This document shows, one piece after another, positions 1 through 64,000 of a DNA stretch of 64,000 nucleotides. The position numbers were made by a program, and so were the translations under genes. Each line of letters starts with the position of its first letter. Position 1 is the stretch's first letter. The notes beneath the pieces are model-generated. The model was given only the letters and a program-made list of their open reading frames with translations, was not told where the DNA came from and made no database searches. Source of the DNA: Lepidodermella squamata (lineage: Eukaryota; Animalia; Gastrotricha); contig JBLDXI010000056.1 of NCBI GenBank assembly GCA_047495785.1, positions 496,001 to 560,000 of the forward strand, written 5' to 3'.

Positions 1-150
1 AGCAGCTGATAAAAACACCGGCGGGAATTTTTTAATTAGCCGGCAAATTCCGTTCCTTAGGTGAAAGTTGCAAATTGACAGAAGCCCGTCAACATTTATG
101 GCAAAAAGCATTGTAAATTGAATTATTGCCGAAAAGAGGGTGTGAATTAC

Positions 151-3100
151 CTGAGCGTGCCACGACGGGAGTCGCGATCGAAACGACTCGAGATGCGCGT
201 AGAAATCGACGGCGAGCGCGAGGATCTGCGACCGTTCGTCGAGCGCCGCCGCGAAATTGCGCCACTCGGCGTCGAGTTTCGCCGCGGCCCGGCGTACCGT
301 CGCCTGGGTCGACGGCGGCGTGCCCTGCGCCAGCTGCCCCGCAACCGCCCGAACTCGCGAGAAGTTGGTCTCGAAATCGCGGCACAGCCTCGCGACGTCC
401 TCGTGCTGCCGCCGCAACTCCTCCGCCTCCGCCCTCGAGTGGCCGATGCGCGAGTACACCGTCAGCAAATCGGCGGCTGTGTGGTGCAGCCACGTCAGCA
501 ACTTGTCACAGTCTTGCTCGAACACTCGCAGTTGGTACAGCTGCTCGAGCCGTTGCCGCTTCAGGTACCACAACTGCTGGGTCTGCTGGCGTTTCGCATG
601 CAACCTCGCGATGAGTTCGGAAACGAGAGGCAGTAGTGATCGCAAATCAGGATTCGCCAGTTCAGCCAACGCGTCCGGCTCCTGGGCGTTCGCGTAGCCG
701 CAAATCGCCTCGAGCAAGTCGCGGCCGTGGCGTTCGACGAGTTCGACGGGCGCTCGAGCCACGAGCGGCTTCAACGCGCAGTGCTCATCGAGCGACTTCT
801 TCGCACTCAACACGTCGACCTGCGACGACGACGAGGACGCCGCCGAGTGGGCGGGCGACTCTTGCGGCGCGGCGGCTGCGACGACGCGGTGCAGGTCGTC
901 GAGGCGATCGAGCAGGTTCAGCGCCCGCGACAAGAAGTCTTCGATGTGCATGCGCAGCTCGATCCAGGCCGCGTGGTTGTACTGCTGCAGGCCCTTGAGC
1001 TCGGCGGGCAGCTGGTCCGGCTCGATGTAGCGCGTGAGGCTGTCCAGGCTGATGACCATGGTCTCGAAGGCGATTTTGCCGACGGCGATCTGCGCCTTCT
1101 GCTTCTCCCAGAACCGGTCCGGCTTCAGCACGTAGAGCGCGTGCACGGCGAAGGCGAAGTTCTCGTGCAGCACGTTCAGCAGCGGCTTCGCGTTCGCCCA
1201 CGACGACCCGCGCAGGTCGAGCACGACCGAGAAGCCGAGGTCGCGCGACTGCTGCGCCGGGATCGACGCCAGGTACTCGAGCACCACCTTGTACTCGTCG
1301 GCGACCGCTTCGATGGTGGCGGCCGGCGCGTGTTTCGTCACCGGCGGCGGCGGGCACACGAGCACGGGGCCGCCGCGACGGTCCCGCCCGCCCGGCAGGT
1401 ACGCCAGGCCGCGCTGCAACTGCGGCAATATGTCAACTGCTCGCACGCCTTCTGTTCGTTTTGCGTCTGCAAAATTGGAAAAAAAACAACTCTGGTTTAA
1501 ACAAATCTGAAATACCCTCATTGTTTAGCAAATATTCACAAAATTAGAGCTCATTCAAGTCGGCCTAGTCGTCCAGAATGTATTTTGATTCATTTATACC
1601 TTCAAATTTTTATTTCTCCACAAAACTCAATGATTCAATGATAATTACACATACGTATACTCAATTCAAAATTGGCCGTTTTTCGAACTTGAGATAGAAT
1701 CTAGAATTCTACAGCTATCACATGATGTAATTCAGCTTATTAGGAACCCGTGCTTAAAGCCTGGAAAATTCGAAAACGGGATAGGATAGCATAGCATTAG
1801 GTTCATTTTATCATAACAAGCAACCGGGTAAGGTTCAAGTTTTTCTATGCAGTTCGACATTCTAGATTAACGTGATATGAAATTACCAAGAAGAAAATGT
1901 CGAAGGCTGTGATACCCCGAAGAAGGACTTTTCGACATTTATGCTCAATTTTTAATATAGGTAATAAAAACCCCTTTCCCCTCAAAAATTCGATTTTTGT
2001 CTTTTGTGAGATCTTCTAGCGCTCGTTTTTTGCATCCAATAGTGCGTTTCCTTATTTCTTGATGAAAAAAAATCGTTACAAATCAGATCCAGATCAGAAA
2101 ATTGAAAGTCTGGTAATATTAGATATTCCAATTGTTATTTCAACGTTTTTTCTCATCATTTTTCATCGCAAAAAATAAGGCGCGATCAGACTCCACGCCA
2201 ACGAAATTGTTAGCCTGCGAGTATGTATATATATCTCCCTTTATTTTCATCATAATCGTCATCATCATCATCATCATCGCGAAAAACTAGAAACAGCAGG
2301 ATTATGCGTAATGATTTCGAGTGGTGGAAACAACTCATTCATCAAGGACGACGAGGGTGGTGTTCTCGCGGCGGCTAATCAGCAACAGAAGGCCACGCAC
2401 GTGTTCCGCATACACTACTACCGCAATATTCGCCGCATCATTTCATCAAGTGGTTAACACTGCACATACCATATTATACCAGCGAGTTGAGTGGCGCCTG
2501 TAGTAGGTAATAAAAACACGCCGAATTATTACCACTACCACTACTACTATCATCCACACACGCTGCGAATGTGATACCGAAAGAGATCAAAGCGAATAGG
2601 TGGTGTAATAAAGCCATAAAACGCGCGTTATTAAGACGGACATGGATTCAATATACTTACTACCGATTGTTATCACCTTTTTCTTCCTCGCCGTGACGGG
2701 TAATCAAATTTTGGCGTCGTCTTCGTCGCCGTCGCGGCCGCCGCTGTTGTCGACATAACTTGCTTCGCTGCGTTTTCACGTCAGGCAGTCAGTCAGTCAG
2801 TCAGGCTCAGACAACATGTCCCATCTCACCACTAATCCGCTAAAACTGGGAAACACAACAGCTGTCAACAAACCAAACACACACGCAAGCACACGGATTT
2901 ATTGTTATTATTATTCAACACGATCGATGGCCCAAGTCCAGTTGCCTACGGCTGCAGTAGCAGCCAATAATTATCGGGCATAGTCAAAAATTGAGTGGTC
3001 CACAGCGTCGATTACTTATGATGATGATGATGACGAAAAGAGGCGGAAGTGAAAACATTTTCAGAGGAGAACGCGCGCGCGCACAGCTTATTTATTCGCT

Positions 3101-3293
3101 TAAATTGAGACTGCGAAAAAATCATACCCAGATTGTAGAACCGCGCGATCCTAGCATCTCGAGCTGCTGCCGCGGCCGCCGCGTTTTGCTGCTGCTGATG
3201 ATGATCGGAGGCCGGCGACGAAGCCACAGCGCCGCCGCCACTTCTCGGCTCCGCATTGTCGAATGAAGAAATGCTACTATGAGCATCCGACAT
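151..3293 (-). CDS. TRIO: Trio/Kalirin-family RhoGEF, N-terminal part (Sec14/CRAL-TRIO domain plus spectrin repeats). Exons 3293-3128 and 1466-151; the gene continues beyond the left edge.
   Basis: The spliced translation MSDAHSS...RFYNL/DAKRTEGVRAVDILPQLQRGLAYLPGGRDRRGGPVL...YLASIP...GFSVVLDLRGSSW...KPDRFWEKQK...YNHAAWIELR...LYQLRVFEQDCDKLLTWL matches the Trio/Kalirin N-terminus. A phase-1 GT-AG intron spans 3127-1467 and a donor GTAATT follows at 150. The frame is missing from the ORF track because it has no stop before the window edge. Confidence 0.9.
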
Positions 3294-3389
3294 TTTTCGA
3301 GTTGTTATCGATATTTACACCATTATTTTAAATAGTCATCAACTACACGCACACTTATAAACACCTAGAAGTAAATAATCGAATCAGCA

Positions 3390-3395
3390 TTTATT
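3390..3395 (-). promoter_or_regulatory. Polyadenylation signal of NUBP1
   Basis: AATAAA on the minus strand 35 nt after the TGA stop. Confidence 0.65.
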
Positions 3396-3430
3396 AAATC
3401 ACATGATTTGAAATTAAATATTATCCTCTA

Positions 3431-4423
3431 TCAATTGTCATCGGGGCAAGCGGCCAACACGTGCTTCGCTAATTGCGAGAATGCATCTCTAACAGGTTGC
3501 TGCTTCTCGAGTTTCTCACCACCTTCACCCAACCAAGCTGGACATTTGCCAGAATCACAATATTCCCCAATTGATTCGTCCATTGGAATTCGCGCAAGTA
3601 CAGGCACGCCTACTTGGCTTGCCAAGTCATTCAAGGTTAATGACGACTCCTTAGGGTGGGATGGAAAAATGGGAATTGCATGACTGCAACATGGGCAAAT
3701 GTATGATGTCATATTTTCGACAAAACCAAGAATTTTGATTCCTAAACGCTGACAGAATTCAACTTGTTTCCGGACAGCGGCGATTGCCACTGGTTGTGGC
3801 GTGGAAACTAGCACGGCAACAGTTCTGTCAAGCGGTACAAGTCGAGCTATAGCCAAATGCTCGTCAGAAGTTCCAGGAGGTGTATCAATAACTAGAACAT
3901 CTAAATCATTCCAGTCGACATCGCGCAACAACTGGGTGATTAAACCAGTTTTACGTGGGCCTCGCCATACTAAGGCGTCACTCAGCGACGAAAGCAGAAA
4001 AGCGGACGACGCGCACACCAAGTTAGGCTGAACGGGAACTGGCTGCCAGCCAACGGCGGCATTTCTCACACGCTCTCCCTCTGCGCCCATCATTGTCGCG
4101 ACTGAAGGACCGCATAAATCAATGTCAACCAAACCGGTTTGGTGATTGTCAGTGGCAAGCTGGCGAGCTAAAATTGACGCAACTGTTGATTTTCCGACTC
4201 CACCTTTACCAGACATCACTAAAACAAATTGTCGCACCCCAGACAATCGCTCCATGACCTCCAGTGCGATTTCTTTTTCTCGCGCAGAAGCTTCTGCGGC
4301 AGCGCCTGATGAGCAGGCGCCTTGGTTAGGACATCCAGCACAACTTGATGTTTTACCGGCAGTAGAGCTCTCCGGGCCAGGACAGTTGTGCGGCGCAGCC
4401 GACGCATCAAATTCCGATGACAT
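3431..4423 (-). CDS. NUBP1: Cytosolic Fe-S cluster assembly factor NUBP1/Nbp35 (intronless CDS)
   Basis: N-terminal CPGPES..AGK..SCAGCPNQ..C Fe-S motif, deviant Walker A GKGGVGKST, DLCGPS, WRGPRK, DTPPGTSDEH, and ENM..YICPCC. Confidence 0.96.
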   Translation of the reverse strand: MSSEFDASAAPHNCPGPESSTAGKTSSCAGCPNQGACSSGAAAEASAREKEIALEVMERLSGVRQFVLVMSGKGGVGKSTVASILARQLATDNHQTGLVDIDLCGPSVATMMGAEGERVRNAAVGWQPVPVQPNLVCASSAFLLSSLSDALVWRGPRKTGLITQLLRDVDWNDLDVLVIDTPPGTSDEHLAIARLVPLDRTVAVLVSTPQPVAIAAVRKQVEFCQRLGIKILGFVENMTSYICPCCSHAIPIFPSHPKESSLTLNDLASQVGVPVLARIPMDESIGEYCDSGKCPAWLGEGGEKLEKQQPVRDAFSQLAKHVLAACPDDN

Positions 4424-5129
4424 TATTGGGTATCAAGCTAATAACAATATCTATCAATGTTTGAAAAAGGTATCTTCAATTTCTGTGGTCTGTGAATTGT
4501 GACCAGTGACTGCAACTCGAATCGTATCTGCGAGATTGTGGACCCTTGTATGTGATGCCTCAACTAGCTAACTGGAAGCTATCTTTCGCTCACAGCAATC
4601 TTATAGACGCTCAAGATTTAGTTCGCTCCTGAACGCCCAAATAGGACAGAAATAAGACAGTTTCCTTGCGCTCAAGATTTCCAAAACTGAAATATTACTA
4701 GCGTGCGGAACAGCAAAAAAACGAGTTAGCGAATTCACGATTTCTATTCGCCCAGCTATCAGTATCAGGCGGTGTTTTAGAGAACATTGAGAGGTGACAC
4801 ACACTCCAAATCCTACAAACGCTCTCGTAGGAAAAAAAATCACCATAAGTCTGAGTTGAGAATTATTAACCAGAGCAGAAATTAATTACAAGATGCAGAC
4901 ACGCGCTTGAAAAAATACCGTTTAAGCAGCCTGATTCAGATTCAGATTAAGGTATAAGACGAAAAAGACATCAAAAGGCAATTAGAGGCAAAAGGCGGTC
5001 TGACAGTAGCCAATTGCAGCCAAAAAAAAACAGAGACGTTCTCATCGCGGCGACCCACGTTTTTTGCCTCTCGAACAACTTTTCGGCGCCCAATTGAAAA
5101 TTTGAATAGCTTCGTTTTCACCTGTACAT

Positions 5130-5400
5130 ACGTAATTTTAACCAATAATCAAATCCTGTTTTAGTCCGATGTTATCCGCGTTTAAAAAATAATTTGCCGC
5201 AGCTTTTTATTTCGGCGGTCTACGCGGGCGGGCAGTCATCCTCCCTGAAGCAGTTCGAGGGAGCTTTTGCCGCTTACGCCTCCCGCCTTTGAGGACCGCC
5301 CCAAACCCCTCTTCTCTGTCGCCTTTCCTTAGGTGACCGTTCTTATGGTTTTAATTTCCATCGCGGCTCCTTGAAAACTAGGTATGGTTGTTTTCAAGTT
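5130..5400. promoter_or_regulatory. Probable bidirectional promoter/5' leader region between NUBP1 (-) and EIF2B5 (+)
   Basis: The genes are head-to-head. There is a GC-rich patch with GGGCGG/CCGCCC boxes (about 5226 and 5296), a pyrimidine tract at 5306-5330, and donor-like sites pointing outward on both strands (GTATGG at 5382 +; GTATGT near 5131 -). Confidence 0.5.
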
Positions 5401-5652
5401 CATTCGGGACCAAATAGATCATAGCTCTATTTTTATAATTTATTTTTGTATTACATTGTGCCATCTCTGCGCCTAACATCGAATTATCGGTGACAGGCAT
5501 AACTTACCATCCCAAGCCCTGTTAAATCACCAGAAATGGTGTCAGGGTCTAACATCCATCCATCCATCCATCCATTCGCTCTTATTGTTTTATTTTTGAT
5601 GCCATGGCCATTGTTCATTCCTGTTAGATTAATTGAATTACTGCCTTTAACT

Positions 5653-7931
5653 ATGGAGCCACCGTCTCCCGCGTTTGTTATCGTTGATTCCTTTCACTCA
5701 ACCCTTGCTAGTCTGGTGTCGCCGAAATGTCACTGGCGGTTATGTGGAGCAACTTTGCTTGAACACACCTTGGGCTGGTTAGATCGCTCTAACGTAGATT
5801 ACGCATACATATGGTGCTGTACTCAGGAATCCAGTCGACGTGTGCCTAGCCTGGTAAACCGTGCAAATTGCTCTTTTCGAACTTCGGTTATTGACCCAAA
5901 GCACGTGATAGACATTGACAGTGATGATGAAGACAACCTTGATGGCGACATCCCCGCTGCAGCTAAAGCTTCAGCCTCTCTTGGCGACTGTATGCGCTAT
6001 GCTGACGCATCTGATCTCCTTGCTAAATACGCAGCTCAATCAGTGCAAGAAAGTGGTGGCAGTAAAGGAGCATCAAGTTCTCGCTCAGCCTTACCTGACT
6101 TTTTGCTAGTAGGCGGAAATACCTTCGCTCAACAACCACTTTCTTCGAGTATGAAACGTCATCGTCAATGGAAGGAGAAAGATCGATCATGTGTTTTAAC
6201 AATTGTCTGCTCAGCTAACTCGATTCATCCGCAAGAGACCGGTTTATGCCTTGTGACTGATGTTAACGGCCGTTTATTACATTGGCGTGATTCTGCAAGT
6301 GGCGAGTCACAAGAACTGACGCTTCCACCGAACCTGGTTGCGCCCAAGTCGCAATTCGCCGGTGAATTACACGTTTGGCCGAGAATTTTCCCAGTTGCAG
6401 CGGTCTGCTCACCTGAAATACTCGTCCAATTCGCTGACAACTTCGACTACGAGACAATTGCCGACGTTATTCGTGGACTGTTGACGAATGAAGAAGTACT
6501 CGGCCAACACATTTACATCGACGTCATCGATTCGGGGCTTAAACCGAAAGATACATTCCAAAATACAGTTTTCCACGTTACTGATCTTGCGTCATTCGCG
6601 TTTACTGCTAGATCAGTGCTACTATCCGCGACTTTATCTCGAACTCCATTCTCGTTGTCTCATTTAAAAGATCCGGCTTACTATCACAGATTCCCTGGTG
6701 CATTTGTCTCGTCAAAGGCCTCAACGCGACTCTCCGTCATTGAGGGTGTCACTTTCATTTCGGAAAACGTTTCTATTTCCGGATCGGGAGTTCCGACCCT
6801 GGTCTCGTCGACCTTCATCGGCCCTGACAGTAAAATCGGATCAGGTTGCCAGCTGGAGGAATCTTATCTAGCCGAAAATTGTCATTTAGAAGACTGCGTT
6901 GTCATTCTTCATTCTTTCATTGGCGCCGATGTGACGATTAAGCGAGACTCGAAGATCGCCCGAGGTTGCATAATTGGCCCGAATGTTGTGATAGGATCTG
7001 GAGCTAGAGTTCCACCGAATACCTTCGTATTTGCGGCTAGCAGTGAGTCGCAACTTGGCAATGAATTGCTGCGTGGCACAGGGCTTAAACTAGCCAATGC
7101 CCCGAAAGAGGTGGTCGGCAATGGGTCATCCGAGTGTTTCGCCCTCAACACTGCTGAATTGCCGCGACATGTTCAGCAATACCTGTTGTGGCCTGGGTTG
7201 CTGCGGCACACGAAACCCGCTGCCGTCGCCTCTGACCGGTTGGGACGAGCCCGTACCATTTCATCGGGCGGTTTCGAGCAGTTATCGCTGCGGTCGGATG
7301 CGAGGCGCGATGTCGACGCTGAACCGGCGGCTGGTCGCCACGAATCCCTCGATTCCGAAGCGGTGCTCAAGCGGCGCGATGTTGAGCTCGACGAAGCAGT
7401 TGACAGGTTGGATTTTTTCCAACACTTCATGATTTATCTTTGAATTTGATCGATTTTGTTAGAACCATGCGCGAGAAACTGTCAGCTGACAATGCGGTTT
7501 TAGAGGTGAATTCGATCAAACACGCGTACGGCGTCGGAATCCGCGAGCTCACGACGTCGGTGCTGCGAGCCATTCTGACGGTGCCCATGCGAGGCTCGAC
7601 CGCCGTGACGAATGCGAACGCGTTGGGCCTGCTCAACGGCGCGCTCGCGAATTCGCACGTGCTGCCGCTGGCGAGGCACTACGTCAAGTCGCCCGAGGCG
7701 AAAATCGACTGCCTAGCGGCCGTTGAAGCTGTTGCCTTGGCGTCTCCGCCTGTCCTCGCGAATCTCGCCGGACTCCTGCAGCAGTTGTACTCGACGTACG
7801 ATCTGATCGACGACGAAGCCGTGAAAAAGTGGTTCGCGCAACTGCCAGCCGCGTCGCCGGTGCGCAAACAGGCGCAGCCATTTGCGACCTGGCTCGAACA
7901 AGCCGAGGAGGAGAGTGAGGACGATGATTAA
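5653..7931 (+). CDS. EIF2B5: Translation initiation factor eIF2B epsilon subunit. Exons 5653-7406 and 7463-7931.
   Basis: Nucleotidyltransferase-like N-terminus (IVDSF...PKC...LLEHTL.WL), CSPEILVQFADNFDY..RGLLTNEEVLG, left-handed beta-helix hexapeptide repeats, and a W2 domain (LEVNSIKHAY...WLEQAEEESEDDD). A 56-nt GT-AG intron (7407-7462) joins the two ORFs in frame. Confidence 0.93.
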
Positions 7932-8309
7932 CTGCTTTCAAGGGATTTAAAGGTGTTGATAACTTTATTCTAATCAAATTCATTCTTCCATGGGGCCAGT
8001 GAAACTACGTGGCAATAAATACCTGCCAATATTTTATCCACCTGCTTTCGTGTTTCCACAACTTTTCTTTACGATTTCACCACGTACTGCTTTGTAAAAC
8101 CAAAACGGGAATCGTTTCAGTTTTTAGATTGAGACTATTGATGAGCGGGAAGTTCCATTCGGCGCAAATTCTCACCCATTTCGATTTTTATTTTACAAAG
8201 TTTCGAAACTTTTATTTAGATTGTTAGAGTTTTTAAATTTGTGCCTGCCCAACAACCAACATTAGTCTTATGCGATCAATTGTGCCTGTTGACGTGTTCC
8301 AATCAAAAA

Positions 8310-10239
8310 ATGGTGTCCCGTTCGTTGTTTGAAGTGTTCTTGTTGATGAGGAATAATGCACTGCAAAGTCGGCATTTGTACACGTCGTCGAAACGCAGTA
8401 AAACCAAAACCGGAGTGAGTCGTGCCGCCGGCGGAGGTGGTTTTCTGGCGGAGGAACGCGTCGCACTGGTGTCGAATGCCGACGACGAGGATGACGACCA
8501 CGACGATATGCGCGACGAAATGGCGCAACAGGTGAGAAAATTAGCTATTTCAAGTCTCGCTAAAGACGCCATCGAAAAGTTTGGGGGAAAAGTTGCTAAT
8601 GTTTTGTGATACAGTGAAATCTACTTAAATTAGACACCTCCATGATTTGACACTTTTTATCGGCGACGAACCGCAAAGACAACTATTGTTCGGACTTTCT
8701 GAATCTGAGGCAGCTCCAATATTAGACGGTTTTAGGCCTCTACGGAAGGTTTCTAAATTATGGAGGTTTTACTGTATGAATCCTTTGCTGCGTATTTACA
8801 GTTAAAATAATTTTAAGGATGTTGGATTTATACGTGTTTTCCAGGTTTTGCTAAAGCTTGAGTAGGGAATGATCATCTTACAAGTTTTGAACTATTTTTG
8901 GTCTTTTTTTTTAATTTGTGTAATTCAAGACTGATCAGCCGTGAATGTTTTTTTCTGATCCGTTTAGGTCGGCTCGGCTCTGCGGTACCGGCGGTTGCAG
9001 AACCTGCCGCCCGAGTGGACGGAGGCGATCGACGACGTGAGTTCGCAGATCGAGGCGATCGAGCGGAAAGTGAAGGACCTGAAGGCGTCGCACGACCGCG
9101 TCATCCGCCGGCCGGCCTTCGACGACGACGAGGCGGACACGGGGCGCGAGCTCGAGTCGGCGACGCGCGACATCACGGCCGCGTTCCAGCGCTGCCACGC
9201 CCGCATCGGCGCCATCTCGCGCCACCAGCAGACCAGCCGCTCGCGCTCCGAGCGCAAACTCGCCGAGAACGCGGCGCTGCGGCTCAATCGACAACTCCAG
9301 GAAGTTTCCGTCGAGTTCAAGCTAGCTCAGGTTTGCCCATTTACCTGCTTGGTGCTTACTACTTCTTTTCTTGAGAGTAATTGTGAGATTGAAGATTGAG
9401 GAATTAAAATCTGTATTGAACGTTCTAATATTTTCGAAAATTGGCCCAAATAAAGAAATAAGGAAACATCAATATCTTTGATGATGACCTTTTTCGAAAC
9501 CTTTTCAAATTATCTTGATGGATTCTGCACCCTCTGAGTTGAAAATTTGATGTCAGTTGGAAGACATTTCGAAAAAATTTCTCCGATTGTCAATGTTTCC
9601 TCAATAAGTTTATCATATCGTAAGAAAAAATGCCACCATATAAGCCAGTGTTCGAAGCTGCTAAAATGCGACTATTTGTTTCAGGTGTCATATCTGCGGC
9701 AGTTGCAAGCGAGGCAAGAGCGTTCGCAGCTGTTCATGTCCACCGGTTCGGTGCAGCAGCAACCGAGCGACGGCAGTCTTTCGATCAAAAACAACAAGGC
9801 AGCGGCGGCTCCGCGCAATTTGCTGCTCGACGACGAGGATGACAACGAAACAGTGTTGTTGTCTCGAGGCGGTCAATCTTCTGCCATGGCCGACTCGGCT
9901 TCGTATCAGAGCCTCGCTCAGCTGCAAGTTTCGGCGAATAACGTCGAGCTGGCAGCGGCGCGAGATCAGGAAATCGATCGGATCGTGCGGTCGATCGAGG
10001 AGTTGAATTCGATTTTCAAAGACGTCTCGGCGATGATTCACGACCAGGGCACGGTGCTCGATCGCATCGACCACAATGTTGAGCAAACGGCGGTTCGCGT
10101 CGAGTCGGCGCACAAATCGCTGGCGAAGGCCGAGCGCATGCAGAAATCGAACCGCAAAATGTTCATTATAGCCGGGCTAATGGCTCTTCTTGTTGCCCTC
10201 GTCGTTCTTCTCATTCTCGTCAAACTGGCCAGGATTTAG
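8310..10239 (+). CDS. STX16: Syntaxin-16 (Qa-SNARE). Exons 8310-8531, 8968-9330 and 9685-10239.
   Basis: N-peptide MVSRSLFEVFLLMRNNA, LPPEW, RPAFDD, SNARE motif RDQEIDRIVRSIEELNSIFKDVSAMIHDQGTVLDRIDHNVE and a C-terminal TM anchor. Both introns are phase-0 GT-AG. Confidence 0.94.
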
Positions 10240-10731
10240 CAGTCTAGAGTGCATCTTCTCAATATTTTTACCCTTAAATTGATATTAATTCTAGTGAAAA
10301 TACATACATGGAATAATCGGAAATGATGATCTATTATTTATCGAAGTGTTGTGCTTGAATTGCTATTATATTATTGAATTACTGAAATTGCGGTGTTGTA
10401 TCTCGGCAGGTGCAGCTCATTGTTCAACGCGTATTTCTCTTCGCTTTCTTCGTACTTTTTTCGCTCTCGTCGGGACGTTGTGATACTTTTTTGTCGCCTA
10501 ATCAATATCGACTAATATTATTAATATTATAATATAATTCAGCTATTTAATGCCGTTTGGATGAAATAAAAGTGCTACGTTTTCAAAACTGTCTATTAGC
10601 CTTTTGCCAATACAAAATTGTGAAGATTTGTTTATGACGCCAGAATTGGCGATCAATTGGAGATAGCAAGATGAGATGACAGAACTTGGCATGTCAGTCA
10701 ATTACACCTTGAAGTGAAACATAAAGGTTAA

Positions 10732-11468
10732 CACTTTAACGGCCATATACTCATAGGTGAGTATTCTCGAATTTGCAGAATATAGCCATATACTCGCATA
10801 TGAGTAGCCTCAAATTCGCGGGATATCGCCATATACTCATATGTGAGTATGCGGGTGTGTTGCTTTTTTGCGATTTTTTCGCACGAGACCTGTGCTTTAA
10901 AAAATGCCGTCGGTGCTTCTCCAAGATCAAATAACACCCGTAGAACTCAAATCTGAAGTCAAAATCACTTTATACTCATTCCTTCCCGAAGAAATCACTG
11001 ATTATCGATTATCGATCATCGATTATCTATCGATCATCGATTTCTACATCTAGCTAATTTTTTCATTTCGCCTCCATTAGATGCGCCATGTTTCAAAGTA
11101 TTTGAGTATGGCAAAGTATGGCAATTTTGAGCTTTAAGGCCGTATACTCATATGTGAGTATTCATTAAAAGAGCCTGATGCCATATACTCATGGGTGAGT
11201 ATACACATTTGCAGGAAAACGCCGTATACTCATAGGTGAGTAAGCGTTTTGCAGGATATCGCCGTATACTCAAATATGAGTAAGCGTTTTTTAGCTATTA
11301 CGTAATAAGGATGAGTCAGAAAAATTCGGGACATTGACCAATGATCTTAGAATTCAACGAACTTCAAGAAAATATAATAATCTTGGGGTCGAATTTTTTG
11401 GTAGGTACATCGAAAATACCCCGGCGCTGCAGGAATGGTACACGTGAAAAACCCCGGCGCTTAAAGTG
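10732..11468. mobile_element. Non-autonomous piggyBac-type DNA transposon (MITE), 737 bp
   Basis: TTAA on both sides (10728-10731 and 11469-11472), terminal inverted repeat CACTTTAA/TTAAAGTG, internal palindromic repeats, subterminal direct repeats (ACCCCGGCGCT twice at the right end), and no credible ORF. Confidence 0.8.
10742..11283 (+). repeat. Seven copies of a 23-nt palindromic unit GCCRTATACTCA-N4-TGAGTA in two arrays with a 40-43 nt period
   Basis: Copies start at 10742, 10785 and 10828, then 11139, 11180, 11221 and 11261. Linkers share TTTGCAGGA-like sequence. Confidence 0.9.
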
Positions 11469-11743
11469 TTAAGGTAAGGTTAGCCGACAATTTCGGTAGC
11501 GAATATCCGATAGACGCCGGCTAATCATTAGTTTACTTGTCGCGAACGATGTCCTCTCCATTTGCCCACTGGATTTTAATGGAAGTCTATGTACAACATG
11601 GCCAAATACTTCTCATTTATTAAGATCTCCGATCGATTCAACGTGAAAAATTAATCAAAAAGGTAATCAAATTTTGGATTCGAGAATTTCAACGGCACTT
11701 ACACAAGCTCAACAGTGTTTATGAAAACAGTTCTTCTCATTCC

Positions 11744-12460
11744 TCAATCAGATTGCTCTTGAAGCGACAAGTAGGCGAAGATGTGACGCAAGACTTCCGG
11801 ATCTTGCAGCGCATCCGCAGGCAATTTCAGTTGGCCAGCCAAGTGATTAGTTCCTTCAAGCAGGCGAGCTTTCAGTACCTCCAATCGCGTTTTCGTCTGT
11901 TTGGCCATCATCTTCAGCTCGTTGACCTTAGATTCCAGAATGTCATCATCGCCATCACCATCAACGATTTCGAAAACTTCCATCTGATTGCGACACATCT
12001 TTTCGACTTCTTTTTCAAACTCGCTTAGCTCAGAGTCAGGTGCCACTAGCATGAAGTCAAGCTGATTAGATAGCTGATTCATCCCTTCCTAAGAGAAGAA
12101 ATGCAAAGGAAGTAAAATAAAAATATTCGAACATGGGTTGATTTTCAAACCTGCATTTTATTAGTTTCGCCGAGAACTCCTCTAACGAGAGAATTCAAAT
12201 TAGCAAGATTGGCCTTAAGAATCTCATTCTCCCTGTTCAGCCCTTCAATGCGCTGCAATTCGGTAAAACGCAAATCTTCCTCCTGTCTCAGCGCATTCTC
12301 AGCCTAAGTTAACAGTCGAGTTGACACTCACTAACAGCACGATGAATGTATGGCGTCAAACCTGTCGTCTTTTCGTTCGCAATGCATCAACTTCGGCAAG
12401 AATGTCGGTAAGACTATCCACAAGGGTGGTAGCCTTTCGCCGAATAGCAGTGGACTCCAT
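11744..12460 (-). CDS. Uncharacterised coiled-coil protein of about 198 aa. Exons 12460-12362, 12303-12151 and 12088-11744.
   Basis: The frame MESTAIRRKATTLVDSL...RRQ/AENALRQEEDLRF...NKMQ/EGMNQLSNQ...LQEQSD stays open across two phase-0 short GT-AG introns and is heptad-rich. I do not recognise the family. Confidence 0.75.
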
Positions 12461-12670
12461 TTACAAAATCAGAACAAGATTAGATAGGTATATTCAACAA
12501 AAACTTGATCTTCAACAACTTTAAAAACCGTATTTCAGCTCTTCCACATTTTCAAATTTACCGCTCAGAGGAAGTCTTCAAGGTTATTTATTCACTGAAG
12601 GATCATAATTATTGACATAAATAAATAATGTAATATTCCATGACTTTTATTTTTCAAAGTATTTGCAGAC

Positions 12671-12758
12671 CACGTGTTGGCGCTAAGTGTTCCTCGGGTT
12701 TGCGCGATGTTCGCCGCCTGGTTCTCTCTGGCCGGGCCAAGCAAGGTTCGCCCACGTG
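12671..12758. promoter_or_regulatory. Two CACGTG E-boxes upstream of DKC1
   Basis: CACGTG at 12671-12676 and 12753-12758, both as CCACGTG, in the divergent promoter region. DKC1 is a known Myc-regulated ribosome biogenesis gene. Confidence 0.5.
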
Positions 12759-12909
12759 AGGGACGGCTTATGTACCTCTTGTTTCAACAGGTAGACTTCT
12801 CCCATGAACTACGTTACTTGAAGCTACCAAGTGAATTGGTTAACCTGAGAAACGCGTTGTTCAATTATTGTTCACTTGGTCATAGATCTTTATTTGTTGA
12901 GTTCCTATT

Positions 12910-14757
12910 ATGGCGGAAGTAATTGACAAGAAAAAGAAAAAGCACAAACAGCTGGAAGGCTCAGAACTTGCTGTAAGCGATACTGTCTTGAACAACTTAA
13001 ATTTGAAAATCCGTTTACTGTATAGGAAGCTCAGCACAACGGAACTTTCTTCCTTCAGCCGTCAGACGAACCTCCAAAGCTCAATGCCGAAGAATGGCCT
13101 CTATTGCTCAAGGTTAGCAGTTTCTTGGAATGTTTGACTTCATATCTATGCTATATTATTGTTACAGAATTTTCACAAGCTCAATGTTCGCTCAAACCAT
13201 TACACACCGCTGCCGTGTGGTTTCTCCCCATTAAAACGTCCCATTCGTGAACACGTCAAGTTTGTCTGCAGTGGATGTTGAATTGGTAAACTAAATACAG
13301 TTTTGTTATATAGGAGTGGTTTTATCAACTTGGACAAGCCAGCTAACCCTTCTTCACACGAAGTTGTCGCATGGATCAAGCGCATTCTGCGTGTTGAAAA
13401 AACCGGCCACAGCGGTACTCTCGATCCGAAAGTCACCGGTTGCCTGATTGTCTGTATCGAGCGCGCTACTCGCCTCGTTAAATCGCAGCAGGGCGCCGGT
13501 AAAGAGTACGTGTGCATCTTCAAGCTGCACTCGGCCGTTGATGACGAGAAAACTGTCGTCCGTGGCTTGGAAAAGCTGACCGGCGCGTTGTTCCAACGCC
13601 CGCCTTTAATCGCTGCTGTTAAGCGTCAACTGCGCGTGAGGACTATATATGAGGTTAAGATGCTCGAATACGACAAGAAACGTCACATGGGCATTTTCTG
13701 GGTTAGCTGCGAGGCTGGCACATACATTCGAACGATGTGCGTGCACTTGGGCTTCTTGCTCGGCGTCGGCGGTCAAATGGCTGAACTGCGACGCGTTCGA
13801 TCAGGCATTTTGTCCGAGAAGGACAGCCTCGTTACGCTGCACGACGTTTTAGACGCGCAATGGGTGCATGACAACTACAAGGACGAGTCGTACCTGCGTC
13901 GCGTTATCACGCCCCTTGAAGGCCTGTTGACCGGACACAAGCGCATCGTTCTGAAGGACAGCGCTGTGAATGCGGTTTGCTACGGTGCCAAGGTCATGTT
14001 GCCTGGTGTTCTTCGATTCGAAGATGGCATCGAAATTAATCAAGAAATCGTTCTGGTAACAACTAAGGGCGAGGCTATCGCAATTGGTAAGCTCAAACAT
14101 TTCGCCTAATCGATTTTGTATTGATGATTTTTCGGTAAATTAGCCATTGCTCTGATGACAACTGCTGTGATTTCGACTTGCGACCATGGCATTGTCGCCA
14201 AATTGAAGCGAGTGATCATGGACCGTGACACTTACCCGCGCAAGTGGGGTCTTGGACCGAAGGCCGCCGAGAAGAAGAAGTTGGTCAAGGAGGGTTTGCT
14301 TGACAAATATGGCAGGCCGAACGAAAAGACGCCCAAGGATTGGACCAAGGGCTATAAAGACCTCAGCACGTGAGTATTTCACTTTGTTTCATGATGTTTG
14401 AGGATTTTTCTGTTACTTTTTAGCGTCAAAATAACCGACGAATTGGTCGCTGAACAAAATCGCCAAGCGCTATCGGCCGCTGCTGCTAAGGACGGCGAGG
14501 CGAAGGTGAAAAAGTCGAAGAAAAAGGAAGCCGAAGCCGAGGCCGAGGCTGCTGAGGAGAACGAAAACGGCGTCGAAGAAGAAGTAGCGCCGAAAGAGAA
14601 GAAATCGACTAAATCGAAAAAGGCCGCTGAAGAGCCGCCCGCCGAGGAAGAGGAGGAGGTCGTAGAGGAGTCGCCGAAGAAGAAGAAGAAGAAGCAAAAG
14701 GAGGCGCCGACGCTGAAGAACTACGCCGAGGACGACTCGACGTCGGAAGACGATTGA
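12910..14757 (+). CDS. DKC1: Dyskerin/Cbf5 H/ACA pseudouridine synthase. Exons 12910-12972, 13026-13112, 13168-13259, 13314-14086, 14144-14369 and 14424-14757.
   Basis: [41 protein letters not shown], catalytic [15 protein letters not shown] domain, [17 protein letters not shown] and a K/E-rich tail. Five GT-AG introns of 53-57 nt keep the frame. Confidence 0.97.
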
Positions 14758-15372
14758 CATGGTTGAGCGGCTAATCTAGTGAAAATCTAGTGAAAATAAT
14801 ACTTGTATGAAACATCGTGTGCCTTCAATCTATCACCATTCCATCATTATAAAAAATCTTCTTTAACACAGCAACATCAAAGGTGCCGCCGATCTGTTGA
14901 TAGTTTGATTTGTAATAAAATCCTGTCTTTTTATTCACACCACCATATGTCTTTTGTTATTACGTGGTTTCCAGGTAGCAGGTTACAGGGGCTGAAATAG
15001 AGAACTTTTAATAGAGAACAAGGTCGATAAGAATGACAATCGCAAGTGCAGCAGTGAAACTTGGCGGAAAGCGAGAGCTCAGTTATTTCGAGTGAAAGCT
15101 TTGGCGATTGTTCTTGAAAACGTTCGAAAACTTTCGAAACTATGTAACATTTAGAAAAACAGAAGAGCAGCAGCAGCGTGGTAAGGTCTAATCAAAGCAG
15201 AAGCCAGTAAGCAGTAAGTATACGAGTAAATGCCGGCGCTGATAGCGAGAGAGCCGGTGCAAAATTATCGCGATAAACCCGAGATGGCCAACATTCAGTT
15301 TACTACTACAACTACAAACATACATCAGGCTCAAATCTACTTTTCAAAAGGTCTCTTCGCAAAACATTCTGA

Positions 15373-16711
15373 ATGTCGGACCGAATGTCCGGTGATGTAA
15401 GTTCAACTTCACATCTGTCTCAACTGATTTCAAATTATTTTTGTCATCAAGGAAGAAATTTTCGGCTCGTGTGCCAAATGTTTCTCATGCTGCTGGTGCG
15501 GTAGCAAAAAAGCCGAAGGTACAGCGGCACCCGAAACGCAGATGACATCGGTGATATGCGATCAAACCACAGATCAAGCAACCCTGCTAGCTTTCATGTA
15601 CACTCGGTACAGAGAAAAGCGGTCGTCATACAAGTACAGCGCATCCCTGTACCGCCGCCTTGATACCTTCTGCTTTTTTATCCCACTCATGATGCTTCAG
15701 TGTAGTGTATCGATCGTTTACGCTGTTGGAAATTACGACGAGGAATTCCAGCGATATTTCAGGTAATTTCTCTACGACAATTTAGAGATGTTCGAATTTT
15801 TTATTGCTGTTTCAGTGGAATCGCATCAGCAGTCAGTGCTCTGATAATTGCGATTCAAAACCGCATGAAATTCGGCGAATCAGCTAAACAGTTTCAAAAT
15901 GGCGCTAGACAATATTCCTTACTAGCTTCTGAAGCGTTCACGAAATGGCTAGCGGCTTCATCAATGACAGAGCAGCAATTCCAAGCCTTTGTCACAGATA
16001 CTGGGTTCGAAAATAAATTCGTTGAAAATTTCGCTTCATTCCACGTATTATTCTTTCAGGCAGCTGGAGAAGGAGATACAAGATACATGCCCAGGTAATA
16101 AATAAATGATGAATTTAAGCATACTAATTGAGAAAATTTTTATTTGGAAGTTCCTCCGGCTTGGGTGACCACAAAATTCGAGCGGCATCGGCTGTTGATG
16201 AAAAATGAAGAGCATGATCATAATGGGGTTGACCAAGTGATGATGTTGGGGCAACAGGCACAGGTCTTTAAATCTTTAATTTCTTTTGTTTCCATTCTTC
16301 TTTACTTCTTTATCAAGCGGGCTTTCTTATTTTGTACTATAAGTACTATTCTATAGTTTTATTTTGTAAAAATTTACTAAGTTAATGCGCTTTCAGCTTG
16401 GACAACGGGCTCGGACTAGGCTTCCTGCTGGACTGCCAGTTCGCCATCGGCCTCAGTCGCAATCAACTGAATCTATCGGCGAGGTTACGGACAGCGTACA
16501 TCAACTACCCGTTTCGCCTGTGGTGAATAGTCGAGATCCGGAGGCCTCAATGACAGTAATTGACGAAGCGTTCGATTCGAAAACGGCTGCTCAACCTGGT
16601 GCAGTCACTGCAGCAGGTGCCCGGTTAAGATTGATGCAGTCAGCGAGGCAGCAGAGCCAAGTATCAAACACTTCTAACTCGCCACCGGAAGAAGGACCAA
16701 AGCCTTTATAA
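15373..16711 (+). CDS. SLATT-like two-transmembrane protein of about 328 aa. Exons 15373-15396, 15452-15762, 15816-16004, 16060-16094, 16151-16263 and 16397-16711.
   Basis: Five GT-AG introns give one open frame: Cys cluster CAKCFSCCWC; RSSYKYSASLYRRLD, TM1 (TFCFFIPLMMLQCSVSIVYAVG), short loop, TM2 (YFSGIASAVSALIIAIQ), then NRMKFGESAKQFQNGARQYSLLASE...CPVPPAWV and a disordered tail. The gene model is firm; the SLATT assignment is by pattern only. Confidence 0.7.
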
Positions 16712-16912
16712 TGTTTCGCATTAATAAAAAGTATGAATTATTCAGGGTGCGGAGTAGTACTTGTTGTGTTTTCAGTGCGTAAATGAGCCTTTCAAGATTA
16801 AATCCAACAATAGAGCCGACGTGAAACTTTCCCACCACGCACGCGCAGCAATAACACGAGTACCGGGATAACTCCGAACCTAAAATAATATTTTGCTTTC
16901 TGCTTTGACAAT

Positions 16913-17577
16913 ATGTCGCTCGAAATATGTTTCAAAAATTGTGTATCGATATTCGGCTTTTCATTGGCCATAATTGCGCTACTGGTTAGCGATACGAGCG
17001 GCTTGTACTGCTACGTATGCAGTGGTAATTTTTCTCATTCTAGGTGAATAACGAAATATTGCCAATTTTGTTATGAAAAAAGACTGTACAACAGTGGCAA
17101 ACACTTCACTGCTGAAAGACTGTGGCGCGTATGCTGACGTGAAATGTTTGAAGACAACTCGAACCGGAACAGCCGATGGCGTTTCCAACCAGGTCAACCG
17201 GTCATGCTTGAGCGGCGTCGATGGCTGCAATAAAGAGGGCGTCCAACGATGGTTAGCTTATATATATATATATAAGAGATTTCACTCATTTTTTGAACTT
17301 TCATCCGCTTTTTGTAACAGGACCATGTACGGCACCAACAACATAACAGGTCGCAATTCTTACCTCCATTAGTCGCTTCTTAATACTTTCTTAATTTTTC
17401 AGAATACAACTGGTAAGAATGAATAAGCCGAAATTCCTTTAATTTTAACTATAATATTTTTTTATTGCAAAAACCAGTTGCTTTACAGTCGGTTGCAACA
17501 ACGCCCGAGAGATGTTGCCGAATTTTCTGGTCTTGCTGTCTATCTCTTGGTTAACTTTTCACGCCATAGAAAATTAA
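16913..17577 (+). CDS. Ly6/uPAR (three-finger) protein, probably GPI-anchored, paralog 1. Exons 16913-17024, 17083-17251, 17321-17349, 17403-17412 and 17478-17577.
   Basis: Signal peptide, LYCYVCSDC start, ten Cys ending CCFTVGCN, and a hydrophobic C-terminal GPI-type signal. Confidence 0.85.
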
Positions 17578-17727
17578 TCAATAAATTTATTAGTTCCAAT
17601 TATGATTTTTTACGCTTGTATATTTAACTGAAAAAGGTTTTCTCACGCATTCGAGGCGTGGGTGTTACACCTCTTAGACAAAGGCTCTCTTTCATTAAAA
17701 AGCTTCGAGAAACAGTATTGAAAAATC

Positions 17728-18252
17728 ATGTTAGGAGGGTTTGGTAATGTCGTTGTCCTGCTTGTGTGGCTCTCAACGATTTTCAACGTGTCGCTTGGCC
17801 TCAATTGCTTCGTCTGCACAAACTGTTCGAAAATTAGTAGTCTGTACATTCAGGATTGCGGAACAGACGAAAATGTGCGATGTTCGAAACAAGTCACCAC
17901 TGTGTATTCGGGCAACGGCTCGATAACTACAAATCGAACCTGCGCGCCAACTGGTTGCGCCGGTAAAGAAAAATGGTACAAATACGAGAAGACTAATTTC
18001 ACAGGTGAGAGAACGTATTTCGTTTTCGGCAATTTTACCTGAATTTTTCCTACCATTTCAGAATATAGCTGGTAAGTTTGACATACATATAGGTAATTGG
18101 TTTTATCACGGTATTTTATACTCAGCTGCACAGGCAATATTTGCAACGCGGCACCGATATCGATCGATTTTGATTGGGTGGTGATTGTGTCGATCACAGC
18201 TTTATTTTTGACATTTCGCGTAAAAAGACTGACCTTCGAAATAAATTGTTAA
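17728..18252 (+). CDS. Ly6/uPAR (three-finger) protein, paralog 2. Exons 17728-18004, 18062-18071 and 18126-18252.
   Basis: Signal peptide, LNCFVCTNC, NRTC and CCTGNICN followed by a hydrophobic tail. It has the same 10-nt micro-exon as paralog 1. Confidence 0.85.
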
Positions 18253-18657
18253 AATAAAGCCATGCGATCATTCAAATTTTGCATTTTATTTTTTGAAATA
18301 GCCTCTAGCCACTGTCATAGCCTCCGTTTTAATTAATTAAATATTATCATACTTTTTCGATACCACTTAATAGGGTATAATAACATTTACGATAAATGAT
18401 ACGAGCAATGTCACACGCAATAATAAACAAAAAAGCGCGACACAGACAGCAATATTTTACAAGATATTTATATACCGCCAAGTGAGCCGATCTGAGATAA
18501 AAGAGCCAATAAGTCGTCGGCGATAAATAAATTGATGTCGATAATTATTATTTAAGATGGATTTTTGCACATGATCATAGGTGATGGAGATTGAGACAAT
18601 TACTATTATCGGAGGCACACTTGCGGGCATAAATAATAATAATAATTATAATAACTT

Positions 18658-21600
18658 TCACGCGATTAAACTCGAAATCGAGTACTTGCTGAGCGTCGCT
18701 TTCACCGATGCCGAGGCCGGCGTTTGGCCGCTTTGATTCTGCGCGGATTGCACTTGGACACCGCCCTGGTGGTGCTGTTGTTGCTGCATCGGCTGTTGCA
18801 TAGTAGCCATCGCCGCCGCGAGAAATTGCGGGCTCGATCTCAAAAATCCCAACATTTGCTGCTGGTAAAACAGCGGATCCAGTGCGATCGACGCCAGTTG
18901 CTGGAGGGCGAGGGTGGACGGCGGAGGCGGGGCGGCTGGCAACACCAACGGCACATGCACCAACGGTGGCGAGGTCGCGGATCTACCCGACCCGGACGAC
19001 GTCGAAATTATCGAGGATTCATGCTGCGAATCGACGGGCGAGATCGCCTGGGCGGGTCGACCTGAGCCGGACGAGCTCGAAATGCACGACATCGGCGAAC
19101 TGGGTGATATATCGGACGAGGCATACGACGTCACGCTCGATTGATTCTGGGCATGATGTTGCTGGGCTGATGGTTGCATTATTTCCAGCTGCTCTGATGC
19201 GACGACAGGTTCGTCGTCGTACAACATTTCTAACACGAGTTGAGGCAACTCAGGGGCGGGCGAGTCGTCGACTGAGGCGCCTAGGACCCGCTCGCTGAGC
19301 TTGAGGCTGATTGCCCTTACGTCGGTGACTTTCATGAGGATCTTGGCCCAGTGGAACGGGTGGGCCGGGCGGCGACGGCCGACGTACTTGCGGAACGCGG
19401 CTAAAATGCGGTCTTGGCACGCCTCGACATTAACAGGTGCCGTCAACCCTGACCTGTCGCTCTGCATCAATAGAACAGCGGCTAATAGGGCGGTTTCAGT
19501 GGTGTCGAGGGATAGTCTCGCGATGCCAGCCGCAAGTTCGCCGATGGGCTCCATCAATGCAGCCATCGCGTCGTCGCGCGCCTGTCGCTGCCGTGCCTCT
19601 AGCAGACGAGGCGTGAAAGACGGGCGAGACGCGACTCGGAGACACAACACCTCGATACAGCCCGACCTCAGCAGCAACACCTGATCGGCGTTGTCGAGCT
19701 CGGCGAAACCTGGCAGCGACTTGGCGAACTCGACGACCTTGACAATAGCGGGTGACAGCAGCTCAGTCAATTGTCGCCAGGACTTCTTGCCATTTGGCTG
19801 TTGCTGCTGTTGGTTGCGGCGTAAATGGTCGCCCAGCTTCAACAACGCGTTCGAGTACGACTGAACAACAGCCTCGATCAGCGACTGCTCTTCATCGGTT
19901 AGATTCGTCGACGAGTTCGACTGAACCTCGTCACTGCTGATAGCTGATTGCTGATTCTGCTGCGGGCTCAGTAGTGAACTGATCGGCGGAACCTTTTCAA
20001 CACTAGGAGGCGGTGGTGTGGTCAACTGGCTGTTGTCTGTTTGGTTAGCCGATGAAGACGGGGGCCCCGAGGCGCCGGCCGGGTGATCGCCGGGCTGACT
20101 CGAGGTGCTCGACGAGTGTTGGCGCCTGCGTTCGCGATTCTGCTCGATCAGGCGCCGCTTCGCCAGTCGCTCGCCGTCATTCAGCACGAGATCAGCTGCC
20201 ATGCCTACTGTCAAGCACCTGACGTATCGGCATTGTTGACACTATATGGGGAGAAATAATTCGTATTGAAAAAAGTGGATGTATGAATTTAGGTTCGAGC
20301 GTCTCACCTGGTTGCGTGTTCGTTTATCAACACTGCATCCGCCGCCGAATTTACAGTCGTATTTGAGGTTTTTCTGAACAGTCCGCCGGAAGAATCCTTT
20401 ACAGCCCTCACATGTCATTGCGCGGTAGTGATAACCAGTCGCCGCATCCCCGCAAACAACGCACGGCTCCGGGCCAGTTGACAAATCCATATATGACGGA
20501 ATGTACGGTTGACCTTTTAAAGAAAAAACAATGATTTTATTTATTTCGTTCATTTTGTTCCGAGTCAAAATCAATCAGTTGATCAAACAACTACGCGTGT
20601 TGATTTAGGTGTTGCGGTCTTTGTGTTACACATCATGTTTGTTGCGCAGGGTGTCTAATAAACACCGCGCCAACTGCTCACTTGCACGCACGCACGTATC
20701 AAGTGTTTTGTTGTTTTTGTTGTTGTTGTTGCAGACGCGCATCAGCTCCGAGGCATCGGCACCGCCGGCCGGCGCGACAAAGGCAGTGAGAGCGCGGTGC
20801 CAAAACGGGGCTATTAGACACCGGCGTAACTGCGCCGGCGATTACACACCGGACGCGAGCAGAGCGCGCTGGTGTTGCGCAAGCGACCCAGACGCCAGAC
20901 AGACAGACAGATACAACACGGTAGGCCGTAGGGTCAGGGTCGTGAGGTCGGCTAATGAAATTTGGCCCGTCACGTTCGCCTTGCGCAACGTTGCACTACG
21001 CATACGCCTCAGTTCAGCAGACGGCCTGACCCCAACAGCCGTCGCCGCGTCTACTTTTATATGAGCAGTATAGTGACCCACATATACTATGCACGAGACA
21101 AGGACACGCCTGCGAGCGGCGGTGTCACTGCGCGTCGAGTGCGCGTAACGGCCGCCGTTGCACAACTCGAGCGTGACCTAAAATCAACAATCAGGCCACG
21201 GCGCAAATTCAAGGCCATGCGCCGATCGATCGATAGCATATCAATTACGGCAACTCACTCTAATTCTATACTTAGCTTCGGTGTATCGAAAGTAGGATAT
21301 CGATGATTGCAGAAATTGAGAGAGAATACAAGAATCGCAAAAATACCGAAAACATTAAGTTAAGATAAAGTAGCGCTTATTTGTGAGGAAAAGTTTGAAT
21401 CGATTTGGTAATATTTGGTACCAAAGATTAAAAAATCTTGAAAAGTCGGGTATAGTAATTTTGTACTCATTGTTGCGCTGGCTTTCACGGCTACGTTAAG
21501 TATTCCGCGCGCAAAAGATCAAAATAGTTGAGAATATTACCTTTCTGGCGCTTTCCATGCCTGCGCCCGGTCGATCCGCTGCTCGTTGATGCGTTCGAGC

Positions 21601-21922
21601 CGACGGGCGCCGCGGCGTTCGAGCAGTCGGAAGACGCCGCGGTCATCGGACAGTCGCCGCCGTTGGACGAAGCGTTCGACGACGCCGACGCATGTTGCCG
21701 CCTCATTTGCTGCTGCTGTTGTTGTTGTAAAAATTGCTGTTGCTGCTGGTAAGCAGCAGCATAGGCAGCAGCGGTTGGTACACCTCCAAGGTGCTGATGG
21801 TGGTGTTGTTGGTGATGGCTGAGATGATGAGCACCATTCATTTGGGCGTTGACGGCGCCTGATGGCTGGCTCTGCTGCGGCGACGCCGGCTGGTTGCAGC
21901 CGATTTGTAAGCACGCCACCAT
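18658..21922 (-). CDS. THR: Thyroid hormone receptor (NR1A) ortholog of about 723 aa. Exons 21922-21541, 20513-20308 and 20241-18658.
   Basis: [70 protein letters not shown] (T/A box), [16 protein letters not shown] and [14 protein letters not shown]-type helix 10/11. Intron phases are consistent. Confidence 0.93.
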
Positions 21923-23445
21923 TTATAGGCGTATATTAGTAAAATTCGACAATAAAGCCTAAAATAGTAGTAATGAGGATGGTAAAAATGTTATTGAGGC
22001 GGATACATATTCGAACAGTCTAGATTTTTGTTGTTTGTTGTTTGTTGCGGCTGTGAGTGAGCCCAGAGCAGAGCGACACCGTTCTCGCTCGTTGTTGGCC
22101 TTCTGCTGCTGCTGCTTCGAGGCAGCAGTCGGTTGTTGCGGCGGCGGCGGCGTTGCGCAACGCGAGGCTTTGCTGAGGCCAAGGCGACGCGCGCGTCTCG
22201 CAACTCGCTGTAACACCGTGTAACACCCAGACAGGCCTAACGAGATGATCGAAATGCATGCTAATAATGTGAATTATAAAGCACCACCTCTCCCGTTAAT
22301 CCGAAACATCGTGTTCGACTGTTCGACTGTTCGGCTACTGCTGTTGTTGTTACATTGCTGCTGATTTTTCTTCGGTATCATTATCGCGCCCGGCGGCGCA
22401 ATAAAAAGCGCAACCCATGTTACGCCGATACTGAATCGAAAATCAGTTTGTAATGAGGAGTGCTACTTAAATATGGGCAAGTGGATCGAATTTCAAATGA
22501 AAGGCTCGACTAGGCAACAGTGCTGCGCACTCGGAAAATGAAAAATTGAAAAACGATATCGGTGCAAATCTTGACCTGATAATCTCTTGTGTGTTAATTG
22601 AGAGCGATATCTCAGATACCCGAATGTCAGCGTGTAGTATTACGATAATCGGCTTACAAATGTTGATGGTTCCAGCTCTTATTCTTCCCCTCTCTTCTTC
22701 CCTCTCAATCTTCTAATCTTCCTATTCTTCCAATTGTTAATGAATTGCAACTTTTCTTGAAAAAATGAATGAAACGGGTTGGCAATGGAAAAAAGAATGA
22801 AGCTCCCACGATAAGCAGCTGGCGTTTTGCCCATGAAGTGAGCGCGGCCGCACTGTCAACGTGCACTGGGGAAAAACGCCGAGTGGAGCAATAAAGAAGC
22901 AATCGGGTGAGTGGCTCTTCGTCTTTTGTTCTCACGCCGTTTCTCGACCTTGATATACTCTAAAAAAAGGAATACATTTCAAGAGGAAATTTGAGTATTT
23001 GAAAAGACAGCGAATTAATATCTCATAAATTTATTCGTCAAATAAATCAGTCGATAAATCATCGCAATTCGTCATTAGGCACGTATAATTTCTTTGTTAT
23101 CATCCTCTCATCATCATCATCAACAACAACAACAATCGATTTAGAACCGATAAAGGTATATCAGAGAAAAAGGCACACGCATCGTCGATTTGCAGCGCTA
23201 TCGAAGTAGAATAAAATATAACAAGTAAAAGTATGTGTATGTAAATCGGGGGTCAATTAATCATATTGACAAGGCACCAAAAATCTTTGTTTATCATCAT
23301 CATGTCTAGGAGCAGTATCATAGGAGAATTCAATTATCAATTCACGAGATTTCATTTTCGAAGAATTGCGAAGGGACCAGTTATTTACAAGGTGTGGGTA
23401 TGGGCGAGTGGTGGATCAGATATATATAGAGCCAGCCAGCAGCAT

Positions 23446-26400
23446 TTATTTTCTCCTAAAAAATCGGTGAAGCCGCGAAGGCGAACAGCCGTCGACGAGT
23501 TGACCCCGGTTGTACGCCTGTTGCTGTTGTTGCTGGTTGAAAGCAGCATTGCCATTCGCCGCCGTCGGGTACAACATGCTGTCGCCGACCAGCCCGTCGA
23601 TAGGCTCGCTGTACTCGTGCGCCACCGCGTCGACATCGTCGTCATTCAGCAGCGCATCACCACCGTTTTCAGCACCCGTCGTTCCGGCCGTTGAAGCGTG
23701 ACGTCGAGGCAGCGAAGCCACGTGCCGCCCGCCGTTACTGCTGTGCGACCCTTGCGACTGCTTGCGACCCGGCGCCGGGCTGTTCGCCGCCGATGTCGCC
23801 GGCGTAGTTGCGGCCGGCGTTGCTGGCGCAGATACGGCCGAGTTGCCGTTCGACGCTGCGGCTTTCGCGGCCTTTTTGCGCTCTTTTTCCAACAGCTTTC
23901 GCTCCATTTTCATCACGTCTTCCAACTCACGAATTTTCTTCTTCAACACACTCCGGTCAGATTCCTGCAAGCGAAAAAAATTGATGCATTATTCTGCATG
24001 AAAAGTTCACAGATTTCACGATAAAATTTCAAAATGTTGCGAATTCCTGAGTTTCAGTCGTAAGTTTGGGGAATCCCTGAATCGATGATAAAATTTTCGA
24101 ATTTTCGAATCACCCCCACTAAAATTGAGATAGATTCCTTTCCGATACAGTTCGAAGAAGAATTAGAAACTCGAAGAACCACATTATGGGGGAAATTTAT
24201 TGCTGGAACCCAAAAATTGTAGCAAATCGGTTTAACAAATCAAATATTCGAAGACTGATATCAAATCAGATGTGTCTGTTACCTTTGCGATGCCGATGGT
24301 TTTCATTTCGCTGGAGGTGAGTCGCATGAGGCGCTGGCCGTCGATGCGTGTCGCGGCGAAGACGGGCGCGAGGTGCGCCATTTTGTGCGCCGCCAGCCAG
24401 CCCTCGACCTCGTTCACCGACCACGCCACCACGTTGAACATGCGCCCGCCATCACTCGACGACGACTGCGGCAGCAACGGCGCGTCAGACGCGTTCGACG
24501 CCGTCGACACGCGCTGCTGATGAACAACCGACGCCGAAGCCGACGATGATTCGATCGAGGCGTAGTGAGCAGCCTGTTGCACGTTGTACACCTGGTGCTG
24601 GTGGTGCTGGTGGTGTTGGGAGGGCGCGAGTCGAGCGGCTACGGCGGCTGTTATCGAGACGGTGTGTTGTTTCGGCTGCGGTTGCGGCGACGTGGCTGGC
24701 ACCATCATGTTGTAGCGAGACGGCGGCGGGCGGTGACCTGATGTGCCGTTGCCGAGACGCGGCGACGGCACCGGCGACTCACCGTGCTGCTGCTGTTGCT
24801 GTTGCGATGCCGATGAGTAAATGCTGCTGCTATTATTCCCGTTTTGCGTTGCTGAGTTGTTGGCGCTCGCGAGCCTGCTGGCTACGAATGACGGCACCTA
24901 GTAAACAAAATCAAAGAAAAATCCTACATTAATCAATTACTCAATAAAAGATAGAAAATCACGCATTAGTTCGATGATAATGATGAGAAAAGAACACGGT
25001 TCAATAGCAGGGTCATTCGACGCCTTTTTGCGCGTAGGGCTCATGCAAAAAATCATAGTTGCGTCATGCAGGAGGGCTAAGACAACGGTCTGATGTTGTT
25101 ATTGGTGGTATTTCAGGTACCTGCCACGACGACACAGCGCAGTCGCTACATATGATCGTTACGTGACCAAACAAGGACCAAACGAATTATTATAATTATT
25201 TCACATATAGTTGCGGAAAAACACCCACAGTTTATTAGGTATTTATAGGTTCCTAATTTGTTAATGTTTCGAGCATTAATACGATTATTACTGGTGTGCA
25301 GATGAGTAGCAAAACACGCCACGCTTGCAGTCAAGGAAAATCACGTAATCAAAGCCTCCGTATTGAATTTTCGATGAATTTTCTAAGAAATCCCCTAATT
25401 CCCTCTCTTGTTCGAGTCCGGCGTTAAAAATTTGGCTTTGACATTGTCATAGAAAAGTACAAGCTATTAATGTAGGTCACACGCAAGCGGGCCCGTTGTG
25501 TTTGTTTTGCATCAGGTCAGACTTACAACGATATGATTCGTATAAAAATGGCGATTTTGCAGATAGTACATAACAGTAGGTATCGGCTATATACACGTCT
25601 TGTACGTCTATGAGTATCACAGCGCGGCGACGACGAAACGGCACGTCAAGACGACAACTTGCCAACCGTCTTCAAAGTTTACAACACGAATCAATCAATA
25701 TCAATTGCGAAAAATTTAGCAAGAGTAAACAGAATTGTAAGTATAGGATGGAACTATCGACTTACCAAGGCGTCGAGTGGCCGTCGCGGTTCCGTCTTAG
25801 GCGCCAGGGTGCCGTTGCCCTTCAGCAGTGAGCTCGGCTTGCCAGACGCCGCCGCCGAGCTGTTGTTGGCGAGCGGCGACGACGTGTTCGAGCCGGCCGT
25901 CTCGTCGGACGCGCCCGCGCTCGACGAATGCGCCGAACTGAGGCCCGAGTCGGCGGTGCCGTTCGGCTTGTGCTTCACCAGCACCGCGTTCGCACTCAGC
26001 TGCCGACTAGGCGTACCAGGCTGTTGCTGCTGTTTCGGGGGCGGGTACGGCATGCCGACGACGCGTTGCCGCACTCCGCCGTTAGTCGGCGCCGTCGACG
26101 TGCCGTTGTTGCTGCTGCCGGGCGGGTGGGGCGGAGGCGGCGACAACGAGGCGGCACTCTCGCCGCTGCTGTTCAGCAGACTGTTCGCTGTCGCGGGCAG
26201 CCGCTGCTTGTGGTGGTGGTCCTTGTCACTGCTGAGCGCCGACTCGTAGCCCTCCCTACAGAAAAACACACACAAAATTAGATAAAAGCGGAATCCCAGA
26301 AAAATCATTTGAAATATGTCTAGAATCTAAAAATTTAACATGTATCTTCAACTCACGTGTCTCCGACGAAGACATTAGCGGCAGTGGAGGCTGCCGGCGT

Positions 26401-29400
26401 GTGTTTACTCGAGCGTTGCGGCGATTTGGAGCCGCTTCGCTGGCGACTGCTGTTGCCATTCTCAGAAGTGCCGCCATTCGACCGGCCGTTGCTGTTCGAG
26501 TGGCCTCGGAATCCGGCGTCCGAGTCAGACTCGGAACCAAGAGACAACTCGTCGGCATCATCGCCGTCCGACAGCAGTTCGTCGGAGAGGGCGCCCGAAA
26601 GCGCCGACGAGTGGCCGTCCACCTGTTGCTGCTGCTGCGAACGCGACTCGGAGCGGCGGCCCTGCGACGAGTGGCGCCGCCGCCGCAAGCCCGGCGTTGT
26701 CGGCGTCGTGAGATCGGCATCGCGGGGCAGCGAGTTGGCCCGCCCGGCGCCGCCGTTGCCGCCGCTCAGCCCGGCCATGTGCTGCACCTCGCCGAGGCTC
26801 GACTCGAGCTGGCTCAGCTGGCCGTTCAGCACGCCGATCGTGCGCTTATAGCTGCGGTCGCGCTGCTCCAACTCGGTGGCGAGCGCTTCGTTCGCCGCAA
26901 CGAGTTCCGACTCGCGAGTCTGCAGCGCTTTTATCAACGCCTTCTGCTTCTTCGCCTTTCGCTCCAAGGCGCGGCAATTAGCGTCGAGGGCGTCGTAACG
27001 CCTCGCCGCTTCTTGGTCCGCTTCCAGTCGAGTTTGCAATTGCGCCAAATCGGCATGAGCTACATCGAGAAAATTAAGACATGAATGAAAAAAGCGAAAT
27101 GAATATCACCTTGACTTAAAGCACGTTCGGACTCGCGCAGCCGCGACGCCATTTCGTCGCATTTCTGCTCGTAGTGCGCGCGCTGGCACTCGGCGTTCTC
27201 CAGCAGTATCACCCGTGCCTTGATCTTCGCCAGTTCCGCCTCGACAACGGCATTTCGGTACTGCACCTCCTTGTACTTGGCGAACACCTCCTCGTAGCTG
27301 TCACCCGAGTCTTTTTGAACCTTGCTCATCATAGTCGACGACGTCGAAGACGGCGCGGTGTTCGGCCGTCGCGTCGTCGGCGGCGAGTCCTCGAGATCAG
27401 ACATGTCAGATAAATCACTGTGTTGCTGATTGTTGTTGCCGTTGTTGTTGTGGTTACTGGATTTGCTGCTCTGCTCGGGCGATGACTCACTGCTGCCGGC
27501 GTAGAACGACTCGGCACTCGTCGAGTTTTTCACGCCCGACGAGTTCGAGTTCGACCCGGTTTTGTCGTTGTTCGACGCCGGCGGCTGGTTCGCAGACGCC
27601 GACGCTGATGCGGACGACGAAGAGGTGAATGACGATGAATTAGTGGAGGCAGCGGCGGAGTTGCCGCCGTTGCGGGGCGGCGACTCGCTGCTATCCTTCT
27701 TCATGAAAGACCGAGTGGTGGACGGGGCGCAGTGTTGCGGCTGGTTGATGAGCTTGCGCATCTCGTCGTCGAGGCGCTGCTCCTCCTCGCGCGACTTGCG
27801 GATGCGCGACTTCAAGTCCTCGAGGCGCTTCTCCTCGGCCTCGAGGTCGCGCCTCGCCATAGCCTGCTTCTCCTCCTTCTCGAGCGAGCGCTTGATCAGC
27901 CGCACGACGTCCGACTTGTCCGGGTCGCGCTCGCGGCCGACGGTGAGGCGCACGCGCTCGCCTGTCGCGCGCAGCACCTCGCCGGCGAAGGCCTGCGTGA
28001 CGCCGACGAGCGACGTGCCGTCGACCTCGATGATAAAATCGAAAGATTTAATGCGCCCGTCACGGGCAGCAGCGCCGCCCTCGGTAATTTTCTATTAAAA
28101 TTAATCGAAAATTCATGAAAAACCTAAATCACAGCAAAACAAGTACCTTGACGAAAATGCCGACTTTTTCTACGCCGACGTTAGCACCGACGCCCATACT
28201 GATGATAGAAAGACCGAGGCCGTCGGCGCCTTTCACGAGCTCGACCACGCTGACCTCCATGCGCTCGACGAGCTTCTCGAGTTCGTACTCGGCCGACGCC
28301 GCGATCGGGTCCACGTCGTCGTTGCGCCGGTCGTAGTCGTACGCAGCGAAAGTATTAAATACCTATGATTTCATGAGATATCTCAGATACCTAATTCATG
28401 TGAATTACAAACCTGCATAGGGCCGCGGTTGAAGCGAACACGGCGGCGTTTCGAACCGGAGGCGGACGCAACCGTGTCGCTGCCGCCGCTCGGCTCGTCG
28501 CCGTAGTCTTCGAGAATCGACGGCGGCGGCGCCACCTCGTAGAAGCAATCGAGCCGGTCGACAGCTGTAAGCAAAATGCTTAAGCACAATCAAGTAAAAA
28601 ACTTGCATAACTAACCAATAATGTTTTCCTGATTATCAGCGACGCCACTGCTGCGTTCGAGCGCAGCCGCTGCCGCGACTTCGGCCATAGTCGGCGGCAA
28701 GCGGTGTTTCGAGGCGTGAGGGCTCGGTTCCGGTGCTGGTGTCACTGGTACCGGCTGCTCTTTCTCTTTTTCAGCAGCAGCAGGAGTGGGAGCAGGTGCC
28801 GGAGCAGATTCCTCAACTGGTGCTTTCTCGGGCGGCAGTCGCGCATCGGCGCTGCCCTGCTTCTGGAGTTGAAGCCGGCTGAGGGCGCTCGACAGCGGCG
28901 GATTCGGCGCTGAGGGCTTCGGCGCCGGTGCCGGCACCTGCTGTTGCTGCTGCTGGGGCGGCGGACGGGTGACGGTGGCGGGCGGCGGTGCAACGACCGG
29001 CTGTTGTTGCTGGCGCAGAAACTGCTGCCGGCTGTGGATACGCCGCTCCAGCGTGCCTTCGCCTTTCAACGAGTTGTTCGAAGCCTCAGAAGGATCACCA
29101 CCTGCAGCTGCGGCAGTGGGTGACTGGGGCGCGGGAGACGCCGGCTGGCTGTTTGCGGGCGCAGAAGACGATGAGGCAGTGGTGGCGACAATCAGCGGCT
29201 GCTGCTGCTGGCTGTCCGAAGACGAAGACGCAGAAGGAGGCAGCTTGGACGCGGCCGGCACGAGGGTGATTGGCACGTAAACCTGGCCGGGCTGCGGCTG
29301 CGGAGTTGCGGCCGGCGAGGCCTGCACGGCGTCATCTTTGCGGCTCAGCAGGCGCGAACGGGGTCGGGACGATAACTATAATATACAGATACCAGTCAAT

Positions 29401-32400
29401 AATATATAGGTAATAGGTATAGGTATTATAAATGGGTTCAGTATGATAAATGGCGACGGCAACACATCATAGGACACAAAACGTGCGACATCGAGAATAT
29501 GAAATAGAAACAGAGAGAGAGAGAGAGAGAGAGACAGAGAGTAGGTTGAAATAACACGTGTGTGGCTAATGAGCCGTGTTTAAGCGAAAAGGCCGCGCTG
29601 GTCGCCTCGTGTTTTTGCAACGCTGCAATAACACACTCTGGCCAAGTCACATCGTCGTCGAGTCGACGTTGCCGGGTTTTTTCGCCCGGCGGCCAGGCGG
29701 TGCGAGACTGCGAAGCATGAAATCTTCTGGTGGCACAGTGTCAACACAAAAAAGTCGAGAGGAAGTGCGACAACGCAGCAACAAACACGCGCGCCTGATG
29801 CTGGCGAAGAAAGCGCGCGTCGCCTCTCCACCGATGCAATATGCCTTTGCGCTGCGCTGCGCTGTTGGAGGAGAGCAGCAGCGCGCACGTGCGCCACCAT
29901 ATACAGCAACTACTACTACAACTACTACTAATTGATGGTAGCAACAGTCGAGTCGTAGAAGGCGGTGGCAAGACGCTGGCGGCGCTCGAGTCGCACCTCG
30001 AGTCAACACTCGCTCAAGTTGAGTCAATGGCGGCGAGTGCTTGGCCCGCTTTTAATAAATTTTAGATGGGCGTCGTTAAACAAAATCAACTACAACTGCT
30101 ACTACTGTTAGGAGCGTTTATCGCGTGTTTTTGCGCTGCCTCTGCTGCTGATTTAATGAGCGAAGAAGTCGCTGTTTATCGAGGCGCAACCGCACAGCCT
30201 TGTTTTGCGCCCGCCTGTTCGCTTTTTTCTACCTACACAAACGATGCATACATAAAAGCGTTCGTTATCACATTTGATATACTATAAACGGCTGCTGATC
30301 AGTCAAGGAGGCGCTGGCAGCAGTACACACCTGCGAGAATGATGGAGCAGAAAACAAAGCAGCGCCGCCGCCTCATCTCGTCTGCTGCCAGAAATAAGTG
30401 CCAGCAAAATAAAAGACGTGTAGTATGTGTAGTAAGATGTGAGTGTCGCACGCCTGCTTCTCCCCAGCAATTTCCGACATGCGAATGCGAGCCTCGGAGT
30501 ATGAGGCTTGACACTTGAGCGTGTCGCCAGTGCGGCCCACTCTTGAATAGCTCACGCCGCTCGACCGGTAATTAACTCACAAAAAACACGTGCGATAACT
30601 AGTTCTTCTCCGTCTAGGAAAATAACCTACCACGATAGCCGACGGGGTCAGAGTCACGTAGCACAGTGTGCCCTGCTCGAACAGTTCACACTTCGAACCC
30701 ATTCTTTTTTTTGTTACCAAAACTTACGACATATACTACTGGTACTACTACTACGCAAAAATTGCAGTAGGTACCGAGAAAATGAGGCGGCGCAGACAGA
30801 CACTTATTAAGCTAGGCTCTTCGCGCGCGCGAGGATTTGCTCGCTAATCGATGGTGCGCTTGCAGATGGCGAAAAGACAACCGCAAATCGCACTCTAGAC
30901 GAACCAGTCAGTGAGTGGTAAGTAGTTTCTAGAAATAACATCAACATCAACAGCACAAAACGCCAATAAAATAATAATAACAAAATAGTAGTGTGAGAGA
31001 AATATAATATAACACAGCGGGGTTGGCGGCGCAGTTTTCATCTCTTGGTGACATGATGACACGGGCGACAGCAGATGCGCAACGAAACGAAGCGGAAACA
31101 CAAAAAGGTGTGTAATCACAATGATTATTAATAATTTTTCAGACAAAAACGCAGAACAACGAACGTAAAAGTAATAACACATATGGACACCGAAAAAAAC
31201 CAACCCAGGTCATCCACCACTTCCAAAACTGCCATTATTCATGTATCAATAATTAATATGTGGTAATAAAAATAAAAATAAATTCAGCTTTCATTAATCA
31301 GCCGTACGACTTGTAGTAGCAAAGCAAAATGATAATTGATGTAATGTAGCTGTACAACTTACCGATTGCAGCTTTTCGTCGAGTTCCTCCTCGGTGGGCC
31401 GAGACGATGATGTCGTGGATGAGGTCTGCAGCTGCGGCGAGGCGGCGATGCGGCCGGGCGCGTTGCCCTGAGGCAGCAGGCCCTGTGCCTGGGCCGCGTA
31501 CAGCGTCGCGAGGCGTTTCGCGTTCGACATGTTCGCGAGTTGTTGGCGCAGCAAGTCGTCGTCAAACTCGCCAGCGCCGCCGTCTGTATCGTCGCCGCCG
31601 CCGATTACGTTGAGGCCGCCGATGTCGGCGAAGCGGGCAGGCGAGCGCGGGCGGTTGGGCACGCGGCGCGGCGACGGCTGGCCGGTGAAGGTGATGGGCA
31701 CGGGCACGGCGCCGACCTGCGACTTGGGCAGCACCGGCGGTTTGCGCAGCGAGCCGAGCAGCGGCCCGAAGGCGCTGTTAGCGGCGCCCGGCGCCGGCGC
31801 ATTGCCTGCGTTCGAAGCCGTGGCGGCGGATAAACCCTATAATATGACAAGTAGAAAAGCAAAGAACACAGAAATTAATAATCACGACAATTATATGTAG
31901 GGAAAAACCAAAAGAAGCGGTATTTAATCAATAAAACAAACAATACCTATAAGAACAGAGAGGTATTATAATGCGCGTGGCACAGCTATTAGCGCGATGG
32001 CGCAAAAATCCTACTGCTACACCTATTGTATAATGACCTCAACAACTAGCTCTTTTCGTTTTTTATGCGCAAAAAAGTATTACGGGGGATATTAGACGAT
32101 CCAATATTGGCAGCTAGTAGTGCCAACTAGTAACGGCTTAACCTCGGCGGATTCTGAATACACAAATCAGACGAGGGACCGTCAGTTGAAGGTGAAAGGG
32201 ACTTCGTTAATTGTAACCTGCAATTTTCTACTTAAAAATAGAAGCATCGGCAATGTAGCATTCAATAATTAAACATTAAGATGATCCGCAAGATGCCATC
32301 GCCTGAACCCATTAACCTCCCGTGGGTAAAATGTGTGTAAAACCAGGATAGCCAGCAGGAAGAACTTGAAAGATCATGAAAAAATGAAAGAGTTGAATAC

Positions 32401-35400
32401 AAGTAGCTATCCTTGGAAGCAACACATCGTTTGTAGCATGATATGAAGCTACCCATCTATGTAAAATATAGGTAGGTATCTGCGGATGAGAATCAATTAC
32501 GGTGAACAAGAGCGGTTACATTACGCGGGCTCGCATGTTGGGTGGGCGCATCCTGCTGCAACGAGAGAGAGAGAGAGACTTTTGACGGGCCAGATCTTAT
32601 TCTCGAGGAAGAAGGAGGGGCCTGTGCGTGCTATACTTCCGTATAGCGCATGTCGATGCTGATTGAACATCAGTTGCAGTTGCAGCAACCGACGGAACAA
32701 ATAATGCGTAAAAGAAAAAAAAACGCACGCTGGCTCATCACAAGTGGCAGCGTAAGAAGCAGAAGAAGAAGAAGAAGGAGCTTGGCATGCCTCAACAATG
32801 AGTTGATTGCTGAGCACGCAGTATATGCAGAGGCAATAAAAAAGTTGCACTCGACACGGCTGAGTCACTCGAGTGAGACATTACCTATACCTACTGTAAT
32901 GCTATAGCGCTAATAATGCGAAGGTAAAATGGCCGGTGGCCAGCGCAATAAAATCAATCGATTGTCAAAGAAGTCTCAAGGTATATCGCGTGCCCTAGGC
33001 CATAATAATCTATTAAGGTACACGACGAGTAAAATGAGAAAAAATTAGCCGGGCTATATACGCAGTGATAAACAACATGAGAGAAGTTAGGACAGTAGCC
33101 GCCGCCGCCGCTTGGATTTTTGCGTATGCGGTTTTGAAAGTGAGTCGAGAGTTGAGTTGCGAGTCGACTACCTATACGAGAGCTAACAGCAGCCATTAAT
33201 CTCGCCGATGGGCATCATTTTTTAAGCGCGCGCTAAGATGACAAATAGCCGACGTGAATTTGTTGAGCGCGCGAAACACGGATGACAGCAGCGAAAAACA
33301 ATGGAAAAAGTAGCCGCGCAACAGTAGTGAAACGTACCGTTATCGTCACGCGCACGAGGTTGAACGACGGCGGCGACGTGTCGCAACAATCGCCGTCAAC
33401 AACAATGGACTGAAGCGACATTATTTCTCGGCATTCAAAAAGCTGAAGCGTCTCCTTGTTCGCTGGTGGTACCGCCCCAGGGCTGTACTGACCGCATGTT
33501 TGCGCGCCGTTCCGCCCGCTGCTCTCTCTCTCTCTCGCTTTCTTTTTCGTTACTACGTTCGTATAATACCTACGCCGCAGTTTTTTTGGTCGAGGGCCAA
33601 TTACACGACTCTGTACACTACTTCTTGACTGACTGGTCAGTTGGTGTGAGGCGCAAACAAAGGCGAAACGCATTAGCTCTATACCTTCGGCGACATAAGC
33701 GGCGACATTTAACAACACGCACTAATTTGGCGGTCACCTAATAATGAAACCTACTATAGAACTTGCCTTAGTTAAAAGTCCAGCAACCGGCGAAGATGCG
33801 AAAGCTCGGTTGTAAGGCGGCTGCTGCTGTTGCTGGTTCGCGAATATGTCTTCCGAAGACACGGGCGATTGCAGCAGTGACCCGGGTGACGGCGAAATAG
33901 ATCGAGGTACGCTTCGACTGCCAGGCGGTTGCGAAACGTAACGGCTCGACGTTATAGGAATCTATTCGATTCGAATTCAACAAATAATAGACAAATTGAT
34001 CGCGAACGAGGCAAAAAAGTACAAAAAAGTTAATCATCCGAGCCAAGATTAAATATTTGAAATAGCTGGTTCTCTGCGTTAATTGCGCCTATTAAATAAA
34101 GAGTGCCAATATTAGCTGAAACTAATCATCGCATGTGGAGCTTGCAATCATCGTACTATGTATCTAGTCGAAATCATCGGAAAAGTACGCGAATGAATTT
34201 ATACAGAGGGCCTGGATGACGGCGGGAGGGTCATGCAATACACTAATTATGTTAAAGGTTTATACCTATACCTAATTTCAGTACTCAATTAGGCGCGTAA
34301 AAAAATCACCTCATCGTGAAAAATCAGGGCTAAAAATTGAATTCTATCGCGCACATACTTTGTGACAAGGGCGGAAACACCTTTCACAATATTCTCAATG
34401 CGTTGCCGTCATAGTATAGTCAGAAAACTATGTACAAAACGTGTTTGCGTTGGAAAAAAAACCCGTCACAGTTTCGTGGCGTGTAATAATTGCTGGCTGC
34501 GATTCAAGCCATCAAAATTTGAGGTTTTTCGCAAAGACAATAGTATAAAATGCGCGCGTAAAAAATGCGAGTAAAATTGGGGAGCCAACAAGTATAATGT
34601 CATTTGGTTGTATGCAGTACTAATCGATGATCGGAATTTGCATAAAAGCAGGCAGGCAGGCAGGCGTCGATACATGCATGCGGCCACGAGCCTGCAGGCG
34701 CCAATTTGTATTCATCACCTATCATACATTATACCAATGACAGGAGGTGGTATACATACACGTGATGACGATGCGGGGCGAACTGAGGGTATTTTTGTTT
34801 TCAGCAACGATGATGACCGGTGTCATCCTGGTACTTGTTTTGGATAGCCGCCGCAGCAGTTTCGGTTACAAAATTACTCCAGGTCATAATATAAAAGTTG
34901 GATATAACACTATATACCTAGACGTATAATTGGGATAGGATCACCTCAAGGATATATTTTATCTAGCGGAAAAAAACAGGGCGGCAGGGCCAATTAAAAG
35001 TTATCGCAGTGATAATTTCGCGGAAAAAAACAATAATTAGCTGATAATGTAATGTATACCTCGAATGGCGCCTTTGCTTGGTGGCGCGGCGACGGCGATG
35101 GCGGCACGTCGCTGCTGGCGGCGAGCGACGAGGGCGGGCGCGCGAGGTTGGTGACGAGCGACGACGACATGACCGGCTGCGGACTCGCGGCCGACATGCG
35201 CTGCAGGTAGGCCGAGCGCAGCCGCTCGACCGCCGTTTCGCCGCGGTTCAGCGACGGCGTCGATGCGTTCGCGCTGCCGAGGCGCGTCCTCGCCGGCTGA
35301 TGATGCGCCGATGCTGATGCGCTGCCGAGCTGTGTCGTCGACTGCGACATCACGTTGTTGTTGTCACTGCTCGTTAAATCGTTGCTGTTATTCGAGGACA

Positions 35401-35638
35401 TGGCTCGTGACAGCTGTTCGGTCAGGTGAGACGCCGCGAGGTGGCGCGCGATGAGCGGCCCGGGCGAAGCGCGGTCCGGCGATGCGGCGGCGAAAGCGGC
35501 GAGCGACGACGGCGGCGGGGCGGAGATCAGGCACTTGGCCAACAGGCCGTTGCCGCTGCTGCTGTTACTTTGCTGGGTGACATGGTCGCCCAACCGGCGG
35601 TAGATCGCACCAGGGGCGTGGAAGGCCGAGGCGTGTGG
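23446..35638 (-). CDS. PPP1R9: Neurabin/spinophilin-family PP1 scaffold. Exons 35638-35060, 31836-31363, 29375-28616, 28564-28413, 28362-28147, 28091-27110, 27059-26357, 26255-25766, 24897-24283 and 23964-23446.
   Basis: PP1-binding RRRVRF..GPMQVFNTF...[24 protein letters not shown] ([35 protein letters not shown]), coiled coils and a SAM domain ([10 protein letters not shown]...IDGQRLMRL). All introns are GT-AG with matching phases. The N-terminal low-complexity exons are less certain. Confidence 0.9.
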
Positions 35639-38600
35639 CTGATCGAAATTAACAGCCTATACAATTATGAAATAATTTGACTGTGCAATATTAATAAGAA
35701 AACAATGCAGCGAGAGAGTGCACCAGGTGTATATTACGTGCAATCAATAATTGAATAAGTAACTATAGGTAGATTATATGTATTGCACCATTTTACTTGT
35801 ATTTTGTCGAGTGGCGGCACGCAAGTTGGTCAAGATTCGATACGCCGTGAAAATAATACTATCGCGCAGCAGTAGGTATCCTTGGCGGAACTTTTTGCTC
35901 GGCGCCAGGCGTCACTAATCATAGGGTCAATAAATTTGGTAATAATTTGGCACGTTGTTATTTTGTAAAACAACAACAACATCATGTGCGATGAAATGAG
36001 ACAAAAAGTCGATGATTAACAAGATGCGGTATCGACTAGCTGCCAGTCGCCAGCAAAATAATACGACTGACTACATAGATTATTATTGGCAGTGGGCCGG
36101 CAACAAAAAGTCACTGCTTGTTGCTGCTGTTGCTGCGCGAGGCAAGTCCCAGATCAGCAGCAGTCGGCAGTCGGCGCGGCCTTAATCGCGGCAAAAAAGG
36201 GCCGGCGCCATGTCGGCGCATGGCGGTTACTTATTAGTAGTAGTCGGCAGTCGTAATAGTTTGACTAAAAGACGCTATACTTTATAATATATTACAAGAC
36301 GTGCGTCGCTTTCTTGTCGCAATCAGCGATATTTGTAGCAGCAGTGTATTCAGAGGCATGCATCGCAGTCGCCGATTGATTCTTGGCCATTTAACGTCGG
36401 TCGGTCGGTCGGTCGGCAAGTGGAAGTGGCGCCGTGCTGCAAATCGCTCGCCGCGCAGTCAACAAAGCATCGACGCCTGCTCACTCATCATTGCTACTAC
36501 TGCTGCTGCTGTGAATCGCAAGGGGCGCAAGTGGCCGCGCCGGAAATCGACCTCGCATTCGAAATGCGAGAGCGCTTCAGGTATCCAGACTGTCCAGTTA
36601 TAGTTATTATATGGTGTAGGTATTATAAGTAATTAGGGACGGCTGGAGTTTTTGAAAGAGAGTTTTTGCGCGGCTCGATTACATCGAAGCCCCATGTTTT
36701 TGCGCTCGACGGTGCGCTGCGCGGTGTCGAACAAAAGCGGCGGCGTTTTTTGCAAGGCATGTAACCGCCCACGCACGCTGGCTTTATTGTGCAAATCCAG
36801 GCACAAGTGAGGCATATCAGCGCGAGTAAATGAGCCTGGTCAGCGATGAGTGCCTGCCACCATTGTTCGCTTTGTTTTTGCTGGCGAGCGTCAACAGCCC
36901 GTTCAGCCGATGGCGCTGCGCCTACCTGTTGGTGGTGGTGGTGTTGGTGTTTTTGGTGACAGGCGAGAAGGAGGAGGAGCGGCTGCCGAGCGTGCGCGCC
37001 ATCGCAATAAATGAGCGCATCAATAATGAACAATGCGAAAACAATACGCAGTATACAGTATGCGCCATGCGCGCAGGTTAGCGACGAGAAGTGCGACGCC
37101 GCCATTCATTCATTCATTCGTTCACTCGTTTATAGGCAGGCAGGTAGGCAGGTAGCAGCGCGGCTGAAGAACACGGCGGCGCCATCATTTCAGTGCGAAA
37201 CGACGGCGACTAACGAGACTAGCAAGCTTTGAAACCAGGCCAAGGTGTTGTCTTTCAATTAGCGACACTGATACTGCCATTCATTCGTCGCAGTGTTCTT
37301 TTCTAATATAAGTAAACGAGTGCGAAATGCCAGTTAGCAGCGACACGTCTTCTACTTCTACACGTACATCGTCGTTTTCATGATATTAACGCCGAATTTC
37401 GACACTCAAAATAATAGGTAACCTCAAAACACATAATAACAGTCCCACATTAACTTCAACAAGTAACCATAGAAGAATAATTCAGGTTCCAATGTTGGAA
37501 ACCTGGCCAAAGATCTACGAAAACTGACCGATATTTCAAGTCCAAATCCTCAAGCGACTAGTAGAGTGACTGCATGAGATCGGGGAATACTATACAAAGT
37601 TCTTCCTTTTTATATGCACCAGAGATCAACCAATATCCTGGTAGTAAGTAGTACAAGGCCTTGGAGCTGGCAGCAGTTGAACATGATTGCAAGTTCGTTT
37701 GTAGGCAGTTATCTAACTCGGCATAGACAAGGAACGACTAGAGGATGGCTAGGGGATAGATCTATCAAGAATAATGATAAAAGACCAAAGAAATAGCAAT
37801 CTGAATCAATCAACCTTTTTCATGCGCGTCGAAACATGTGGGAAACATGTGGAGTCTCTGAAAGATCAAAACGATGGCTATATATCCATCAGTTCGATCG
37901 AACCCTCATTTTAAGGGCAATAGGTATTTGCGACTTAAACGGAAAGAGAGGAAAAAATCGAGACCAATCAAATTATCCGACGTCGGAATCTTGATACTTC
38001 GGAATAGAATGAATGCAAGTTCAATCATTGCAAATTCGGAGAAATACGGCATTTTCGAGGCTAACTAAATCACAACACACATAGAGAAACAACAGAAATT
38101 GTCTGGGAGTTGTTAGATGGAGTATCGATTGCGCTGTTAAATTGTCAAATAATGCGAGTCACGTATGCAGAAGGAGCGGGGCGTGAAAATGCCGACCTTC
38201 AATCGAGTTATATCGCGGGTCGTGTCGCCGTGCGAAAAAAACTGATCGGCATAGCGGTACGCGCGAATGAGCGGCGAAAAAACGCACAGTAGCAGACGCA
38301 GAAGCAGACGTAGACACGGGGGCCAACTGCGCCGGCTCAATCAATTTTTTGGCAGGCAGACGGGCGAAAAAATATAACGTCGCTGACCAGATAGATAGCC
38401 ATCGATATACCTTTGCGATTTCTTATTATAACACTATATAAGTATATGTGCAACGTCAATAAGGAAATACGATGAGATGAATCGAGGAGGCGAGGAGGCG
38501 AGATGAGTATTCATTCGGCTATTGTGGTGGGCCTGTGGCCTGAGCGCTGGTATCAAAGCGCATGTGATGCGATGCGATGCGCTTATACCGTCAATAACCG

Positions 38601-39638
38601 ATATTCGCGTGTTACTTATAATTGGCATCAGCGGCTGCCGGGCGTGTTTACGCCTCGGCCTTCGACGCCCGGCCAGCACATGCCAGGCTGGCCGCGAGAA
38701 GCACGCGGCTACAAAGCTACGAAGCAGCACTCGCTCGGAACAACATAAACTACCTACTATTACCATATACCGAGAGAGCAGAATCACGCAGAAGGGACGA
38801 GGCCACAGGCCACATCTTTCAATTTCAGCAGCAGCAGCAAAACCGGTTGTTGCACATCGCAGCAGAAGCTATACTTACTTATACTCACCTATACCATTTA
38901 ATATGATTAATAATAATAACAGTAGTAAACTAGACTGATGAACGAGCCCGCGAGTAGGATAGGTGCGGGTGGGGTTGCTGGTTCAGTTGATTGCTGGCCG
39001 CCTATACATATATACACCGCTATACTTGGACTGTAAAATAGCAGTAAAACGCCTGCCAACAACTGGCTACTTTCTTGCGATGTTATACATGGTAGTTGAT
39101 TCGCATGTGGCAATTAACGTCGGCAGCGGCTCATCTTCAGCAGCCCCACCCCTTCCCTCCCCCCTGCTGCTGATTAACAAGCCTGCTATATAAGTATAGG
39201 TATCCGAAATGGGTTCGCTCGAAGCAACTTTGCTGGTAGTATATAGCGGGACACGCGCATGCATTAGTCGGCAGCAGCGCAGAAAGTGCCCATTCGGGTC
39301 AACATTTTCCTAACACTAGAATCTTCACTTCGGGCGCGACTCCAGTCACAGCTTTGCCACTGTGCGCGCAGCTTTGAGTTTCAGATTTCAGCACAAAAGT
39401 GTCTTCGCACACGCTGACGCGCGAATAAAAAACGGATCTTATAATAAAACTTTAACTTTAGCTTTCATCTAAAAAAACACTTACATGGTATCGTCTGTGG
39501 CATGAAAAGACGAGCACGCGAGCACGCGCCAGTAAATCAACATTTCATACACTTTTTTGAAAATTATTTGGTAAAACTCTCGAATCCGAATTTTCACATC
39601 AATGAAAGGAATAATTGAAGTAAAATAGAAGTATTCAC

Positions 39639-39758
39639 CTGAGGCTGGCCTGATGGTTGCCATTGCGGTTGCGGAGATGCTGAGGTGCGTTGCCGGCTAT
39701 TCGGGCGACTGCGGTTATTGCCGGCAATCGGCGGAGGTGACACAGCCCAGTGCGACAT
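39639..39758 (-). CDS. Candidate first coding exon of the neurabin gene
   Basis: MSHWAVSPPPIAGNNRSRP...GQPQ is followed by a phase-0 donor GTGAAT that is compatible with the phase-0 acceptor at 35638. There is no homology support. Confidence 0.4.
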
Positions 39759-42645
39759 TTCATCAGCTTCGTTATTCGGCAAAGCAATAATGTCCCGCAA
39801 AATAATAACGTAAGACGAATCGAAGAAACATTCAACCTATAGAATTCTGCGAAAATGTACATAGATTTACATGAATACTGAGAAATAATCAGTGAAATTT
39901 AGCTAACATTGGACTATTCTCTGGTGTAAATTCATGCTACGAGTTTATTGAAATCTTCAGATGGCCTATCTGTGATCGATAACCTGAGATATGAATCTCA
40001 ATGAAAATGAAAGGAGAGAGACGTGAAAATCTTTATGAGAATAATTTGTGGAATATAATTTGCGAATTCGCTTTCCTCGCGGTACCGTATTTCTCGAATT
40101 TAACCCAGAAAATGTCCCCTATCGCCCCTCTAAACATATCACGATCGTAAAATCACCCTGAACTTCGATCGAATGCGTATGCAGGATATTATCTACAAAG
40201 CCTTTGATTCGAGACAATGATTGTTTGCTCATCAGATTATTAAGAGCGAAGCTGGAGAAGGAGGCTCTTCCAACATTGGCCAAACATGACTCAATCGGAA
40301 TATCGCTTTCTATGACTCTGCATATGAAAGACAGTGAGTGGCGAAAAAACGGAGAATTTTCGTCGTTCGAGATTCGGGCTCGGAAGTTATGCCTCATACA
40401 AATTTAGTTGGACTGAAATAAGTTGTTAAAGGATCGTAAATATACGAATGTTGGGTAATATCTTCGCCGTATGACATCCCTCAAGAGGTCTACGTTCAAC
40501 CTAAATCCTCACAATACCTTGGTGGGCGCTTTCGGGAAATACGGTAAAATCTTAGTTAAAAAAGGCGATGAGCATATGCGCGAGCGGACACCCGTGAAAG
40601 CGAGCGAGTTCTCAATGTTTCACGCGCGCCAACATCAGGCGTACGACATTTTGCGAGTCGAAAGTGGCGGCGATGATGTTGACGTTGACAATTTTGGAGC
40701 CGCCCGCTGCTTACAATAAGACATAATGAGTCGCTTGTTTTCGAAAGCATCATCATACAAATACCTAATAAGTATATCTCGTGTGTTCGTGGGAAGAGTG
40801 TACCTATCTAAGCCCAGCTATGTTTGGACTCATCATCATCATCTTAGCAGTCGACGAGCGAACAAAAGCAACGCTAACTATAACAGCATTCTTATGCCCA
40901 TCTCCTATCTATAGATTTTGGTACGTTGGTTGGCATGCGCGCCAGTAGCAGCTAAATAGATCAATAGTATTAGGTAAAAAATCAGAAAACGCTAATCATG
41001 ATGAGAATCGATAGATACGTGTTCGATTGCCCCTCTCAAACAAGATCGTGTTTTTTGCTGGAGCGTGACTGCATCAGCGTGGCCGAAGAAATACACAGTT
41101 TTCATTTCGCAGACTAATATGTACCATGCGTTTGTTGTTGTTCATGTGTAGGCAGTTTTTTCCCTACTTACACCATATAGTGCTCCGGTATCATCATTTA
41201 ATTCTTTCATTCATGCTGCTGCTGTTGCCGCGTGATCGGCATCGGTATTTTGTTCGATTTCCTGATATTACGCGTCGATACATCGGTCTATAACGGCAAC
41301 AACAAAAAACCATTTGGAAGAAAAACATCTTGCTGTATAGTTCATTTTGCCATAATAACAACAACAACAACCACTACTACACCTCTTTGCAATGCAATTT
41401 ACAGGTTATCGCTATCTCCGCTTTCGCACGGAAAAAACCCGCGATTGTTTACACCTGCGTTGGATATTTGAAAATACAAATAAAACAGTGTGTATGCAGG
41501 CAACGTGAAAATCTGTATTCAGATCACCGTTTATTCGTAAAATCGCGCGATTCATCGATGCATTGAATACATCATCATCTTAAACATCATTATTTTTAGA
41601 ACAAATATTCGATGTAATAATAATAATAATAATAGTAATAATTATCATCAGCTATAATATACTCGGCGTACAATGTATAAATAAGTTGTTCAGCTGCGGT
41701 GTATTATTTTTTGAAATATCTTCTTCATCATTTTCGAGTGACGTAGTATAAGCGCAAGGTTGCAACAATAGTAATAATGATAATAATGATAATAATAATA
41801 TCATCGAAAAAGCCACAGTATCAGGTATAAACTGGCTATGCAACATTTTTTGTAGAGAGACGAGTCATAAGTAATAAATAAAGCCGCAAAATAACTCATT
41901 ATCAATAGTTGTACAGTATATGGTAGTGTAGTGTTGAAGAAGACAAGTATTAAATGTATGTATATAAAACATGGCGTAGGTAAAAGCGAAAAAATTTAAA
42001 CAGTTTTCATGATGCTTTTATATTACATAGTCAGTAGTCGGCAGGTATAATGCTGCTGTTTGTTAGAAAATGCTGCTGCTGCTGCTGTATACACCTATTA
42101 TAATGCAGGTATGCAAAGTTATTTACACACGATAATGACGATGCAGAGACAGAGAAAGAATGAGAGAGAGGGAACGAATGAATCCACGTTGAAGTTAGTA
42201 ACTTGTATAAAAGACGCGGCTGCTGCTGATGTGAATTTGTAAATGGATGAATGCGCATCAGCAACAGCAGGTAAAATGCCTGCCTGCCTGCCTGCCTGGC
42301 TAAGGCTGCGGCTTTCGGGGAAAAATGATGATGAATGTGTTGCCTGGAGCGCTGTATTTTATTTACACCGATGACGCGATAATAAAACGATGACGGGCCA
42401 TCGGACAGTGAAGAAATATCAGGATGATGATGATGAAGATGATGGTCACAAGAAGACACAGATGAAGATGATATAAGTATATCGAAGGACGAGCAGATCA
42501 GCAGTTTTGTGTACGAAATTTTCCGCTGCTGTACTTTACAAGAACGGTAACAAGAACAAACGGCAAAACGGCAGGCAGTCATTTGAATAAGGAAAGGACG
42601 TAGAAAAGGCTGTCTGTATCTATCGATGGGTCATCGATGGGTCGA

Positions 42646-45312
42646 TCAGGCGGGCACGTAGGCGGCACAGGCCTGCGAACACTCGGCCTCGCTGGCGAAG
42701 AAGCGCGGCGGCTCGTCGAACGACGACGCCGGCTTGCAGTCGTACGTCGTCGAGCACTGCCCGGCGTTCGGGTCGAGGTAGATGCGCTGCTTCAGGCCCG
42801 ACGACGACGACGACGTCTCATCCTCGGCATCGCCACACACGCTCAGACCGCCAGCACGATTTGCTGGCGAAGACGAGTTGGCATGGCTGGGCAGCAGCAT
42901 GGCCGAGCAGAGCATGGCCGGGTCGGCCGGGGCGTCCATGAACAACATCGGGTAGTTGGCGTCGTCCGCCGCCGTGCGCGCCGAATCTGGCGCCACGACG
43001 CGCACGCGCAACGCCGGCATGCGGAATGGCCGGTTCAGGTTAGACACCTCGTGCAGATCGAACAACGGTCTGGAAAAACAAGAACAAAATGAAACCGATT
43101 ATAACCGAAATATTCGGAATTGCTGATTGAAAAAAAACAATGGAGAAAACGCAAATTTTGCATAATATAATAATAATTGCAGCGTGACAGGCGTTCTTAC
43201 TTGGAATTGAACGATATGAACACGGATTGAATCACTCTAATCAATCCAAAATCCAAAATCACATCAGCCATTATCAACTTCTGAACTGTTATTTCGTAAT
43301 TACTCAAATAAATTATCTACTAGATGCTACAAGGTAATTGAAATCAAAACAGGATTCGAATTTCCCGACTAGTTTAGGTAAAATACATTAGACTTGAAGT
43401 CGATGTAAAACAAACCGTTTAAGGGGCGACTCGCCAGCACGATCCGGGTGCAGGATGAAGTCGGTGAGGACGTTCCAGTCCCACAGCTCGGCGTAGCCGG
43501 CGTACGAGCGGTTCGTGGTGAGCGCGTGCGGGATCAGCGGCGCCGTGTCGTGGTTCACGAAGATCGAATGGTACATGAAGCCGACGAGGTCGCCCTTGTT
43601 GACGGCGATCGGGTCCGCGACGTTGACGCTCGTCCACGTGAACGGCCGGATGGCGTAGTTCGCCGTCGAGATGTTGCGGTACGCCAGCAGCCAGTACGTC
43701 TGGTTCGAGCGCAGCCAGTCGCCCGTCGACACGTACCGCCGCAGCACCAGCAGCACGAAGTCGATAGAGGCCTGCGTCGACACGAACTCGACCGAGTCGA
43801 TGACGCCGTCGCACGCGATCGCCGGCTCCACCAGGAACTGGAACGCCGTCGACCGCATCGTGTACGCCGACGGCGGCAGCCGCTCCGCCGGCCCGAAGCA
43901 CAGCGGTTCGACCTTGGCCGGCGGTTTCGCCGTCACCGGCGCCCGGGTCGTCAACCGGCGCGTCGTCGTCGGCGCCCGCGTCGTAGTAGCCGCGCGCGTC
44001 GACGCAGCCGCCGTTGTTGTCGGGCGCATCAACGGCCCAGTGGCGCCTGTTGCTCCCGTCGCGCCGGTTGCGCCTGTGCGGCCCATCAGCGGCTTCGTGG
44101 TCACCGGCGCCGTTGTGCCCGGTCTCTTTGTCGTTGTTCGCGCCACGGTCGTCGGGCGGGCGCGAGTCGTAGTCGCCGCCAGCGTTGTAGCCCCTGTTAT
44201 CGAATGACAGTTATGACAAGTAAGTATAATATGCGTAAAGAAGTAGAAACTTACGAGCTGTTGTTGTTCGGGCGGCGGTTGTGGTGGCAGCGGCTGTTGT
44301 CGTTGTTGCCGGGCGGGTGGTTGTCGCGGCACGAGTAGCTGTTTTTTTGAGAAAAACACGATCACAATCGTTAACATTACTCTATCTCGTCAAACGAAAT
44401 TTGGTAGACCCGAAACTGCAGGGTCATGGTTGCGAAAATGTTCTTGAAACCTTAACACTCTTATTAAGAGAGTAGTGTGAGAGATGAACTCATGATCCTA
44501 CATTTTCACTGAAAGATGATTTCAGCCCTCATCTCTCTATATCTACTGCTATCTACTATCTGCTATCGATAAGCAAGAGAAAGTAGAACTTTGAAAACAG
44601 CCGAGAACTCACTTGTTGGCGGGAGAGTGGTTGGCGGTGGCGGCGGGCGGAGGGCTCGCACAAAGTCGGGCGTGTCCTCGCCGAAGAAGAGCGCGCGGAA
44701 GCCGCGGTACGACCACGTCGTGTCGGTGACGAAGCGCACGAGCAGCAGCGGCGACGAGGCGACGTACGACCAGCCGTCGTCGGCGACGAAGCCCACCCGC
44801 GCCAACGTGTCGTTGTACCACGAACGTTTCGCGTCGCCGCCGTAGCGCCGCACTTCGTCCGGCGAGTCGATGGTGCCGCAGATGCGGGCGAGCAGCGGTG
44901 CGGACAGGTCGGCGCCGTCGTAGATCTCGACGCGCTCCGACGCGCACAGCGTCTCGATGCGGAAGTCGACGAATTTGAGCACGGCGACGCGTTCCGGCCG
45001 CGCCGCGTCGCGCACGTCGATCAACCACCGGCAGTCCTGCTTCGGCGGGTAGTCGTCCGGGTAGCCGGGCGTGAAGATCTCGCCCGCCTGCGCCGCCACG
45101 CGGAACACCAGGCCCGGCACGCACATGCCGTAAGGCGTGTTCATGAAGTAGTGCTCGCGGGTGACCGGCGCCGACTGCTGCGCCTGCGCCACGCCGAAGA
45201 AGCCGCCGCCGTCTCCGCCGACCGACGCCAGCCATGCGACGGCCATCAGCATGAGAAGGCGGAGGGATGGTGATGGCGATCGCCATGGTCGGCGGCGACT
45301 CGACACGAACAT
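42646..45312 (-). CDS. Secreted multidomain protein: signal peptide, CUB, Thr-rich stalk, unassigned beta-rich domain and degenerate Kunitz-like domain. Exons 45312 (or 45603)-44613, 44338-44255, 44193-43416 and 43069-42646.
   Basis: CUB motifs GEIFTPGYPDDYPPKQDCRWLI, LKFVDFRIE, VEIYDG, ARICG and LLVRFVTDTTWSYRGF. A six-Cys C-terminal module reads RIYLDPNAGQC...FASEAECSQAC. Intron phases 1, 1 and 2 are consistent. Confidence 0.85.
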
Positions 45313-48300
45313 CGACGAGGGAGGAGCAGCCACGGTACTACTCCTCGTTGCACGGTGGCTGGACGAGTTCTGTTGTTGCTGCTGCTGGCTGTTATTACAA
45401 GTGCCGCAGGTGACTGTTAAATCGCAGGGGATCCGGCTGTTAATTAGGTGATCCGGTGACTGGTGACTGGTCAGGTATACAGTAGTGGGGCTACTACCAT
45501 TAACAGACGAAGCACTAGCGGCTTCGTCGCCAGCAGGCGTGGCGACTCGGTGGGGCGTGGCGCGCCAGTCGCGGCGGCACGTGCCTTCTCGCAATCGAGT
45601 CATACGATGCGTTGCGCAGAAATTCACAACGAGTAATTAAAGCTATTTCACAGGGCCACCAGCATTTGCCCCGGTCGTTTAATTAGCTTGTTCCTTTTCT
45701 CAGCTCGCTAAAAAACACCTAGTAGCGAAACAATACAAGAAAAAATGATACAATCGGTTTAGCAAAGAAAAAACCGAGCGCTTCGAGTTATCTCGGCGTC
45801 GATCAGCGATCTGACGCTAATTAGCCACCGTCGCGTCGCTCGAATGGCTATTTTCGTTCCCGAAGACCGGCAACACGGCGAAGCGCGTCGCTTTTTTCCG
45901 TGGACGAGCGAGCGAGCGCGCGCGCAGTGTCTTACGAGAGTGAGCGCTTGGTCATTATCGCGCTGAGCGCTGAGGCGTCGATGCGCGCTCGCGCTGCGAC
46001 TCGCTCGCACACACGGCATGATGTTGCGGCGCATTGTTGCGCAGCGCGTCTTCGCCGCAGCGTGGCCGTGTGCGCGCGCACGGATTTTTTTAGGTTGCGT
46101 ACAGCTCGCGGCAGGCAGGCAGGCAGGCGACGCTGGATGCACCTAAGTGCTCGCGTCCGTCGCAGCATCTCGCTCGCCGTCGACGTCGGCGTAGACACGC
46201 GCCGCTAAATTATGCGCCTAAAAAAGGCGACACCTTGTCGACGCGGCCAGCGAAGCGCGCATCGCTAATTTTTCGCACAGGCTTGGCAGAAGAAGATGGA
46301 TTAAAGGCGACTGACACCATAAAAACTGTGTCAAGTAATGGGATGACGCGATGTAAGTCATCTCTACACGAGGCAAGTAAGAAAACACAACACCGACTAA
46401 TAATAGGCCGATCGATAAAAAGTTGCTAATCTGATGATGCTGATGAATGGCGATGAAAGTCATGAGCGGGAGAGTGAGCGGGCGAGCAACAGCGAAAAAG
46501 GGCCGGCGAGCGAAACAATGCTTGGGATTAACACGCGTTGATGGTTGAGAAAATAAGTGAAAAAACGAGCTGCCGGCCGGCAGGCATGTCGGTGGCGGTG
46601 GCGGCGTAGTTGTGAAGCCGGTAATAACGTGGCGCTCGTGCGCCTCAGTTAGGAGGTTGACATGGCTCAGGCGCCTCCTTCGTACCGGCGGCTGTAAGCT
46701 ATAAGCTATCTCTCGACCTGACAGTTAGGAGATACAAGCTCGAGCCATGCGGTGGCGAGTACTCGAGATGAGCTGATTGGAACTACTGAACATGCATGCA
46801 CACGCCGTGGTTGGCTGCTGTGGTCCGGTGCCCTAGCGTACCGGCAGCTGCTACCTGATTAACAACGAGGTATACAAATAGCAGGGTATAGATAGTAGCC
46901 GAAGTCGTCTCGGTTCGTGCATCACCACCATCATGGCCACTGCAGGAGGGGGATGAAAAATCTCGGCCGTGCGCGCGCGCACATGGCGCCGACCTAGATA
47001 ATAATGGCGATAGCGCGGCGACAAAACAAGAAGCAGCAAGCGCGTGAAAGAAATCGAGCCGTGTTTGCGCCGCGCGGTCGCGCTTTCACGTCGGACAGGC
47101 GCGCTTTGACGACGACCGGGCGCCTTTCAGCGATCAACTTTTCTGCGCCGCTGTCGCAATTCCGCCGGCCACTTGTTGATGCCCACTTGTTATTTTGCGC
47201 CTGTCCACCGCAGAATGGCGCGGCATTGAATGCTGTAAACACACAGCTCGTGAATAGCCGCAGCCACACTGCCTCCTGATTTTTTATTGCGCAGTGAAAA
47301 CAGCGGGCGGGCAGGCGCTCCCAGGGATGCGCGTCAGCTGAGTCAGTTTTCAGGCTAAAAATAATTGAGGTCACACAAAGAGAGATACACACGCAGGCGC
47401 GGTTTGAGTGCGCGATTGACGGACAGTGAGCGGGCACACTCGGATGAGCGAGGTCACGGGTGATGTGCTCACGTCAAAAATGACACGATAACGTTGTTAA
47501 TAGTAATAATAATGATGATGACGACGACGACCGACGACGATGACGGTGGAGGCTGCTCGTAAAAAAGCGCGTGACGGTGCGCAAGCTGCATCCTGCCTGC
47601 AGGCTGAACGCGCGCTCTTTTGCTGTTGCGCTCGGATGAGGCGGCGGCAGCAGCGGCAAAAATGGCGGCGCAAAACACCGGTAGTAACAGCAAACTTTGG
47701 TAACGACGATGATGATATCAAGTTTTGCGTAATAGCTGGCTTAATTGACACCTGGCGACTGATGTTGTTATGGCTATTACATGCATGCATGCCCGCATGC
47801 AGGCCTGCATTATGAGCAAAAATGAGAGTCGAAAACAATGCTAGAGAGCGTACATAGCAGCAAGAAACAGCGGCGCCGTTGCAGAAACTGCAATTTTGAA
47901 AATTACACAAATAACAAACAGCGAATAAATAAATAAATAAATAAAGTTATATGGCGGTCAAAAACGCTCGTCGCACAGCGCCATGATCTACTTACCACTC
48001 TCTCTCTCTCTGCTTGTGTTGTGTTGTTTCATTGCGGCTACGCTGTATACCTGAGAAAATGAGCCCGGCTGGGACACAGCTTGGTCGGTTCACTTCTGGC
48101 AGCTTGTCTCAACGGCGTTGCCGGCACGCTCGATGCCTCAGCGGAGGCAGGCAAAAAAGCCGAAGAGCTAATAGCTGTTGAGCGTTGTGTCTTACAAGTA
48201 TGTATGTATGGGTAATGGGCCTTGGTGGTACACGTGGACACCGTTGACAGCAGGTAGGTATAGGTATCCTACGTCTCATACCCTATTGAGCCCACAGTTG

Positions 48301-49350
48301 AGTTCGTGTGCATGAGTCGTCGATTTTTTGCCCGCATGCGCAAGCAAGCAACTGCGGTGCGCAGAGTGCGCGAAGAGTTGCGTCTCGAGCAGAGCGGCGG
48401 CGGCGAGGAGGGTCGATGATTTGGCGACGACGATCTCGCTTGCACTTTATGAAATATTGAAGCGGCTGTTCTCGAGACGCTGCGCGGGCAGAATAAGCAG
48501 GGTGGTGCGAGGAGGCGTCGTCGTTTTCTTTCGCACGCGCCGCGCCGGCTTCGCTTAATAGTTAATGCGCTGTTGTAATGTGTTGTCGCCGATCGCAGTT
48601 GCAGTTGTAGTAGTAAGTAGGAGGCGGGGCGATCAACAACAATATACACCTATATCGGCCCGCGCCGCCAGTTACCTGTCAGTAGGTATATGTTCAGTAT
48701 TGCGGTGACAGCAGTTCGATTTAACGAGAGAGTCGAGAGCCAGGCGCCGCCGATATTGCTTCCTGGGCCGCCACGGCGCCTCCTCGCCGCGCGTCAACAA
48801 CACGCGACGCGACAAGCCACCGCACAGCACAGAGCCGCCACGTTTTGCTGCTTGTTGCCTGTGTTGGCTGGTTGTTGTTGGCGACTAATTCGCTCAATTT
48901 AGCCCTGCTCGATTTCCGCCGCTGCCGCTGCTTATCATGTGCCGCAGCCACGGCCTTTCGCTGCCTTGACTCACCTGATGATGGATGCGGCATCATTCCG
49001 TCTCACAAGAAGCCAATACACGGCGATGACAACAGCAGCAACAACAACAACAACAACAACTCGCGGGGTTTCAATTCGTTCCTTTTTTATTGAAATTCGT
49101 TGCTCTCATCCTTCATCGCGAGAGAGATACGCAAGCGTATTAAAGATACATGCATACACAAGTACTTAGTCGTCGTAGTTCAAGTAGTGGTAATCTCAAT
49201 TCAGTCGATCATACTTGACATTGTTTACTCTTCTTCTTCTTCTTATTGTTATTATGCTCATCACTGGCTGAGACAAAAATGTTAAATACATTAAATAACA
49301 ATAATAGTAATAACGTTATAGCCACTTGTTTAAAAATAGGTTGTGACACG

Positions 49351-49388
49351 TGATTGATTGATTGATTGATTGATCGATCGATCGATCG
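49351..49388. repeat. Compound (TGAT)n/(CGAT)n microsatellite
   Basis: tgattgattg... switches to self-complementary gatcgatcg..., read directly. Confidence 0.85.
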
Positions 49389-50148
49389 GATATCATCATC
49401 GTCATCATCATCATCGAGAACAGATACATAATAGTTATAATATAGTAATAATATAGGTATAAACAAAAAAGATCAATAGCCATTATGATGTATAGGTAGC
49501 TCAGATTCAGCGCAGACAATAACGCCTCGCTGTTATAATAGATAGGTATAGGATCACAATCGCAAGCATGCCACCCAACTGCTCATTTGCGTCGATTTTC
49601 AACATCATTAGTTCATGCGGCGGAAAAAAACAAACGTACAAAACTGCGGTTGGCGCGCGTGTTTAGTGTCAAAGACAAAACATATCGCAATGTTACAAAA
49701 TTACATCTGCCTGTATGTATGTGTTTACAAGTACGTGTAGGTAGAGGCATCTCCAAGTATTTGTTTAGTTTTGGCAAAATCTGATTCCCATCATTGACCA
49801 TGCATGGGTTATTGAATATAGCTTTTAAAAAAAGAACCAGTTTACTACATAACAGCCAACCGTCCGTTGCTTACACAGCGTCTGTATCGCGGCCGAAATG
49901 TTGGCGAAAATTGTTCGTCGATACACCTGTTGATGTTGATCGATTGGCTCGAGAGATAAATATAGCAAAATTTAGCGTGACAAGTTGTTGAAGTTGAACT
50001 GATTCGAAGCGCGTGAACAAGCGAACGAACACGGCGGTATTCATGGCTATATATTCATTTGTTTTTAATTTCTTGCAGAAAATGGATAGATATTATGCAA
50101 TGCGTAAAAAGAGCGGCCTTGTGACGACTATATTATACATATGCTAGG

Positions 50149-53100
50149 CTATTTTCGCCGGCCGTGCTGCTGCTGATGGCCGATTTGGCTGTTGTACTGG
50201 TGGTGGTTGTGGTGGTGGTGATGACTGGTCGGCGGAGGCTGGAACCGCCCGGGTTCGTAGTATCTATTAATAAACAAAATAACAAGTTGTCGTTAGCAAC
50301 ACAGCAATAATTAGACAACTGCAGAACAAATCATCATAATAAGAGACGAAGGTTTCTAAAACAAGCTAGGGAAGTTTTCGACAAAGCCGCTGTTGTTGGG
50401 GTTGAGTCAAGTCAAATTCGACGACACGTTTCTAAAATATTTAGCAATTGCGTCCGTGCGGTTCGTTCCAATTCAAGCGTAGTAGTCAAGGCCCAACTAG
50501 TATAACTGAGATGTGGCAAACTAGTAACTTTGCCACTTTGCCGTAGGTAGATTAGTAGAAGCGTCGACTCATGAATGAAATCAAAATATGTATACAAGAG
50601 TATACAATGTCGGAGGATGGGCAATCCTAATAGATCGCCTCAGTATACCTAGTTTCGCAATCGCCGAAGCCGATGATTGCCACAAGGTGTGTGTGTGTAC
50701 TTGCAACCCCGATCTATCATACAGGTACAGCATCGAGTTGTTCACTGCACAGCACAGATTCTAGTTCCAAATATTAGTTTCTATCATTTTGTTAAAACTT
50801 TGTTAGCGATTAATGGTTGCCACTACCTAGTACTAGTTACAGCCAGCTCTACTACACTGGTAATTGGTCGCCTCACTGTCTCGTATTGTCATCGAACGTA
50901 CATGCTGAATAGATTCATTTCAAAGGGCCGATATCGCTTAGGTATTGGTTGTAGAAGTAGCAGTAAGTAGTAGTTGATTGTATCAAATGTGCGTTAAATT
51001 GTAACACGTTGTTGAAATATCATTTGTCGCATTCGTCTGTCTATAAGAGTAAATATGTGGCCATCACGGCTGGCAAGTCTCCGATTCGACAGACACTATC
51101 TTGCCGCCGCTGCCACACCAGCCACTGGCCTGTCACAGCAATGCATTATCTATAAGTATTCATTTACTATAGCATTATTGCCTACTATTACTAGTTACGC
51201 CTCAATAAACCGGGCTTTGAAGAAGAATTGAATTCAAGGAGTAAAAATAGCTAAAAAAAAAAGCAGTATGGGTGGACTATAAGTAACTCACTGTTCCATG
51301 TCCTTGTCGTTGATGAAGCCGTCGCGCTCGCTGCTCGCCGCCAGGTAGGAGCGCGAACGCGAGTCGTCGCCGTCGAGGCCGTCGCCGCTGGAGCCGCCGC
51401 GGCGCCACAGCCCAACGGCGACGAGGCCGGTGATGATCTCGAGCAGGAACAGCACGCACAGCACGCCGATGACGATGCCGAGCCACAGCAGCGCGTCCCG
51501 TTCCAGAAACGTCTTTATCACCGCGAAACAGCCTGGAAACGACTGGTAGTTGGTGTTCTTGCCCGCGTCAAACGTACCAGCCGAACACACCTATGCATCG
51601 CCACAACACAAAACACATGTATTATTTACCATTTACTAAAATAATGAATCTGCAGCCTTTGCTCAATCAATAATATCATATCTGTTAACTAGTTATTGTT
51701 TCATCACGCAACAATACTGCTGCTCTGTCTTCAGCTCAGAATCTTGCAACGATGAAGCAAGTTTCAATACCACGCTTGGCTAGTTGCATAATATATTCAA
51801 ATTGATTTGGAAGAGCGCAGGTCTAGGGTAGCTGAACTTCGCGGAAGGTTCCAGTTATACTAACCGAGATTCAAAATTGAAAATACGCTCAACATTATCG
51901 ATGCCGATGAATTCCCTTTCTTTCTTTCTTTCTTTCTTTCTTAGAAATAGTAAATGAGGGAGGGTTAATGAGCTTCGCAAGCGTCACAGAATGAGCGTTG
52001 GTCAATCAATGGCTTATTTCCTTAATTTTAACGAAATCGAAGCTTAAACATTGTACGGCGTCTTTTTTACATTCGTATAAACCGTGTAGTTTGACCTGTC
52101 TAGCTGTTGATATAGTTGACTAGTTTCGATTTCGAAGGTAACAAAAGAAAGCAAAAGGTAACAAAAGGAAACCAGGTTCGAAGATTTCGGGAACGCTGAA
52201 TATTTCTACCTCGAGTTGGAACTATGACTATATTAATGAGTGGCAAATATTTCGACATGTCCTAATTACTTCCTACTTGTCAGCATTTCAATACTATGTA
52301 TCTCAAATCTCAAATTGCCGATTTGCGCTCATTTTCGTCGCAACTGGCTTGAAGACTTAGCCCAACATTTTGAAGTTGAACAGCCTTCAAGGCGTTCGGT
52401 AGCTAAAACTGCGTTCAACGCCATGTTTTAGACGTTTCTATAAACCGACGATGTGACGTGTTTCTATAGCATTTTCCCAAGATACAAAAGTATAACTGAG
52501 TCTGGTGGCCAACAATTCCTTCTCTATAAGGTGATGGGCTAGGAATCTATAAGTATCTAGAAATGATTTACCGGCGAGTAGTTGAGGCGCTGATCGGACT
52601 CGGGCGAGTAGCCGTCGACGGAGCAGCAGTAGCCCTGGTACTGCACGGCGTCGAACGCCAGCTTGAACGACGTGCACGTCTTGTCCGGCTTGGCGAAGTA
52701 GTCGCGTTCCATGGTCGCATTCAACGAGGCGGCTAGGCTGTCGCTGAGCTGGCTGCGCAGCGGCACGTACGCGACCAACAGGACGACGGGCAGTGACACG
52801 AGCGTGACAATCTGCACGATCGTGTACAGCACCAAAAAGCACTTGTGGCAGCACCGAGACAGCGATACAAACGCCCATAGCGCCCAGAAAAACAGCCTGC
52901 ACAATAGAAAATAGAAAATAAATAATTGAAACACGACTAATATATCTACCTATATGATATTGCATAACAGCAAGTATTTAAAAAATGATTATTTCAATTA
53001 TAGAGGTATCTTAAATGTGAAATGACTACTGCAATCGTCATTGGCAGTCGAATTCTGGCTTCAATCTCAATTAACCGCTGCAAATCGATAGGCTTCGCAA

Positions 53101-54945
53101 GGCTCGCAAAGCTAAGCTTGAAGCAGATTATCGAACCTTGGACCTTGCTGCATCACGGTCGGAGGTCAACAGGAGGATTCGCCGGAAACAGATCGACACC
53201 CTCGAGGAACTAGTCGAATAATCGAAAATAATCCCAAGTCTATCGATCTGAGCATAAATGAGCAAGTTGAACTCCTATGAACTCCCAGATTGACGTCGAT
53301 GAGTTCAACCAACAACAGCCTCTACGCTGGCCAAGGTCAGCCGTGATGTAAAATAGCCTCTTGGTGAACGACTATAATTCAGCATGTTGCCCTTAAATTG
53401 GCCTGGCTCTAGGATCTGGTTCAAATGATGAACATGACCATTGATTTGGCGAAGCCCTGCGTGAAATGTTTCCATCAGGCAGAAGTTGGCACTAAAGGCG
53501 AAAATGCATGTGGAACAGCGAACGGGCAATGTCGATCTCCGCATCAAACACGTATAACGAAATCGCGAAAAAGAAGCTTCCTTTTAATGTTTTGCCGAGA
53601 AGCTTCATTTGATAAAGCAGCTTCATTTTGTCATTTCTCAACGGCAATGAGATTCAGAATTCGATAAAAAAAAAGTCGTCGATGTAGTGTTCTGCAAATC
53701 CGATGTTCGCATTCGGCTTATCCAATCGATCCTTGAATCTTTAATTCTTTTTGGGGTTTTCTCGGTTCGGAGCAACTTTGCCGCGGTCTGCTCGTTTTTG
53801 CTGAATCTCTTCAATCGAAGGGGCAGCCCAAAACCAGACTGTCTGTCTCCTCATCGAGTAGAGTCGAGACTTTGTGGGTGTTTCGTATTCCGGATGGCGG
53901 ATGGATGGCAAAACAATTCAATCGCCCATGTCAGCGATAGACGATAGAGCCTTCGCAAGAGTCTTCCACACAAAAATGAGTTTCCCAAGCTACATAAGAC
54001 AATAGCATTTTGACAACAATAGGTTGTGTCCAATCGTCCAACTAATCATCCGCTGGCGACGACTTAGAAGCAAATTGGATTCCACTGGCTTGGACACCCG
54101 CGAGGCCTCTTCGACTGATGCCCAGTGTTACATTGTGTTGGTGAGCAGATGAGCCGAATGCTGCCATTTTGCTAGTACGATGATTTCAGAAATTGGCAAT
54201 ATTGCCAATTCGATTTTTTGCTGGTTCGAAGAACACACGAGTCCTTGTAACCCGATGTGAAAGGCAGATTCGATGCGACCAATGCCCGCCGAGACCTCTA
54301 GCATGTAGTATGTAGCTTCTAGCATACGCCTCAATACGAGGATAACCACCTGTCGAAGCTCAGCATTGGCCGCCACAATGCCAATGACGTACAACAGAGT
54401 GTTAAAAGCCTCAATAACCGCATTAATTAATAACTATATCTAGAGCCTATATGTTAGGGTGAAAAAAACGAATCGCGACAACAGGTAGTGTTGGTGATTT
54501 ACCATGCACCGATGCTGGCGATAACGATGAGCAGGTAACGGGCGATGGGGATTTGCATCCAGTCGATGACGAGCACCTGGTCGTTCGCCGCCCAGTTGTC
54601 CGAGTAGCAGTAGTCCACCTGTTGTACAATAAACAGACAGACGGACAGACAGCTTGTTAAGCACACTAACTGAAGAATGCTAATATACCTGGTTGTCACT
54701 CGACCGGTACACGTCCTTGTAGAGCGCGTGGAAGTAGGACTTGTACGCCGGCAGCATCATCGACGGCATGAACAGCGCCAACAGCGACGTCACGCTCAAG
54801 AACCCGCCCACCAACTGATCGAATAGATACAACATCATAGATTATCAAACAAACTCAGTGTCAATGTCAATGGACAACCACTCACCATGAGTATCAGGTT
54901 CGGAATGATGAAAAAGAACAAACAAAACGCGATGCAGCAGTTCAT
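50149..54945 (-). CDS. Divergent tetraspanin-like four-TM protein. Exons 54945-54886, 54814-54689, 54618-54503, 52896-52572, 51590-51292 and 50263-50149.
   Basis: Four hydrophobic segments, juxtamembrane Cys residues, FDAVQYQGYCCSVDG (variant of the CCG motif), GC before TM4, and a His-rich cytoplasmic tail. Intron phases are consistent. Confidence 0.8.
51916..51942. repeat. (TTTC)n microsatellite
   Basis: About 6.5 tandem units, read directly. Confidence 0.9.
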
Positions 54946-55889
54946 TTCTGGTTATATTAGTATTGCTGGGATACGATAGATAGATTTGTTCTTGTTGTTG
55001 TTGAGGTGGTGGTGGTTATGCTGTGAGGCAGCCACACACGAGGCTTGTCGCCGCCGGCTTTTGCACCAGCAACTGCCTAGAACTACTTAAATACGTAAAA
55101 TCTAAGTAGTACAGCTAAAATGGAACACAAAATTTAACACACGAATAAAAAAAGCTGGGTTCAGCCAACTAGTATGTTTCACAGCGGCTGAAATTAAAAA
55201 TAACATCACGCAAGCCTTCTCTTTCATTTCTTTAACCTCTTTACTCTTTATCTTTCGTCTTTACCGAAATTTGCTTTTCCGACATTGCAGCTTTATTACA
55301 TAGGCGCAAAACGCCGCCGCGCCGCACACGCACCGCCGCAAATGCGTTTTCGTAACAATGTTAGCAATAAAAAATGTCACACAAAAACAGCAACGCTCAT
55401 TCTGCGCACATTAATTAATGGTAATTACACATTACACACGCACACGCAGGAAAAACTGTTTTTTAAAGGCTAGACGGTAGCTGCTGTTCAACTTTCATAC
55501 CAAAAATTGTATACAAAAAAAACAACAGTTCAATTCGATAAGTCAAACCCCGGTCGAAAACAGATGAAATCAATCCGTTCGGTATAAACGATCGGGACGA
55601 AGTGGGAAAACTTGGCTACATGAAGATAACACTCCTCGATGATCTGGCAAGAACTACTAGGACGATTGCCACGCGCAAATTTTAGTGAGCTTTTACTAGT
55701 GAAAAAAGAAGACTAAAGCTGGAGATTCCAATAACAGAGGGAATGTCGATAGCGCATTACCAAATTTGCAAAGAAAATTGCGCCGACTTTCTAACCCTAA
55801 CAACTTGGGATGGGGCCTCGGTGTTGTATAAACGTATTTAAGCATTCATGATAAGTAAGCAGAAGTTCAACAATAAAACTTGGGTCGTT

Positions 55890-56320
55890 ATATTCCTACT
55901 TAAATAAGTACGCGTTATTTGATATTCGTACTTAAGCAGCTTTCCGCTTACGTAATATTCGAAATTTTTCGACCATAATATTCAGCTTTTAAAACTGAGT
56001 AAGAATGATATCTCACCCAGGAAGCTGAGATAACTTGGACTTGTCAAATTTGATGGCAAAATCTAGAGTTTCTCCCTATTTTCATCAAGTTGGATCTAAG
56101 GTTCAGGACCTTTTAGGTTTCCTGAGCTTTCCAACCCTAATTTCATGTTTTTGGATGCAAATTTGACAAGTCCAAGTTATCTCAGCTTCCTGGGTGAGAT
56201 ATCATTCTTACTCAGTTTTAAAAGCTGAATATTATGGTCGAAAAATTTCGAATATTACGTAAGCGGAAAGCTGCTTAAGTACGAATATCAAAAAACGCGT
56301 ACTTATTTAAGTACGAATAT
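55890..56320. repeat. Long near-perfect inverted repeat (foldback/MITE-like): arms 55890-56052 and 56158-56320 with a 105-bp spacer
   Basis: The 163-bp arms are reverse complements with two mismatches seen near the outer ends. The sub-repeat ATATTCSTACTTAA occurs twice per arm. Confidence 0.93.
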
Positions 56321-57502
56321 CCACTCCGATAAAACTTCATTATGCGCCGAGCGATTTTTGCATAACTCTATCGAATTCCATAAAACGTTACGAATATTCA
56401 ATGAAGATTGATGAATTTTACGTGTGAGAACAGCCATTAAACACCTTGAAAACAGAAGTTAAAACATCCTATAATTGGCGGCTTACTAAAGCAAAAAGGC
56501 TGCGAGTTTAAGGTGATAGAGCAAGCAATTTTTCCAGGAAGTTAACAGAAAGGCTCTGTGGTAATTTGTCAATTACGCACAGGCATGTAAATTCGTTTAG
56601 GCGCTGAATTAAACTGGGGAATCCTATCCAGTTTTACGGAAAATTCGGCACGCTGTAATGCCTCTTGAAATGCATAAAAAATATTTAATAAATGATAATA
56701 CGGTGACAACAAACTAATGCAAACCGAGCTAATGAGCGAGCACAAGAATTAGCCAGCTAACAAAGCGGCTGCTGCTGCTGCTACTACTACACCTCGCAAT
56801 ATCATCATCGGCAGCAGCAGCAGCGTCGACTCCTCACAAGCAGCAGCAGCGGCAAAAAGAGCGCGCGCGGTCTTTCATGGCTAGCCGCAGCGGCTGTCAC
56901 TCATGCGCACGCGACAACAGAAAACGAAATTGCGAGCGAGCGAGCGAGCGACTGAACGAGTGAGAGCTGCCTGCCTGGCACAATGCCTACGCTCGTACGC
57001 TTGTTGGATGGATGGCCGGCTCACAGACTGCTGAGGTTGGCCATTGCCACGCGGCTGAATTTGTGAATGGATGGCGACAAGACAAGAGACCCAGATTGCG
57101 AGATTCAGCCACACACACACACAGAAAGATGGCCATCGAGGCACTTGTATTCTTTCGCGTTCGCTAGCTTCGGCCATAATATTCACGCACATACCCAAGT
57201 ATAAAAGTATTCCGTATTCAGCTCAACTGAACTGAACGTAGAAAGGTAGAAAGAATAGGTAAGTACACTCGTGCTGGCTCATGCGAAAGCAGTGCACGAA
57301 CCGCCACAAAGAGGACAATGCCGCTAATTTGTTTGTTTGTTCGCAATATCAGAGCAATCATCTCTGAGCAATCGATATCGATGTTGACTGATGCGATCTG
57401 ATAAATCAACTGTATAGGTAGAGAGGGTAAGTCACTTTTTGCGCCGCTCTTTTGTCCTCGCCGCAACTAAACAACAAAACTAATCGCTTCCAAGTATGTA
57501 CA

Positions 57503-57546
<44 letters not shown>
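57503..57546. repeat. (AAT)n microsatellite
   Basis: About 14 perfect units, read directly. Confidence 0.95.
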
Positions 57547-57550
<4 letters not shown>

Positions 57551-60500
57551 AACGCGAATGAAGCCTGTAATTTGTTCAAATTTATCAGCTCTTACCGCGC
57601 AGCAACTTTGTATCCGCCGCTGTTGTCGCTGCTAAAAAGCCAGCAAACAACATATAGGTACAATCTAAACAATGAGGACAAAAAAGCGCGACGAAATGAC
57701 TATGTACACGCGCACACAAAATATGGAGACCTCGGCTAACGGATCACCTTAGTAATACCTAGCTATCTTTTAGCCATTCACGTGAAGGTGAAGCGCCAAT
57801 ATCCTTGGCGAAGCAGCCATCTATCGGCACAATTAAGGCCGAAGTTCAATGTTCGATAAAAGCCTATAAAAACGTGTCGAACAGTTGGGCCGTGTTCACG
57901 GTCGCAATGCAAGACAAAGATAACGAAGAAGGAGGCTTATCGAATCATATTAGCTGCTACTTTCATCGCTCACAGCGGCAAATCAGCTTCATGGTCAAAG
58001 TCAGCTGCAACACAGTTGAATAATAGATTATACTACCCATTCCAAGTTTTGAGCAGCTTTTAATTGATGTTTCAAGGTCATTTTGTTCGAAACATTATAG
58101 GTGCAGACGACGACGACGATGTTAAGGCATTTTTAATGCCCTTCAATAAATGCACGCGCACAGAAGCGGCAATAAAAAAATGTGCGCTGCTGTGTGTGAA
58201 ATTTCAATTTTATTGCTGACGCTATTTGTAAACCGTGCAACTATAAGAAGCGTGGCGGCAGTGTCGCGCCCTATAGAAGCGATTTTGAAGAAAAAATACT
58301 TGAAGAGGAAGAATAAAGAGGTCTTCGAAGAAAGAAAAGAGTATCTTTTAGCCGACCGAGTAAATGTAGGTAAGTGAATCACCCGACATGCGAACCTAAT
58401 GCGATGCAAGCGAGCAAGCAAGCATTCGGCGCATAAATTGCGCGCGCGCACACACACGCACACACGCGCACACACCTTGCGCGATACAAGCTTAGTACCT
58501 ATACGTAATACATCATAACACAGCAGAAAAAAATGGCCCACAAAAAACACGCGGGGTGTCGCTGGCTGAGCGTAACCAGCTGGCGCACTTGTATGCACAC
58601 ACAAAAATGAAGCCGCGTTGTACTTTTGTCATACGCTCGGCTGCTGGCTCAGTCGGCTAATGCTTGGATAAACAACAGTTGATCGCCCGCGCATCATCGC
58701 ACTATATCAGTGAAACTATCAGCAGCAGCGTAAAAAATGGCGACTAACACAAGTATGTGGCGATGATGATGATATCTCATAAATAACTGAGACAGATTCT
58801 TGCATCCAAAGAATAACAAACAAACACAGATACACACACAGTTGGGTGAGTGAGTGAGTGCCACGTGGGACCAACCGTCAAATACTCGGATCTATGGCAA
58901 TAATCATAATGACGGCGATTGCTGGAATCAAAGTCTCTCTTCAGGATGCATCAGCAAAAGCAACAACAACAACACCAGTAGGATTGTTTGTGCCAAAGAA
59001 TGGCCACAAACGTGAGCAAAAGCCGGGATTCGATTGATCAATAAATGAATGAATGAATGAGTGATTGAATGACGGCGATAAAGAGGTAGGTATAAGAAAA
59101 GGGGTTTGATGATGGGTGTTGGCCTCGCTCAAACTCAAGCTGTAAGAGATGCTTCGATAACACACACACGAGAAGGTGAAAACAATAAAGCAACAGCCAA
59201 CAGGCGATAATTGTCACCATCCTGTGCTGTTGCTGTTGCTGCTGCTGTTTAATAGTCGTAGTAGGTGAGTGTATTCACTCTCGGCTCTGTATAGTACCTA
59301 TACCTAAATAAGGCTATATAAGGCGAAGAGGAGGAGGAGGAGGTGGCGACGAAGAAGACGCCGGCAACAAGCACGCACCTTTCCTTTCCTACGCTTGTTG
59401 CTTCGTTCGATGTCGCTTGCTGTGCGACCATCCCCTACTACGCTATAGCGCATGTACACAACAGGTATGCAGGCAGGCAGGCAGGCAGCAACGCGAGCGA
59501 GCACTGTGAATACTAAAAACGAACATAGGCCGGTACATCTTTTGTGATGTATATATGTAAGTATGCTCGGCAATCATCATCATCATCATCATCATTGGTG
59601 CTCATCGTTATGATTATCGCTGCTATCGCTCGTCGTTATTCTTGTCGTTGACCTTTCGATGGACGCGCCTGCCGCGTCCCCGAGCGGGCGAACGAGCGAG
59701 CGCCGCCGCCGCCTAGTTGTTTGCCCGCCTGTTTGCGCGTACCGACGACGACCACCGCTACTACACGTATAGGTGTATACGTAGGTACATGCGGCGACAA
59801 CACACAGCCTCGCTCGTGATCGCTCGTGATATTTGCATCGTGTATGCAACTATAACAACAACAACAACAATGTCGACAACAACGACGGCAAAGAAGAAGA
59901 AGAAGAAGATGCCGAGATGATGATCAAGTAATGCGGATCAAAAGCTGTAAGTGCTGTGCCTCACCACAAGGAATTCAGCCACAAGGAATACAGTACCATT
60001 AAGGTTCTCATCCCACGCCTGCACTGGTCATTGGCAATAAGAGCGGTGGTATATGCCGACTGACACCCAATGCGCCAGGGCGCGTTCGCAGGCACATTGG
60101 TCATACAAGAGCCAACACATATACGCTGATATCTACACGTGGCTGCTACTAAAAGGATCTACTGCAGTTCCTAGACGCTGTAAAAAAACTAGTGTTGGAA
60201 TAGATAGTTATTTGAGGTGGTAGTAGCAGGCGTGGGACGTGAAAAAAACAACATCCTGCAGAGTTAGGGAGGCAGGCAACAACTAGCTATAGCTACTTTT
60301 GCGGTATTCGCAGCAACAACAACAACAAATTGGGGCGGTTTAAGGCGCTTACGCAAGCATGTTATTGATAGTATATAGTTAGAAACTGCAAGCCGTCGCT
60401 CTATCATCATCATCGTTGATATTGGGCGCGCAAAATACTTGACTGGCGGCGAAAAATAAGCAAGTATAGCAAAACGCGCAACTAACAAAAAGAAGCTGCA

Positions 60501-60886
60501 ACGAAAACAAAACAAAACAAAACATAATGAGCGAGAAAACAACAATAAAAACACTCTCGAGTATAGTACATACATACATACATGCACTACTTCATCGGTG
60601 CCTAATCGAGCGTGAACACCGTAAGCTTTGCAACGACACACGCACATTTAGGCAGCTCGAACCACCAAGTCGGCGACCAGTCGACCAAATTAACGCACAC
60701 CCCTAAATGGTACCAAATTTCCATTTATTTTTTCGTCATTTTTTTGTTCAATAGAAGGTAATATAAGCTGATGAAAGCTAAAACACAGTTGCGCGTCACA
60801 AACAACGAAAAAAGCACTCGGTACGTCAAATCAGTACGCCAAATTGTAGAGAAAAATCACTCGAGAATGTGAGAAGGCTCTAATAG

Positions 60887-61368
60887 CTATGTGACAGGCA
60901 GCACAGGAGCTGCAGCAGCAGCATCACTAGTGGCGGGGGTCGGCTGCTCGACTTGACTGCTGAGGTTGTTGTTGTTGTCGTCGTCGTCAGCCGATCTCGC
61001 CCGTTTCGGATCAGGCTCGGCCTCATCGCCAGCAGATGCCTTGCCTGTGCTTATTATTGATGTAGCATGACCATTTGCAGCAGTTGTGTTACATGTTGTA
61101 GTAGGTTTCACATCGGCATCATCGTCGAAATCGTCCAAGTCGAACGCGATCTCGTCCGGGTTGCCAACTGCTGCTGCTTCCGCACATCCATCCCCGGCGT
61201 GTTTGCCGCCGCTGGCAATGCTGTTCGACGCCTCGGCGGTTGCCGAAGTAACCGATTGTGGCGGCTGTTGTCGCGGCTGCTGCTTCTGCTTCTGCTGCTG
61301 CTCATGTTCACCACCTTCGCCCAGTACAGGAGCAGTAGTGCCGTCCAAATTGCCAACTATTCGCATGC
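60887..61368 (-). CDS. Terminal coding exon of a gene whose upstream exons lie beyond the window; possibly the lariat debranching enzyme DBR1
   Basis: Acceptor TATAG at 61369, then an open low-complexity acidic frame with NPDEIAFDLDDFDDD (an NPDEI-acidic motif occurs in DBR1 and SYF1/XAB2 tails) and NLS-like PDPKRAR. AATAAA follows near 60725. Confidence 0.5.
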
Positions 61369-62059
61369 CTATATTAGTTTAAATAACAAAACACAAACCA
61401 TTCATCCAAGAAATGAACATAAATAAAATAGCCTAAATTGCCAAAATAGTAAAAAATTGGGATCTATACTGCCTTTAAACCGCGATTTCTCACAATTCAC
61501 AATTTGATTGGTTTTTAGAATTTTAGCCACAACTCGCCGATATTATAAACTCAACTTTTCCAAAGCTTCTCTTTCATGGCTTTGCGACGGTGAAGATTCA
61601 AATATGCCTTTCAAATCAATTCCTAGTCCAAATCTGAGCTTGGTTTCTAACCTTATGCCCCGACTGGCTATCATGATTGCTGAGAGTGAGGACAGGTAAT
61701 CTGGGATCATCACTCTACGAATAGTAATCAGAACTTATATCACGACTTTCTTAAGGACAAAAAGGCAGCAAGAGGCTGGGTTACGGCAATAGGCCAAAAG
61801 CGATGCGAGACAATAATTTAAAGCTGGTTTAAGGTCCAGTGGGGATTTTAGGCCAGCGTACAGCCAACTTTCCACGCTTGTTCTAAAGATTTTTCAAACT
61901 GAAGTTGTCGGTCGTCATCTGAGTTTGTTAGGCTATTTATAACAGCATAATAAACGGTTTCTGTAAGCAGTTACAGGCTCAGTTTGTAGGCGGTTGGAAT
62001 GTAACGATGAATACCGTCGATTTCGAAGCGGCCGCGTTGTGAGGCAAGTCGTTTTAGCC

Positions 62060-62790
62060 GACTGTGCTGATGAAGACGAGCTGAGAGAATCGCGAAGAAT
62101 TGATTGGAGCTACTCTGATAGTGATGATGCGGACGATGGCAAATGGCAGTAATATGGCAGCGTCGACAATCCTCATCTGGTCTAAGAACGAACCAATCCG
62201 ACCAGTTGAATCATTATTCAAGGGTGAGCTTAGAGTTGGATACGCAGTTTACTCATAACTAATTAGGTACATACTAATTACTAATTAGGTAGGCTACCAA
62301 GTTTCCCTTCTCCGCTTCAACGCCCAAGTGGTGTTGAAGTACTGTGACTGGATTATGTCCGACTTTGGGACTGTTATTGTCTAGGGACACAATAATCGAA
62401 TTAAATGAATTCGATTTCGAAACCTATGTGAATTATCAAATTGACTTGGATATCGGCTAGACACTAGAATCGGCACCAATGCTGGTTCTCATCCTTTCGC
62501 GCCTGTAATCGGTACATGCATTTCGCAGACCATTGCCGACAAAAGCGACCCGGAATTCGATGGTCTTGCGGAGATTCGCCCCGCGATGCAAATGTTCGTC
62601 ACGTATGCTCGGTTCCCGAACCCGAGGACGATCAATCAATTGACGTAATGACCGTTCCGTTCAAAAGGCGATGCCACCTGAAGCAGTCAGTACATGTCTC
62701 AAAGGCCGCACAAGTGGGGCTTCATAATTTTCGCTCGCCTCGCTGTTGGGTCAATGGTATACTATAATTATGACTTCTTCCGTATGATGG
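62060..62790 (+). pseudogene. Decayed piggyBac transposase remnant
   Basis: Across frameshifts: YMHFAD, EIRP, QSIDVMTVPFKRRCHLKQ and YMSQRPHKWGF, matching piggyBac LHF.D / SIDE.MVPFKGR..LKQY...KP.KWG.K. An acidic N-terminal patch lies near 62110. Confidence 0.8.
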
Positions 62791-62844
62791 CCGACATGTT
62801 GATGGACCAACCCCTTATCAACCTGCTTTATGTGACTCCGAACT

Positions 62845-63130
62845 GTTGTAAACCTCGAAAAATATAAAGTGATGCTTTTTGGATTCTGCAACACCCTCAA
62901 TACTTGGGTGTCACGTTCAGCTGGGAATCTCACATCTCCAGCATCTCCGCGAAATGACGGCCGAGAGCTGGCATGCAACGACGCATCATTGTGCGGAAAA
63001 TACCTACCGGAGCGGTTAGGACTCATGTTTTATAAATCAATGTCCGAAAGCGTAGCAACGTACAGCTCACCAGCATGGGCATGACAGCCCAAGTCATCCA
63101 TCCATCAATGGATTATTCGAAATTGCGCTG
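62845..63130 (+). mobile_element. Decayed non-LTR retrotransposon reverse transcriptase C-terminal fragment
   Basis: Frameshifted VNLEKYKVMLF / YLGVTFSWESHISSISAK / LMFYKSMSESVATYSSPAW, typical of the post-RT region of L2/CR1/Jockey-like LINEs. Confidence 0.7.
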
Positions 63131-63384
63131 CCCACGACCTAGCCATATGACGCAGATTCTAGCAGGAAAAATATCTGAGATATCGATTTGGTTAATTGAA
63201 AGAAATAGGTAACAACAATCCCTCGGAGGGAAATGTTGACATGGAACTTGCTAGATAAAAATTCAGACATCAATCTGGCGGATACTAGCACTACTCCACC
63301 GGCCCGGTTTCGAAAACTGGTAAATCATTACTGAATGACAATGCTAATGTGATCATTTCTCCCCCAAGTAACAACTCTGATTTT

Positions 63385-64000
63385 TTGTTTCTCAATTTTA
63401 TAGCCTGGAACATATTTAAATTTAGACCAGAATCTTTTCCTGAAATCATACTGTTATTGAAAAAATTTCTTATTGTTGCCCTTCTAGAAACTTGGCATGA
63501 TTCCAAATTTGTGCCGCCCTCTTTGCGTAAAGAATTTTTTGTTATTCATTCACCAGCTAAAAAGCTAAATAATGTGAGAGGTCGTAATTTGTCAGGGGGA
63601 ATTATCGTTTACATTAACTAATCTCTCAAATCAATAATCAAAGTCTTATATAAATCTAGCTACCTGGTTGTTCTCAAAATTGATCTACCTGATTTTACCC
63701 TGCTATTGGCTTTCTGTTATATATTACCGGAAAAAAATGATACGATTCAGCGAAAATCGTTGAAAATTGCTACCAAAAAGAAAAGTTCTACCAAAATTTC
63801 TGGTCAAAAACAGTACAGTGGTCCTTTCAAAAAGCTCTGGGCCGAGACCACCAACAAATTGACTGAAATTAAAAATAATATTCGCATTGAAAACCTCCAG
63901 TCCCAAAAAAGGATTGAAATTATTATTATGGGCGACCTCAATATTCGCACTGGAAATTTAAATAGGACCTACGACAGCCTAGACCCAAACTCGGACTTCT
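63385..64000 (+). mobile_element. Non-LTR retrotransposon ORF2 apurinic-like endonuclease domain with one in-frame stop; runs off the window
   Basis: IAWNI, VALLETW, GRNLSGGIIVYI, FCYILP and IIIMGDLNIRTG all lie in one frame, interrupted by TAA at 63619-63621. Confidence 0.85.

Follow-up and report, generated by a model that had tools for sequence, protein, structure and literature searches.

The six-exon gene at positions 15373-16711 (+ strand) of the window, the stretch of 64,000 nucleotides analysed here, is in our reading a genuine, transcribed host gene for a divergent stand-alone SLATT protein, one that lies nearest to the SLATT_4/DUF4231-type proteins encoded by giant viruses and marine eukaryotes. 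We put the probability of this reading, with the mechanism proposed below, at roughly 0.65; homology of the gene to the SLATT superfamily, taken by itself, is very probable. The SLATT-like family that it represents is an animal one of stand-alone proteins, encoded with introns and distinguished by a Cys-rich N-terminus and a long tail. CBASS, Thoeris and DRT systems, as well as giant viruses, widely carry SLATT two-transmembrane (2TM) effectors, and several arms of bacterial nucleotide-signal immunity persist in animals, among them cGAS-like enzymes, STING, TIR and gasdermins. By its placement in the SLATT superfamily, the window gene is a candidate animal counterpart of the predicted pore-forming defence effectors of bacteria and giant viruses.

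Gene structure, transcripts and variation

Exon boundaries were read from the window sequence and each exon was translated separately. The coding sequence totals 987 nt, or 328 codons, and ends in a TAA stop at 16709-16711. Introns 1-5 are all of the GT..AG type and are 53-133 nt long. The parts of the gene are:

15373..15396, + strand: exon 1, with the ATG, 8 codons (MSDRMSGD) and the donor GTAAGT
15452..15762, + strand: exon 2, with the Cys cluster, the N-terminal amphipathic helix, TM1 and most of the loop
15763..15815, + strand: intron 2, 53 nt, GT..AG, within the TM1-TM2 loop and skipped in an X1 contig (see below)
15816..16004, + strand: exon 3, with TM2 (GIASAVSALIIAIQ) and then the cytosolic helix that begins NRMKFGESAKQFQNGARQYSLLASEAFTKWL
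16060..16094, + strand: exon 4, a 35-nt micro-exon, QLEKEIQDTCP
16151..16263, + strand: exon 5, beginning VPPAWVTTKFERHRLL, in which the conserved module ends and the variable tail begins
16397..16711, + strand: exon 6, a low-complexity, poorly conserved tail with the TAA stop

The gene model was compared with a public sequencing run (X1) and with a run of genomic DNA in which introns are present (X2). In X1 the exon sequence was present, introns and flanks were without depth, and one contig carried a SMART cDNA oligo. Because of this oligo, the lack of depth outside the gene and the spliced state of the contigs, X1 was treated as a cDNA library. Its contigs span the joints 15762/15816, 16004/16060, 16094/16151 and 16263/16397, and the 15396/15452 junction was seen through the loose ends of X1 contigs on both sides, so that all five splice junctions were found in cDNA. 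The six-exon structure proposed in the preliminary description is thus borne out by the exon-wise reading, the GT..AG introns and the cDNA junctions. One X1 contig of 333 nt contains both joints flanking micro-exon 4, and the contig across 16094/16151 has a synonymous A>G change at 16093. The reading of the micro-exon is independently confirmed by the homologous locus L001 and its protein P0002, because QLEKEIQDT..VPP is contiguous and intronless there. We rejected an isoform that retains intron 3 as the principal product: its frame would meet a stop at 16098, and intron 3 is spliced out in the cDNA contig.

All 11 variants that X1 shows in exons 2-4, which encode the 2TM module, were synonymous (nine of them in exon 2), whereas exons 5-6, which encode the tail, had 16 synonymous and 7 nonsynonymous variants. 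It follows from this pattern that the reading frame is real and that the 2TM module, which is under purifying selection, is more constrained than the tail. Two forms of the tail exon were present in X1 at 16486-16713, one identical to the window and the other differing from it at 17 of 228 nt; they may be two haplotypes, or the library may have been made from two animals that are close relatives. In X2, a second form is without 118 bp in intron 5 (16266-16385; TT..TA ends), which is an indel polymorphism inside the intron and leaves the coding sequence unaffected.

Homologues and their loci

Searches and scans for the window gene were run exon by exon, with single exons or database proteins as queries. 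An exhaustive HMMER search with exon 2 returned four cluster representatives only (P0001-P0004). P0001 is an ORF fragment of a gene on locus L005 and is 73% identical to the exon-2 query. P0002, a protein of 354 aa from locus L001, is 62-65% identical, and exon 3 is 65% identical to it. The window gene and the genes on L005 and L001 share 62-74% mutual identity and have different neighbours. L005 and L001 belong to the same ENA sample and are eukaryotic contigs, with RNA polymerase II Rpb1 and DENN/SBF2, respectively, as neighbours. The L005 gene retains the Cys-rich start, the position of intron 4 and the tail motif GARLRLMQ, and the CPVP/PP.W motif of exon 5 is common to L005, P0002 and the second domain of P0004.

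Intron positions differ among the three genes. The loop intron lies 8 codons further upstream in L001 and L005 than intron 2 does in the window. Introns 3 and 4, which flank the micro-exon, are missing from L001, and L005 has intron 4 and is without introns 3 and 5. The stored P0002 sequence includes a translated in-frame intron of 60 nt (L001:6264-6323, GTAAGA...TTTTCAG) at residues about 65-84, which inserts the 20 residues GKSKKDNKWKLFCKLIYNFS into the loop between TM1 and TM2. The TTG taken as the 'start' of P0002 is in fact a splice acceptor, the protein being a prokaryote-style gene call on a eukaryotic contig.

P0004 comes from marine metagenomes and is a protein of 490 aa with two tandem copies of the module. 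Each copy aligns with the animal module from the pre-TM helix to the post-TM2 helix (BLASTP 1e-12 and 8e-12), and hhalign of the profile of the close (animal) homologues against the marine profile gave 98.8% with an E-value of 4.3e-17 over 137 columns. P0004 recurs on three short marine contigs (L002-L004), one of them from TARA; an upstream gene in L002 has an EGF-like domain. P0003, with no contig on record, has 673 aa and consists of ten near-identical tandem repeats of ~67 aa, each of which resembles the exon-2 stretch YKYS..L....FFIP...L.CS (39% identity, summed E 1.2e-15). P0003 may come from a pseudo-exon or satellite that was amplified in tandem in some genome.

Word-index protein searches with P0002, domain 2 of P0004 and alignment A4 returned the query itself, nothing, or two marine fragments. 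At the tblastn level, no relatives were found in viral contigs, prokaryotic genomes or JGI metagenomes, searches against phages and plasmids gave nothing or noise, and the window gene had one copy only within the window.

Protein anatomy and relationship to SLATT families

Four features outside the exon list above are used in describing the protein:

15464..15511, + strand: Cys-rich basic motif GSCAKCFSCCWCGSKK, a candidate S-acylation site on the predicted cytosolic side
15584..15664, + strand: basic helix before TM1, LLAFMYTRYREKRSSYKYSASLYRRLD, with a net charge of +5 over YTRYREKRSSYKYSASLYRRLDT
15665..15730, + strand: TM1, TFCFFIPLMMLQCSVSIVYAVG, with the conserved F..PL..LQ
16616..16639, + strand: tail motif GARLRLMQ, identical in L005 and ARSRLRL in P0002

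The motifs by which the preliminary description had recognised the protein were all located, namely SYKYSASLYRR, a TM1 with IP (FFIPLMMLQ), G.AS...ALIIAIQ and KFGESAKQF...ARQY..L..E. Its PVPP.WV ending occurs as CP/VPPAWV, spanning intron 4, and its N-terminal Cys cluster as CAKCFSCCWC. A similar Cys motif, C.CCFCFKK, stands at the same place in the homologue on L005. With the KK that follows it, and on the side predicted to be cytosolic, the cluster resembles an S-acylation site and is a putative one.

TM1 comprises residues 72-93 of exon 2, with a KD15 maximum of 2.01, and TM2 residues 1-15 of exon 3, with a KD15 of 1.61. In the basic helix, the positions with R, F and Y do not vary among the close homologues and the marine homologue, and the F, P, L, L and Q of TM1 are invariant in alignment A1. 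The TM2 pattern SA.SA..IA.Q and the P and Q of TM1 are conserved across close and marine homologues, and these motifs may supply a polar, small-residue face. Net charges of the flanks are +5 before TM1, -2 in the loop and +3 after TM2; from this distribution both termini are predicted to be cytosolic, with the TM helices forming a hairpin. Three helices come after TM2 and carry K[FY]GE, ARQY..LASE and a C-P-V-P turn; beyond them lies a tail predicted to be disordered.

An AF2 model of P0002 residues 30-215 had a pLDDT of 72.9, its alignment being shallow (6 rows) and the modelled loop containing the 20 residues of translated intron. The helices in the model are H4-57, H78-103, H105-131, H138-158 and H163-181, and the pre-TM1 helix is continuous with TM1 as one long helix. 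Domain 2 of P0004 gave the same helix pattern at a pLDDT of 58.5 and was kept out of the fold search. Hydropathy, charges and AF2 agree on a hairpin of two TM helices, with a helix before it and cytosolic helices after it, as in SLATT proteins.

Profile searches pointed to the same superfamily. In an NCBIfam scan covering 18,950 models, SLATT_4 was the sole match of window exon 3 (E 1.5e-3, model positions 61-100 of 154) and of P0002 (E 1.8e-4), and the top match of L005:4247-4489 (2.1e-5) and L001:6322-6640 (4.8e-5). The SLATT_4 matches of the window gene and its close homologues start at model positions 56-61 and end at 100-145 of 154, a region that corresponds to TM2 plus the soluble helices. 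In PADLOC, the CBASS '2TM effector' model was the sole match for P0002 (E 2.4e-3 to 8.4e-3). Scored as exon-wise pieces and as the intron-containing homologue, the window gene and its close homologues stayed below every curated cut-off, with 18.4-24.4 bits against 55 for NCBIfam SLATT_4, and the animal sequences reached 11.9 bits against 27 for Pfam SLATT_4. Pfam scans of the window exons taken singly gave no match, exon 6 included. The N-terminal half (helix and TM1) alone had no direct SLATT match and is tied in through P0004 and the fold. P0004 passes Pfam DUF4231 (27.0 bits, cut-off 24.7) and matches Pfam SLATT_1 at 3.5e-4; its NCBIfam matches are SLATT_4 (2.1e-8), SLATT_1 (2.4e-6) and SLATT_fungal (1.7e-3), and RT-associated SLATT (RTasSLATT) models are on top in PADLOC.

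The fold of P0002 was compared with viral and other structures. The best BFVD matches in Foldseek were SLATT-annotated giant-virus proteins (probability 1.00, TMq 0.55-0.66), and the SLATT matches came from Pyramimonas orientalis virus, AaV, marseilleviruses, Fadolivirus and Klosneuvirus. Eleven of the top 35 carry the SLATT name, including ranks 1, 2, 5 and 7, with TMq values of 0.49-0.66. These structural alignments have 9-17% sequence identity to the viral proteins, and their E-values are modest (6.8e-4 at best); helical hairpins superpose easily. The best ESM Atlas clusters were Nucleocytoviricota (TM 0.71 and 0.66), and invertebrate iridescent viruses were among the fold and feature relatives with weak scores. 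All of the nearest language-model clusters with a family name were SLATT_4, DUF4231, SLATT_2, SLATT_5 or SLATT_1. Foldseek against the PDB gave nothing below E 0.9, and an exhaustive VIA scan gave generic helical bundles only.

Other Pfam matches were noise (E >= 0.03) and a PDB sequence search returned nothing, so that a SLATT profile was the best meaningful match, without a competing family. A known animal 2TM family, a better match to which would have counted against the SLATT layout first proposed, was rejected, there being no such match in the Pfam, PDB sequence or PDB fold searches. The SLATT layout itself is supported by the profile and structural matches, with the animal sequences scoring below threshold.

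Proposed mechanism, alternative readings and genomic context

In the mechanism that we propose, the N-terminal Cys cluster and KK, if S-acylated, would hold the N-terminal helix on the membrane. The hairpin would have both ends in the cytosol, with a three-helix cytosolic bundle after TM2 and a disordered tail carrying GARLRLMQ. Protomers may assemble side by side in the membrane, a step suggested by the family, by analogy with what is currently proposed for SLATT effectors in bacteria. On that proposal, the binding of a nucleotide signal makes the effectors oligomerise into assemblies that breach the membrane (bioRxiv 10.64898/2025.12.03.692087; eLife PMC7159879), the bacterial pore mechanism being itself a prediction (bioRxiv 10.64898/2025.12.03.692087). 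The Pro and Gln of TM1 and the small-residue/Gln face of TM2 (SA.SA..IA.Q) could line or destabilise a conduit, and the cytosolic helices and tail might control assembly, possibly via a small ligand or partner. By the same analogy, the protein may act as a pore, cell-death or immune effector.

The protein might instead be SLATT-derived but domesticated for a constitutive, non-immune job and not be a suicide or immune effector; it could serve, for example, as a channel or scaffold of an organelle or of the plasma membrane, with S-acylation as its anchor and the tail as its regulator. We regard this as a possibility to be taken seriously, although we lean against it. The strong purifying selection on the module (11/11 synonymous), the 62-74% identity among three genes with different neighbours and the presence of transcripts in an unchallenged cDNA library are in its favour. 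So is the genomic setting, a single copy in the window amid housekeeping genes, with no sensor or enzyme gene adjoining. The genes identified around it are:

9547-10236, + strand: SNARE protein gene
13303-14106, + strand: dyskerin gene
18661-20574, - strand: nuclear hormone receptor gene

No gene for a nucleotide-signal enzyme or sensor (SMODS/cGLR, cGAS-like, TIR, SLOG, RT or CARF) adjoins the window gene, and such an association is not required of eukaryotic or viral stand-alone SLATT members. High conservation and a single copy in the window are atypical of fast-evolving conflict effectors, and the strong conservation is compatible to about the same degree with an immune role and with a domesticated, housekeeping one. 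Against domestication, the characterised contexts of the family are all conflict systems (PMC7159879; bioRxiv 10.64898/2025.12.03.692087).

It is unlikely that the gene encodes a lineage-specific animal 2TM protein unrelated to SLATT, with similarities that reflect a generic hairpin and helical bundle. Such a reading would fit the sub-threshold HMM scores of all animal sequences, the superposition of many unrelated PDB helical bundles at Z 8-10, and the high Atlas feature scores, which arise by chance in 4-10% of shuffled proteins. However, SLATT-clan models were the sole or top matches in three HMM libraries at consistent coordinates, non-membrane helices included, and P0004 provides a bridge, through the hhalign result of 98.8% and its own passing of DUF4231. 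Moreover, the top viral Foldseek matches are specifically SLATT-annotated, while the PDB gave nothing under the E-value stated above.

A narrower version of the effector reading, which we consider very doubtful, is that the host animal retains a SLATT-type two-TM effector gated by an immune nucleotide second messenger, either cyclic dinucleotides made by cGLRs or cADPR-like molecules made by TIR proteins. In that case the S-acylated N-terminus would position the protein and the tail would keep the effector off until infection; if true, animals would have a second CBASS/Thoeris-style effector arm beside STING.

The reading of the gene as contamination from a bacterium or virus, or as a virus or mobile element (NCLDV, iridovirus or polinton) that inserted recently and has no function, has a negligible chance of being correct: judged by fold and features, giant-virus proteins are its nearest recognisable relatives, but the five GT..AG introns are spliced in cDNA, animal genes lie on both sides on the same contig, the frame is intact with only synonymous polymorphism in the core, intron-bearing homologues occur on other eukaryotic contigs (L001 and L005), and the viral, prokaryotic and JGI metagenome collections hold no tblastn-level relative. 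We reject it on the grounds of the introns, the support from cDNA and the flanking host genes, and the earlier view that this is a host gene and not bacterial contamination holds.

Returning to the preferred reading of a divergent stand-alone SLATT protein, we compared it with known systems. SLATT_4 (NF033632 / PF18186) and DUF4231 (PF14015), which are stand-alone proteins in Nucleocytoviricota, polinton-like viruses and protists, gave the best HMM, fold and language-model matches. They share with the window protein the order of basic helix, TM1, short loop, TM2 and cytosolic helices, and are likewise stand-alone proteins of about 200-300 aa. Unlike them, the window gene lies in an animal genome, has five introns and scores under the cut-offs, and its protein has in addition the N-terminal Cys cluster with KK and a tail of ~140 residues that is predicted to be disordered. 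The bacterial SLATT effectors of CBASS, type VII Thoeris (ThsH) and DRT10/UG17 are also predicted to have a 2TM hairpin and a cytosolic helical part, but their similarity to the window protein is remote, and their genes share operons with the gene of an enzyme that makes the signal (CD-NTase, TIR or RT), whereas the window gene has ordinary animal genes as neighbours. The closest relative outside the animal homologues is P0004, with RF.EK..Y, F..PL..LQ, SA.SA..IA.Q, K[FY]GE and C-P-V-P in common; it differs in its two tandem modules and in being without introns, Cys cluster or long tail.

No animal SLATT gene was described in the literature searched, where SLATT in its biological sense came up in papers on bacteria, giant viruses, polinton-like and MELD viruses, and algae; an earlier mention is possible, the founding 2015 paper being outside this search. 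Current family models miss the animal SLATT-like branch at threshold. As a conserved, expressed animal gene of this kind, the window gene is a tractable target for work on permeabilisation, gating and an antiviral versus a cellular role.

Directly downstream of the gene are small Cys-rich ORFs at 16913-17372 and 17728-18042 (+ strand), with LYCYVCSG... and LNCFVCTNCS... These had no Pfam match and, by eye, look like Ly6/three-finger secreted proteins.
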